From Eledone cirrhosa (taxonomy: Eukaryota), in assembly GCA_964016885.1 (NCBI GenBank), contig OZ024742.1:65968001-66032000 (forward strand): 64,000 nucleotides of DNA, read 5' to 3'. A program made the translations under genes and the position numbers. How positions within the stretch are numbered: position 1 is the first letter of the stretch; each line of letters begins with the position of its first letter. This document shows positions 1 to 64,000 of the stretch, piece after piece. The notes beneath the pieces were generated by a model. That model saw nothing but the letters and a program-made list of their open reading frames with translations. It had not been told where the DNA came from and ran no database searches.

Positions 1-80
<80 letters not shown>

Positions 81-499
81 GGCGATGAATTAAGAGAAGC
101 GAAAACCAACCAAACAGTGAGTGTGTTCTGTTATTAATTCTGGCAATATTACGCAAATATGACTCTCCCCAAATATAACAATATATATATATGTATATAT
201 ATATATATATGTATATATATATTATATATATATATGTATATTATTGTTTGTATCTGAGACTGAGAGTCTGTGTGCATCAATATGTAAATCCATATCCTTA
301 GATGATTTATATAAAAATGAACTGGTATATTTGCTTTTTTTTAGGAAAATTCTTCAAAATCTTGTATTTAATTCTATTTACTCAATGTTAAAACGATATA
401 TCTGCGGTATGTTTTCTGAAAAATAACACCTGTTGGTGAATGACGTAACGCCTTGATATAGTAACAACTAAACAACAAAAAACAACAGCTACAACTGAA

Positions 500-589
500 T
501 CAATAGTACTATAACAACAACAGCGACGACGACGATGACAACAACAACAACAACAGCCCAACAACCACAGCAACAACAACTACTACTAC

Positions 590-621
<32 letters not shown>

Positions 622-649
622 ATGATGATGATGGTGATGATGGTGATGA

Positions 650-714
<65 letters not shown>

Positions 715-725
715 TTATTATTATT
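500..725. repeat. compound trinucleotide microsatellite (ACA/CTG/ATG/CTA)
   Basis: Visible triplet runs; they explain ORFs 388..579 and 535..906. Confidence 0.95.
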
Positions 726-1429
726 GCATGTACAACCCTCTAAAACTACTGACTATACTGTGGCGTGTGCCTCTATGTATGCAGTATGCCTACACATAGT
801 ACATACACTTCCTCACTGTTTAACAACCCATATATTCCACTCTACTTATTTAAAAATCCCTATATTTTACCTGATCTTATTTGATACTAATTACTATTTT
901 ATTTAACCATTGCCCATTTACACCTATATAACCCACATTTTACTGTTATTTCTTTACTTGAAAAATACTCCTTCAGCTTATAAGCCATATCTATAAATAG
1001 CCTTACCTTGCCACACTCTATTCCTATGACCATTATTTATACACCATCGGAAAGGCTTGTTGAACACACAAACTGAAACCGGTTGGCGCCGCGGTCAGGA
1101 TTTTACATATCTCCCTCCATATATATAGTAATAGTAAATACAAAGACCAAAATCCAGAGAGGATTCGATAGAGTTGAACATATATGAGTATATATAAACT
1201 CGTAGAACAAATATTTATTATTAGCACAAATTAAAAATTTAAACAAATAACTCCTCCTTTCTCCCTAAACGGGATCAACTGAAAGTGAAAAATATCAATA
1301 TGCGTCCATAGATTAATATTTCTCTATTTCTGATGATCCTGGGTTAAAGCAGAAATCATTTGCTTAAACTTTTAAATTGTGCGCTAATATCTATCTAAAA
1401 ACACAACTACCACGACGACGACCGCCACC

Positions 1430-1506
<77 letters not shown>

Positions 1507-1630
1507 CATTCTCTCTATATAAGATTCCATTTTAGATCCACTCTTCTTTTCAACAAGAAGATGAACAAACCTGCCTCAACACTGAATTTTAAATCTTTTA
1601 AATTTTTTATTCTTTTTAATTGTAATAGTC

Positions 1631-1682
1631 AACATTTGATAAGATGGATTCCATTGATACATCGAACGAAACCGGTTATATT
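1631..1682 (+). ncRNA. type-I hammerhead motif, U3-A8 core variant, degenerate
   Basis: AACAU-UUGAUAA-GAUG..CAUC-(GAAC)-GAAA-CCG-GUU-AUAUU. Palindromic helix III ACCGGU; extra GAAC before GAAA; one helix I mismatch. Confidence 0.6.
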
Positions 1683-1822
1683 TAATATATTTTATATACA
1701 TTATAAAACTCGTTTCTTAAAATAATTATCCCTCTCATTTTTTCAATAATGTCACTTTGACGAATCAAAGAATGAAAAAAGAAAAATAGATCCTTAGATA
1801 TATTTTCCGTGCTATATCCATT

Positions 1823-1949
<127 letters not shown>

Positions 1950-2643
1950 TATATAATACAAGCATGAATAAATTTGATAGATTGATGGAAAGCTATGAAC
2001 ATACCGATAGATTATTGGTGAAAAAGTAGCATAGAATGGGACACAAAATGTAGAATTATATAATAGTAAATATGGTCCCGGTATTGGAAATAACTGTTGG
2101 TTACAGTCAAAGCGTGTTTATTTGAAGTTTACTCAAACATAGTTGACCTGGGTGTATCCAACGTGTAATCCTCAATGCATTCCATTTATATCTAAATTCC
2201 ATGCATGAGTATACATCATCTGATTTCTCTGACTAAATGACAAATCATATAGATATTGGGTGAAATCCTACCACTCGCATAACTTTGAGAGATTTTGCAC
2301 TCCTTCCGTTCTCTCCCTCTTATATATATATATATGAAGACACGATGTCTGTTGAAAAGGTAAAAGGTATCCGACCTTAGACTGGAAAAGATTGCGTACT
2401 TTTCGGTGTCCAGTTACTAATCTTGTTTGATCTAGGCGCCTTGTACCTCCACACACTTAGCTTCTTGATCCTACCACAGTAATGGTTCCACAGTTAGGTC
2501 TATGCATTAAAGGTTGTCAGGAATTTACCAAGGCGTAGTTATTGTCCGAACATTATTGCACGCGTTAAACAGAGCCATTACATAGGTGCATATTTATGAA
2601 TATATACTGTATATATATCATTGATGTATAATCTATATCAAAG

Positions 2644-2670
2644 GAAATATACAGATAACTAGTATCTTTC

Positions 2671-2708
<38 letters not shown>

Positions 2709-2735
2709 GAAAGATACTAGTTATCTGTATATTTC
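2644..2735. repeat. perfect palindrome centred on (TA)n
   Basis: GAAATATACAGATAACTAGTATCTTTCTATT ... AATAGAAAGATACTAGTTATCTGTATATTTC. Confidence 0.95.
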
Positions 2736-2766
2736 ATTTATATATATATATATACTTACGTATATA

Positions 2767-2800
<34 letters not shown>

Positions 2801-3025
2801 CTTACGTATATATATATATATATATATATATACTTACGTATATATATATATTTATTCATTGAAATACCGTCTATAAAGTAGGCATAGTCTTTTCAATTAT
2901 TTTGTATGGATACAGAAATAGATACATATGGAGACAATTAGAAGACTATATATATTTGTGCATGCACATTACACTTTAACATACACATACTCATACACAT
3001 ACTCATACACACACACACACACACT

Positions 3026-3062
<37 letters not shown>

Positions 3063-3065
3063 TCG

Positions 3066-3128
<63 letters not shown>

Positions 3129-3139
3129 GCACACACACA

Positions 3140-3179
<40 letters not shown>

Positions 3180-3496
3180 TGTGTGTGTGTGTTTGTGCGT
3201 GTGTGTGTGTGTGTGTGTGTGTCTGTGTGTGTTTGTGTGTGTGTGTGTGTGTCCATAAATGCACTTAAGCCTCTTCCTTCCTGCAAATATCTATAATTTT
3301 ATCAAACTAAAATATATATGCATCTATTGATTCGATTTTCAAATTTACATTTACGTTTTATTATTTATACGCAGGTGCTTATATAGTTACTTGTATGCAT
3401 GTAAATACATTACGTATATTTACACACCTTCACTCACAAACACACAAACGTACACAAGTATATATATATATATGTGTGTGAGTGTGTGTGTGAGTA

Positions 3497-3539
<43 letters not shown>

Positions 3540-3723
3540 GTACCTGCGTCTAGAGTTTTATTTTAATACGTTTAAATGTCTATATATTAAGAAAAAAATA
3601 TAGCAACTCTACTAAAAATATTGATATTTTTTAACACAAAATCTCAAAATAGTATTTTAAAATGACTAGTGGTTGCTGGCATAAAACTCATGTATAGGCA
3701 TAAAAATAACAACCTCACCTCCA

Positions 3724-3768
<45 letters not shown>

Positions 3769-4343
3769 TTATATATATATTTATTAATTAAAATAACAGA
3801 TATATATATACGAGCAGTAATTAGTTTCTTCCATCTACCCTGCAATACCAATACGGAAGTGGGGTGTTATGAATTCAATGATTTTGACCGACCACAATCA
3901 GTATCATACTCAAATTCTCTTCAGCTTGTAATCTAGCTCTGGTCTTTAAATTTAGTCCAGCATATTGTTTCAGTTCTTACACTTAGAGTAAAGATTCAAC
4001 TGATTTATCCGCTACTAGCGATAATTTCGAACAGGAAAATTATCACGCGATTGGCGTTCTACAGAGGGGAGTTGGTATGTGGACAATGCCAAGTTTCCCA
4101 AATATAAATTTTAGTATACTCTGAATAATTGATTCTAATTATTTCCTTAATTGAGGAAAAGAGGTATCTGTTGGGCTCCCTCATATGTATACTTGCGTAT
4201 ATATATACAATATATGAATAGAAATATCGTATTTCTAAAGAAACACGGTATGTTTATAGGTAAACATTTAAGAAGATGTAGCTATGCAAAAAAACATTGG
4301 TGCAAACGCTCTCTGGTGGTGTCCAGTAGAAGCAAGGGGGACA

Positions 4344-4387
4344 ATCGTTGATGCATTTCGTACTTAACTGGTCCTCATCAGGACGAT
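4344..4387 (-). ncRNA. minimal type-I hammerhead motif
   Basis: Minus strand: AUCGUC-CUGAUGA-GGAC cagUUAA GUAC-GAAA-UGC-AUC-AACGAU. Palindromic helix III AUGCAU; one mismatch each in helices I and II. Confidence 0.75.
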
Positions 4388-4506
4388 ATCTCCAACACTT
4401 GACTTGACTGCTGGACTTGAAAAAGTTGAGAATATATAGTTTTCTCGTTTGTGTAAATGAGTTAATGAAGCTGCATAAGTTGGCTCGACTTATAATAGAA
4501 TAGCAT

Positions 4507-4560
4507 TAGGATTTAGCTTCAGGCATAGCTGTATACAGATATGCCTGAAGCTAAATCCTA
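4507..4560. repeat. 54-bp near-perfect palindrome
   Basis: TAGGATTTAGCTTCAGGCATA-g-CTGTATACAG-a-TATGCCTGAAGCTAAATCCTA. Confidence 0.95.
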
Positions 4561-4802
4561 CTTCTCCCCCTCTGTCTCTCTGTCTCTCTATATATATATA
4601 TTCAATATATTTGTTAAATACTCCCTTACGTTCGAGTAAAAAATTTGGCCGAATCAGACTGCAATATTTAGTAACCCTTTCACTTGCCATTGCCCACAAA
4701 CTGCTGCCCCTCTGTAGGACGTTAATCAGGGGATAATTCTCCCGTTCGAAATTATCGCTGATAGCCGATAACTCAGTTGAATCATTTCTTGATGGAAAAT
4801 GT

Positions 4803-4868
4803 TCCCTGACGATTTAAGATTTTCAAAGCACTAAAAGCGAATTATTGCTCTATGAAACTGCTGTAGGG
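4803..4868 (+). ncRNA. type-I hammerhead motif with long, weakly paired helix II
   Basis: UCC-CUGACGA-(41 nt)-GAAA-C-UGCU-GUA-GGG. Confidence 0.6.
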
Positions 4869-5165
4869 TCGCTCGAAGTAAATAGGTACACATTTCTTTA
4901 TCTTATTTGTGATTTTCAAATATAAATGACATTATGCTCAACATAATTGATTCTTATTAACTCCTTCATTGAACAAAATTGGTATTTGTTGTACACCCTC
5001 ACATGTCAATGTATGTATACATCTTCAGTATATTTGTTAATTACTATAAGTAGCAGCCTTTTCCCTTGAGCCTGGAAACCTTGGGTAGTGTCTTTGTTTC
5101 GTGTGTGAACATAACTAAATAATATAATATATGTATATATATATAGATATATATAGAGAGAGGGA

Positions 5166-5243
<78 letters not shown>

Positions 5244-5734
5244 AGAGAGAGAAAGTCTGTGGTGCCGATACTGGGAGACTCCTAATCATCGAAGAATATA
5301 TATATGCATACATATATATTTTATCATTAAGTATAACCGTTTCCCCATTCCAGAACACTCCCCCCCCCCATATATATATATATATACATATATGTATATG
5401 TGTGTGTGTGTATATGTGTATGTAAAATTTATACACATATGCATATGCATTAATGTAAGCATACGTCTTTTCTTTCATACATGAACTAACGTACAAAATT
5501 ATACATGACATACAGAGAGATATAAATGTCTCATGACAACATCTTGATACACAAGAACACACATTAACTCCCATACAACCAGACGCACAATGCAGACATT
5601 AACGCACACACATATAAGGCTCTCACCAGATCACGCACAAGATACATTTGCAAGGAAGTTAAGTGTATCAAGTAGTAGATCGCAATGCTATTATTTTTGT
5701 AGTTCGCCATGTCTGATTGTGTAATTGGGATTTG

Positions 5735-5796
<62 letters not shown>

Positions 5797-5862
5797 TACA
5801 TATATGTATGTATATACATATATGTATGTTTGTATGTATGTATGTATGTAAGTATGTATGTC

Positions 5863-5894
<32 letters not shown>

Positions 5895-6039
5895 CATGCA
5901 TACATAAATTTATGGATATATGCATACAGAATATATTTATATATATAAACACATATATACATAAATATATATATATATATATATATAATATATATATATA
6001 TAATGTATATATATAAATATATATATATTATATATATAT

Positions 6040-6157
<118 letters not shown>

Positions 6158-6284
6158 TTTTGCTATAACCTTACAGTGCGTTATCTATCTACATGCATGC
6201 TTGAATTTCTAATATCCTTTTTGTACGTCTAAATATTATTATATTTTAAAGAAAAGACGGAATTTATGTAGAAATACTGCCTCT

Positions 6285-6737
6285 ATGTATGTATGTATGT
6301 ATGTATGTATGTATGTATGTATGTATGTATGTATGTATGTATGTATGTATGTATGTATGTATGTATGTATGTATGTATGTATGTTTGTATGTATGCATGT
6401 ATGTATGTATGCATGTATATATGTATGCATGTGTGCATGTATTTATGTATGTATGCATGTATTTATGTATGTATGCAGCATATGTATGTATGTATGTATA
6501 TATGTATGTATGTATGCATGTATATATGTATGTATGTGTGCATGTATTTATGTATGTATTCATCTATGTATGTATGCATGCATATATATATATGTATGTA
6601 TGTGTGCATGTAATTATGTATGCATCTATGTGTGTATATATATATGTATGTATGTATGCATACATGCATATATGTATGCATGTGTGCATGTATTTATGTA
6701 CGTATGTATGCATGTATGAATGAATGCATGTATGTAT
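6285..6737. repeat. (TATG)n microsatellite with degenerate TGCA-containing derivatives
   Basis: Visible tetranucleotide array. Confidence 0.95.
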
Positions 6738-7308
6738 GAGAAAGAAACTGTCATACACACACACACGTATGTAGATACGTGCTCACAAATACAAAGACAC
6801 TGTTCGACATCTACTAACAACAACAACTACAACAACAAAAAAACAGAAAAAAAACAACATGAAGTAAGTCTATTCAACAGTAAGAGAAATAAGAACAACA
6901 ACAACACCATCGTCAACCCCAGCCTTACCAACAACAAACACACAAAAAGATAGCAGCAGCACGTGATCTGTGAACAATGAATGAACATTAGCACCGTTAC
7001 CACTGCCTACAACAGTGCCACCAACATCACAAACTTCACAGTGACGACAACGATTATGACTAACACTGCCACTATCGCCACCCGCACTCTACGTGGCACT
7101 ACCAATTACAACAACTATTCTACCAAAGCAAACAATAACATGGTCGACAACAGCATCTACAACTACCTTAAAACATCTACAACTACAAAAAGCAACAAGA
7201 GTTACAACAACGTTGGCATGTACAGTAATAACAAGTACAATTTTGAAGGCTGATCATTGTCTATATGTATATATATACACACACACACATATATATATAT
7301 ATACACAC

Positions 7309-7362
<54 letters not shown>

Positions 7363-7363
7363 C

Positions 7364-7397
<34 letters not shown>

Positions 7398-7636
7398 ATA
7401 TATATATATACATACACACACACACACACATATATATATAAATATATATATATAATATATATATAATATATTTGTGTTTTGTTGATCTTTATATATTTGT
7501 ATTTTATTTGCTTTCCTTCATCATATTTTCATATTTCACCGTATTTTACATGTAAGTCTCTAACAACGTGACTTTCGGTAAAGTAACAACAGTGAATGTA
7601 GATTAGGAGGAAAAAAAATGGATGCTTGTGTGTGGG

Positions 7637-7692
<56 letters not shown>

Positions 7693-8095
7693 GTACTTAC
7701 GAACATGCGTACCTACATAGATACATACATACATACACATATATACAGGTACACTCATACACACACACACATACGCACATATATATATTTGAGTGTGTGT
7801 CCTTACGTTTGTGCCCGTATTCGAAAACATACTTACGCAGCAGACTCACATATTCACACATATACATATGTATATAAAGATATATACATCTCTCTCTCTC
7901 CCTTTCTTTACTTTCTATCTCTCCCTCTCTCTCTTTCTCGCTATATATAATATATTATATATTTATATATATAAGTTTGTGTTGCTTCTTACTAGAAGTT
8001 CCCGTTATCCTATTAAGAGCATTGTGGGATTGCGTCTGTATATAGTCTTTGTCATATGCAACAAAGCTAACAGTAACAGCAAGAACAATTTTAAA

Positions 8096-8163
<68 letters not shown>

Positions 8164-10685
8164 CAATCTCATCTACTGAGGAAACAATAATAAAAATCAA
8201 TATGAACAGCTACATTAAGGACAAAACTAAAAATCATGATTGCTAACTCCCACAACAACAACAACAACAACAACACCAAAGATAATACCTATAGCAACAA
8301 TGACACCAGCAGCAACAAAAGAAAATAACGCCAACAACTGCAACTGCAACAGCATCAACAAAAACCACAACAACAATAATAATAACAACATCAATAAAAA
8401 TAACAATAATAATAATAATAATAATAATTATTATAATAATAATAATGATATTAATAATAAAAATAACTATAATGGTAACAACAGCAATGTCAGCAGCAAC
8501 AGTAGCAGCTGCAAGAAAACATAGAGGCAATGTGAAGGACATGTACAGGAACAACTAAAGCCATAAAAACTACATCGATAAAAACAACAACTTTGTCATC
8601 AGCATCCTGATGATTAAATACAACATTAATTAGAGCAACTATATTGGCAACGGAATGAAACCAAGAGCTCCCTACAGTTTTGCTAATCCTGCTAGATATA
8701 TCAACGAAATCATTCAATTCTGATCCCACAACCTTAAAAATGGAATAGAACTTTGAATCATTTTACCAAAATGCTAGCTGAATAAAGATTGCATTTTTTA
8801 CACTGAAATGCTTTTCATAAGCATTTTGCTCAATCTTGGCTTACATGAAGCTAAATATCAATCTTTTAAACAAACATATACTACAAGATTCTTCACCGAG
8901 GACAATGTATTATGCAATACGATACATCTCCACAACTGTATCTGGTATGAGCTAAAACAGCTATAACTCAAAGCCTTACAATATGCAAAATAATGTCTAA
9001 ATCCGGTGTAAATTTCCCCGCACATGCATAACTCACAGAAACCTAAAAAAATAAAAAATAAGATAAAAGCATATCAATACATCTGGTACAAATTTATAAT
9101 AGGGGTCTCCAGAAAATGGTATGGTGTGGTATTACAATACATTGTAGCATTTTAACGTGATGATTATGATTATGATTTCAAATTGCACTTCAATTATGTT
9201 TTTTATTTTTGTACGTCGGTAAATTAAGTACAATTTCTGTTCTGGAAACAGATCAAATTAAATATAGGCTTTTGTTTGAATGTTGTGGCCTTGTCAGTCA
9301 TGGCTCATACAATCAACTTCCATTCGTTTATGAAGGAGGGATAACAATGTCAGTTAGAACAACTAAGATAGCAACTACACTAGTTAGAACAACTAAGATA
9401 GCAACTACACTATCAATGGAGCATCTACTAGGTTTTCGATCCGTAACATATATCAACAAAATCTCTATAAGAGACTTTGGATAATGTAATTCAAAATACA
9501 TTATCTCTAAACAAAATATAATGGAATATTCATAACCAAAAACAGTCATTTTTGGTGTCCTGGATCAGGGCTCAACTAAAATTAATATCAACAACATTAT
9601 CATACACACACACACACACACACACACTTACACTCACTCACTCACCTACTCGATTCGCATTAACTATGAACAACAATAAGAACAACAAAACATATCCATC
9701 AATAACAGCAGCAGACCACTGTAGATTCTATGTAATCTCCCTACCAACTTGAAGCAGCTGAAAAATCTCTCTTTTTAATTACAATCCGTCATCTTAATGA
9801 GGGAGAGTACCTGGGGCATTTATTCCCCGGTATAAATGAGTCTGTATTTTCACGGTTGAAAAGCGCTGGGCGGTTCGACAACGGGTGACCTCAAACTTAA
9901 ATCTTAATGAATAACACAATCCCCTAGCTGTTAATTGAGATAGCATGGTAGTTGAATTCAAGTTCAAATACAATCACAGTTAAAGAGATATAATATTGAT
10001 TAGATATAATATAACAACACTAATCATATTTAACAAGAACAAACTAATTATACGTAAAACAGGCATTAATAATATGTAATATAATAATTAAATAATTAAA
10101 TGTAACACAAACACGTTAATTAGATATGACACATACATATTAATTGGATGTAGTTCAAATATGCTAATTAGATAAAAAAAACTAAACACATATCGGTCAG
10201 CACACATGCATCTGAGTAACAGGGTCATCACTGGGAAATACCTAAACCTGACGACGTGTGAATCAATTCAAAATACTGCAGCCGGCATAATTTTGAAGAG
10301 AAAGAAGCATATTTGAGTCTAAACTGTCTTCTGGTAAAAGCCTGAATGACGCTTACAATCTTATGGCTGACATTGAAGGTTATTCAACAATATATTGATG
10401 AACTTCACTGTGAAAAAGATTCAGCAATGAGGTGTTTGATATAAAGTTGCAATGGAATCCTCGTGGTATCATCTTCGTGAATGACGAGTTGTGTTGAGCG
10501 ACCTTCTGGAATAAGCGTGCTCTGCTTATAATATCTAACATGTGTCGTCTTTCAGATAAATCTTAAGACTCAATGCTTCAGGAAATGCCATACGTGAACT
10601 GTTTTCGGAATCCGTGGGTTATATGAAAAAACGAATGAACGATTAAGACGACTATGAATATTTTCCCTATTTTTTATTATTATTA

Positions 10686-10890
10686 TTCGGTTTGCAGAAT
10701 CGTTAGAGCGTCGGACAATATGCTTAGCAGGAGAGAGTTATTGCCTTTTAGGCTCTGAGTTCAAATCGCGCCGAGTTTAGCTTCGTCTTTCATCCTTAAG
10801 CGATCGATAAAATAAAATACTTCTGGGGTCGATTTAATTGACTTTCCCCTCCCCTTCAAATTGCTGGCCTAAAGTAGAATCAATTATTAT
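10686..10890 (+). mobile_element. tRNA-derived octopus-type SINE, diverged
   Basis: A-box-like GCAGAATCG, B-box GAGTTCAAATC, body TTTCATCC..GATAAAATAA, TTA tail; similar to other copies in the window. Confidence 0.8.
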
Positions 10891-10904
10891 TATTATTGCT
10901 TGTA

Positions 10905-11100
10905 TGGCGGTGGATTGGCAGTATCGGTAGAGGGTCGGACGCCATGCTTTGTAGCATAGAGTTACCTCCCTTTATGATCTGAGTTCAAATCCCGCCGAGG
11001 TTAACTTTGCCTTTCATTCTTACGGGGTCGATAAAATAAAGTACCAGTAATGCACTAGTTAATTGCTGGCCTTGTGCCTAAAGTAGAAACAATTATTATT
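10905..11100 (+). mobile_element. tRNA-derived octopus-type SINE
   Basis: GGCGGTGGATTGGCAGTATCGG..GAGTTCAAATCCCGCCGAGG..GTCGATAAAATAAAGTACCAG..GGCCTTGTGCCTAAAGTAGAAAC, then (TTA)n. Confidence 0.9.
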
Positions 11101-14100
11101 GTTTGTGGTTGTCCTTTTCCTTCTGTTTTGTTTCCATTTCCTGTCGAGTGACTTCTCGACACCCAAGACAGAGAAACTCACTGCAACAAATTGGTAAGCC
11201 ACAAAATAAACACACCAGATTGTTCAAGTCACGCACTTAACACAGCTACAAGTATATCATTTGCTTTATACATGTACACATTATCTCTTTAAAATCATAT
11301 TTACAACAGAAGTACATTCGATAATATAGGATTGCTCAATTATTTATTACTTACATAATTATGGAATATATTTCCAAGTTAAAAATACATAAATGATTCT
11401 CCTTCTCCCAGCGATATTGTTTTTTCTCAATTCGTGTACGTACCGTACCAGTTAAAACAATCTTTTGCACTTCTTGCATCGATTGTAAGCCAGGGATCAT
11501 TCTAAAATAATGTCCGGTTCCGTTTTTGATCATTCCTAGCGCATCTACAATCATTGGTATTGTGACCACCTTCAGATGCCACATTTTATCAATATCAATC
11601 TCCAAGTCATTATATTTTCTGAGCTTGTCATTATTTTGCCGAAATACTGTGATCACATGGGATACACATATTAATCAATAAACATGCTTTTGCAATAATA
11701 TCCAATATATTGATGGTTCTGTTTGTACGGGAAAGTCCCAAAGAATCTTTACATTTCCCCCCTCAGTTCAGTAGTTTTCATTTGATAATACCATCGTATT
11801 AAGCTGGTAGGTATTAACCACCGTTCTCATACCTTGATTTATACTTTACTGGTGCCAAAATGTTACAATCAGTGATTAGGCTGTGCACAGTTTCAATCGC
11901 ATCATTGCAGAATCGGCACATTGGACTTACTCCATTTCAGATCACACTGGCTTGATAGTTCCAAGTTACTAAATGTTGATCTTGGGCAGCTTATGAAGCC
12001 TTCGCTCCCTGCCCTAAGCTACGCATGAATTGATGGGTGTACTTCTGGTCGACATCATTTTGTTTGCTAAGGGTCACATATCAGCTATGCAGATGTTTCT
12101 GTTCTCACCTCGATGTTAATTGTTCATGCCCTTTTTTCTTTGCCATTGATTTTACTTGCTTTGCAATAATAGTTACCACACATCCCTCGGTCTGCCAAGC
12201 GTTGATATTATTCAAGGGATCAGCAACAAAATTTCTGTTCCCTTTCAAGACCGAATGAAGATTCTTACACCTCTAATGTTTTTCAATGAACTTCAGCATT
12301 CAGTCGTTTGTTTCTCCGAGATATTCGGCCAGTCCATTATTGGTGGTTTTGAAAGACAGTTCAAACTGGGCCAAGCCTCTGCTTCCTTGAGTTCTGAGAA
12401 GGTAAAGATGATCCTCATCTGAATCTGTATGGTGCATCTTACTATCAACTTAGGAAATTGTGTGTCAATTCTCTTAATTTCTTTTATAACTGTTTCACCA
12501 TCCAGTTCAACTAAATTGGAGTTTATCAACTTCCCTTTCTTGAAAGTAGCCTTGCCACACTTATCAAACCCAAACTATATCCCGACGTCATCACTGAATG
12601 CTTTTCCAGTATGTAAATGGCCTTCAAGCTAACCATTGTCTTGGACATATAGTTTTAAATCATTCATATAAAATAGATGGCTCATTTTCCTGTTGTCAAT
12701 TCTATACACATAACTTGTTCTGTTAAGTATGATTGTAAACGGTATCAGAGCTATGCAAAATATTAGAAGTGAAAGTGAGTCACCTTGGAAAATACAACAG
12801 TCGATGTTAATATTGTTTGAACTTAGTACTCCATTTGAATGATATAACTGGAGATTCGTGTCCCACAAGGACATATTATATTTCAGAAAATTAGAAAATA
12901 CAAGGGTAATTTTGAAGATGTCCAGCGATTTTAGAATCCACGAATGTGGTACACTGTCAAAAATCTTTTTTAATCAATCCATGCAGGGCTTAAATTTCTG
13001 TGCTTTTTAAGATAGTTCTGAAAGATTAAAATTCATCGGCATTCTTTTGTTCAATAGGGAAAAGATTTCTTCCATAAATGCATGTTTTCTCCATCAGATT
13101 TTATAAGTGGTGGATAAACAAGTTTGATAGCTTTTGTTTTATCTTCGGTTGCACGATACTTGGGTTGTAAGTGAGGAATACCTTCTGCTATCGAGTCATG
13201 TGTTTTTTCAGGATCTTTCATGATTTCATTGAACACCTGGACTAACTTTTCGTTTGCGCACATGAGCGATGAAAGCCAGAAATTGGACACCATATCTTTT
13301 CCAGAATATTTCCACTTGTAAGTTATTGTGAGTACCATACTTAGGTTTGCTATTGAGATATTTTCCCATGTTTGTTCTCATCACTTCAAATCCTTTCTTA
13401 CATTTCTTCCATTACTACAGTAGTTATCTTCTCCACTATTCCTCTTTAAAATGCCTTGACATTGGATATGAACATATTTTGCTTGTGAAAATTGTTTCTC
13501 CTCTCAAATCTTCGTTCTCGTCAAGCTTCTTTGTTTCAGCACTTTCATTGTTAATATTAACTCTTCTCTTGATGAACAGCCATATTTTCTCTTCAACCTT
13601 CTTCCTCTATTGTATCTTACATTATTTCCAGAGATTAGTTCATTTAACATTGATATTTCCCCTCTCATTAATTCAATATTATTTTCAGCGTAATTTCTCC
13701 ATTGTGGTTTTCTTCTTAAGTTTGTCTTTGTTTTTTCCGAGGCATATATCTTGTTTCAATTACACTAAAAAAAGCGTAAATAATTTCATTTAACTCAATA
13801 AGATCCGTTTCTAATTCTTTTGCGATTTCTTTTGTTACTAATTTTGATTTGTTTTTATTTTGATTTGTATTTGAGAGTTTTTGAAGTGGTTCTCTATCAT
13901 TCATACCTGTAAGTCTTACGACTGCTAGCTCAATCAAAATTTTCTGCTTCACTTCGATCATAGGCTCTATGTATTCTTAAATTTAGGTCATTTTCCACTG
14001 CCTGCCTGATCGCAATTAATTCCGTATCTGTGAGTCTATTATTTCTGAAGCTACCCCTCCTGGCATTTTACTAACCTATTTTGTCCAAATAAGGTCTGCT

Positions 14101-14470
14101 ATCTTGATTTAGTCTTCTCCATAATTTTAAGCATTTGTGCTGTCTCTCACGAGATGGCCTACCTATTGCACAGTAATAAGTGTATATTACTTCTTTATAT
14201 TCTTCAAGGGACCACTTGATTCTTTTACATTGTTTTGTGGTGGTTGTATTGGTGAACTTGGAGGGCTCGAGTTGACACAGTCCTCATTCAAGTAGCCAAC
14301 CAGTGTCATATTCAGAGAAGAATTAATGCCAGTGGATGATTTTCGATCACAGACTGGCCCGTTCCTGAGTCACACGCTTCCCGATTAACCATAAAGCAAG
14401 CAATTATGGGAACGTCTGGCGCTGGATAGTATAGGTTGTCTACATTTCCGAACGGTCACCTATCCAGATC
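11101..14470 (-). mobile_element. near-full-length decayed R4/Dong-like non-LTR retrotransposon (RT, CCHC knuckle, REL endonuclease)
   Basis: Minus-strand peptides IFQGDSLSLLIFCIAL and SHLFYMNDLKLY (RT), CRFC..ETV (knuckle), ILWDFPVQT and KYNDLEIDIDKMWHLKVVTIPMIVDALG (REL). Many stops and frameshifts; 5' boundary approximate. Confidence 0.85.
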
Positions 14471-14944
14471 ACAAATTTGTGATCTACCGATACTGCCAAT
14501 CTGCCGAACACGGACTAGAAATGCCACGCTCTAGCACTATTATGTCAGGACTGATTGAAAATTGTCCATGATTCCTGACATAAATTCCTATACTCGTCAT
14601 CACCCAGGCCACTCCCAGGCCACTCATACCTTCCACTAACCCCATAATAAAAATAATAAAGAAATAAATTAATTAAATAAAGGATGCATTTATTTAATAA
14701 AGCATAATTCTTAATTACATGTAACACACAACATAATTGTATACAAAACATAAATTAGATGTAAAATAAATATATTATGGAGGTATATCAATCAATAATT
14801 TCATGTAATATACCACTAACAAGTAGAAGTAACAAACTTAGGTGTAACATTAATTAAATTTAAGAAAAATAATAACCAGATGCAAAACAGTTACATTCTT
14901 TAAGATGTGTCCAATTAAAACATAAATATATATATATATATATT

Positions 14945-14987
<43 letters not shown>

Positions 14988-15120
14988 TAGTAAGGCTGTT
15001 TGGATGCGTCTATAGGCGGTATGCCGGTTGAGCACTCTATGCCCCTTCGGAGCAGAGTATAATAATATAGAAAACGTAGAGAATCTGTGATGCACCGAAA
15101 CATCACTTATTCTTCGTTTT

Positions 15121-15198
<78 letters not shown>

Positions 15199-15202
15199 GT
15201 AT

Positions 15203-16000
<798 letters not shown>

Positions 16001-16125
16001 AGAAAGGGAAAAAATGATAACCATATATTTAAATATATATATAGCCCCCCCAAAAAACAAAAAAAACAACAAAATAAATTATACATATGCATACACACAC
16101 AGGCATGCGCACACACAAGCAACCA

Positions 16126-16159
<34 letters not shown>

Positions 16160-16176
16160 TTATAATATTAATAATA

Positions 16177-16363
16177 ATTGTTTCTACTTTAGGCACAAGG
16201 CCAGCAATTACCCAGTGCATTACTGGTACTTTATTTTATCGACCCCCGTAAGGATGAAAGGCAAAGTAAACCTCGGCGGGATTTGAACTCAGACGGTAAA
16301 GGGACGTAACTATGCTGGAAAGCATGGCGTCCGATCGTCTACCGATACTGCCAATCCCCGCCC
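16177..16363 (-). mobile_element. tRNA-derived SINE with TSD TATAATATTAATAATA
   Basis: Reverse complement of the 10905 family; flanking duplication at 16161 and 16364. Confidence 0.9.
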
Positions 16364-16687
16364 TATAATATTAATAATAGTGAGTAGAGTCGGAGTTGCA
16401 GCTGCGATTACGATTTTTCGAAATCAAACTTTATTTAAGCCACAAACCCATCAACAAGAATTTCAAGAAAAAACATCTACTGAGATTAAGTCGACTGTCG
16501 AAGAAATACAACTGCATTTAAGGTTTCATGTATAGACTTTCTCTCGTAAAAAAAATCGACAGGGAGAGAAAAACAAAACTAGAAAATGTAAAGCAAAAGG
16601 CTTGATGTTATAGCTTGTGTATAATACATCGAGTTCATATTGCTAAGAAAGAAATTTCATTGACGCAGAATCATACATTAATACGTT

Positions 16688-16719
<32 letters not shown>

Positions 16720-16756
16720 TGTATGTATGTATGTATGTATGTATGTATGTATGTAT

Positions 16757-17325
16757 GTCGGGTCATTGGCGACTAAACTGGCAACCCCACCAAGGTTTCT
16801 TGGTGAGGAGGGTGACTTTGGACATCCTGCAGGACTAAAAACAAAACCTGTCAAAGGGCAAAGGAGCTCTTAAGAGTCAATGGCCATCCAAAATCACCGG
16901 GAGAGATGACCCCTTAGCCTTTGTCAAGGCAGAATTCTAGGAGAAGGAAAACTCTGATATAACACCTGCAACCCTGATGGTATCCAATGATGTTGACTTG
17001 TTCTTCTTTTTGGTAAATATCATCTTGGTTAAGAGAGTGGGACTGGCTTTGTGCAGTACCTTTGCTCACTATAAAAGCTTCACGGCACAGGCATTGCTTT
17101 ATATCTGGAGATCTCTCTGCACTTGTCGTCACATGGTACCATGGGCCCAGCAATATGTGTCAATAATTGTCACAAGTGCAGTGTTTGTACCAGAGTTTTC
17201 AAGTCGCTGGCTGGACTAAAAAGTCACACTCGTTCAGCGCATCAGTAGTGGTTCTCCTACATGGATATGAATTAGTGGGCGTACTCGAAAACGAGTTGGC
17301 AGCCACCATGTATGTATGTATGTAT
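16757..17325 (+). mobile_element. ~600-bp non-autonomous RTE-derived retroposon, copy 1, with (TATG)n tail
   Basis: Near-identical to 17326-17926 and 53677-54150; 3' CTCG-AAAA-CGAG stem-loop; C2H2 finger remnant. Confidence 0.75.
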
Positions 17326-17926
17326 GGTCAGGTCACCAGTTGGTGCTACTGGTAACGGGTATCCCAGTACAACCTGTCCCATGGTCGGGTCGTTGGCGAC
17401 TAAACTGGCTACCCCACCAAGATTTCTTGGTGAGGAGGGTGACTTTGGACATCCTGCAATACTAAACACAAAACCTGTCAAAGGGAAAAGGAGCTCTTAA
17501 GAGTCAATGGCCATCCAAAATCACCGGGAGAGTGACCCCTTAGCCTTTGTCAAGGCAGAATTCTAGGAGTAGGAAAACTCTGATATAACACCTGCAACCC
17601 TGATGATATCCAATGATGTTGACTTGTTCTTCTTTTTGGTAAATATCATCTTGGTTAAGAGAGTGGGACTAGCTTTGTGCAGTGCCTTTGCTCACTATAA
17701 AAGCTTCACGGCATAGGCATTGCTTTATATCTGGAGATATCTCTGCACTTGTCGTCACATGGTACCATGGTCCCAGCACTATGTGTCAATAATTGTCACA
17801 AGTGTAGTGTTTGCACCAGAGTTTTCAAGTCGTTCAGCGCATCGGTAGGGGTTCTCCTACATGGATATAAAGTAGTGGCCGTACTCGAAAACGAGTTGCC
17901 ACCCACCATGTATGTATGTATGTATG
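17326..17926 (+). mobile_element. ~600-bp non-autonomous RTE-derived retroposon, copy 2 (longest 5' end)
   Basis: Head-to-tail with copy 1, separated by (TATG)n. Confidence 0.75.
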
Positions 17927-18220
17927 TTCTTCTGGTTTTAATATTTCACAAATTTTTGCCAATAGAGAGAGAGTCGGTTTCTAACATAGACACACGACTC
18001 TCTCATTGGAATTTATACAACATCAACTAGGTAGATTATGTATGCATGTGTAGATATGGATGTTATTGTATGTGTGGATGTGTATGTTTCGAGTTGTATG
18101 TGTGCATGTGTATATGCTTAGTATCTATACAGATGTATATGCAGTTATTAGATGCAAAGTTTTGGGAATGTTTTACATATTTTTACTGTACTGGATTGTA
18201 CTTGTAATTTACTAACTATG
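17927..18220 (-). mobile_element. 3' end of TATG-associated REL (R4/Dong-like) LINE
   Basis: Matches 51447-51765 and 53020-53330. Confidence 0.8.
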
Positions 18221-21200
18221 TATGTATTTATGTATGTATATATGCTCGTTTGCATGAATGTATAGGCAGTAAAGTAAGGGACAAAACCTGTTCGTTCAGG
18301 CTGATAAAACTACATTTGTAACGAATTTCATAGAAGCGGATATAGCGTGCTGTTTCTAAGCAACATCACAGAGTTCCAATATCCACAATAGAATAAACGA
18401 TAAAACGGAAAAAAAGCCACAGTTAAAAATAGATAGCTTAGGACACTATATATGGCTGAAACAGTCGGTTGTTACTTTGAAGTTTCCCAAGGCGATTGGT
18501 TTATCAAATTGATTGAGTGACTGGCTGATTGAAGAATAAACAACAGAAACAGATGATGGATACAGTTTGACGTCACTCATAAGCAGTTAGGACGATGACT
18601 CAGTGGAAAATTCTTGTGTAACTTATAGAAGGAAAGACAATTCTTAGCATTTTTTAGTTTAAAGGGACATAATTTGCAACAGAAATACGAACTTGTCAGA
18701 ATGTGGATTTGGGGAAATACACAGAACCAGCTAATGGTGCATATATATGAAGGGGATACTAGCGGTTCAAAGATGATATATGATATGATAAAATCTTTTA
18801 AACCCCAACTTTCTACCTTGCCATCATCAACAAGTTTCTCCTCAACAGGACAGAAGTTACTATGATCGGGAAACCCAAGGCGACATACGTGAGTTGAAAC
18901 CAACTTGAGTCCCGCCCTGCGGATTTCCAACCTTCTTCGACACTCTGTAAACATTCAATTACTACCAGTGTGACATGGTCTCAAACACAATAGTGCGCAA
19001 GCTTAAACAACACCGACAGGCATTTTTCCACTCGGCCTCACTCCATTGCTTGGCTTAAAGTCGTACCCACGCTTTCAACCTCGACAGCAATTGAAACTTA
19101 GTCTCCGCATCTGTGGGCCACGCAGATATCTATGTAGACACCCTATGGGCTCTTTCAGCCTTCAGCCACTATCATGCGACTAGAGAGCCGGCTCTCTCCC
19201 GCGCTATTTCTCTCACACCGAGATCATAAAGTATGGCTTAGACGCCTTTGATTTCGTCTTCCCATTTCAAGGCAACAGACCTGAACCGAGTTGGCGGCAG
19301 CAGGTCAGATGGGTTCCCAATCTTCCCATTCAGTGGTTATAAAGTCCTTATGGGGTACAAATTCGTGGTAATAAATTCATTAGTTAGAACAAACTCCACC
19401 GAGAAATTGGCTCATTATGTTTTGAGACACACAAGCTTTGCTACTCTACAAGCTAAAACACGCAAACTGTCAAAGTATCCACTGCTCTCCGATAGGTTTT
19501 TAGTCGAACTTGTAATAATAGAGACTACCTGTGTTCTTGAGAGCTGAACCACCTACTTAATCACCAGTATCCGAATGTAATTGTCCACCCGCAAGAGCGA
19601 GCCATGAAAACTGGAATTGCTAGTCTACCGAGTCTCCTTCCTCCTCCTCTATGACCACGAGGCGGTCAGCGCTTGTGTGCAGCACGCCAGTTAGCACTCT
19701 CCCACATTGCCCAGGGCCGTAACAGTGGCCTAGCGATGTTTGAGCGCACTTTTGATATTTAAAGCATTCTTAAATGTATAGCACCAGACTGAAATGGAAC
19801 TATTGATCGTCTGCTCCGGAAAAATAATAAATACATTATAGAAAGACAATTTTAGAACTTTCTTTAGAAAGCAACATGAAATATCACGTCTTCTTTTCTA
19901 ATGTACAACATACTTCAGCTGTGTGACGAATTCTTGAAATATATAGTCATTCCGCAAGTTAGATACCCTAAAAGGATCTTATTCTAAAGCATGAATATGG
20001 GAAACCGAATCGCAAGGGTGGTGTAGATCAGACCCATCGGCTGCCTATATGTTTAGCTAATTTATAGTGCCAATCATGGATAAAGATTCAAATAATTACA
20101 GAATAATTCCTAGATGTCCGAATTATATTCCAGGATTAAAAATACTTCCAATGCGCTTCGAGGATGTAGACTGTAGTCGCCATGTAAGTTTTAAAAGTAA
20201 ATTATAGACAGAAGTGTAAAAGGGGGAAGTAGAGATATAGAATTAAGAGAAAAAGAAGTCCAAGTAAATAAAAATAGAAAAACACAAATGAGAAAGAAAT
20301 AGAAAATATAACTGGAATAAGATGAACATGCACGTGAAGTAGGTTTTGGCATCTAGTTTGCTGGCTCATGCCTAAATGTATTATTCGCTTTGTAGGTGAA
20401 ATTCCTCCTGAACAAGAACGTGTTTGAATATTTTCGGTTTGAATTTCTTTGTCTGCCAGTAGGTCTTCCCTCCATTTCTGGATATTTGTTGGTAGGTTCA
20501 ATATTAGTTGTTTTTCGGTTTCATACATCTTTCATTTATTGCCGCACACATCATTCACCGCTATAATTCATATCATGTAGTTAATATAGAACAAAACTAG
20601 TCCCCTATCATTACTATACCTATGTCTATGATTTTTGGTCTATACTGATTTGTTTACACTATAACTAGACTTCCCAAAATATGCGCCATCAAAGCTATGC
20701 ATAGAAACATAAAGATCTTGTCTTCATGCTCATTGACTCAAAAGTCCTATAGAAAAATAGTACTGAATGCGATTGAATATAGTGCTAGAGTACAATTATT
20801 TATTTTGAGCAAATCAATCAGCTGCGGCACAAGCATTCGCGGGGAATTATTATTTAAGTTGCGAGAATTAGCAGTCAGTTATCTCCCGAATATCTTACGA
20901 TGGGAAGAATACATTAGATACACAGCAATGGAGAAATACAGCATTGTCACATCTGGATTATCTTTGGTTTAGGTCAGCAGGACAAGTAATTGCCTGGGAC
21001 AAAACAACGGAATCAAAACCATCATAATGACCAGGAACAGCAAATACATAGCGAGAGAAATCGAACCTCAACGTGGTGGTAAGACCTGCAAGGATAGCAG
21101 TGACATATTCCTAAAATTACAGCCTATTTCAATAAAGGAAAAACAAGATGAAACTGGCAGCCCCTGATATATAAAAAGTTGTGTTACTCATGACTGAAAT

Positions 21201-22023
21201 GTATTTAATTGAATGTTCAACCAAGATCGACATCAGTCTAAATTGCTGCAATAACAATAACGATGTATATCTACAGTATCACGAAAATATGGTTAAATAT
21301 AAATTTTGAACATGGAACGGGATGAGATAGGAAAAAATAGAAGCAAATGTGCATTAATGAATGAATCAAGTGGTGATAATTCCAGAGGAAAAGCCTTGAA
21401 ATATTTACTTGAATTTCAATGCGTTCTGACTTCAAATCTCGTCGATTTAAGTCTGTTCTAGTCAATTATCTATTTTTAACATAATCACATAATTTTAGGA
21501 CTACATATTTGGAACAAATGTGTGTAGATCTACAACTCTGAATGGCAGCAACATTTTCCTTAACGAGCTAACAAGGTTGACTTTATGTGGTTGCTCGATT
21601 TCTTAGAAAGTACAGTTAAATCTCATTTAATTCAAAACATAATCTCTTAAAAATAACAATGGTATTGAAAACTGCATTGGATGATTTAGTCTCAGGTACA
21701 CAATGACTCAAAATAATATGAGCTGCTTAATCTGGGCACGCCTGGTGCTAAAGAAATAAAGAAAATATAGTGTCCTAACTGTCTTAGCATTCTGTTCTTT
21801 TATCTGGTATCCGTCTTTTTTTTTCTTAATTCCTTTCTATCGTTATTTCGTAATTTCTTCCCTTATTACTTGCGTACTTTTTTCTTTTTACATTCATTTT
21901 TTTATCGCTCTGCCATTTTTTCAGTGTTTCTTTCATTATCATACTTTCATTCTTTCTCTTAAACTATCTATCCATCTATCTATTTATCTATCTATCAATC
22001 TATCTTTCTTTCCTTCTTCCTTA

Positions 22024-22059
<36 letters not shown>

Positions 22060-22301
22060 GTTTCTTTGTTTCTTTGTTTCTTTGTTTCTTTGTTTCTTTC
22101 TTTCTTTTCCTTCTTCTCGTATTATTCATATAGTTTTTACCTTTTCTATCTATCTTCCTTTTTACCATTTACGCTTTCTGTTTTTATACTATTTTCTTTC
22201 AGACAGTCCAAAAATAGTTATATAAATAACACATAAAAATATTGTATAAACTCGCACAGAAATAGCCAAATATAATACGAATATAATGATGAGAATGAGA
22301 A

Positions 22302-22358
<57 letters not shown>

Positions 22359-22501
22359 AAAGGGAATAGCTTCTTTTCAAAATATTCGACAATGAATTTC
22401 TTTGTAGGGAAATAAAAATGTAATGAAACGGTAATTGTTCAGAAGTGCTGTGCCATAGAGGCATATATTGAGATATATATAGTCGTATATATGTATGTAT
22501 G

Positions 22502-22581
<80 letters not shown>

Positions 22582-22899
22582 GTCGGTATCTCTAGGAAGC
22601 CATACAATGCAAATGTGCTAGAATTATCAAGGTAAGAATTCGACAGGTAATTGAGAGTAGAGTTAGAGCGCAAAAAAATGAGAGAAGAAGGAAAATAAAA
22701 TAAATGAGAGAATGAAAGTTACCTTTGCAATTTATTTTCCCAAAATCTTACGGATTTAACATCCATTATGAAGAGGGTCTGCGGGTGTTTTCTTCGGAGA
22801 AATCAGAGTTTGCCTTGTTTCTCGCTGTTCATTTTTTTCATTTCGGTTGTGTTGGGATTAAATATACGCATGTGCCTAAAGGTACGTGGACGGCTGGTA

Positions 22900-22947
<48 letters not shown>

Positions 22948-22948
22948 G

Positions 22949-22995
<47 letters not shown>

Positions 22996-23218
22996 GGATA
23001 GATAAATATACACGGGTGTGTATGATTGTGTATAGAAGATTATATTAATAAGAGGAATTCCAACTTTGTCTGATTTACTCGTTTTATTTACAATTCTTTA
23101 AAATTTAGAATATTAAATGTTAAGTGTTAATTGAACAAGTACTTTCATGCTTTCGCAATCTTCAGGTTCATAATGTGTGGTGACAGTCAAGTTTGCAATT
23201 TTCAACTTATATATATAT

Positions 23219-23256
<38 letters not shown>

Positions 23257-23347
23257 GTATATGAAGTATTTCCGTAGGAAGGGAGAGTGCTGCTCTATGT
23301 ATACTACAGAACTATTTAATTATGTAATAAACAACATAAGACAATTA

Positions 23348-23420
23348 TTCCATTTACCAAAGGTTTCACGAAGACAGGCGAGCTCAATAGAGAAGTCTGA
23401 AATTGCTCATCAGAATGAAA
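23348..23420 (-). ncRNA. type-I hammerhead motif, intact core
   Basis: Minus strand: UUUCAUU-CUGAUGA-GC..GU-GAAA-CC-UUU-G-GUA-AAUGGAA. 7-bp helix I; predicted cleavage 23355/23354. Confidence 0.8.
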
Positions 23421-23493
23421 ATTTAATATATTAAATTTTCATTCTGATGAGCGATTAAATGGAATAAATGACTTATGTTGTTTATTAAATAAT

Positions 23494-23547
<54 letters not shown>

Positions 23548-23854
23548 TATATACCGATGTGTGTGTATGTGTAAGAACGTGTGTGTTCGTAAATCTATCC
23601 GTTGGTGAGTATACATATGTGTAATATATGTGGAAATATGTTAGTTCGTATGTATGTGTGTAAATGTAATGGCATGTGTGTGTGTGTGTACATAAGCGTA
23701 TCCATAGGTGTGCATATAAGCATGTGAATGTGGGTGTAAATACATAAATACCAATGGTATGTATAAGGATCGTACTGGCACGCGCTTGTTTGACCTGTGT
23801 GGGTGGGTTAGTGTCTGAAGGATGGGTCTTGTTAGATCAACCACTGTGTCTTGT

Positions 23855-24113
23855 TTCTTTCCATTTTGATATTAATGGAAGGCTCTACTCAACTAACCAG
23901 AAGGGTTTCCTTGAGATTTTGGGTGACTATATTGCGATACGTACTCAGGATTATGGTAGTTATTTTCTTATTCTTGTTCTTGCATTTGAGGTTATCTTTG
24001 TGAAACGACGAGGACTTTGTCGTGATGTGTTCTCTTATACTCAGGTGCAGGTGCCGAATAGTGCTGCTGATGTAGAAATAACTGCGCTTGCTACATTTCA
24101 GCCTGTTGATCAC
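23855..24113 (-). mobile_element. Penelope-like element GIY-YIG endonuclease relic
   Basis: VINRLKCSKRSYFYISSTIRHLHLSIREH...LKETLLVS*VEPSIN fits the VIY..CxxC..YIGxT.R.L..R..EH...EALLI...PSIN pattern. Confidence 0.8.
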
Positions 24114-25318
24114 GCAGGAGATAGTTAGTGTTGCGGGTAGGGTAAATGCTCAAGATACACCTCTCCTCCTCAAAGTAGTTGCCTTTTCGATAGGCATCTC
24201 TGTAGGGAAAGACCCGAGTAGGCCAGTCAGATGTCTGGAACTTCCCTCCTGATAGCCCTTTATGTGGTGCTTGTTTGTTTCCCTCTGAGGTGTGGAATCA
24301 TGAAGAAGAAGCTGTTGGCTGAGTTAAACCGTCTTCTGGGTTTGGTCCTCCACCGAAGTATGGATAAAGTGGCTTACTAGCTGTTGATTTCTAACATTCT
24401 GCAAAATTGTTTGCCGGGTTTACTGGCCATGTTATACATGAACCGACTCGGAGTGAGCATCAGAAGAGAGAAGGAGAAAAGGGAGAGGAATAAAAAAAAA
24501 GGAAAGCAACAGAATTGCAATGGAAAATATGAACAAAAGGGGTGGGAGGGAAAATGGAGCAACAGAAGAACAAGGGGGACGTAGACAATAAAGGAAAGGA
24601 CACATAAAGAGATCAACAAAAGGAAGGCAACATGAGAGAGTAATAAATAAAGAAATAAAGAGGAAAAGAAGAGGTAAGTGAAAAGGGGAGTAAATGAGAA
24701 CAAGAAGAAAAGAGGAAAACGGAAGGGGATTAAGAGAGTAAAATGCAAAAAAAAAAAAAAAGAGAGGAACAGGAGCAAAACAAGAGAAATTAGAATAGCA
24801 GAAGGCAATCAAGAAAAAAGGGCAGAAAAAAGGGGATCAAACGAAAATGTGAGCGAGAACAGATCAAGGGAAAGAAAAACATGAAAAGGAGTGAAATAGA
24901 AGGAAAACAAAATAAAATGAGGGCAACCGAAGAAGAGAAACGAATATTACCAGGAGACTAAGAGAAAGAAGAATGCACCAGAACAATAGAATAAAAGATA
25001 TAGATTTTCACTTTTCTCCTTTCTCTCAGATTTATCTTTCGTATTCTAATTCTACTACTTATGTATCTCGCTATCTCCCTTTATGGGTCAGATTACAGCA
25101 CAGATTAAACCAGTAAAAGACTTGGTTATTTTGTTTTGTTAGTGTTTATCGGTAATGTACATCATTTCATGTGCATGTGTTTATACACAATTAAACACAC
25201 AAACACACCGCACTCGCTCTCGCTCTAACACACAAATATATATGGGTGTGTGTGAGGTTGTAAGGGAGAAACAGAGCTTACGTGCACATAGTTACGTGCG
25301 CATCTATATCTATCTATC

Positions 25319-25380
<62 letters not shown>

Positions 25381-25432
25381 CACACACACACACATTAAAC
25401 TATGTTACAAAAACACCATTATTTATATTACG

Positions 25433-25479
25433 AATTAATTTACAATTGTTTCAGCCCGTGGGTTTCATCGGAATCAATC
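25433..25479 (-). ncRNA. minimal type-I hammerhead motif, U4C core
   Basis: Minus strand: GAUUGAUU-CCGAUGA-AACCC ac GGGCU-GAAA-C-AAUU-GUA-AAUUAAUU. 8-bp helix I; palindromic helix III ACAAUUGU. Confidence 0.7.
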
Positions 25480-25584
25480 ATTATTCAAATAAATACACCA
25501 AGAAGCTCATCATTTCGAACGCACAAACAATCCGTAGAGTTTTGTTTACATTTTAAAAAGTCTGCCTTTATATATACCCCCCCC

Positions 25585-25637
<53 letters not shown>

Positions 25638-25701
25638 TTTTTATTCATAGATGTAAGTGTAAAAGGTGTATAAAAGCAAATCTCTCTCTCCCCCTTCTCT
25701 C

Positions 25702-25787
<86 letters not shown>

Positions 25788-25929
25788 TGTGTGGGTACAA
25801 AATCTCAGGACTGCTGGACAGCAGAACGTCATCAGAGAATAAAACCTCGTCAAGTAAGTTTTTCGGCCCTTACCTCTAGTGCCAATAGTTTCCGAAGAAA
25901 TAGGTCAAGGAACACTACCGCTTTATGTA

Positions 25930-25970
<41 letters not shown>

Positions 25971-25974
<4 letters not shown>

Positions 25975-26167
25975 AAAATCTTTAAACCCGACGGCAGAGC
26001 TCAAGCCGTTTCGTCGGCTATTTCTGGAGTCCAGAAATAGCCGTCGTAACGGCTTGAGCTCTGCCGTTGGGGTTAAATATTTTCCTATTACCCACTCTAC
26101 CACCCTAAGTATTGAGTACTCTGGTGCGTTATGGTCCATTTGGTTCCTTACCACACTTCCTTCGTTA
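25971..26167. mobile_element. hairpin-headed ~200-bp interspersed repeat, copy 1 (117-bp palindrome plus 80-bp tail)
   Basis: TAGGAAAA...TTTTCCTA palindrome centred on CTGGA-G-TCCAG; further copies at 40157 and 48633; all within (TA)n. Confidence 0.8.
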
Positions 26168-26179
26168 TATATATATATG

Positions 26180-26510
26180 TTGGAGTTATCCCAGTTTCCT
26201 GAGTTGCCTTCTCCTAGAAGTATGCCCTGACAAAGGCTAGAGGCGCTTCACTCCCAGTGGTTTAACCGCGCGATCGGGTATCCAGCCTGACTATTTCTAT
26301 GTTACCGATGATGTTGATCCTTTGTTCTTTTCGGGTTATAGCTACTGTCGCTCCGAGAGTGGGATTGGCTCAGTTCACAGTCTTTCCTCACTTTAAAAAA
26401 ATCTTCACGCACAGGTATTGCACGATAGAATTAATTGATAATTATCAATAATGTTATATCGTGCAATGGCCATACTCGATAACGAGAGGGCAGCCCTCAT
26501 ATATATATAT
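26180..26510 (+). mobile_element. diverged relative of the RTE-derived retroposon with an inverted 5' segment
   Basis: 26200-26260 matches the reverse of 16898-16957; 26307-26420 matches 16985-17097 forward; 3' CTCG-ATAA-CGAG stem-loop. Confidence 0.7.
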
Positions 26511-27195
26511 GTTAATTTTTAATTTTTAAAATTTTCTTATTTTACGTCTTTCATATAATTGTTCTGCATCCCCCTGCATTGAATCACCTAGGTACTATGA
26601 CATAACTTATGTATTTGCTAGCATTAGTGTACATCTGTACGCATATGTTGGTAAATATACTAATTCTCTATATTTATCTCCAAATTATTTATTTGTTGAG
26701 CAAACTTGCCAAATCCACTACTAATTCATCGTAGTGGTAGTAGGCTCTTGTCATAATACCATCCCACTCCTACTGACTAGCCTCAGTGTCACGTGATTGA
26801 TTCTTTAGAATCTGCCACTTTACCAGAGACAGTGAACTTTTTCAGTGCTATGGAATTCAGTCCCCGCTAGCTGTTCCATCCACCGAATTATTATTTTTAT
26901 ATGAGTCCCTAGTGTCCGCGCATTGCCTGGGGACTTAGCTGAGAATAGACTCCCTGATGACGTAATGAATTCTCGATGGTTACATTGCGTAACTATCTTT
27001 ATCCCATTACAGAAACTAATTAGTTGGAGTGAAAATTTTAGTAAGTTAATTTTTAATTTTTAAAATATTCTTATTTTACGTCTTTCATATAATTGTTCTG
27101 CATCCCCCTGCATTGAACCACCTAGGTACTATGACATAACTTATGTATTTGCTAGCATTAGTGTACATCTGTACGCATATGTTGGTAAATATACT

Positions 27196-27203
<8 letters not shown>
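26511..27203 (+). mobile_element. retrozyme-like or non-autonomous Penelope unit: 534-bp period, 159-bp terminal direct repeats, internal hammerhead
   Basis: 26511-26669 is repeated at 27045-27203; HHR at 26949-27030; no convincing ORF; flanked by microsatellites. Confidence 0.75.
26949..27030 (+). ncRNA. type-I hammerhead motif
   Basis: ACUCC-CUGAUGA-c-GUAAUG..CAUUAC-a-GAAA-C-UAAUUA-GUU-GGAGU. Perfect helix I, palindromic helix III; predicted cleavage after 27025. Confidence 0.85.
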
Positions 27204-27294
<91 letters not shown>

Positions 27295-27359
27295 AATTAT
27301 GTAATAACATGTATACAAAGCCTGCTTTGTGTCTCCCAATTCATATATATATCCTGCTA

Positions 27360-28205
27360 CATCTTCGGCCACTTATTCCTGTGTGGCTCGTTGGGGGGTA
27401 GAGTCCTTAAACGTTCCTTCCAGCGGGGTCTGTCAGAAGTAACCGTCTCCAACCGGTCCGGCTGGATCCCCAAGCGAGACCAGCCAAGCTCATAGATATT
27501 GTCCAATCATCTTGCTCGGGGTCTACTCGTGGGTCTCAAGCCGGTTGGTTCTGCCCGTAAAATCTGTACAATGGTTCCTTCCTGGAACCTTCCAATGACA
27601 TGGTCATATTATTGGAGCTCTCATCTCTCAATCCGGAGAAGTAGCGACTCGACCTCGTGGGAATCTGATCGCTGAGCTTCGCACATTATCGGGTAACGAT
27701 ACTCCAAAGAATCTTTGGAAGAACCCCATTTCGGCCGCTTGTATTCGTGATCGTATTCTTTCGGTCGTTAACCATGGCCATAGGTAGGGGTTAGCACGAA
27801 TACCGAAATGAAGATAGCTAGTTTCGCTTTTACGCTTACCCCCTTCTGGTTACCGAATGCTGAAGCTGGCTATTATTGCACCAATACCTGTAATCCTTGC
27901 ATTTAAATTAGACTCAGGCTTCCAGTACTTGTGAACACGGCCCCAATTTACTTGAACAGCTCTACCTGCTTCGCTGGACCTCCATTCACTTGTAGACTGC
28001 ACTGCGCAGGTATCCTGACATGAGTGTCTGAATATTCGCAGTACTGATATTTCTTTCAGCCATGCAGCTCTCGGCATCAAACCTATCGAATGCAAGTCGG
28101 AAAATGACAATCCTGTTCATGTGAATAATGAACAGGAGAGGTGCCAGTACGCACCCTTGAAAGAGGCCGACTCCCACATTGAATGTTTCGATTTAGCACC
28201 ATTTA
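27360..28205 (-). mobile_element. RTE-clade (Expander/Rex3-like) LINE 3' fragment, decayed
   Basis: VGLFQGCVLAPLLFIIHMNRI (RT), [24 protein letters not shown] (C-terminus). Confidence 0.85.
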
Positions 28206-28255
28206 TATGCTCTTCAGACTGATGATGTGACGAAAACATAGTTTTTGGTCATATC

Positions 28256-28347
28256 GCCAGTCTGAAGAGCAGATTGATAGTGGAGTCGGGTCCATAACTC
28301 CTACAGGTGACCTTGAGTCAATCCTCAGCGAAACGTGCGTAACAGGC
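28256..28347 (+). ncRNA. type-I hammerhead motif with extended helix II
   Basis: GCCAGU-CUGAAGA-GC-aGAUUGA..UCAAUC..GC-GAAA-CG-UG-C-GUA-ACAGGC; AATAAA at 28356. Confidence 0.75.
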
Positions 28348-28850
28348 TGCTACACAATAAATATCATATACATGTAAACGAAACTTCTTCGTTTTTTTCT
28401 AATATATATATATATATGTACACACATACATACAATTTGATTATCTTATTCCAAGTATTACGTGGATAGTGTTATAAAACCGGACGTACTACAGATAGAC
28501 GTAAAGTGAGATCATTTTTAACACATATAGCGCCTAATACTCTCAGAGCCATTTCAAACAAATAGATATTTATCAATTATTTTTGTTTCTGACAAGTTAC
28601 TGAAAGATTACTATCTGATGCGTTATAAATAATATATATGTATATGCAATATTACTTGTTATGGCTACTATTCTGAGAGAGAAACCCAATAAATTTGTAG
28701 AGTTCCTTTTGTCAAGGTATAGTAGATACAATTTCTCCCAATTACTCATCAGCTGCAACTGTTCATCATCTGCGAGAAATAGTATCGTGTATACCTTCTT
28801 ACACACACACACACATACACACACAAAGACACACACACAGACGCATACAT

Positions 28851-28907
<57 letters not shown>

Positions 28908-29169
28908 CACATGCACACATTCAACCATACACATATAAAAAGCTCATGTATAAAATATATGTATGCACACGCAAACTCGTATAGACATAAATTATGGTTG
29001 TTAAAAAGGTTTACAACAGAAAGTGACATAGACATTTTGAGATCGATATTTAATGACAGGCATAATATTTGATACACACACACACATATATATATATATA
29101 TGCATATACAAATATACATACATGCAAATACTCCCTTTCACAGACATGCATATACATACATATATATAT

Positions 29170-29358
29170 AATTGTTTCTACTTTAGGCACAAGACCAGTA
29201 ATTAACCAGTGCATTACTGGTACTTTATTTTATCGACCCCGTAAGGATGAAAGGCAAAGTAAATCTCGGCGGGATTTGAACTCAGACCATAAAGGGACGT
29301 AACTATGCTGGAAAGCATGGCGTCCGACTCTCTACCGATACTGCCAATCCACCGCCTC
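29170..29358 (-). mobile_element. tRNA-derived SINE
   Basis: Reverse complement of the 10905 family. Confidence 0.9.
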
Positions 29359-29400
<42 letters not shown>

Positions 29401-29416
29401 TATATATATATATAAA

Positions 29417-29447
<31 letters not shown>

Positions 29448-29465
29448 ATATAAAATATATATATA

Positions 29466-29516
<51 letters not shown>

Positions 29517-29747
29517 GATTATGCAAACACAGACTTACAGAGAGACAGACGCATTCAGAGAGATATGTACCCCCTCTCACATACAAACATGTAAACATAA
29601 AAAAAGATGGTGGAGCGTAGTGTTTGTTATGCTGGTATTTTACTAGTGTCATAGCAAGAATAGTATCATGTAGGGTAAAGTTAAGAGAAAGAGGGGAAAA
29701 ACGAACAAGCTTGATAGTCTAAGCAGTCGTAGCCGTCGTCGTGTTAA

Positions 29748-29755
29748 TAGTAGTA

Positions 29756-29841
<86 letters not shown>

Positions 29842-29842
29842 G

Positions 29843-29880
<38 letters not shown>

Positions 29881-30098
29881 GGCGGTTTGAGTAGTAGTAG
29901 TAGTAGTAGCAGTAGTGGTAGTAGTAGAGGTAGTAGTAGTAGTAGTAGAAGTAGTAGTATTGGTGGTAGTAGTGGTGGTAGTAGTAGATGTAGTAGTAGT
30001 AGTAGTAGAAGTAGTAGTATTGGTGGTAGTAGTGGTGGTAGTAGTAGATGTAGTAGTAGTAGTGGTGGTAGTAGTAGTAGTAGTGGTAGTAGTAGTAA

Positions 30099-30139
<41 letters not shown>
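29748..30139. repeat. (TAG/TGG)n microsatellite
   Basis: Visible triplet array. Confidence 0.95.
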
Positions 30140-30212
30140 ATGCCAAGTGTTAATGACGATAATGATCATGCTGATGATTAACGACTATAATAAAGGCAAA
30201 GACGAAAATAAT

Positions 30213-30309
30213 TGTTTCTACTTTTGGCAAAAGGCCAGCAAATTCACCAGTACATTACTGGTACTTTATTTTATCGACCCCCGTAAGGATGAAATGCAAA
30301 GTAAATCTC
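30213..30309 (-). mobile_element. 5'-truncated SINE with 18-bp TSD GGCAAAGACGAAAATAAT
   Basis: Duplication at 30195-30212 and 30310-30327. Confidence 0.85.
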
Positions 30310-30490
30310 GGCAAAGACGAAAATAATAATAATACAACGATTACAAAATAGACTGCACTTATTATAACTGAGAATAACGACAACAACAACAACAACAACA
30401 TGATGGTGTAGAACAAGAATAGAGCAGACAGTCTGCTGGGTTGTTAGATAGGCTGGTAGATGTCGGTGGGGAAATATACACGCACGCAAC

Positions 30491-31142
<652 letters not shown>

Positions 31143-31661
31143 AATTATAATAATAAAACTGATAATGGCAAAGACTACAGCAGCAGAAAGAGAGCAGCAA
31201 GTTAACATGCATAATACCCATAGATTTTAAAAGAACAACAACAAATGCTACAGCATCAAACACATTAACCCGACAGCATCAGAATGAAAAACAAAAATAA
31301 CTGTACCATCCAGAGCATTAACAACAGAAACATCAACAACAACAGCAAGATATCATCAACTGCAACATCATCAGGAACGACACAAATATAAAAGATATTA
31401 AGCATAACAGGAATAGTAGCATCAACATTAACAACAACATCAAGAAATGTCGATGTAGTGGAGTTATTAACAGCATTAAGTACAACAACAATTGTAGCAA
31501 AAGCACGATGAGATTTAGCAAGACCAGCAGCTGAAGTCATAGATAAAGCAAGAAGAAGAACAAACGGAATAGTACTATCTACTACAACAATATCAACGAG
31601 AACAACATTAACAACAGCAACTATAATATAAGAACCACCACCACTGCTAATCGTAAACAAT

Positions 31662-31903
31662 GATTGTTTCTACTTTAGGCACAAGACCAGCAATTATTTA
31701 TTTTTTGGGGGAGGGGGGAGAGGGGGGGGGGGGAATCGATTAAATCGACACCAGAGTGTTACTTGTACTTTATTTTATCGACCCCGTAAGGATGAAAGGC
31801 TAAGATAACCTCGGCGGTATTTGGAACTCAGAACGCAAAGCGCCGTGGCTCTTTGATGCAAAGCATGGTGTTCGACGCTCGACCATACTACCAATCCACT
31901 ACC
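31662..31903 (-). mobile_element. tRNA-derived SINE
   Basis: Same family motifs on the reverse strand. Confidence 0.85.
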
Positions 31904-32094
31904 AATCAAGAACAATATATGACAACGAGGAATTCTTCACGCAGTCGCGCTACATGCTGATAATAGCAAATAATTTTTAGTGATATCACACACTCGCATA
32001 ATGTAGTCCGAGATTCTCTATGATTCAAAGATTGATCACAATTGGAAGATCTTTCATCATATGCCTGCTCGACCCGGTTTGCTGTGTGTCCTAC

Positions 32095-32283
32095 CAGCAG
32101 GCAGTATCGGTAGAGGGTTGGACACCATGCTTTGACGCATAGAGTTACGGCCCTTGCCATTCTGAGTTCAAATCCCGCCGAGGTTAACTTTGCCTTTCAT
32201 CCTTACGGGTTCAAAAAAATAAAGTACAAGAAATACGCTGGAAAAAATTGCTGGCCTTGTGCCAAAAGTAGAAACAAATATTA
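32095..32283 (+). mobile_element. tRNA-derived SINE
   Basis: GGCAGTATCGGTAGAG..GAGTTCAAATCCCGCCGAGG..GGCCTTGTGCC. Confidence 0.9.
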
Positions 32284-33309
32284 TCAACTGATGAGACAGC
32301 CTTGAACTGACCGATTTTTACCGATTAAATCTAATGTAAAACATGTTTGCTGTTATCATCTTCATCATCACTAACAAAGAACTTATGTTCCTTAATCATT
32401 GTATTTTCTGGCTTGTATTTTTAACTTAATTTTTTAGAAAAATCTTACTTGAAACGCTAACGAATGTGGCAATATATTTTTTACTTTTGATTACTCAGAT
32501 GAAAATTTCGATTTATTAAGAATTTTTAACGCACGTTATTCAGTATATCAAGATTTACTAGATTTAATTTGATCCACGACACTGGGTTAATATATCATTT
32601 CTCTAAGTAAATGTCTGCTCAATAATGTAAATCACTACAGGTTAAGCAATTGTTAGATCTCATAGCGATATCAGGATGAATCCACTTTATATATAGCTTG
32701 ACCGATCAGACAGTCACACGCATTAGGTGAAAAAGTGATATTGTTGTAGCGGATGTGTAGCCACACGTCAGCGCCAATGAAGTAGGATAACATCAAAAGG
32801 ATTTCAATCGTGAATCATGTTATTCTTTCTCCAAATAGTTTATCAACTTTTTTTTTTTTAAACAACAGTAAAAATGTTTATTCAAAAATAATGACAACTA
32901 TGGCGACAATAATAAAAAAAAGGGAAACAAAAGGAAAGAAAGAATAGGTAAGTATAGAGAAAGAAAGAAGAAAAAGAACGAGAAAGGGAGGGGATGGCAA
33001 GAGCTCTGGTGTCGCAGAAGAGAGGGGAGGGGTGAAGGGGAGAGGTAATTGGGTTTTGGTTCTAGGGCAAGAGGGCAGAAGAGCTGCGTCCCGCTGACAA
33101 GACGGTAAAAGCATTCCCGCGGACGATGACCAGTGACACACGCTGCAAAAACCACCCAACCACGCCTGAGGTCTCGACGACGGCCGGCATCCAAAGTCAC
33201 ATATTTTTATAAGATATGAATGAGATTTTGTTGCTATTTTTAGCACATTTATTGATTATGAAGACACAGCATTGTTACACCTGTTGTGGCATTATTCGAG
33301 TTGGTGGTA

Positions 33310-34478
33310 CAGGCGGTCCATCTGCTGTCAACACCCGCTACGTGGAGGGCTGGGCATGCCATGGCTAATGATGCGCAGAAACACGCTCAGGCTGCGACAT
33401 CTCCACCTCTTCCTCGACGGTGATCAGGTGTGGTCGCCGTTTGCTAGACGCGTCTTTACCCAGCTCGTCTCCTTGACGGAGCTGCATTCCTGGGTCAAGC
33501 AAAGACCGAGAGGGAACGCTTGGATACTGGAATGTCTTCAGGCGCTCACAGCCTTCGACCAATCGGGCAATGTGATCGGTAGAAACTCCACCTTGGCGTT
33601 CTATAGAGGATTAGTGGAGGGGAAGAGCGACGACGTACTTGGGGAAACTCTAGGTGTCGACGAAAATCAACTAGCCAATCTCTTCGGAAGAACGTTCGGG
33701 CCGGGGCCTATGGACAACTTCCAGGATCCCTGGCCTGGCAGTGCTACCGAGGACCTTTGTCAATTCGGGATAAACTCTACAGGCATGGAAGTGCCGTCAG
33801 CCGGCCATGTCCGAGATGCGCACAGGGCGACGAAACCATCCTGCATGCACTCGTCCAGTGTCCGAGAATTGCTGACTTGTGGGTTAATGTCGAATACCTG
33901 CTGTCACGTGTAGGACGGATCCAACTATCAGCTGAGTCCATCGTGAGGATTGCCCCACCCTCTTCCTTTAGCAGGGAAGGGCAGGCAGTTTTTATATGTC
34001 TAGTGGCCATGGCGAAAGAGATAGTATGGTGGACGCGTTTGAAAGGGCTGAAGACGAGCAGTTACCTCTTCAGTGATGCCCTGATTAAGTTTTTCAAATT
34101 TCATTTGAAAAGAAAAATTAGGGTAGAGAGGGAAGTGCTCTCTTCCCAGCATCTTGTTGAAAGATGGGTGAGAGAGGCAAGAATGGCCCGAGTGAATGGG
34201 CCTACTCTGAGTATGTGTCTGTAAATTAAAGGTGGAAAACTGGGAGAGGGCACTTGCCCTGGTGGTCAGGGTCACTGTGGCTTTTTTAATGTGCTTTCTC
34301 CACGAATGTCCCTCGGAAGTCTCCCCGCTATTGGGGAATTTTTCATTGTTTCTTTTTTTGTTACATCCTCTGCTTTTATTTTTTTTACACGCAAAAATGC
34401 CCATTTGTATTGTCCTGTATTGTCCTGTACTGTCCTTAATGTCTTACTTTGTGTAAACCCTTGTGGTTAATAAAGAAA
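33310..34478 (+). mobile_element. 5'-truncated L1/Tx1-like LINE with 21-bp TSD
   Basis: GGLGMPWL and RPCPRCAQGDETILHALVQCP (CCHC); 3' end CCTTGTGGTTAATAAAGAAA; TSD GCATTATTCGAGTTGGTGGTA at 33289 and 34479. Confidence 0.9.
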
Positions 34479-35689
34479 GCATTATTCGAGTTGGTGGTAG
34501 AATATATTGAAGGTATCAGTAATGTGATCGTTGTCGTCGTTATAGTAATAATAAAAATAATAATAATAATAGTAGTAGTAGTAGTAGTAGTAGTATTTGT
34601 AGTAACAGTAGTAGTAAGATAAGTGTATCAAGATGCAAGACGAACCATCGTGTGATATTTCAAAACTTGCTGCGAGTAACGCAGCTGGTAGAGATAGTTT
34701 GTTGATGATGGTGGTGTTCGTATATGCAAACAAAGTTGTTCGTCTTTGTGTATGTGCGTACATAGTTATGTGAAACTGCGTGTCTGCACATATTAATCAA
34801 CTATGTACGAATATATACATATATGCATGCGATTATATCTGTATAATTTAAAGATGATCTCCATGATATATGCCAGAATGCGTCTATAATTTACTGCTTG
34901 CTGTAAGGTATATGCGTAAAGACTCACACAAATACACGCACACAAATACACATTCACACGCACAAATAAACACTCATGCACATATATATCTATCTATACA
35001 TACATACATTGACCCATTAAATGTGGTTAGTAATGTTAATATTATATCAAAGATTGTGAATGTTTACACAAACAAAAGCAACGTCATCCTACCAGCGTCT
35101 CCCCAGTTACATATAAATTGTTGGAACAGGAAAGTGTCGGAAGGTTTGGGATCAAGTACTTAGGTGTTAAATTCCGGTCTGTGTTATCGGATCCGAGTAT
35201 TTTTGCATATGTTCCGTTTACAGTGGCGTTTAAAATCTGAAATTTCTTAGAATCCTTTTCAATTTTTCTGTGCAAATTTTACTATTCCGGAAACTTCCTT
35301 AAAGATGCTTTCTATTTTCCCTCCTTGGAGAGTGTCTTGGAGAATATCCCAGCATGGGCTCAAACGGCTTGCTTTACCGTATACTAAATGGAGTTTCATG
35401 CTCTTCATTGGAGTTCAAATTTCTGAGAAATTCCTCAAATCATTTCGAACGTCTTTAGTATAGACAAACATAACCACACGTACACGCATTACGCATACAT
35501 CAAACAATACACACACTCCCACACTATGTTTACAAAGGGGATAACGATGTAATTCTCAGATAGGGTTTTCTAGGAAACATGGAATAATTGGGACATAATC
35601 AGCTAGAAGTATTTACGTTGGAGGGGGATTTCGTATTCTCTGATATAAGCCCAGGGTTAAACCATCTAATTAGTTAACATCCTTCCCAG

Positions 35690-36760
35690 CAGCCTTGCCA
35701 CATTTGAGTTCTTTAATTGCTTTTGCGACCTCAGCCTCCAAGAGATTAGTCATCGTGTACATCAGAATATGCTGTTGTGATCCGGTTTAGGAAATCAGCA
35801 AAGTATTCTGTTCACCTCCCAAGGATGCATCTCTCCGAAGAGTAAAAAACCCCAGATACTTTCCTGAAAGCATGCAGGGAGGAGAACCTCTTATTATGAA
35901 GCCGGCTGATGGTCTACTGCTGATTTAAAGTCGGATTGCAGCATATCCCAAAGTATTCTCATGTCTTAACTTTGAACGCCATTACTGTCTTTGCTATGAT
36001 TCTTCGTGCCTGCTTGTACTGCAAGTGTAAGAAGGAGGACCTATTTCAAAGCTAAACTTTGTAGACCTTCGTCTTTTCTAGCATGGCAACTTTGACCTCT
36101 TGCATCCCGGCGCCACAACAAGACAATTTCGCACCCAGTATTTAACAGCTGAAGTAGAAAATGCCGATTTAAACAGTCTCCACTCCGTTTCAACGTCCTT
36201 AGTTTGCTCAGGGAGTTCTTTGAATTTGGATGCATTAGAATACGAACACCTGGTCGTCCTGACTTCATTGTCCACCAAAGCGTCCCACTTTATCTAATAG
36301 GTAGTCCTGGACCTTCAACTTTAGTCGGCTTCCTTGGCTTTAGTTAGTCACAAGTTGCAGATAACTAGATGGTGATCAGTTGACAGCTCAGCCCCTCACT
36401 TAACACGAACATCCAGCATAGAATCAAAGAGATCAGTAACAATAACAAAATCAATTATTGTTCTCTCTCTCTGATTTCCCTTATATCATGAATATTATTG
36501 TATGTCTTTGTGCTGGAAGCAGGTCTTCATAATAGAGCCCATTACTAGAACAGAAATCTAATAAGGCTTCTCTGTTCGTATTTAGATCGGAATCGCCATT
36601 CCTCCCTGTCACTCCTCTCTATGTCATGTGGTCAGTGCCAATATGTGCATTGATATTTCTTATCAGGATACCTGACTGTTCTTAACTTCATCTAAACTGC
36701 AGTGTTTTCATCAAGGGAGGATCTGAATTCAGATTCTTTGTTTGGTGCATAATTTGGCAC
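35690..36760 (-). mobile_element. RTE-clade LINE, APE endonuclease region, decayed
   Basis: NAHIGTD, LLDFCSSNG, DVRVK*GAELSTDHHLVIC, DVETEWRLFKSA. Confidence 0.75.
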
Positions 36761-37849
36761 CACTCACAGAGACCTATATGTCAGCCTAAGCTTCAAAAGG
36801 TAGAGCTGTTCGGCTAGAGAACGGATCACAAGTGGCAGATAGCGAAGTTTGCGTAAATTGAATGTCACCTGGCGTATTTGGTTAAACCTTGCCCATCGGA
36901 GACTATCCAAGCAATTTCAAGACTGAAACTATTTGAGAGTTGTTCAAATCATATCAGTTATGCTATAAGTAGTTTACTCTATAGAAATGTTCCGAAGAAA
37001 TATATCCATATACATAGTTGTGCCGGAAATGCGCTTAATTGATATTTTAATTATAAAGACGGGATTGACTCATTAAATGGTGGGTTTGATTAATTGCAAT
37101 GTTTCCAACATTAGAAATTGGTTTTGTAAGGCTGAAGAGATTAGGAAAAGCATTAGGAGCTAGCAAATATTATTCTGAGACCAGGCAAATACAAGAATAT
37201 TCTCCAATAAAATTTGGATAAATTTTCAAGTCCTAATATTTAAACCTAAACATGCAGCAACACAGATAATCTGATGGCACATAAAAGGTTATATGAGGTC
37301 ATATAAGATCAACTATAAGTGTTTATGGATGGCAAATATTTCTGCTGGCTCATACATAAGATACATAACTAATTCCGAATAGGGCAACAGAGGCAATAAC
37401 ATAAACCATATAAGAATAGATTAGTATTGGAGTATATTGAGAGGAATAATACAATCCATTCAAAACATAACAAATGTCACCTGTGTTGTGTGTTTCCTGA
37501 AAAACATACAACAATAATAATAGGCTACCGTACATTAACTTTAACAGCATACATTTGGAAACATTATAGTGTAGTGAACCTCTACATGAGAGACCTCTCC
37601 ACAGTTTCAGCTGCTTAGAGAAAAGGAAAATAGTTTTAGAGGTACTCATATGCACCAGTTTGTGAAAAAGGACAATGGGAAAATTCTATAGCAGCTTAGC
37701 TTATAGACATTCTATTACTTCACTTTCTATGGGGAAAATGACAATAGTGCTCATAATATTCGGCTGCGCAATATCAAATAATCATACAGTTCAATAGAAG
37801 TCAACTGAAACGTTAAGATATTTCACTGTGATATGCATATATAGACGAC

Positions 37850-38050
37850 CAGATTCTGTAAAGTTTCCATCTGCGAACTTGCATTCACAAGATATTGGTA
37901 AAACCTGGTACACAATAGAGTATATTTTCCCAATATGCAACAAAGTGAGATTGTACACGGACATACGTGATTGCCCAGTGTATATTTTAACCACATTCCC
38001 TCGCTTGTACCTAAGTATATGTTTGGTTTACTATTTTGTACCACTCCATT
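37850..38050 (-). mobile_element. possible second Penelope GIY-YIG relic
   Basis: NIY..(C)G, frameshift, then KIYTGQSRMSV..LH..KI..YQVLPIS; resembles IY..CxxC..YIGQT..H. Confidence 0.4.
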
Positions 38051-38733
38051 GAACGAGCTTCATTTAAAGTTTGTCAGGATGTAAGGGAGTATTTGAAAGG
38101 GAGATAAAAAATAATAAATAACCCCCTAAAAAATCACTACATAATTTAAATCCCACGAACTATACGATCAATGCATTATTTTTTAAAGAAAGGTGTTTGA
38201 CACAGGATTACACCAAAATGTATTGAAAGATTTATTGCATGACGTTAGTTACGTAAATTCCACATAGAATGGAAACGTTAAAATGCCAAATAACCTAAGA
38301 AAAAATAAGCAGCAACAAAAAAAAAAAAGTGTATCGAATTTTAGAAAATAAATACAAACTATGTTTAAGTTAGAAAGTTGTGTTATGGAGAGAAGTCTGG
38401 GATTTTGATTGAACATTTTACAGTATTGTGATTGAAAAAAGAAATTTCGTTTTTATTGGATTCGCTTTAATGAAACGCTTATAATCGATTTACATTGCCA
38501 TATACACATACACCACACAGAGACGCACATCTATATACATACACACATATGCACTCACGCACTCACACACGCATTTATATATGTATACATATGTACAGCT
38601 GAATTCACATTCACTGCTTTCACTCACTACGTATGTAATATAAAGTGACACATAAATAATTATATATATATATCAATATATATACATATATTCATATGTA
38701 TATGTATGTGTATGTGTGTGTATGTGTATCTAT

Positions 38734-38768
<35 letters not shown>

Positions 38769-39390
38769 TATTTACGTATGCAAGTGCGCCTGTATTGACG
38801 TATGCATGCATGTATGTATGTATATATATATGTGTGTTGTGTGTGTGTGTGTGTATGTGTTTTTACGTATTTACGTATGCAAGTGCTCCTGTATGGACGT
38901 ATGCATGCATGTATGTATGTATTAGATATATGTGTTGGGTGTGTGTGTATGTGTGTGTGCGTGTGGTGTGTGTATGTGTGTGTGTGTGTGTTCTATATCT
39001 AATTAACCAGTGATGAGTGTTCGTTGGCAGAAGAAAACATTTTTCTTTAGCTCTGAAGAAATTACTCATCTACGTCTTTGTTTTGGCTTTGTTTATTTGT
39101 GAATCTATTTCAATCATTGTGTTTGGAATATAATAAGGAAACCTTATGAAATAGAAAGTATATGATCAGAAGTATGATTATATCAATACTGGTTAGCATA
39201 TGTGTAGCTGATATCTTTATGTATACTATCGCAACCCGATGAATAATAGGTGCATATAGGGGAATATGTAGTACAATATGTATGCACATACACACACACA
39301 CACACATACACAGACACACATATAAATAAATAAATATATATATATAAGAAGCTGGATGGTATCACGTATACATCCTTTGTTTATTACATC

Positions 39391-39466
39391 ATACTGTTAT
39401 GCCCATTTTGAAGATACCAAATTCGTTGCGTAATAACCATTTGATGTATTCTCATCAGACACGTAT
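39391..39466 (-). ncRNA. type-I hammerhead relic (G12A)
   Basis: Minus strand: AUACgUGU-CUGAUGA-GAA..AUCAAAU..AUUUGGU..UUC-AAAA-UG-GG-C-AUA-ACAGUAU, then AATAAA. Confidence 0.65.
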
Positions 39467-39794
39467 TAAGGTGTAATGTTATTTTGCTTTTGTTTTTGAT
39501 ATGCTCACCATAGTACGGAACACAATGTTAGCAGTCCGGCTATCAGCGAACATATAAGTGTTCTCTTTTATAATATTGACATTCCAACTGATGCCTTATA
39601 GGTAATAACTTACGTTACCCATGTTGTGGAGTGCTTATGTTTACACACCAGTCGGTGGATTGGTTGAACAAACAACGCTTTTTACTTGGAACATACATAC
39701 ATACATACATACATATATATGTGTTATATGTGTGTATATATATATATTATAAAGAAAACGAAAAATCAGTGATGCATCTGGACTTAGTTTATTT

Positions 39795-39885
39795 CGTGTT
39801 ACAAATGTTTCGCCGGCATGTAGCTCGAGTCATGGTCCTTGTAAGGATCTGGCTGATTCTACTTCTGCGGGTTCTTTCAGACATG
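39795..39885 (-). ncRNA. type-I hammerhead relic with extended helix II
   Basis: Minus strand: CAUGU-CUGAAAGA (one extra A)-..-GAAA-CA-UU-U-GUA-ACACG, then AATAAA. Confidence 0.6.
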
Positions 39886-39961
39886 GAAGCACCATACCGC
39901 CAATGGAAGCACCATAGCTACCACTATACACAACTATATATGTTAAGAGAATTGGATTTGC

Positions 39962-40060
39962 AATCATGAGGTTGTGAATTAGATTCCTTGTCCGGCTGAT
40001 TCGTTATGTCCTTGAGCAAGACACTTTCTTTCACGTTGCTCCTTCTAGCTGGAGTTGCGA
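39962..40060 (+). mobile_element. fragment of a second SINE family
   Basis: GTCCTTGAGCAAGACACTTT..TTCACGTTGCTCC core following a degenerate tRNA-like head. Confidence 0.55.
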
Positions 40061-40156
40061 CAGATAGATAGTATTAGCAATTGGAAAGACCAATGGAAAC
40101 GTCGTTTCCTCGGTCCGATCTGATGAAAGTCGATCGACTGTCGATATATATATATA

Positions 40157-40350
40157 TAGGAAAACGTATGACCCCGACGGTAGAGCTCAAGCAGTTTCGA
40201 CGGCTATTTCTGGAGTCCAGAAATAGCCGTCGAAACGGCTTGAGCTCTGCCGTCAGGGTCATACTTTTTCCTATTTCCCACTCTACTACCCTAAGTATCG
40301 AGTACTCTGGTGCGTTATGGTCCATCTGGTTCCTTACCACAATTCCTTTG

Positions 40351-40353
<3 letters not shown>
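40157..40353. mobile_element. hairpin-headed repeat, copy 2
   Basis: Closely matches 25971-26167 with the same palindrome centre. Confidence 0.8.
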
Positions 40354-40435
<82 letters not shown>

Positions 40436-40482
40436 TAGTTATAGGAATAACCAAAGAGTGCTTAGAGATACATTGTTTTATT

Positions 40483-40529
40483 AGCTAAGTGTGTTTCTTC
40501 CATACACCATGGCAGGAATCATCAGAGCC
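40483..40529 (-). ncRNA. minimal type-I hammerhead motif
   Basis: Minus strand: GGCU-CUGAUGA-UUCC..GGAA-GAAA-C-ACA-CUU-AGCU, then AATAAA; C-C mismatch in helix III. Confidence 0.65.
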
Positions 40530-41258
40530 TAAAAACATGAGTATATCAGTAGTTGCATGCTCCATCGAGCTGCGTCACCAGAACAAGGTCAAAGGACCAG
40601 CAGGGGGTCCCGAGGCCAGCGCTATATGGAAAAAGACAGAATACATGATGCACATAATGTCATAAAATGTCTTAAAAATTTAAATATAAAAACAAAAAAA
40701 AAAAAATTACACCAAAAATGTATCATTTAAATGGTGCAATAGATGATAAAGAGGTTGGGAGAGGGTAGCAGGGGATGAGTGAGGGTATTACTCAGCATGA
40801 TCAGAAACAATAAGAAAATAATAAAAATAATAATAAAAAAGTACAAAAATACAGGGATAAGAAAGGAGATAAATATGAAAATACAAAACAATAAAGGAAC
40901 AAATATATATATATATGTATGTATGTATGTATATATATATATATATATATATGCATATATATATGCGTGTGTGTGTATGTGTGTGTGTGAGTATGTGTAT
41001 CTGTGCGTGTGTTTAAAGAACACGTTACCAGGTGTTTTTCGCTTGTCATGATAATGTTATAGGTGTTCTTAAATATATGATTACTCAATATTGTTGATTT
41101 TGAATATAGGACACATTAAATCGTAAATATAATGTATTTGTATTTCTACTTATCAGGTTGAGGGCGAATTGTACACCCAATGAAGATGAGATAAGATAAT
41201 ATGACATATGGTAGTCAAAGAATCATGACATTGTAGAGCGTTGTGTCTCATGTGTCTG

Positions 41259-41350
<92 letters not shown>

Positions 41351-42489
41351 ACACACATATATATATATATATATAAATTGAGTATAAAGTGTTATTGTTC
41401 TTAGCTGCCACATTACGACGTATGTCATCTGCACAGTGTCCATACTATTCGTTACTATACATATATACACACACACACATACGTATATATATACATATGG
41501 TGGTGTTTATCAACGCTGATATATATCCTCATAGCCAAACATAAGCCCCAAATCAACACCAAAAGTTTAACATAGACAGATCTATTACCACACTTCATCT
41601 ACCTTCAACAATATATATACAACCATTGCTTAGATCGAATATAGCATTCGTTTTTAAATGTCCAGCATATCAACTACAGAAGGTATCCTGTTGTTCCGAA
41701 TTAGTTTTCACAACTCTTTATTTTTTATGAAAGGATTAAGTATTAACCATTATTAAACATCTGAAAGCCAACATTCGAATAGCTTTGTTTATCTTTAGTT
41801 TATTGTCCTATTTGTTTTGAACTAGCATTCTATTACACAATGCTTCTAGTAAACTACTGGATCCGGGGATTGATTATAATGCGTGGCATTTTGGCAAAAG
41901 TACATTTCATCTGTCACGTGTCGATGCAAATTACTGGTTGTAATATGGGATAAATCATCGGTAATAGAGTTCGAGGTTGCTTTCTCGCGTAATTATTCAT
42001 AATTCTGCTTAATTAACAATGGCCTTGGTTTAAGCAGCCATTTCTAAGCCATTTCTAATAGACAAACACAACCATGCACAAAAAAACAAACAAAAATAAA
42101 ACACACGCATACTCGGTAAAAAGAATTAGATCAATTTTGTTGGATTTCTGTTTCCATTCGCATTTGCGTAGCACATTATCTAGCGTTAATCAATCGCTTT
42201 TTTTCCGTTGCTTCGATGATTTACTTTCATATTTACCTAACATCGTAATTAAAGAGCGGGGGTGACCAATTTGTTTCTCCTTTCGATGCCAGTCGAGAAA
42301 GAAAGCATGGAACATATGTAAACTATTTAGCAAGCTTAAAGTTAATTGGTATCTCAAAATACAAGACATGTTTACTGAGATGCATATTTAAAAGAAATTG
42401 TAATTATTGTCGAAATAATTTCTTTTTTTTTTAAATTTCAACTATGATGATAACAAAAAATATTTAATTAAAAATCCGGACGGACAGTG

Positions 42490-43200
42490 TCAGCCAAGCC
42501 GATGGAATTGTAGGGGCACCGTTATGACATGCTGTGCAACTGTCTTAATCATCTGTTGCCTTTGCGTACTAGATCTTAGACCTTCACTAAGGATTTGCCA
42601 ATCCCCACTTTAATCTTGTCTATTCGTTTCTTTATCCACATAGTCTATTGCAGAAAAGTCTTTGCAAGACCACTGACATTTATTACATAGCCATATCATC
42701 ACATTTTCATAAAGACCAATGCGATGTTCAATGCGTTGCAGATCTACTATGATATATATAGGAGATCCTTATGATGTTGCCGCAGCATTTCATTTTTGTG
42801 AACCTCTCTTCCGTTGTATCTTTTCCAACAGGAAAAGGGAGAGCACCGTTGCCCGCTCAAATCTGATTGTGTTCTTCATAGTTACGTTCTTATCTTTGCA
42901 CTCTGATTTGAGTTTGAGTAACTCCGTCCTTGCCTGCGCCCTTCATCTAAAGATTTCTAAATTTGATCCTTTACATTTAATGACAGCTTCCAGGTATTTA
43001 TACTACTAGATGATACCATTCTTGTGTGTCAAGAGTTTGGTAGTTTTGGCACAGACTTCCATTCCTAATAAACATGACTAACTTAGTCAACCAATTCATC
43101 CTATTTTGCCAGGAAACCAATATCCTCTACAAGAAAATTGCTCATGATCCTGTCCAGGACGATGTTGAATAATGTTGGGGAGAGAGGTAGCTATGATGGA
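42490..43200 (-). mobile_element. old RTE-like LINE relic
   Basis: LSPTLFNIVLDRIM and GMEVCAKTTKLL on the minus strand; heavily decayed. Confidence 0.55.
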
Positions 43201-43755
43201 AGCCTATTGTATGAAATCATTCACTGAAAGTATCTTGGACTGCATTGGTTGTCTTGGCCTAACGTAATAGCATAATATGTCAATCTTAGTCGCATGTTAA
43301 ATTTTATCACGCTGGTCTATAATGTATTATGCTGAAGGTATTTCTCGCAGAGATTTTTGGGGCTTAAAATTTAACCGATATGGATGAATGGTTCTTCGTC
43401 AACAATGGTGACGTCTGCCTGAGGTTTCAGTGTATATAGAACGAGTCGGAGAATTATCTTGCTACACACACCCCCTCCTACCACCACACCCATATGTATA
43501 TGAATATATATACATATATATATATATATACACATATATATCTATGTGGTCTCCATCTAGAAGAGGGTGTTTCTCACACTGTCAATTTTGTATCTAAGAC
43601 CCCACAAATTCTTCACATATGCTCCAAAGAAAAAGTTAAGAGCGTCGTATATACAGAAGTTCTGTTTCGTAGAAGACTTTTTATATTATTTTCCATATTA
43701 CTCAGTATTTAAATATTTTAAATGAATTAAGAAAATATATTTTGCAATATCTAAA

Positions 43756-43832
<77 letters not shown>

Positions 43833-43833
43833 G

Positions 43834-43992
<159 letters not shown>

Positions 43993-44003
43993 TATATATA
44001 TAT

Positions 44004-44080
<77 letters not shown>

Positions 44081-44195
44081 TATATATAATATTAAGGATA
44101 CTATTTATGGTTATGTGTAATTTATTACTACCTTATTACCAGTAAGATAAATAGCTCAATGTAATAACATCAGTTGTTCTACAGAGCAGTTATAT

Positions 44196-44660
44196 AGAAT
44201 TCACAAGAATCAAAGCTATGGTCAAAGCATTTATTCACTTACAATTGTTTCATCCAAACCTAGGCTTGAAATCTTCGGAGCCATTTTCAATGTTTGTACA
44301 CATAATTGACCTCCTTTCCAACTCAAGAGACATACAGATACATATATATATATTGATGTACAGTGGAGTGACATATATTATACTATATTATTTCTGTATA
44401 GCAATTCAAATTCAAAATCAATATAGTATGATATATATCAATATAGTATAATATATGTCAAATTCAAAATAATATAGTATAAAATATGTCACTCCACTGT
44501 ACATCAATATATATATATGTATCTGTTTGTCTCTTGAGTTGGAAAGGAGGTCAATTATGTGTACAGACATTGAAAAATGGTCCGAAGAAATAAGCCTAGG
44601 TTTGGATGAAACAATTGTAAGTGAATAAATGCTTTGAACATAGCTTTGATTCTTGTGAAT

Positions 44661-44663
<3 letters not shown>
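44196..44663. repeat. long inverted repeat (~197-bp arms) with a hammerhead motif in each arm
   Basis: 44196-44393 is the reverse complement of 44467-44663 with scattered mismatches. Confidence 0.9.
44237..44281 (-). ncRNA. minimal type-I hammerhead motif, U4C core (left arm)
   Basis: Minus strand: GCU-CCGAAGA-u-UUCAAGC cuag GUUUGGA-u-GAAA-C-AAUU-GUA-AGU, then AATAAA. Degenerate mirror copy at 44582-44623 (+). Confidence 0.65.
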
Positions 44664-44703
<40 letters not shown>

Positions 44704-44852
44704 TATTATATATATATATATATAGGAATGTATGTATAGTATATTTAGCTATATACCGTATGTTTAACTAAAAACATTTAGAAGTACAGACGCTATCAGT
44801 TTTAAAGTAGTGAGTATGTCACTTACTTCTTTTTGGCGAAAGAAGGGAGAGA

Positions 44853-44894
44853 AGCTGACAGTCTGTTTCATGCTGGTTGGCGTTCATCAGAGCC
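44853..44894 (-). ncRNA. minimal type-I hammerhead motif, GUC site
   Basis: Minus strand: GGCU-CUGAUGA-ACGC caacca GCAU-GAAA-CAG-A-CU-GUC-AGCU. Confidence 0.75.
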
Positions 44895-44947
44895 ACGCAC
44901 TACCCTGCTTTCGCCGAAAATTATAGAAACTGGATTCTTATAGAATT

Positions 44948-45142
<195 letters not shown>

Positions 45143-45436
45143 AAGTATACGTGCAATATAGCAACATGAATATGAAAAGGCAGACATTAAGTTTATAGAC
45201 ATGTTACTATAGGTTGATATCATCAATTATATCATATTAATAAAAAATGTTATGATATCTAATGGGAATGTCAGCTGGATACATTTGTTTCCTCTGCTGC
45301 AAGTCATTGCCTATGTCACTGATTACGGTAGGATGTCTTAATTGTTTTACGTGATTTATTTTCTCATCGATGAAACCACTCAAATACACAGAAACATGCA
45401 GACACATATCCCCCCACCCATATCTCTCTCTTTCTT

Positions 45437-45810
<374 letters not shown>

Positions 45811-46799
45811 TTACATATTCAGAAATATAATTGACTACTGTAAATTTCAGCTCTCATATACACGCGTACGCATACTCACACATACACGCGCACACACATA
45901 TACACGCACCCACACATATATATATATATATATATATATGCTTGCAGATGAAATGTGGTATGTATTTTTAGTTTATACTTCAGTACAAATATGACGAATG
46001 TCGATAGATACAGACGTAACTAGAACATCCAGAAAAAATATTCTTCAGTCACTAAAGGGCTTGACCCTCACAGATTCTATGTTTCATTCTCCCAATTAAT
46101 TAATAACATACCTACAATGTCAATCGTTTCGGATTTATTTACTCTCGATTACTATTACTTGAGAGGTATGTTTTCTATTTCCATCGGATGTAAGTATATA
46201 AAACGTCGATCACGACGGGATTTGAACTGAGAAATTAGAGCTATTTGGTGATACATAAAAAAATAAACGAATAGAAATAAAACATTCTTTAGAATTAATG
46301 AAAGAACCATATCACTTTTCTCTAGGAATATGCATGTAAGTTAAAAATTACTGTTATTTTTCCTTTCTTAGTGAGAAAACTGGCAACTGGGAATTTGTGA
46401 TATTCATGCCATTGCTTTTGGGGATTATCAGTTTAAAGTTAGGTTAATTCACTTCAAACAGAATGAGTAAACCACATGAAATTACATCAGAAGGGAAAAT
46501 AGGAAATACTAGAATATATGATGTTTGATCTGTGGAGGAAGTTACACAGGGTGATATTAAACTGATATCAGAGAAGTCCATCTCTTTCAAAACTGATACA
46601 AAAGAAAAAGATGTGGGAAATGATTGGTTGGTGAAAAGGAAATAGATGGTGTTCTCTGTATTCTTTCGTCTTTCAATGACTTGGAATTCTATCGAAATGA
46701 CCAAAGATCAATGAAATACTTTTCTTCAAGACTTTGATCTAATATCGTTACTACAAGAGATCTCAAATGGAAATGTAGTTAGATATCACACACAAACAC

Positions 46800-46843
<44 letters not shown>

Positions 46844-46850
46844 GTGTACG

Positions 46851-46920
<70 letters not shown>

Positions 46921-46936
46921 GATAGATATGAAAATT

Positions 46937-46972
<36 letters not shown>

Positions 46973-47597
46973 TGTGTGTGTGTGTGTGAATACACGCTTT
47001 CATACATTCATAGTATATGCGAACACAATTTTGTATTTTTAAATGTGAATGTCTGTGTGTGTATATGATAATTTATGGAAAATAGCCTTATACACGCACA
47101 TATGCCTACGTATATATATATATATATATATTTGCATGTACACATGCATACAGATATAGATATATTCATACATGCATACGTACATAGATACATACATAGA
47201 TGTGTATGAATATAGTTACATACATACACAAACACATACATACACAAACAAACAGACACACATATATATGTGTGTGTGTGCGTGTGCGTGTGTGTTTGAA
47301 ATAGAGAATAATACACTTACACATCTTCTACTTATGTATATGACATAGGTATTTTATTTCCATGCATCACGTGAGTTATCTATTTTCAGCACATCCAGAA
47401 GTTCTTGTCTTTTGCAACTATGTTTGACAGTTTTCTGCAAATTGAAACGAATTGCGAATACATTTTCTAAAGTACATCGAAGAATTGTCACTTTCTTGAA
47501 ACATTCGCTTATGAACCTATGAATGAGGGTATATATTTTTATGTGTGTGTTTGTCTGTGTGTGTGTGTGTGTGTGTGCGTGTGTGTGTGTATGTATG

Positions 47598-47666
<69 letters not shown>

Positions 47667-48075
47667 CTATATCTATATATATGTATCTCTATATATATTT
47701 ACAAACACACACACATATATATATATAGTTAACAGGAAGGATTGTGTAATAAGTGATAAATTCAGAGAGCCAGTCAAATACGGATAGAATTATAAAAAGG
47801 TGTGTATAGTTATAAATCATGACAAATAAAAGAAGACTATATATGTTTTTAAAACATATATATCTAGAAATGTCTCCGTATTTCTTTCTGTGTGTGTCTA
47901 TATATGTGTGCGTATATATATGTGTGCGTATTTCCACAACAGCTCAAGTGCCTTCGTTTAACTTCCAGCTATATATCTTACTTTTGTTGCCCTCACATTT
48001 GAATGTAGCGAGAAAATCGGAGCAACTCTGCATTCATAATCACTCACACAAACATAATCAGAGCCAAACATACAC

Positions 48076-48160
<85 letters not shown>

Positions 48161-48179
48161 CATATATACACAGATGTGA

Positions 48180-48483
<304 letters not shown>

Positions 48484-48564
48484 CGCACAGTGACACTGAC
48501 AAACACTACCGAGCAGTCAAATGGTTATATATCCTCCCTTGATTGAGTCGAATATAAATGTTTA

Positions 48565-48632
<68 letters not shown>

Positions 48633-48636
<4 letters not shown>

Positions 48637-48759
48637 AAATGACTCAGAGCTCAGCCGTCGGAGTCCTGGCTCTTTTCCAATTACCCACTCTACTACCCTA
48701 TGTATCGAATATTCTCGGGCGTTATGGTTCACCTGGTTCTTTACCACACTTTCTTTGTT
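48633..48759. mobile_element. hairpin-headed repeat, copy 3 (palindrome collapsed)
   Basis: Same TAGGAAA start and tail as 25971 and 40157; hairpin mostly deleted. Confidence 0.7.
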
Positions 48760-49644
48760 ATATATATATATGACAATTCATACTTAAATATCAAAACTTA
48801 CACATATTCTGCATAATATTCTGTATCTTCTGCACCGTTTCCTATGCGTCACATACTCTAGAAAACCTTTTTGTCACAAAACACATTTTCCATTCGTCGT
48901 TGTAACATTGACTTAATTCTTATGCAAATTATTCTTAATCATATCCTCCTATATTCTTCCGTAACACACTCAATAAATAGTAGTTTTACTGTTTAGTCAA
49001 TGGAAAAAGATGCCAGTGACCCTTTACAGAGCTTGCCAAATAAATTGGACGGAGGAAAATATCTTTAAACCGGAGATCTAATCCCAATGCTGGCAACAGT
49101 GATTATACCTATGTGACCTTTTATATATTCCGCATAAGTACGCCACTGAGAGATTCAGTAATGATCAAATACCACAGTGCCATGGAACATTATTTATTGA
49201 ACTCTGAAAGCATGAAAGGCAAAGATGGGCACATTGATTTTTGCAGAGACCCTGAAAAATTACCACAAGGCATTTTGAGCTACGATCAGGTGGTCCAATC
49301 CACCGCCCTTAATAATTAATAATACAAAAATGATTGCTGTCAATTTAAGTGGCATGACGGACCGTAGTTTGTGGTAATGGTAGTACTTTTAATACCTTCG
49401 TAGCCATTGAAACGAAGACGTCCATGTTGGAGAAAACCCAACACAAAACCTGATAAATATATGTTCACAACGAATGACCAATTGTGTCAACAGATAGATT
49501 AATCACGCAACAGTATAATTTTCGTAACTTTGCTCATCTATTTTCATAGGAACAAACGTCACATCTATCCATGTAGACATGTACACACACATACAAGCAA
49601 GCACACACGTACAAACGCACACACGTACAAACGCACACGTACAA

Positions 49645-49713
<69 letters not shown>

Positions 49714-49731
49714 CACAAACACACAACTATA

Positions 49732-49804
<73 letters not shown>

Positions 49805-49941
49805 TTGTGTGTGTGTGAGTTGTATTTAATATCTTATCTACTTATCTTATGTTCTAAGAATCTGTGCTCATCTTGAAACTCTCTTTATATTTCCTATTAT
49901 TTCTAATATCCTCTTTTACATCAAATACACAGACACATACG

Positions 49942-50029
<88 letters not shown>

Positions 50030-50402
50030 TATCAAAGCAAAATGAATGTATGAATAAATACTATTGTCCAGAAGTGAACTAACTATTCCCAGATATTTCA
50101 GGAATGGACAGTTAATGAAGGAATCCTGAAAATAACAGCATAGTAGTTGTTGGCAAAAGCGTGTCAGATGCAATGAAATTACCGAATAGGTTTATAAGAT
50201 GTACGATATTTACCAGATGTTGAGTGGAGATTCTTTAGACTTCACTCTGTCAAATATGGTAGGAAGAAAGATCGGTTAATAAGGAGGTAAGTCAAGACAA
50301 AAGTTTGGAACAAGTTTAAAAAGTTTATTTATAGAAATAACTATGTCCGTTCCTAAAATTTTGTTTATCCAATTAGCTAACTACATATATGTATGTATGT
50401 AT

Positions 50403-51446
50403 GGTCGTCTGGTTTTATAATTTCACAAATTTTTGCCAATAGAGAGAGAGTCGGTTTCTAACATTGGAATTTACACAACATCAACTCGGTAGTATGCATG
50501 TATGCATAATCAGGGTGGAGTATCTGCAGATTTCTCATTAGTTCTGCATAAATATTCTCCTTTTCACAAATCTTTGATATTATATTGGCATCTACTGGGC
50601 AGCTAACTTCCACTACTGTGCATGCCTTCTTTTCCCTGTCCCATATCATAATATCTGGTCTGTTATGACTGCATTTTATTGGGGTTTTTACTGGATCATT
50701 CAACTAGTACTCTTTCCTTTTATGGATATGCATGTCTTCCACATTGCTGTAGCTTTTAATGTGTTTATTATCGGAGCTACCTTTTCTACGGGTTGCATTG
50801 TACAGTGTTTTGGCCACTACATAATGCCTCATAGGTTGATAGCACCGCGGTGACATCTTTGGACAGCTGCTTATGACATGGTTGACATTTTCGATGTTAA
50901 TTCTGCAGATTCTGCACTTGTTATCACATCTAGGTGTTTTGCCTGCATCCCTATTTCTTTTGTGAATCAGATATTTCGTGTTTATTTCTTGTTCTTGGAT
51001 TGCAAAAGCGTATCCTTCAAAGTGGGAGCCAATATAGTGGTTGTTGGTCCAAGATAGACACTTTTTTTAATCTATATTACTCTCACACTGGAGCTTCCTG
51101 ATAAGCATGCAGTTTTTCATCCATGGATTCACTGCGATACTGCTGAGTGACATCCCTGGGTGTGAGTTTTTGATTATCACACAGGGAATACCTCTCGATG
51201 AGTTCTTTCCCAACTCTAATGATCTCATCGGTTTCATGCAGATAAACTTGCTCGAGAGACGGCATCCTACGCTTCGAGGTTCGTAGATGTAGTCGGAGAG
51301 ATATGATGCGACATTCAAATGTTGTCTGGACTGATGTTAGGCCTCTGCCTCCCTGTTTACCTTTCAAATAAAGGCGGTCTATGTCACTGTTGATGTGGAA
51401 GTTTCCAGTGTTGTTTAGTATTTTTCGAGTTCTAATATCATGTATG
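50403..51446 (-). mobile_element. TATG-associated REL (R4/Dong-like) LINE fragment
   Basis: DIDRLYLKGKQGGRGL, FAIQEQEI, CRIC..HVISSCP, HNRPDIMIWD..VVEVSCP; internal deletion near 50500. Confidence 0.85.
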
Positions 51447-52078
51447 TTCTTCTGGTTATATAATTTCACAAAGTTTTACCAATAGAGAGAGAGTCGGTTT
51501 CTAACATAGATACAAGACTCTCTCATTGGAATTTACACAACACCAACTAGGTAGATATGTATGTATGTCTGCATGCATGCATGCATGTGTAGATATGGAT
51601 GTTATTGTATGTGTGGATGTGGATGTTTTGAGTTGTATGTGTGAATGTGTATATGGTTTGTGTCTGTACATGTGTATATGCAGTTATTAGATGCAACATT
51701 TTTGGAATGTTTTACATATTTTTACTGTTCCATTAATGTATTGTACTTGTAATTTCCTAACTAGTTGTGTTCTTTCTGTTACTGTGAAGCCTAGCTTCTC
51801 AAGATTTGTATTGAGGCAGTTACTAACATATACCAGTGCCCCAATAATCACAGGCATAAATCTGAAGGTGTAATCAGGGTGGAGTATCTGCAGATTTCTC
51901 ATCAGTTCTGCATAAATATTCTCCTTTTCACTAATCTTTGATATTATATTGGCATCTGCTGGGCAGCTAATTTCCACTACTGTGCATGTTTTCTTCTCCC
52001 TGTCCCATATCATAATATCTGGTCTGTTATGCCTGCATTTTATTGGGGTTTTTACTGGAACATTCCACCAGTACTCTT
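51447..52078 (-). mobile_element. TATG-associated REL LINE 3' fragment
   Basis: RPDIMIWDREKKTCTVVEISCPAD..FMPVIIGAL. Confidence 0.85.
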
Positions 52079-53019
52079 TGTATGTATGTATGTATGTATG
52101 TATGTATGTATGTATGTATGTATGTATGTATGTATGTATGTATGTATGTATGTATGTATGTATATAGGTAGATAGGTAGGTAGATAGGTATGTATGTAGG
52201 TATGTATGTATGCATGTATTTATGATTGTATGTATATATGTATATATGTATGCCTGTAAGCGTATTTATTTGAATATGCATGTATGATTATTTGTATTTA
52301 CACACGAATATTTGTGTTTCTGCATGGTCATGGTTTTTTCTATGTATCTATCGATACACTTTTATACCTACGCGTGTGCATTTGTAAATTCTGCAGGCGA
52401 AACATTTTGAAATGTTTTAGATATCTTTCCAGGTTCATTAATGAGTAATTATTAATGAATTATCTTTCCTTTTTTCTCTAACCACGAGTTGTCAAGAGTG
52501 GTCCTGAGACAATTACAAGTTGCCTCGCCAATAACCACAGTTTTTTGTATCTAAACAAATATTTAGTGTATATATTTCTTATTAAATCAGTATAGATTTT
52601 TTAACATTTACCTTATTCTAACAACTGATTTCTTCTGCTGAGCTTAGATTATTTTCTCTGCTACAAAAGTGTATGACTAATCCACTGAGTTACAGAAAAT
52701 ATGACAGGGGCATTCTACAAATATTCTTTGGTTCCATGAGTGACTATGATCTCCATTACACTGTAACGTCTTAAATATATATATTTCGGAACTAAATCGA
52801 CTGCGAATTACATTGTGTAGTGTTTTGGCCATATAACATACATCATACATAACTAATAGCATGAAGAGTTTTTCAGACAGCTGTTTATGATGTGTCTGAC
52901 ATTCAGTCATAAATCCATATATGTATGCATATATTTATGCATATACATATATATGCATATATGTATGCATATATATATGTGTGTATATGTGTATGTATGT
53001 AAGTGTGTATGTATGTATA

Positions 53020-53640
53020 ATGGTTTTATAATTTCACAAATTTTTGCCAATAGAGAGAGAGTCAGTTTCTAACATAGACACAAGACTCTCTCATTGGAAT
53101 TTACACAACACTAACTAGGTAGATATGTATGCATGTCTGCATCATGCATGTGTAGATACGGGTGTTATTGTATGTGTGGATGTGTATGTTCTGAGTTGTA
53201 TGTGTGAATGTGTATGTGCTTTGTATCTGTACATGTGTGTATGAAGTTATTAGATGCAAAATATTTGGAATGTTTTACATATTTTTACTGTTCCAGTAAA
53301 TGGATTGTACTTGTAATTTCCTAACTAGTTGTGTTCTTTCTGTTCCTGTGAAGCCTAGCTTCTCAAGATTTGTATTGAGGCAGTTACTAACATATCCCAG
53401 TGCCTCAATAATCACAGGCATAAATCTGAAGGTGTATTCAGAGTGGAGTATCTGCAGATTTCTCATCAGTTCTGCATAAATATTCTCCTTTTCACTAATC
53501 TTTGATATTATATTGGCATCTGCTGGGCAGCTAACGTCCACTACTGTACATGCTTTCTTTTCTCTGTCCCATATCACAATATCTGGTCTGTTATGCCTGC
53601 ATTTTATTGGGGTTTTTAAAGAACATTCCACCAGTAATCT
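53020..53640 (-). mobile_element. TATG-associated REL LINE 3' fragment
   Basis: Near-identical to 51447-52078. Confidence 0.85.
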
Positions 53641-53676
53641 TTCATATTATGAATATGTATTTATGTATGTATGTAT

Positions 53677-54150
53677 GTCAAAAGGGCAAAGGAGCTCTTA
53701 AGAGTCAATGGCCATCAAAAATCACCGGGAGAGATGACCACTTAGCCTTTGTCAAGCCTGAATTCTAGGAGAAGGAAAACTCTGATATAACGCCTGCAAC
53801 CCTGATGGTATCCAATGATGTTGACTTGTTCTTCATTTTGGTAAATATCATCTTGGTTAAGAGAGTGGGACTGGCTTTGTGCAGTGCCTTTGCTCACTAT
53901 AAAAGCTTCACGGCACAGGCATATGGAGGTCTTTCTGCACTTGTCGTCACATGGTACCATGGGCCCAGCACTATGTGTCAATAATTGTCACAAGTGTAGT
54001 GTTTGTACCAGAGTTTTCAAGTCGCTGGCTGGACTAAAAAGTCACACACGTTCAGCGCATCGGCAGGGGTTCTCCTACATGGATATAAAGTATTGACCGT
54101 ACTCGAAAACGAGTTGGCAGCGACCATGTATGTATGTATGTATGTATGCA
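53677..54150 (+). mobile_element. RTE-derived retroposon, copy 3
   Basis: Matches ~16850-17325; CSVCTRVFKSLAGLKSHTRSAH at 53995-54060. Confidence 0.75.
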
Positions 54151-54259
54151 CGTATCCTTCGAAAAACTTGAAAAGAGAGTGTGGGCGTATCATGGCATCA
54201 ATATCAAAACCAAGATTAATGTGTATAAGGCCTACAATCCCAGTACCCTTGTTGTACTG

Positions 54260-55178
54260 TCGTGTTGAACATTTGTTGTACTCTTCGGAAACGTGGACAG
54301 CAAATCGCAGGCACCGTACTTTACTTGAAAACTTTCATCAAAAGTGTTTAATACAAATCCTAAACATCAAATGGCAACAAAAAATACCTGACACACAAAT
54401 CTTTATAGATGCTGGTTGCACGATCATTGAATCTACCATCATATCCTCTCAAATGCGTTGGGTAGGCCATGTTGTAGAAAGTCTCCCAAAACAACGAAGA
54501 AAGACTCCCAAAACCAACTATTTTACAACCAATTACACACTGGGAAACGCCCTCAGCACAAACCAAGAAAAAAGATATACGGATTGCATAAAAAACAACC
54601 TTAAAGATCTACAGTTTGAAGTTAAAAACTGGGAAGTGCTTGCTTTAAAGAGGGGTAAATGGAGAAGACATATGAAGGAAGGCTGCAGAATGTTTGAAGA
54701 GAGACGTTTTGACCATGAAAAACTTAAACGTCAGCTTCGAAAAGGCCACAGTATGAACCTCCATAAGAACACAGGGAGCTGGATTTGTGAGGTGTATGGT
54801 CGTTTACTGCTCTCTAAATCTGGCTACATCACTCCTTTAAAATCACATAAAAAGCCAACTATATGCAGCTCTCTCCACACAATGCTAGATAAGACAACAT
54901 GTATGGTGCGCAAGAAGTGAAAATCAATCTCTGGTCTTAAAAGGCATATGAGGATACCTAAGGATGACATCCTACAAACTGACCCAATAAATCGAACAGA
55001 GGGCACATCTTTTGTCTGTCAAATATGTTGTAGACCATGCACATCTAACGCTGGACTTTGAAACAACATAAGGGGCCATGGACGGATGTTTGGAGTTGGT
55101 GATTGTTGAAGGGGGCGCACAGGGACACGGCAATCGTCTGCAAAGATGAAGCAATTAAAATGTACGTATGTATGTATC
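54260..55178 (+). mobile_element. RTE-clade LINE 3' fragment with C-terminal C2H2 fingers
   Basis: LLYSSETWT..FHQKCLIQILNIKWQQKIPD..MRWVGHV..KRYTDCIKNNLK; three decayed C2H2-like repeats; TATG tail. Confidence 0.85.
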
Positions 55179-55319
55179 AATCTAGCACTGATATTTTGGT
55201 TATTAACCTTCGCATGAATGATATTCAGAGATGATAGAAACAAAATGTTGAATTTATTGGGCTGTATATTTCAATAGATTATGATAGACATGATATAGAG
55301 AGTGATAAATTATATTTTT

Positions 55320-55397
<78 letters not shown>

Positions 55398-55495
55398 TAT
55401 TTATTTATTTATTTTTATATACATTGGGCCGTCAAGTATAACATTTGTAGAAATTTGTTTTTTTCTACAAATGTTTACAAATTTCATACTTAACG

Positions 55496-55534
<39 letters not shown>

Positions 55535-55787
55535 GATATATATACATGACCCCCTTATATATATATATATATATATATAATTGGTTATGCACGAGTGCAT
55601 TAATGTTTTCCAGGACACAGTGTTATGTACCGTGTAGTGGAATGTCAGCTTACAACAGAGTGGTGCTCAACGAAATGCAGATGATATGGGATCGATTGTG
55701 CATTGGATATCGAATGCTCTACTAAATATATAATATTATAGATGTAGCGAGATCTAGGCAAATTGATGTCTATTGAAACGTACGTAA

Positions 55788-55987
55788 NNNNNNNNNNNNN
55801 NNNNNNNNNNNNNNNNNNNNNNNNNNNNNNNNNNNNNNNNNNNNNNNNNNNNNNNNNNNNNNNNNNNNNNNNNNNNNNNNNNNNNNNNNNNNNNNNNNNN
55901 NNNNNNNNNNNNNNNNNNNNNNNNNNNNNNNNNNNNNNNNNNNNNNNNNNNNNNNNNNNNNNNNNNNNNNNNNNNNNNNNNNNNNNN
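55788..55987. other. assembly gap (200 N)
   Basis: Run of N. Confidence 1.
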
Positions 55988-56455
55988 GTATTGAGTACTT
56001 TACTTACTGTGGTTACATCCGATTCAACCCGGAATAACTTACCTTATATATATATATATATACATAATTGTTTCTATTTTAGGCACAAGGCCAGCATTTA
56101 CCCAGTACATTACTGGTACTTTATTTATATATATATATATAATTGTCTCTATATATAAATATATATAATGTATGTAATATTAAACATTTTATATATATAT
56201 TTATATATATTATTAAAAACAATTTCGAATCTCCTGTATTTGTAATGTCCCAGCAATAAAAATGGGGCATGTTCAATAGACTACACAAAACAATTCTAGA
56301 CTATAGCAATACCTATTCTAAACATCTGTATATCAATGGCTGCAGGGATAATGTAGACAGGAAGGGAACAGAATATATTGTGAGTGCATACAAGAGAGTG
56401 AATAAGAATACAGCGGTAGACATACAACTTGCACTACTACCGTACCACGTGCAGA

Positions 56456-56552
<97 letters not shown>

Positions 56553-56684
56553 GTCAAAACTCATCTTTTTCCATTTATCTGAGGGTTTAAACTCCATTTA
56601 TCAGGCTAAAATTCCTTTAGTAAAAAATACGGTGAAAGCTATTCTATTTTCTAATTTCAAACCTGCTCACTGTTTCAAAACATA

Positions 56685-56723
<39 letters not shown>

Positions 56724-56727
<4 letters not shown>

Positions 56728-56938
56728 AACCACAGACCCTCCATCTCAACTCACCTTTTGAAAAGCAGAAGAACTGCGAAACCGGTAAAGGAACCAAATA
56801 AATATATATATTTAAAAAAAAAAAAAAAAAAAAAAAAAATAAGACTTCAGTTGCATTTTCGATTTCATCCCTTTTTCTTTATACTTCCACTCGTGTAGGA
56901 CACCTCGGTTATTTTTCATTTTGTAAAAAAAACCTCAC

Positions 56939-56944
<6 letters not shown>
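56724..56944 (+). mobile_element. ~210-bp hammerhead mini-element, copy 2
   Basis: Same boundaries as 48180-48383; flanked by (TA)n. Confidence 0.8.
56754..56791 (+). ncRNA. 38-nt minimal type-I hammerhead, U3-A8 compensatory core
   Basis: CCUU-UUGAAAA-GCAG aagaa CUGC-GAAA-CCG-GUA-AAGG. Helices I and II perfect, palindromic ACCGGU, AATAAA follows; predicted cleavage after 56787. Confidence 0.85.
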
Positions 56945-56973
<29 letters not shown>

Positions 56974-57014
56974 CGTATGTATATATATATATATATATAC
57001 ATACATATATATAA

Positions 57015-57102
<88 letters not shown>

Positions 57103-57281
57103 ATATATATAGTTATATATACATATAATAGCCGTACCATTTAACATAACGTGATTCGTTGTAGAAACGTATGTGAATGTACATACCTTGTGTTCATCTA
57201 TAATAAACATACGTACATGACGTGCTGCTACTTTAAGCTGTATATATACCTATATGGTACATACATACACACATATCTACC

Positions 57282-57318
<37 letters not shown>

Positions 57319-58462
57319 TGTGTGTATGTGTGTCAGTATGTGTCTATACATGTGACTGTCTGTATGTGTGTGCCTATGTGAATATTTTTACATACAGGAT
57401 TATGAATAACGTCCTGATAGTGATATTTCGGAAATCGTTGTTATGACTCAATCATATATCAAAAAATATCAACAGCATAAACAACACCAACATTAATAGC
57501 AAAAACAACATTCATTAAAAAGTACAGTAAATGTAAGAAAGAAATCAATAAAATCAACTCAACGTTGACTAGTTCGGTTTATATATTAACTTGTTTCGTT
57601 GATTTGTTGTTTTACTGAAACCCACCATTTTGTTCTCTGTAGTAATTCCTCGTTTCATTAGTCACAATTACATTCTTTCATTTCTCTCAATATCTCTCTT
57701 TGTCTACTTGATCCGCTCTCTCTCCCTTTTACGCCTTTTCTCTCTCTTCCTCTCTCATTCTCTCTCTCTTCCCCACTCTTATATCTCTATATATTCTTCT
57801 TCCTATCCCTTTCTTTCTCAGTCTCTTCGCCCCATATGTATTTATATATTCATCTCTCTAATCTCACCATTTTCACTCTAATTCCTCTTATATTTATATA
57901 CTCATACTTCTCTCATTCATACCTCTCTTACATCCCTCTAATAACCCTTCTCACTGTTCTCATACTTTTCTCAGTCTTGTCTCTCTTATATTACTCTGTA
58001 TATATATATCAACGAAATCTTTCTAATTCTTCTCGCTCCTGTATTTCTATATATATCTATAGCTCAACTCTCTCCTTTGTCTCCTCTCTATATTTCAGTC
58101 ATTATACCAACAATATTGCTCAACATATAAAGACATTGTTGTGGCAAATAGAGTAGAGTTTCTAACTACATTGTTACTAATATTTCCTCAAGTATATCGA
58201 CAATAGGTATGAGTTGGCATTTCATCACCTCCACGAGTATAAATTAAATACCAGTTATGTAGTGAGATGGACTGAATTCTGTTACTCACTCGCTCTCACT
58301 TTCTCTGTATCGTCTCGCTGGTACTTCTTTCCGTATCTCAGAATCTTTTTCTTCATTTGACCTTCTATCCTTCTATATCTTCCTCTATATTTTCCTTTCT
58401 AACGATCTGTCTGCCTCTGCATAACACACTCACGCCCCCCCCCCCACACACACACCCACACC

Positions 58463-58495
<33 letters not shown>

Positions 58496-58906
58496 GATGT
58501 GTTTGTGTAATCATCACTGTCAGGGTCCGTCTCAAAATCTCTTAACTCTCTGTATCTTCAGAATTTTGTCTCTCTCACTCCCTCTCTCTCTCCTCTCGTT
58601 CATTCTCCATCTCTATATATTTGTGGCCATGATCCAATGTGCTAAAATCATTATTTACTATATTTATAGTTTTACATACTGTATGTATGAATGCCAACAA
58701 TCCTTGTAAAATTATATTAGAGCAAGGCTAGACGTTCACACTTACATTGCTGAATAGAACTAGCAATAAGTACCCGGTTTAGTTCGAGTAAGTGATATTA
58801 TGAGAAACTGAAAGATAATTATATTATAATAACTAAGTTGATGGAAAAAAATGTAAAAGGAATGATAATATAGTTAATATATTTCTCTCTCTTGCTATGA
58901 GTTGAT

Positions 58907-58941
<35 letters not shown>

Positions 58942-59149
58942 GACCGACAGTCATAACATATAATGGCATGAAGAAATACTGAACATTATACATTGCGACA
59001 CTTATCTGGTTCTAACATTTAGACCACCCTCAATGTTATAATAGACGTAGTATTATTAGTAGTAATAATTGATCTCAGATCATAAAGGGCCGTAACTCTA
59101 TGCTGAAAAGCATGTTGTCTGACGCTCTACCGATATTATTATTATTATT

Positions 59150-60026
59150 TTTAATTTCTTTCATTATTGTTTCCGTGATATATGCCGAGTGTCTTCCTGA
59201 TACCTAGGGCAAATAAATTCACAGTGTACATTGATAAGCCAGTTAATCCAGCATATTGATTATAATTAAAAAAAAACAGTATACATATATACACATGTGC
59301 ATATGCATATGTAAATACAAGGAGGGATATCAATCTTACAGAGATAGTGCTCTTCTCAATACGTGTGCAGTACCAGTCAAAACAATTTTGTGCACCTCGT
59401 GCAGAGAGGGTAAACCAGGAATCATTCGCAAATATTGTTCTGTTCCTTTCTTGATCATTCCCAGCCCTCCCACAATCACTGGTATTGTAACGGCCTTGAG
59501 GTGCCACATTTTCTCAATTTAAATAAGCAGATCTTTATATTTTCGTAGGTTGTCAAATTCTTTTGCCGCGATATTGTGATCACATGGGATGATCATATCT
59601 ATCAATAAACAGACCATGTTATGTTGATCTTTTATAATGATGTCAGATCTATTTGCTTTTATGGTCCTGTCAGCATGTACAGGAAAGTCCCAGAGAATTG
59701 TTACTTTTTCTCCTTCAGTCACAGGCTCAGGGTGATGATTGTACCACTTGACTTCAGCTTTGATTTTGTAATGCCGACATATTACCCATTGTAGATATTG
59801 GCCAACTCTGTCATGTCTATATTTGTATTCTACTGGTGCTAAAACTTTACATCCAGAGACTAAGTGATCCACTGTTTCAACCTCAGCATTGCAGAATCGG
59901 CACTTTGGGTTTATTATTCCGTTTTTCCTCACATTGGCCTGGTAATTACGAGTCAATAAGTTTAGATCTTGGGCAGCTAAGATGAAGCCTTCACTCTCCG
60001 CCTTTAGCCCTGAACTACGTAGCCAT
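59150..60026 (-). mobile_element. R4/Dong-like LINE 3' fragment in (TAA)n
   Basis: KCRFCNAEVETVDHLVSGC..RHD..ILWDFPVHADRTIKANRSDIII..CLLIDMIIPCD. Confidence 0.9.
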
Positions 60027-60047
60027 ATTATTATTATTATTATTATT

Positions 60048-60148
60048 AATCCCGCCGAGGTTAACTTTGCCTTTTATCCTTACGAGGTCGATAAAATAAA
60101 GTACCAGTAATGCACTGGAATAATTCTCGGCATTGTGCCAAAAGTAGA

Positions 60149-60150
<2 letters not shown>
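60048..60150 (+). mobile_element. 5'-truncated tRNA-derived SINE with (TAA)n tail
   Basis: AATCCCGCCGAGG..GTCGATAAAATAAAGTACCAG. Confidence 0.85.
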
Positions 60151-60199
<49 letters not shown>

Positions 60200-60200
<1 letters not shown>

Positions 60201-60870
60201 GGAGGCTAGCCCACTGTGCAGGATCTGTGGAGAGAGAGAGGAGACTGTGGCTCACATTGTGTCCGAGTGTAAACACCTAGCCCAGACCCACTATAAGGGC
60301 TGGAGACACGATGTGATGGGCAGGGTGATCCACTGGCACCTGTGCAAAGTAAACAATCTACCACATTCTGAGAAATGGTATGAGCATAGGCCAGAGGCGG
60401 TGATGGAGAACAGTCAGGTGAAGGTGCTGTGGGATTTTAGGATACAGACGGACAAAAAACTGGAACACAATAGACCTGACCTGGTGGTTGTGGACAAAGA
60501 AAAAAGATCGTGCCTGATTGTGGATGTGGCCTGCCCGTTCGACACGAGAGTGCAAGAGAAGGAGAGGGAGAAAATTAACCGATACCAGGACCTAAAGTGG
60601 GAGGTGAAAAGGATTTGGAACTTCCATGAAGTCAAAGTGATCCCGATTGTCATAGGCGCACTGGGGACTATCTCCAAAGGTTTCCAGGGATGGTTAAAGA
60701 AAATCGGCCCCTTCACGCTTTTTGGAACGCTTCAAAAGGCATGCTTGCTTGGAACAGCAAGAACCCTCCGATACGTCCTGAATACCTGAGGCTGCAGGTA
60801 GTGGCTTGATATTCAATCCAACGGACTTTCCAGTTAACCAACATCAATGACTGAGATTCAAGGAATAACA
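60200..60870 (+). mobile_element. R4/Dong-like LINE 3' fragment (second family) in (TAA)n
   Basis: ETVAHIVSEC..RHD..LWDFRIQTDKKLEHNRPDLVVVD..DVACPFD..KYQDLK-like..PIVIGALG; open REL frame. Confidence 0.9.
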
Positions 60871-60901
60871 ATAATAATAATAATAATAATAATAATAAAC
60901 T

Positions 60902-61200
60902 AAAACAATACCAGTGGTTGTAGGCGCTCTGGGAATGATACCTAAGGGGTCTAATGATTACTTATCGCAAATTCCAGGAAACCCGCGTATAGGAGAAATA
61001 CAAAAGATAGTACTAATGGAAACTGTCCATATACTAAGGAAAATTCTGTCAATATAAGTACATCACAAGTCTAAACACTAAAGATGCATGTGTGTGTATG
61101 TATGTTGTTTCTTGAACATGGCGGACCTTGTTGTCTCTTGTGGTCACTGGTTGTGACTTGGTGATAACTCGTATGAACATAAAGCAAGATAAATGCAACT

Positions 61201-61202
<2 letters not shown>
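60902..61202 (+). mobile_element. R4/Dong-like LINE extreme 3' end (third family)
   Basis: KTIPVVVGALGMIPKG..IQKIVLMETVHILRKILSI*, then 3' UTR and (TAA)n. Confidence 0.8.
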
Positions 61203-61269
<67 letters not shown>

Positions 61270-61288
<19 letters not shown>

Positions 61289-61805
61289 GTAAACAATTTA
61301 CCACATTCTGAGAAGTGGTATGAGCATAAGCCAGAGTCGGTGATAGAAAACGATCAGGTGAAGGTGCTGTGGGATTTTAGGATACAGACGGACAAGAAAC
61401 TGGAACACAATATACCTGACCTGGTGGTTGTGGACAAAGAAAAATATCGTGCCTGATTGTATATGTGGCCTGCCCATTCGACACGAGAGTGCAAGAGAAG
61501 GACAGGGAAAATTTAACCGATACCAGGACTTAAAGTGAGAGGTAAAAGGATTTGGAACTGCCATGAAGTGAAAGGTGATCCCGATTGTCATAGGCGCACT
61601 AGGGACTATCTCAAAAAGTTTCCAGGGGTGGTTAAAGAAAATTGGCCCCGCCACGCTTTTTGGAACGCTTCAAAAGGCTTGCTTGATGGGAACAGCAAGA
61701 ACACTGCGATACGTCCTGAATATCTGAGGCTGCAGGTAGTGGCTTGATATTCATTTCAATAAACTTTCCAGTTAAATAACATCAATGACTGAGACTCCAA
61801 GAAAA
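61270..61805 (+). mobile_element. frameshifted copy of the 60200 family
   Basis: Matches 60350-60865. Confidence 0.9.
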
Positions 61806-61852
61806 TAATAATAATAATAATAATAATTATTATTATTATTATTAGTAATAAT

Positions 61853-64000
61853 GATTTCTTTATTGGCCACAAGGGCTGACATCAAGGAAAACATTACAGA
61901 CGGCACAGGACGGTATGATGTGCGTTTTGTGCGTGTAAATATTTTTATTATTTATATAAGAAAAGAAAGAAAGAAAGACATAGAAACATATATATATATA
62001 AACAATAAAAATGAAAATTGAAACAATGAAACATTCCCCAATTTTTCCATCTCTCAAACTACAGACGTATATTCAGAGCAGACCCGTTCACGCGGACTAT
62101 TCTCGCTACATTCACTCACCTTTCATCAAACTTGCTAGAAGGCAGCACTTGCCTCTCCACCCTGATTTTCCTCTTCAAGTGAAACTTGAAAAAGTTAATT
62201 AGGGATTCGCCGAAGAGGAAAGTGTCTGTCTTTAACCCTTTCAACCTTGTACACCACACAATCTTTTTCGCCATGGCTACCAGGCAGATGAAAACCGTCT
62301 GCCTTTCCTCGTCGTAGGAAGACGGCGAGCGCATCTGCACAATGGACTCAGTCGATAACCGGATCAGCTCTACACGCGACAGCAATTGTTCGACATAGCT
62401 CCACAAGTCAGCAATGCTCGGGCACTGAACGAGTGCATGCACGACGGTTTAGTCGCTCTGCGAGCATCTCGGACAGCGTCTGCTGACGGCACTTCCATGC
62501 ATGTAGAGCTTATCTCGAACCGGCAGCGCTCCCCGGTAGCACTGCCAGGCTAGGGATTTTGGAAGAGATCAATAGGCCCTGGGCTGAAAGTTCTCCGGAA
62601 GAGAGCAAACAGCTGATCTTCTTTGACGCCCAGGATATTTCCGAGAACGTTGTCGCTCTTCGCCTCCACTAGTCCTCTATAGAACGTCGAGGTGGATATT
62701 CCACCGATACTGGTGCCCAGCTGGCAGAGGGCAATGAGCGCCTGGAGATATTCCAGTTTCCAAGCCTTGGTATTTTTTCTGACCCAGGACTGCAGCTCCG
62801 TTAAGGAGACGAGCTGTGGGGAAACGTGCCTGGCGAACGGCGACCACACCTGTTCACCGTCAAGGAAGTACCAGAGATGTCGCAGCCTCAGCCCATGTTT
62901 GCGCATCACAGCCATGGCATGCGCAGTCCTCTACGCAACGGGTGTTGACAGCAGATGGATCGTCTGACCATGGCAGCGCGTCCCTTCCACAAAAATCGGA
63001 AGAGGAGGCGCTCCATATTGGTGAGAGTTGGGCTGGGGCAAGGGACGACGGTGAGGCGGTAGCAGATGACGGATGTGATGTAAGCATTCGCCACCTCCCC
63101 CCGGCCTTTCAGGGACATTTTCCTCTCGGCCCATTTCTGGGTGAGGGAGGCCACCTTGCTCGTCACCTCGTTCCAGCTTTTTTCCATCTGGAGGTCCGGT
63201 CCGAACTAGACCCCGAGCAATTTAAACGGTCTGTCCGTCCAACGCCCCACAACGTTGTCGAACGGCATGCACTTGCCCCTCCAGGTGCCGAGCTGCAGCC
63301 CACCGACTTTTCCTGGTTTATCTTTGCTCCTATCACCGCTTCGTATTCCTTGAGAGCGGTGCCGAGCATCTTGACGTGCCTGGTGCTCGACACTACCACG
63401 GTGACGTCGTCGGCATAAGCCGACTCGGATTTCCCGCATCCTAGTTTACGTGGGACGCCTCTCATCGCCCCCAGTTTGTGCTGTAACTGCTCGAGAGCCA
63501 ATACGTACAAAAGGGACGAAAGCGGACAACCTTGGCTGACTGAGCGCATGATGCTGAACGGCTGCGACAGGTGACCGTTCACCCTCACAACTGAGCAGAT
63601 ATCGCTGTACATCGCAGCGATCCAACCCTGAAAACGGGCCCGAAACCGGCTGCCTCGAGGACCGCCGCCAGGTCCCGATAGTTGACCCTATCGAATGCTT
63701 TGGATTGATCCAAGTTGATGAGGGCCCCACCGGTGCCAGGTTCCTTAACCACCCTCTCTATGATGTATCGCATGAGGTGAAGGTTGTCGTGTATGGATCT
63801 TTCCGGAATGGTGCATGTCTGCGCCTCTCCCACCAGACCCTTGGCGACAAGCGCCAACCTCGTTGCTAACACATTGGCCAACATCTTGAACTTTGCGTTT
63901 AGCAGGGTTATGGGCCTGAAATTATCGATAACATCTCCCTTGTTCGGGGCTTTTCTCAGCAGCGCCACCGCTCCCCGGCTCACAAAACTGGGAATGCTCC
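61853..64000 (-). mobile_element. L1/Tx1-like LINE ORF2 (RT to C-terminus), frameshifted, runs off the window
   Basis: NFRPITLLN, LDQSKAFDRV, QGCPLSSLLY, AYADDV, CPRC..HALVQCP; 3' end CCCTTGTGGCCAATAAAGAAA; same family as 33310-34478. Confidence 0.95.

What the first reader, a model, noticed from the sequence alone, without database searches (positions are those of the whole stretch)
26511..27203. Retrozyme-like 534-nt unit: 1.3 copies around a well-formed hammerhead
Seen: a 159-bp direct repeat (26511-26669 and 27045-27203, few differences) with no convincing ORF between, and an HHR at 26949-27030 with perfect helix I and an extra hairpin (GAUGGUUAC/GUAACUAUC) in loop II. The repeat begins 20 nt after the predicted cleavage site, so the insertion starts almost where an HHR-cleaved RNA would start and runs past the next ribozyme. 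Established: metazoan non-LTR retrozymes are HHR-containing tandem units that yield circular RNAs. Inference: cDNA of a ~534-nt self-cleaved, possibly circular RNA copied more than once round, i.e. a candidate cephalopod retrozyme family.
Basis: partly seen in the sequence, partly recalled or inferred. Interest (0 to 1): 0.9.

Follow-up and report, generated by a model that had tools for sequence, protein, structure and literature searches.

The report
Retrozyme whose copying stutters out microsatellites
This is one copy of an abundant non-coding jumping repeat with a predicted self-cutting RNA motif, likely pasted in by a Penelope-type reverse transcriptase that appears to stutter at one of its two start points and so add new CT microsatellites.

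Summary
Observation confirmed: a 159-bp repeat 534 apart (2 differences) and a type I hammerhead at 26949-27030. It is one insertion of a large family: 9,522 exact hits to the ribozyme's 3' half, with helix covariation. Insertions look Penelope-made: variable 5' ends, (TA)n sites, and two fixed 3' ends, A and B, downstream of the ribozyme (253 of 274 arms). All 78 resolved two-armed insertions pair A with B. Site-B ends gain extra CT units only in subfamilies whose template reads CTCT (42 of 60, against 0 of 15), which points to reverse-transcriptase stutter. About 1% of copies start at the predicted cut, about tenfold over a distant control, suggesting cleavage in vivo; most read through it. 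A circular template is unproven: haplotype tests are mixed and no RNA data were examined. This copy holds one ribozyme, so it cannot release a unit. No coding partner was found in 50 GIY-YIG loci. The scan had noted sister families with the two-armed footprint in this genome; a sequence look-up showed no note on this one.

The parts
26499..26510 (.). (AT)6 left flank, likely the left part of the (TA)n target
   Evidence: 27 of 43 single-arm 5' flanks end in a TA run
26511..27199 (+). Single-armed insertion, 1.3 units, 5'-truncated, 3' end at site B
26511..27044 (+). One full 534-nt unit, 36% GC; family units cut-to-cut are mostly 520-560 nt
26549..26557 (+). Site A, internal copy: the end of 127 of 274 arms, nearly always followed by a TA run
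26612..26657 (+). Predicted long hairpin just 5' of site B (second copy 27146-27191)
26661..26673 (+). Site B, internal copy: two CT units then ATAT, unexpanded
   Evidence: 67 of 67 internal copies keep two CT
26788..26806 (+). Longest invariant stretch (19 nt, contains an E-box palindrome) across 18 subfamily representatives; candidate internal promoter element (inferred; the E-box name is recalled)
26900..26942 (+). Predicted hairpin upstream of the ribozyme; 5' ends of copies pile at its 3' base (36 ends at unit 421-450 against 16.8 expected)
26949..27030 (+). Type I hammerhead of the Penelope minimal type, with a loop-II hairpin and palindromic helix III; predicted cut after 27025 (GUU)
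27045..27199 (+). Second repeat copy: the first-copied tail, running through site A (27091) to site B (27199)
27200..27231 (+). (CT)16 where the template has (CT)2; likely added by reverse-transcriptase stutter
27232..27294 (.). (TA)n run on the primer side, target or partly added
   Evidence: TA runs are longer on the 3' side than the 5' side in single arms, medians 46 and 21 nt, p = 0.002

Best explanation
This is one insertion of a high-copy, non-coding hammerhead repeat family (a non-LTR retrozyme), likely copied in trans by a Penelope-like reverse transcriptase/GIY-YIG enzyme that primes from cut (TA)n DNA at two fixed internal RNA sites and likely stutters on a CUCU template at one of them. 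Shown in DNA: two fixed 3' ends, A and B, 66 and about 174 nt downstream of the predicted cut; variable 5' truncation; head-to-head two-armed insertions that pair A with B in all 78 resolved cases; read-through across the ribozyme; CT gain only at B and only where the template has CTCT. Inferred: an asymmetric enzyme pair extends both ends of a double-strand break, one from A and one from B. The primer's TA end pairs with AUAU next to each site, and repeated re-alignment on CUCU writes (CT)n. The ribozyme is weak and dimer-dependent, so a small share of templates are cut linear RNAs (run-off at the cut), while most are uncut multimers or re-ligated circles (I put circles at about 45% as the main template). 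Some arms later grow at DNA level into satellites. The window's copy is a single-armed B product with one ribozyme: a product, not a source of unit-length RNA.
For: Copy number: 3,646 candidates, the 40 scored 97-100% identical; 963 and 9,522 exact motif hits with 0 in the reversed control. Structure: 94.1% of cells paired, 58 double-sided changes against 20.5 in shuffles, 0 of 500 shuffles as high; slid controls 33-46% paired (37 rows picked for diversity). Ends: 135 of 148 arms and 253 of 274 arms at A or B. Two-armed insertions: 78 A+B, 0 AA, 0 BB, 19 with an unresolved end, of 97. CT gain: 42 of 60 terminal B ends above two CT in CTCT-type subfamilies against 0 of 15 in CTTT-type, p = 4.5e-7; internal sites unexpanded in 67 of 67; 0 of 64 A ends followed by CT or AG runs and 0 of 43 single-arm 5' flanks with (CT)4+; arms with no private mutation already carry up to 16 CT. 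Cut-site run-off: 13 of the first 30 of 61 hits are 5' junctions at the cut; in L182, L183 and L187/188 both arms start there, and L195 is within one base. That extrapolates to about 26 of 2,223, against about 9 of 9,584 at a control 14 nt upstream. Literature: internal initiation at two sites downstream of the hammerhead, cleavage of both strands, a predicted dimer and uncut RNA as the main substrate in vitro (PMC11167929); truncation, partial tandems, an inverted 5' copy, tail and microsatellite bias (PMC8557442 passages). The genome holds RT plus GIY-YIG frames of up to 938 aa.
Against: No coding partner shares sequence with the unit among 50 GIY-YIG loci. The two strong hits, L108 and L129, are separate nested insertions in TA runs. 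A-B spacing is about 110 nt, not the 30-40 bp Penelope tail. The neighbouring controls at -2 and +2 from the cut also gave 12 and 10 junctions of 30. Many share microhomology with the other arm, so the pile covers about 5 nt, not one base. CT length rises slightly, not significantly, with age (rho 0.16, p = 0.32; medians 5 and 8). L213 and L214, which look like duplicates of one insertion, differ in CT length (7 and 5), so DNA-level slippage acts on these tracts. In L041 and L309 the two arms carry different haplotypes, against one RNA serving both arms. In PMC11167929 initiation needed no homology to the cut DNA, unlike the TA pairing inferred here.
Confidence: 0.8

Rival explanations
1. Strict rolling-circle retrozyme: every insertion is copied round one monomeric circular RNA made by double self-cleavage and ligation.
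For: About 99% of copies read across the cut (61 of 2,223 have another base before it). Arms of more than two units occur. Private or near-private variants are shared by all rounds in L308 (2 sites, 4 rounds), L074 (3 sites), L323 and L311. Circles are shown for coral, mussel and axolotl (PMC7229834, sections 14 and 17).
Against: In L013, L031 and L307 the first-copied tail lacks variants that the inner rounds share. L031 has a two-unit periodicity. Only 11 of 169 locus-private variants at doubly covered sites are in all copies. Rounds of one arm differ by 2.0% and are no closer than the nearest other insertion. Some insertions run off at the cut, so their template was linear. No A-to-G strand bias that would mark an edited RNA: 18 against 28, p = 0.66.
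Confidence: 0.45
2. Templates are linear, mostly uncut multimeric transcripts from dimers or satellite arrays driven by an internal promoter; no circle is needed.
For: Weak ribozyme anatomy. Uncut RNA is the main substrate of the anole enzyme. Large arrays exist, C28 over 157 kb and C5 over 50 kb, with mostly intact cores, 87 of 114 and 6 of 10 units. An invariant 19-mer and a pile of 5' ends at unit 421-450 could be promoter and start site.
Against: The nearest sampled dispersed unit is 4.7% from the C28 array, whose units differ by 2.8%, so it is not the direct source of the sampled copies. In the window's narrow subfamily the first 100 of 182 hits show runs of at most 5 same-strand hits. 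Repeated 5' truncation would erode linear sources (inference). The 421-450 pile also sits at the base of a strong hairpin, where a reverse transcriptase may pause.
Confidence: 0.4
3. The (CT)n tails arise after insertion by DNA replication slippage next to a long (TA)n, or the enzyme targets existing (CT)n(TA)n sites.
For: L213 and L214, apparent duplicates, differ in CT length. Slight positive trend with age. Compound CT/TA repeats occur elsewhere in the window without this element.
Against: No CT or AG remainder on the other side of the break (0 of 43 and 0 of 64) argues against targeting. Two-unit seeds stay unexpanded internally (67 of 67). The youngest arms already hold up to 16 units and the maximum read is 34.
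Confidence: 0.2
4. The unit is only the detached pseudo-LTR of a coding Penelope-like element, or a local duplication.
For: Penelope pseudo-LTRs carry the same minimal hammerhead type (PMC4209133), and many Xenopus retrozymes are homologous to them (preprint 10.64898/2026.07.22.740005).
Against: The unit's 3' end joins its own 5' start head-to-tail in many loci and forms arrays. No arm was seen to run into coding sequence in the loci whose flanks I read. Thousands of dispersed copies exclude a local duplication.
Confidence: 0.07

Closest known systems
Metazoan non-LTR retrozymes (Cervera and de la Pena 2020, PMC7229834; passages and sections 14 and 17 read. Li, Clavereau and Pollet 2026, 10.64898/2026.07.22.740005; parts 1-3 of 5 read)
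   Same: Non-coding, low-GC, structured units with a type I hammerhead, as monomers, dimers and long arrays, in a genome rich in Penelope-like elements; Penelope mobilisation is proposed there.
   Different: The unit is longer than the 150-450 bp of the 2020 paper but inside the 51-972 bp of the preprint. The ribozyme is the minimal Penelope type with GUU. In the parts I read, neither paper describes fixed A/B ends, obligatory A+B arms, run-off at the cut or CT addition. Circular RNA was shown there and is untested here.
Penelope-like element insertions, e.g. anole Poseidon PAc (PMC11167929, parts 1-2 of 4 read; PMC8557442 and PMC3846280, passages)
   Same: Two internal start sites downstream of the hammerhead, tail at one end only, inverted 5' copy, partial tandems, AT-rich or (TA)n targets.
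   Different: No ORF. The sites are about 110 nt apart rather than 30-40. The starts abut TA-like template bases. Run-off at the cut is seen here, while that paper found no reads ending at the cut.
Non-autonomous Chlamys elements such as MRC1 (PMC8557442 passages; PMC9977147 passages)
   Same: Non-coding, Penelope-mobilised, multicopy head-to-tail, microsatellite-targeted.
   Different: Most Chlamys lack a canonical hammerhead and generally share their 3' end with a known partner; no partner was found here.
Microsatellite seeding by CR1-L3 and Rex LINEs in squamates (PMC6050309, passages)
   Same: A retroelement's 3' end is tied to a microsatellite.
   Different: There the repeat sits at the 3' tail of LINEs. 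Here a two-unit internal seed is amplified only when it serves as the start site.

Membership tests
Non-LTR retrozyme | Type I hammerhead in the unit | tested here: met
   Core invariant and helices covary over 37 rows; Rfam does not score it
Non-LTR retrozyme | Head-to-tail units with at least two ribozymes (family level) | tested here: met
   Dimers to 6-mers and arrays over 157 kb
Non-LTR retrozyme | At least two ribozymes in this copy ('active' by the 2026 preprint) | tested here: not met
   One hammerhead in 26511-27199; it is a monomer derivative
Non-LTR retrozyme | Non-coding, low GC, a few hundred bases | tested here: met
   41 aa longest ORF, 36% GC, units 504-572 nt
Non-LTR retrozyme | Self-cleavage | tested here: inconclusive
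   Indirect only: 5' junctions pile at the predicted cut; no assay
Non-LTR retrozyme | Expressed as circular RNA | not testable with these tools
   No RNA reads were examined
Penelope-mobilised non-autonomous element | 5' truncation, partial tandems, inverted 5' copy | tested here: met
   52 two-armed insertions and 43 single arms among 147 arms
Penelope-mobilised non-autonomous element | Two 3' ends (tail) downstream of the hammerhead | tested here: met
   253 of 274 arms; spacing about 110 nt, longer than the usual 30-40
Penelope-mobilised non-autonomous element | Microsatellite or AT-rich target | tested here: met
   60 of 64 A ends and 27 of 43 single-arm 5' flanks in dinucleotide or TA runs; no empty site examined
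Penelope-mobilised non-autonomous element | Terminal sequence shared with an autonomous element | tested here: inconclusive
   None in 50 loci taken from 150 scored of 10,597 GIY-YIG candidates
Autonomous Penelope-like element | RT and GIY-YIG ORF between pseudo-LTRs | tested here: not met
   No such ORF in or between the repeats

The most novel reading that the evidence does not exclude
The Penelope-type reverse transcriptase, a sister of telomerase, works as an asymmetric pair that starts at two assigned RNA sites and performs telomerase-like repeat addition at initiation. Retrozyme and Penelope insertions would then write new (CT)n(TA)n microsatellites, lengthen their own TA landing sites and seed 540-bp satellites. 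The head-to-head copies that start at GGAG would be a genomic record of hammerhead cleavage in the germ line.
Probability: 0.5. Interest if true: 0.75.

Novelty: new member of a known kind. Interest (0 to 1): 0.5.

Why it matters
How animal retrozymes are copied, and whether Penelope hammerheads cut in vivo, are open questions in the papers read (PMC7229834, PMC8557442, PMC11167929). This family supplies thousands of footprints and a natural experiment (CTCT against CTTT subfamilies) that make three points directly testable: assigned start sites for the two DNA ends, template stutter by a telomerase relative, and cleavage at a GUU site. It also offers a source for compound microsatellites and for 540-bp satellites in a repeat-rich genome. 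The family itself is one more of several similar ones that the scan has noted in this genome.

Tried and rejected
Rfam: nothing at gathering score in the window, and only chance hits in 25800-28600. Sequencing runs: no RNA holder listed; four runs of unrecorded kind from one study. No reads were laid, so expression and circularity stay open. Partner search: BLAST and a profile of 61 units against 50 GIY-YIG loci found only nested copies. One search used a mis-registered structure string and is void; one search replaces it. RNA-editing signature: an apparent T>C excess vanished with locus-private variants. Single-template test by divergence: not discriminating, because rounds and arms differ by 2.0-2.6%, about the same as the nearest other copy. 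The B-end parser mis-anchored several rows, so CT counts come. A paired-motif search for tandems did not run; multimers were taken instead. Rows dropped: L021 and L029 as duplicates; 40 junction-selected loci, the array loci and the GIY-YIG loci; 3 internal copies misfiled as terminal among 18 CTTT rows and 21 unclassified rows; 7 of 44 hammerheads cut by junctions before alignment. In one search, 9 of 30 were flagged; I read 4 as true 5' junctions, 1 as unclear and 4 as internal deletions or variants. No empty target site was examined. The host taxon was not established.

Full report
Observation. The unit has no ATG-started ORF above 41 aa and folds better than all 100 shuffles. The ribozyme is not canonical. 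It has a 3-bp helix III with a palindromic loop, an extra C after A9, an extra A before G12 and a GUU triplet; Rfam does not score it. The short helix I, long helix II, bulge after position 9 and palindromic helix III match the minimal Penelope hammerheads of PMC4209133 (parts 1-2 of 4 read), which cleave weakly and as dimers. GUU is listed as an active NUH triplet in PMC3138052 (passages); that it is slower than GUC is recalled.

Family. In the 3.0-Gb genome a search with the unique part gave 3,646 candidates; the 40 scored were 97-100% identical. A 19-nt piece of the ribozyme has 9,522 exact hits with GUU and 83 with another third base, so GUU is the family state, not decay of this copy. Subfamilies differ by up to about 20%. 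On 37 diverse hammerheads, helix II and the loop-II hairpin show double-sided changes: 94.1% of cells paired, 58 double changes against 20.5 in shuffles, slid controls 33-46% paired. That control ignores relatedness, so it is support, not a probability. The longest invariant stretch over 18 representatives is a 19-mer at 26788-26806, a candidate promoter element by inference only.

Insertion anatomy. The 3' ends are fixed and the 5' ends vary. Of 274 arms in 200 loci, 127 end at site A (unit position 47) and 126 at site B (about 155), 66 and about 174 nt downstream of the cut. Both lie next to TA-like template bases and nearly all abut dinucleotide runs. Among 97 head-to-head two-armed insertions, 78 are A+B, none AA or BB, and 19 have an unresolved end. 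This is the Penelope pattern of truncation, partial tandem, inverted 5' copy and one-sided tail (PMC8557442 and PMC3846280, passages). It matches the internal initiation at two sites downstream of the hammerhead shown for the anole enzyme, which cuts both strands and is predicted to be a dimer (PMC11167929, parts 1-2 of 4). I infer an asymmetric enzyme pair extending both ends of a break. The window's copy is a single B arm of 1.3 units with one ribozyme.

CT stutter. The template at B has two CT units, and 67 of 67 internal copies keep two. Terminal B ends carry 0 to 34; the window's has 16. Subfamilies whose template reads CTTT give a natural control: 42 of 60 CTCT-type ends have more than two CT, against 0 of 15 CTTT-type ends (3 misfiled internal rows and 21 unclassified rows left out). 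No CT or AG remainder lies on the other side of the break (0 of 43 and 0 of 64). Arms without private mutations already hold up to 16 units. Against this: the trend with age is slightly positive though not significant, and L213 and L214, which look like duplicates of one insertion, have 7 and 5, so DNA slippage acts on existing tracts. TA runs are also longer on the primer side in 41 single arms.

Does the ribozyme cut? Of 2,223 exact copies of the 20 bases after the cut, 61 have another base before them. Of the first 30, 13 are 5' junctions at the cut, and in three insertions both arms start at that base, with a fourth within one base. A control 14 nt upstream gave 4-5 true junctions in the first 30 of 62 hits, out of 9,584. 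Extrapolated, that is about 1.2% against 0.1%. Controls at -2 and +2 gave 12 and 10 of 30, many tied to the cut by microhomology or by the other arm, so the signal is a narrow pile rather than one base. The simplest reading is run-off from self-cleaved RNA in a minority of events; most copies read through.

Circle or linear multimer. Units of one insertion belong to the same subfamily but differ by 2.0% (rounds) and 2.6% (arms), no less than from the nearest other copy. L308, L074, L323 and L311 share private or near-private variants across rounds, as a circle predicts. In L013, L031 and L307 the tail lacks variants that the inner rounds share, and in L041 and L309 the arms differ by haplotype. 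There is no A-to-G strand bias. Long arrays exist: one on C28, sampled in ten 10-kb stretches over 157 kb, begins as an ordinary two-armed insertion, and one on C5 ends at site B. The C28 array is not the direct source of the sampled dispersed copies. No RNA reads were examined. The circle stays plausible and unproven.

Partner and host. The genome has 10,597 GIY-YIG candidates, 150 scored, including a 938-aa frame with RT and GIY-YIG matches. Its named relatives are bivalve proteins or contigs labelled as bivalve symbionts, which fits a mollusc but does not show a cephalopod. None of 50 such loci shares sequence with the unit apart from two nested copies.

What is known. Non-LTR retrozymes and their proposed Penelope dependence are published (PMC7229834, passages and sections 14 and 17; 10.64898/2026.07.22.740005, parts 1-3 of 5). 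Searches for a cephalopod case, for Penelope slippage or repeat addition and for two-ended priming listed no paper whose title, abstract opening or read passages describe them. A 2026 Octopus vulgaris repeat annotation has no occurrence of 'ribozyme' in its main text (PMC13282606, passages). The library is partial and no supplements were read. Earlier notes of this scan describe sister families of about 310, 422, 460-470 and 615 nt with the two-armed footprint; a sequence look-up found no note on this family, and no listed note describes CT stutter at a start site.

Verdict. A real, new member of a known kind. The A+B pairing repeats what the scan noted in sister families. The template-dependent CT addition and the run-off at the cut are the additions. 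Interest 0.5.

Noticed in passing
window 25970-26160: Short fold-back insertion of another family between TA runs (59-nt arms, 92% complementary); the right arm runs about 70 nt further than the left, like the A/B ends here.
   Followed up: partly
window 44196-44663: Fold-back insertion of another family (arms 99% and 95% complementary); one end reads AATT then (CT)11 then TA, while the read-through arm has a single CT there. A relative lies downstream of the coding element in L121.
   Followed up: partly
window 27986-28192 (- strand) and 28197-28282: A 68-aa frame with a non-LTR reverse-transcriptase-like motif (resemblance recalled) beside a 40-nt hairpin.
   Followed up: no
G000:C28:8782638 to beyond 8940000 (L262-L271): Satellite of about 540-nt units, over 157 kb, that begins as a two-armed insertion; units 2.8% apart, 87 of 114 with an intact core.
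   Followed up: partly
G000:C5:84675001-84726573 (L272-L274, L276): Second, older array of about 525-nt units ending at site B.
   Followed up: partly
L121 (G000:C1:145869800-145878500): Penelope-like element with a 938-aa open frame, a CX4CXXC linker, tandem pseudo-LTR and TA-abutting end. Its pseudo-LTR holds a hammerhead-like motif with the U3-A8 core variant of PMC4209133 (read by eye) and the same E-box palindrome as this unit.
   Followed up: partly
L141-L170: A subfamily with GUA at the cut and its own loop-II hairpin has amplified as a lineage: a natural comparison for ribozyme strength.
   Followed up: partly
unit positions 530-534 (window 27040-27048): A 4-nt repeat just after the cut toggles between one and two extra copies within single arms, giving 534- and 538-nt units side by side.
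   Followed up: partly

Follow-up and report, generated by a model that had tools for sequence, protein, structure and literature searches.

The window, a 64-kb stretch of Eledone cirrhosa DNA, contains two copies of the same short element end, both on the plus strand. Copy A (56724..56951) was recognised by insertion mapping as a 5′-truncated end of a Penelope-like element (PLE), which comprises the last part of a pLTR and a tail. It spans from position −64 to an endpoint at +147, counted from the predicted cut site of the hammerhead motif as position 0, and its final 7 nt blend into a (TA)n run. Copy B (48171..48389) represents the same element end and extends from a CAGAT sequence at −73 to +147. 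Its true start at 48171 (CAGATGTGA) is located 9 nt earlier than position 48180, at which the first-pass annotation had placed it, while the accompanying statement that two copies with nearly the same ends are present in the window was borne out. The alignment of copy A (56724-56944) with copy B (48180-48382) in the same orientation gave an identity of 87% over 221 columns including gaps (E 8e-74), and copy B differs from copy A by other subfamily alleles and by small deletions. The earlier caveat that the segment might be just a local segmental duplication was followed up by comparing the 8 kb surrounding either copy after simple repeats had been masked. Homology in register was limited to the 221 nt, and a segmental duplication was therefore ruled out.

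Both copies are flanked on either side by (TA)n/(CA)n runs, including the (TA)n target run immediately 5′ of copy A (56690..56723, no strand assigned), and no target-site duplication was readable at copies A and B. Downstream of the hammerhead motif, copy A continues on the plus strand with a leader segment that contains an expanded A-run (56792..56883) and ends at +79, the endpoint of tail-less copies, followed by an optional tail of 68 nt between the fixed 3′ endpoints +79 and +147 (56884..56951), which adjoins the ORF1 start codon in intact elements. The window copies are solo, and no coding part of the parent PLE was found within the 64-kb window. Additionally, decayed fragments of other retroelements (zf-RVT, RVT_1) were observed in the window at 33224-34224, 50385-54920, 59519-60789 and 62060-63687; the regions 33515-34223 and 62060-62768 form an inverted match of 709 nt, and pieces of the region 50385-53660 are repeated locally.

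The hammerhead motif and its predicted fold

A strict type I hammerhead descriptor matched a single site in the 64-kb window, a minimal type I hammerhead of 38 nt in copy A (56754..56791, plus strand). In this motif helix I is formed by CCUU/AAGG (56754-56757/56788-56791), the core from U3 to A9 reads UUGAAAA (56758-56764, U3 at 56758 and A8 at 56763), and helix II is formed by GCAG/CUGC (56765-56768/56774-56777) with a loop of 5 nt. GAAA is located at 56778-56781, helix III is the palindrome ACCGGU (56781-56786), and with A17 at 56787 the cut is predicted between 56787 and 56788. The motif possesses the type I core, with a Watson-Crick pair between positions 3 and 8 (U3-A8), the pair G10.1-C11.1 and an NUH cut site (GUA). 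The first-pass annotation had described a 38-nt U3-A8 hammerhead with perfect helices at 56754, the palindrome ACCGGU as helix III and the same cut site, and was confirmed by the descriptor. It had also expected standard searches to miss the motif, and Rfam was indeed silent: no hammerhead was among the matches listed for the 64-kb window (150 of 238, almost all of them microRNA models on microsatellites), and a scan of the 221 nt alone gave no hammerhead match. Copy A also departs from the min-HHR consensus (Cervera and de la Pena 2014), since its helix II has 4 bp and no bulge is present.

The corresponding motif of copy B (48211..48245, plus strand, U3 at 48214) has a helix I of 3 bp and lacks one G of the palindrome ACCGGU, and by this deletion it is predicted to be unable to form the 6-bp dimer helix. 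The 3-bp helix I is a common subfamily allele, which was present in 44 of 78 sampled copies and also in contigs of other organisms, whereas the allele with the fourth pair was found in all 28 motifs beside intact ORFs. From the sequences, a stronger helix I appears to have evolved in the youngest subfamily. The fourth pair of helix II is absent in some copies.

Folding of two copies into a double hammerhead via the 6-bp palindrome gave −18.9 kcal/mol versus −12.8 kcal/mol for two monomers. Helix I had a probability of 0.7 in the 38-mer and of 0.04-0.06 in its natural context, helix II had a probability of 0.83-0.88, and helix III formed only between two copies. The monomer fold showed no excess stability compared to shuffled sequences (z −0.94). 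By modelling, the hammerhead of copy A is predicted to be weak in cutting and to act as a dimer.

The parent element and conservation of the 3-8 pair

In the genome of 3.0 Gb, the hammerhead core, searched as a 25-nt pattern, matched exactly at 12,652 sites, and a second 25-nt pattern, located downstream of the hammerhead, at 16,100, while the reversed controls gave 0 matches in both cases; the description as a two-copy element did therefore not hold. Inspection of 30 loci revealed fixed 3′ ends and a variable 5′ extent, and at one of these loci the copy extended 1.2 kb upstream and reached an endonuclease-like frame. A search with this frame resulted in 150 scored matches, 16 of which were inside an open frame of 775 aa, and the 16 regions around ORF-bearing copies were retrieved (L061-L076). 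Hammerhead-bearing direct repeats on either side of the ORFs were present in four of the 16 regions (L064, L065, L067 and L070), and all 28 motifs matched in the 16 regions were U3-A8 motifs with the 4-bp allele of helix I.

In L067 the element is organised as a pLTR with hammerhead, ORF1 (409-codon frame), an overlapping ORF2 (775-codon frame), a 3′-UTR of about 1 kb and a pLTR with hammerhead. ORF2 contains a GIY-YIG domain at residues 682-772 (27.6 bits, above the Pfam cutoff of 22.6) and an RVT_1 match at residues 296-441 (E 4.9e-6), which with 26.8 bits is under the Pfam cutoff of 29.6. A C-X4-CxxC linker is located at residues 645-653, and the endonuclease carries a CxxC between the equivalents of GIY and YIG and two His residues downstream (CCHH). 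Among 6,883 candidates, 744 relatives were found at E≤1e-20. A CX2-5CxxC linker between reverse transcriptase (RT) and endonuclease together with CCHH in the endonuclease is given as the criterion for the Neptune/Nematis group (PMC8557442). By its linker the parent would be of the Neptune/Nematis type.

Copy A has zero substitutions compared to the upstream pLTR of L067 outside the A-run, which is 17 nt longer in copy A. Because copy A matches a pLTR beside intact ORFs, the supposed mini-element is, judged from sequence, the end of an autonomous PLE with RT and GIY-YIG endonuclease, and copies A and B correspond to its terminal pLTR/5′ leader. What had been described as a very small non-coding mobile unit is mobile, but it is no stand-alone non-coding unit, as it forms the end of a protein-coding PLE and its main alleles are common to short and long copies.

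Some further features of the parent and its relatives were observed. The 400-aa ORF1 at L067:1759-2958 is rich in N, Q and R in its C-terminal third and gave no Pfam match, and ORF1 relatives of 26-43% identity lie upstream of ORF2 in eight other loci. A slippery heptamer UUUUUUA is located at the ORF1/ORF2 overlap (L067:2892-2898) and occurs in the same frame offset in eight of 11 related elements examined (L067, L219, L130, L131, L135, L136, L137 and L138), with UUUUUUG seen by eye in two more. A −1 ribosomal frameshift fusing ORF1 to the RT-endonuclease is predicted from the heptamer, which in L067 is followed by a 5-bp stem of not unusual stability. A frameshift-separated ORF1 is mentioned, with the clade not given, in the legend of Fig. 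1 of PMC8557442. Two more hammerhead families, whose cores have the canonical C3-G8 pair, are present in the same genome (L009, L020, L076 and L091). Penelope-like ORFs inside bacterial genome bins (L210-L216) are most likely mis-binned DNA of animal hosts.

Within the family the pair U3-A8 is fixed. Among the 12,652 copies, 25 have G8, none has C3-G8, and 55 have C3, all of them together with A8, a count inflated by a tandem segmental array of seven C3-A8 copies located about 9.6 kb apart (G000:C1:348862169-348949710, L083-L086). The rare copies with C3 or G8 look like products of decay after insertion. A search of the same genome for C3-G8 relatives with an ACCGGU helix gave three matches versus 144 in the reversed control, so that none was shown. 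Due to the fact that C3-G8 does not occur within the family, copies A and B alone say nothing about selection.

The comparison across families is more informative. A sister family (L219, L229), whose RT is about 50-56% identical, has the same core and palindrome, and its motif is identical at 27 of 30 nt versus 22 of 44 nt just upstream. Its stems differ by compensated changes, G-C to U-A at pair 4 of helix II and C-G to U-A at pair 3 of helix I. Moreover, 87 loci with related RTs from other sequence collections were scanned with positions 3 and 8 left free. All 19 distinct motifs obtained, whose assignment to RTs is based on proximity and some of which are close kin, have a Watson-Crick 3-8 pair (15 C-G, 2 U-A, 1 A-U and 1 G-C), while ten shuffles yielded one match, which was unpaired. 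On a quick tree of 29 RT pieces a minimum of three changes is needed for U-A, and C3-G8 together with a palindromic helix III is found in the closest relatives that bear a hammerhead (L134, L137). Cores with A3-U8, G3-C8 and independent U3-A8 were seen beside related RTs in metagenome contigs (L175:1969, L180:117, L145:2216, and L179:8 and 2650). Furthermore, contigs of six other organisms hold parts of the same PLE end with a core without listed change, and four of them stop at +147.

From these comparisons, selection on the fold, i.e. on the 3-8 pair and the stems, is visible across families. The first-pass annotation had taken the replacement of CUGAAGA by UUGAAAA as a double change that reflects selection on ribozyme function; this reading is supported across families by the 19 paired motifs and the compensated stems, but not within the family, in which a C3-G8 state is missing. 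Its statement that U3-A8 is a tolerated natural variant agrees with the literature, in which the pair is described as natural and active in vitro (PMC3088659) and as a variant of Penelope hammerheads with about 1,300 hits in Schistosoma (PMC4209133).

Ends of the insertions

For the mapping of insertion boundaries, which the first-pass annotation had proposed as a check, 100 consecutive copies were taken from the first 27 Mb of contig C1, and an exact match to the 25-nt downstream pattern was required. The copies were picked by a pattern outside the hammerhead, and the sample is therefore unbiased with respect to the hammerhead. The 3′ end was at +147 in 54 copies and at +79 in 33, so that 87 of the 100 stop at one of these two points, and the remaining 13 ended mostly near them; nearly all 3′ ends merge into (TA)n. 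The sample contained 23 head-to-head pairs, three of which, with arms 2.7-4.4 kb apart, could have arisen by separate insertions, and 21 of the pairs consist of one tailed and one tail-less arm (18 exact, three by inspection).

At the 5′ side, 52 of the 100 copies end between −76 and −61. With 44 ends within 7 nt (−73..−67) versus 11 in the adjoining 219 nt upstream (−299..−81), a hot spot is apparent, whose exact base is blurred by fold-back junctions. The other 5′ ends were located at least 300 nt upstream (15 copies), between −59 and −11 (5 copies) or at −10 or later (17 copies). Copy B starts within the hot spot at −73 and copy A at −64. The sequence at the hot spot is CAGAT, which we take to resemble an initiator. 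In the sister family, 13 of 30 loci, a few of which belong to other families, start at the homologous CAGAT between −75 and −66. In agreement with the shared ends seen by the first-pass annotation, the copies have two fixed 3′ points and a 5′ hot spot in common. The published literature searched contained no description of a fixed hot spot at the 5′ side, which is weak evidence of absence, and with this reserve both the hot spot common to two families and its reading as leader run-off are seemingly unreported.

If cut RNA were the template, copies would begin at position 0. End patterns at −2..0 had 213 matches, and 19 of 30 matches checked were true ends, corresponding to about 135, whereas control patterns 20 nt upstream had 84 matches with 18 of 30 being true, corresponding to about 50, each out of more than 16,000 copies; since the control pattern accepts fewer flanks, the excess at the cut site is at most two- to three-fold and concerns about 1% of the copies. 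This low share agrees with the Anolis element, for which uncut RNA is described as the main substrate and cleavage as protein-assisted (PMC11167929), and with the low dimer activity described for such motifs (PMC4209133).

Two sequence features around the hammerhead were noted additionally. A donor-like motif GUGAG is located at −68 (48175-48180 region of the window, copy B), and a long pyrimidine tract ending with UAG is located near +97 (56894-56899 region, copy A). The two could bound an intron across the hammerhead; no matching joint was found in contigs of other organisms, and the sister family is without the donor.

Interpretation and relation to known systems

The short copies are insertions of the PLE end and are probably run-off cDNAs of a 5′ leader carrying the U3-A8 hammerhead. 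Transcription would start about 73 nt before the cut site, at the CAGAT that resembles an initiator, the element protein would nick (TA)n and prime cDNA synthesis inside the RNA at +79 or +147, and due to the leader 5′ end being only about 150-220 nt away, the cDNA would run off and yield such stubs. Priming in the downstream pLTR would instead result in longer, variably truncated copies. We infer the transcription start at CAGAT from DNA ends and the initiator-like motif only. For Drosophila Penelope, a promoter that lies inside the pLTR and contains an initiator has been documented (PMC2377424). That the encoded protein carries out target-primed reverse transcription is suggested by the ends of the insertions and by the Anolis element, whose protein primes cDNA inside its RNA in vitro; the internal RT starts define the tail there, and hammerhead cleavage is protein-assisted and unneeded for insertion in vitro (PMC11167929). 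With a hammerhead kept by selection in the parents and most templates uncut, cleavage would be slow and gated by dimerisation or by protein, and a single stub such as copy A would be a passenger.

The main rival to leader run-off is that stubs are ordinary 5′-truncated copies whose synthesis was primed on full-length RNA at the downstream pLTR, with the accumulation of ends at −73 reflecting a stall of the RT or a joining preference. Extensive 5′ truncation is usual in these elements (PMC8557442), and ATGTG at the hot spot provides microhomology with (TA)n/(TG)n flanks and with fold-back junctions. This explanation is nevertheless judged unlikely, as it has to account for the sharp concentration of 5′ ends within 7 nt and for the recurrence of the same offset and of CAGAT in a sister family whose neighbouring sequence is only half identical. 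The stubs might also be a self-propagating, SINE-like non-autonomous family with its own internal promoter that is copied by the protein of the parent, which is closest to the view of the first-pass annotation. Their discrete length and very high share (52 of 100 copies) would fit such a family, as would the fact that a stub would begin at the inferred transcription start and holds both RT start points; non-autonomous PLE derivatives have been reported (PMC8557442; bioRxiv 10.64898/2026.07.22.740005). Three alleles were found in short copies only, in 9 of 52, 8 of 52 and 8 of 47 versus none of 22 long copies (p 0.05 for the first and 0.10 for the second). Each of the three is, however, also carried by L117, an older copy linked to an ORF2 with 75% identity to the young one. 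Short and long copies carry the main subfamily alleles at comparable frequencies (32 of 52 versus 10 of 22 at −34, p 0.30), and copy A, being identical to intact young elements outside the A-run, needs no lineage of its own. An independent stub lineage is not needed, and we regard it as distinctly improbable.

Two further explanations concern the ribozyme itself. The U3-A8 motif could be a decayed, non-functional hammerhead that drifts towards A/U-rich sequence, and the AT-rich context, the weak helix I, the missing excess of fold energy and the few ends at the cut site would be in line with decay. Opposed to this are the core and palindrome, unchanged between families of about 50% protein identity with stems compensated, the 3-8 pair kept in all 19 related motifs, and the in vitro activity of U3-A8 (PMC3088659), so that little credence is given to decay. 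The idea of a retrozyme, in which a unit is cut out by hammerheads, circularised and re-inserted, fits the size within 170-400 nt, the type I hammerhead and the palindromic helix III (PMC7229834). It was rejected as an identity of the unit, whose ends do not fit the hammerhead cut site: the window copies are solo, 5′ ends lie mostly 61-76 nt upstream of the cut site, and true ends at −2..0 numbered only about 135 versus about 50 at the control position. A retrozyme origin is accordingly considered hardly credible.

A more far-reaching version of the run-off reading is put forward tentatively, with slightly more doubt than belief. Half of the insertions would be strong-stop-like leader cDNAs of fixed length extending from +79 or +147 to CAGAT at −73, and the hammerhead, though conserved across families, would be passed uncut in nearly all templates. 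It would serve as a switch, gated by dimerisation or by protein, for removing or recycling RNAs and not for making the template, and stubs may re-amplify as SINE-like passengers. If run-off from CAGAT is true, thousands of stubs would constitute an in vivo map of promoter and RT start sites for a Neptune-type element. The value of the system lies in a young, intact and very high-copy parent with thousands of near-identical stubs, from which the transcription start, both RT start points and the fraction of templates that are cut can be predicted exactly, and it bears on the open question of what hammerheads do for Penelope-like elements.

The family is new, whereas the kind of element and the ribozyme variant that it carries are known, and since the U3-A8 variant is published, the finding as first posed is ordinary. 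Lunse et al. 2017 reportedly dealt with dimeric PLE hammerheads, and the variants described there may already include the U3-A8 motif or the family presented here. The supplements of PMC4209133 and PMC8557442 may likewise already list the motif or the family.

The motif resembles the metazoan PLE hammerheads of PMC4209133, including the U3-A8 hammerhead of Schistosoma mansoni Cercyon, in being a type I motif in a pLTR with palindromic helix III and a predicted dimer, in occurring in thousands of solo and inverted copies, and in the U3-A8 covariation known from the Schistosoma hits. It differs from the min-HHRs described there, which have a helix II of 6-8 bp and a bulged base between 9 and 10.1, by its 4-bp helix II without bulge, and is closer to the variants with palindromic helix III of the same study. 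Unlike in that description, U3-A8 is here fixed in two whole families, and the motif is highly uniform across copies. With metazoan non-LTR retrozymes the stubs share the short length, the non-coding nature, the type I hammerhead and the kinship to PLE pLTRs; retrozymes are tandem units processed at the hammerhead, whereas the stubs are solo or head-to-head with ends off the cut site (PMC7229834; bioRxiv 10.64898/2026.07.22.740005).

The parent corresponds to Neptune/Nematis PLEs in its RT, C-X4-CxxC linker and C-terminal GIY-YIG with CCHH as well as in its partial tandems, inverted 5′-truncated copies, one-sided tail and microsatellite target (PMC8557442; PMC3846280). In contrast to the elements of PMC8557442 with tails of 30-40 nt, its tail has 68 nt, and half of the sampled copies are discrete stubs with a fixed 5′ end. 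The Anolis Poseidon element PAc (Frangieh et al. 2024, PMC11167929) likewise has two internal RT starts that bracket the tail, an AT-rich target and a hammerhead upstream of the RT start, with uncut RNA being apparently the main template. However, PAc has C3-G8 and a single ORF, within which reverse transcription begins at a site that lacks homology to the target, whereas the Eledone element has U3-A8 and two ORFs, and both of its start points lie in the non-coding leader, are AUA-rich and merge with (TA)n.
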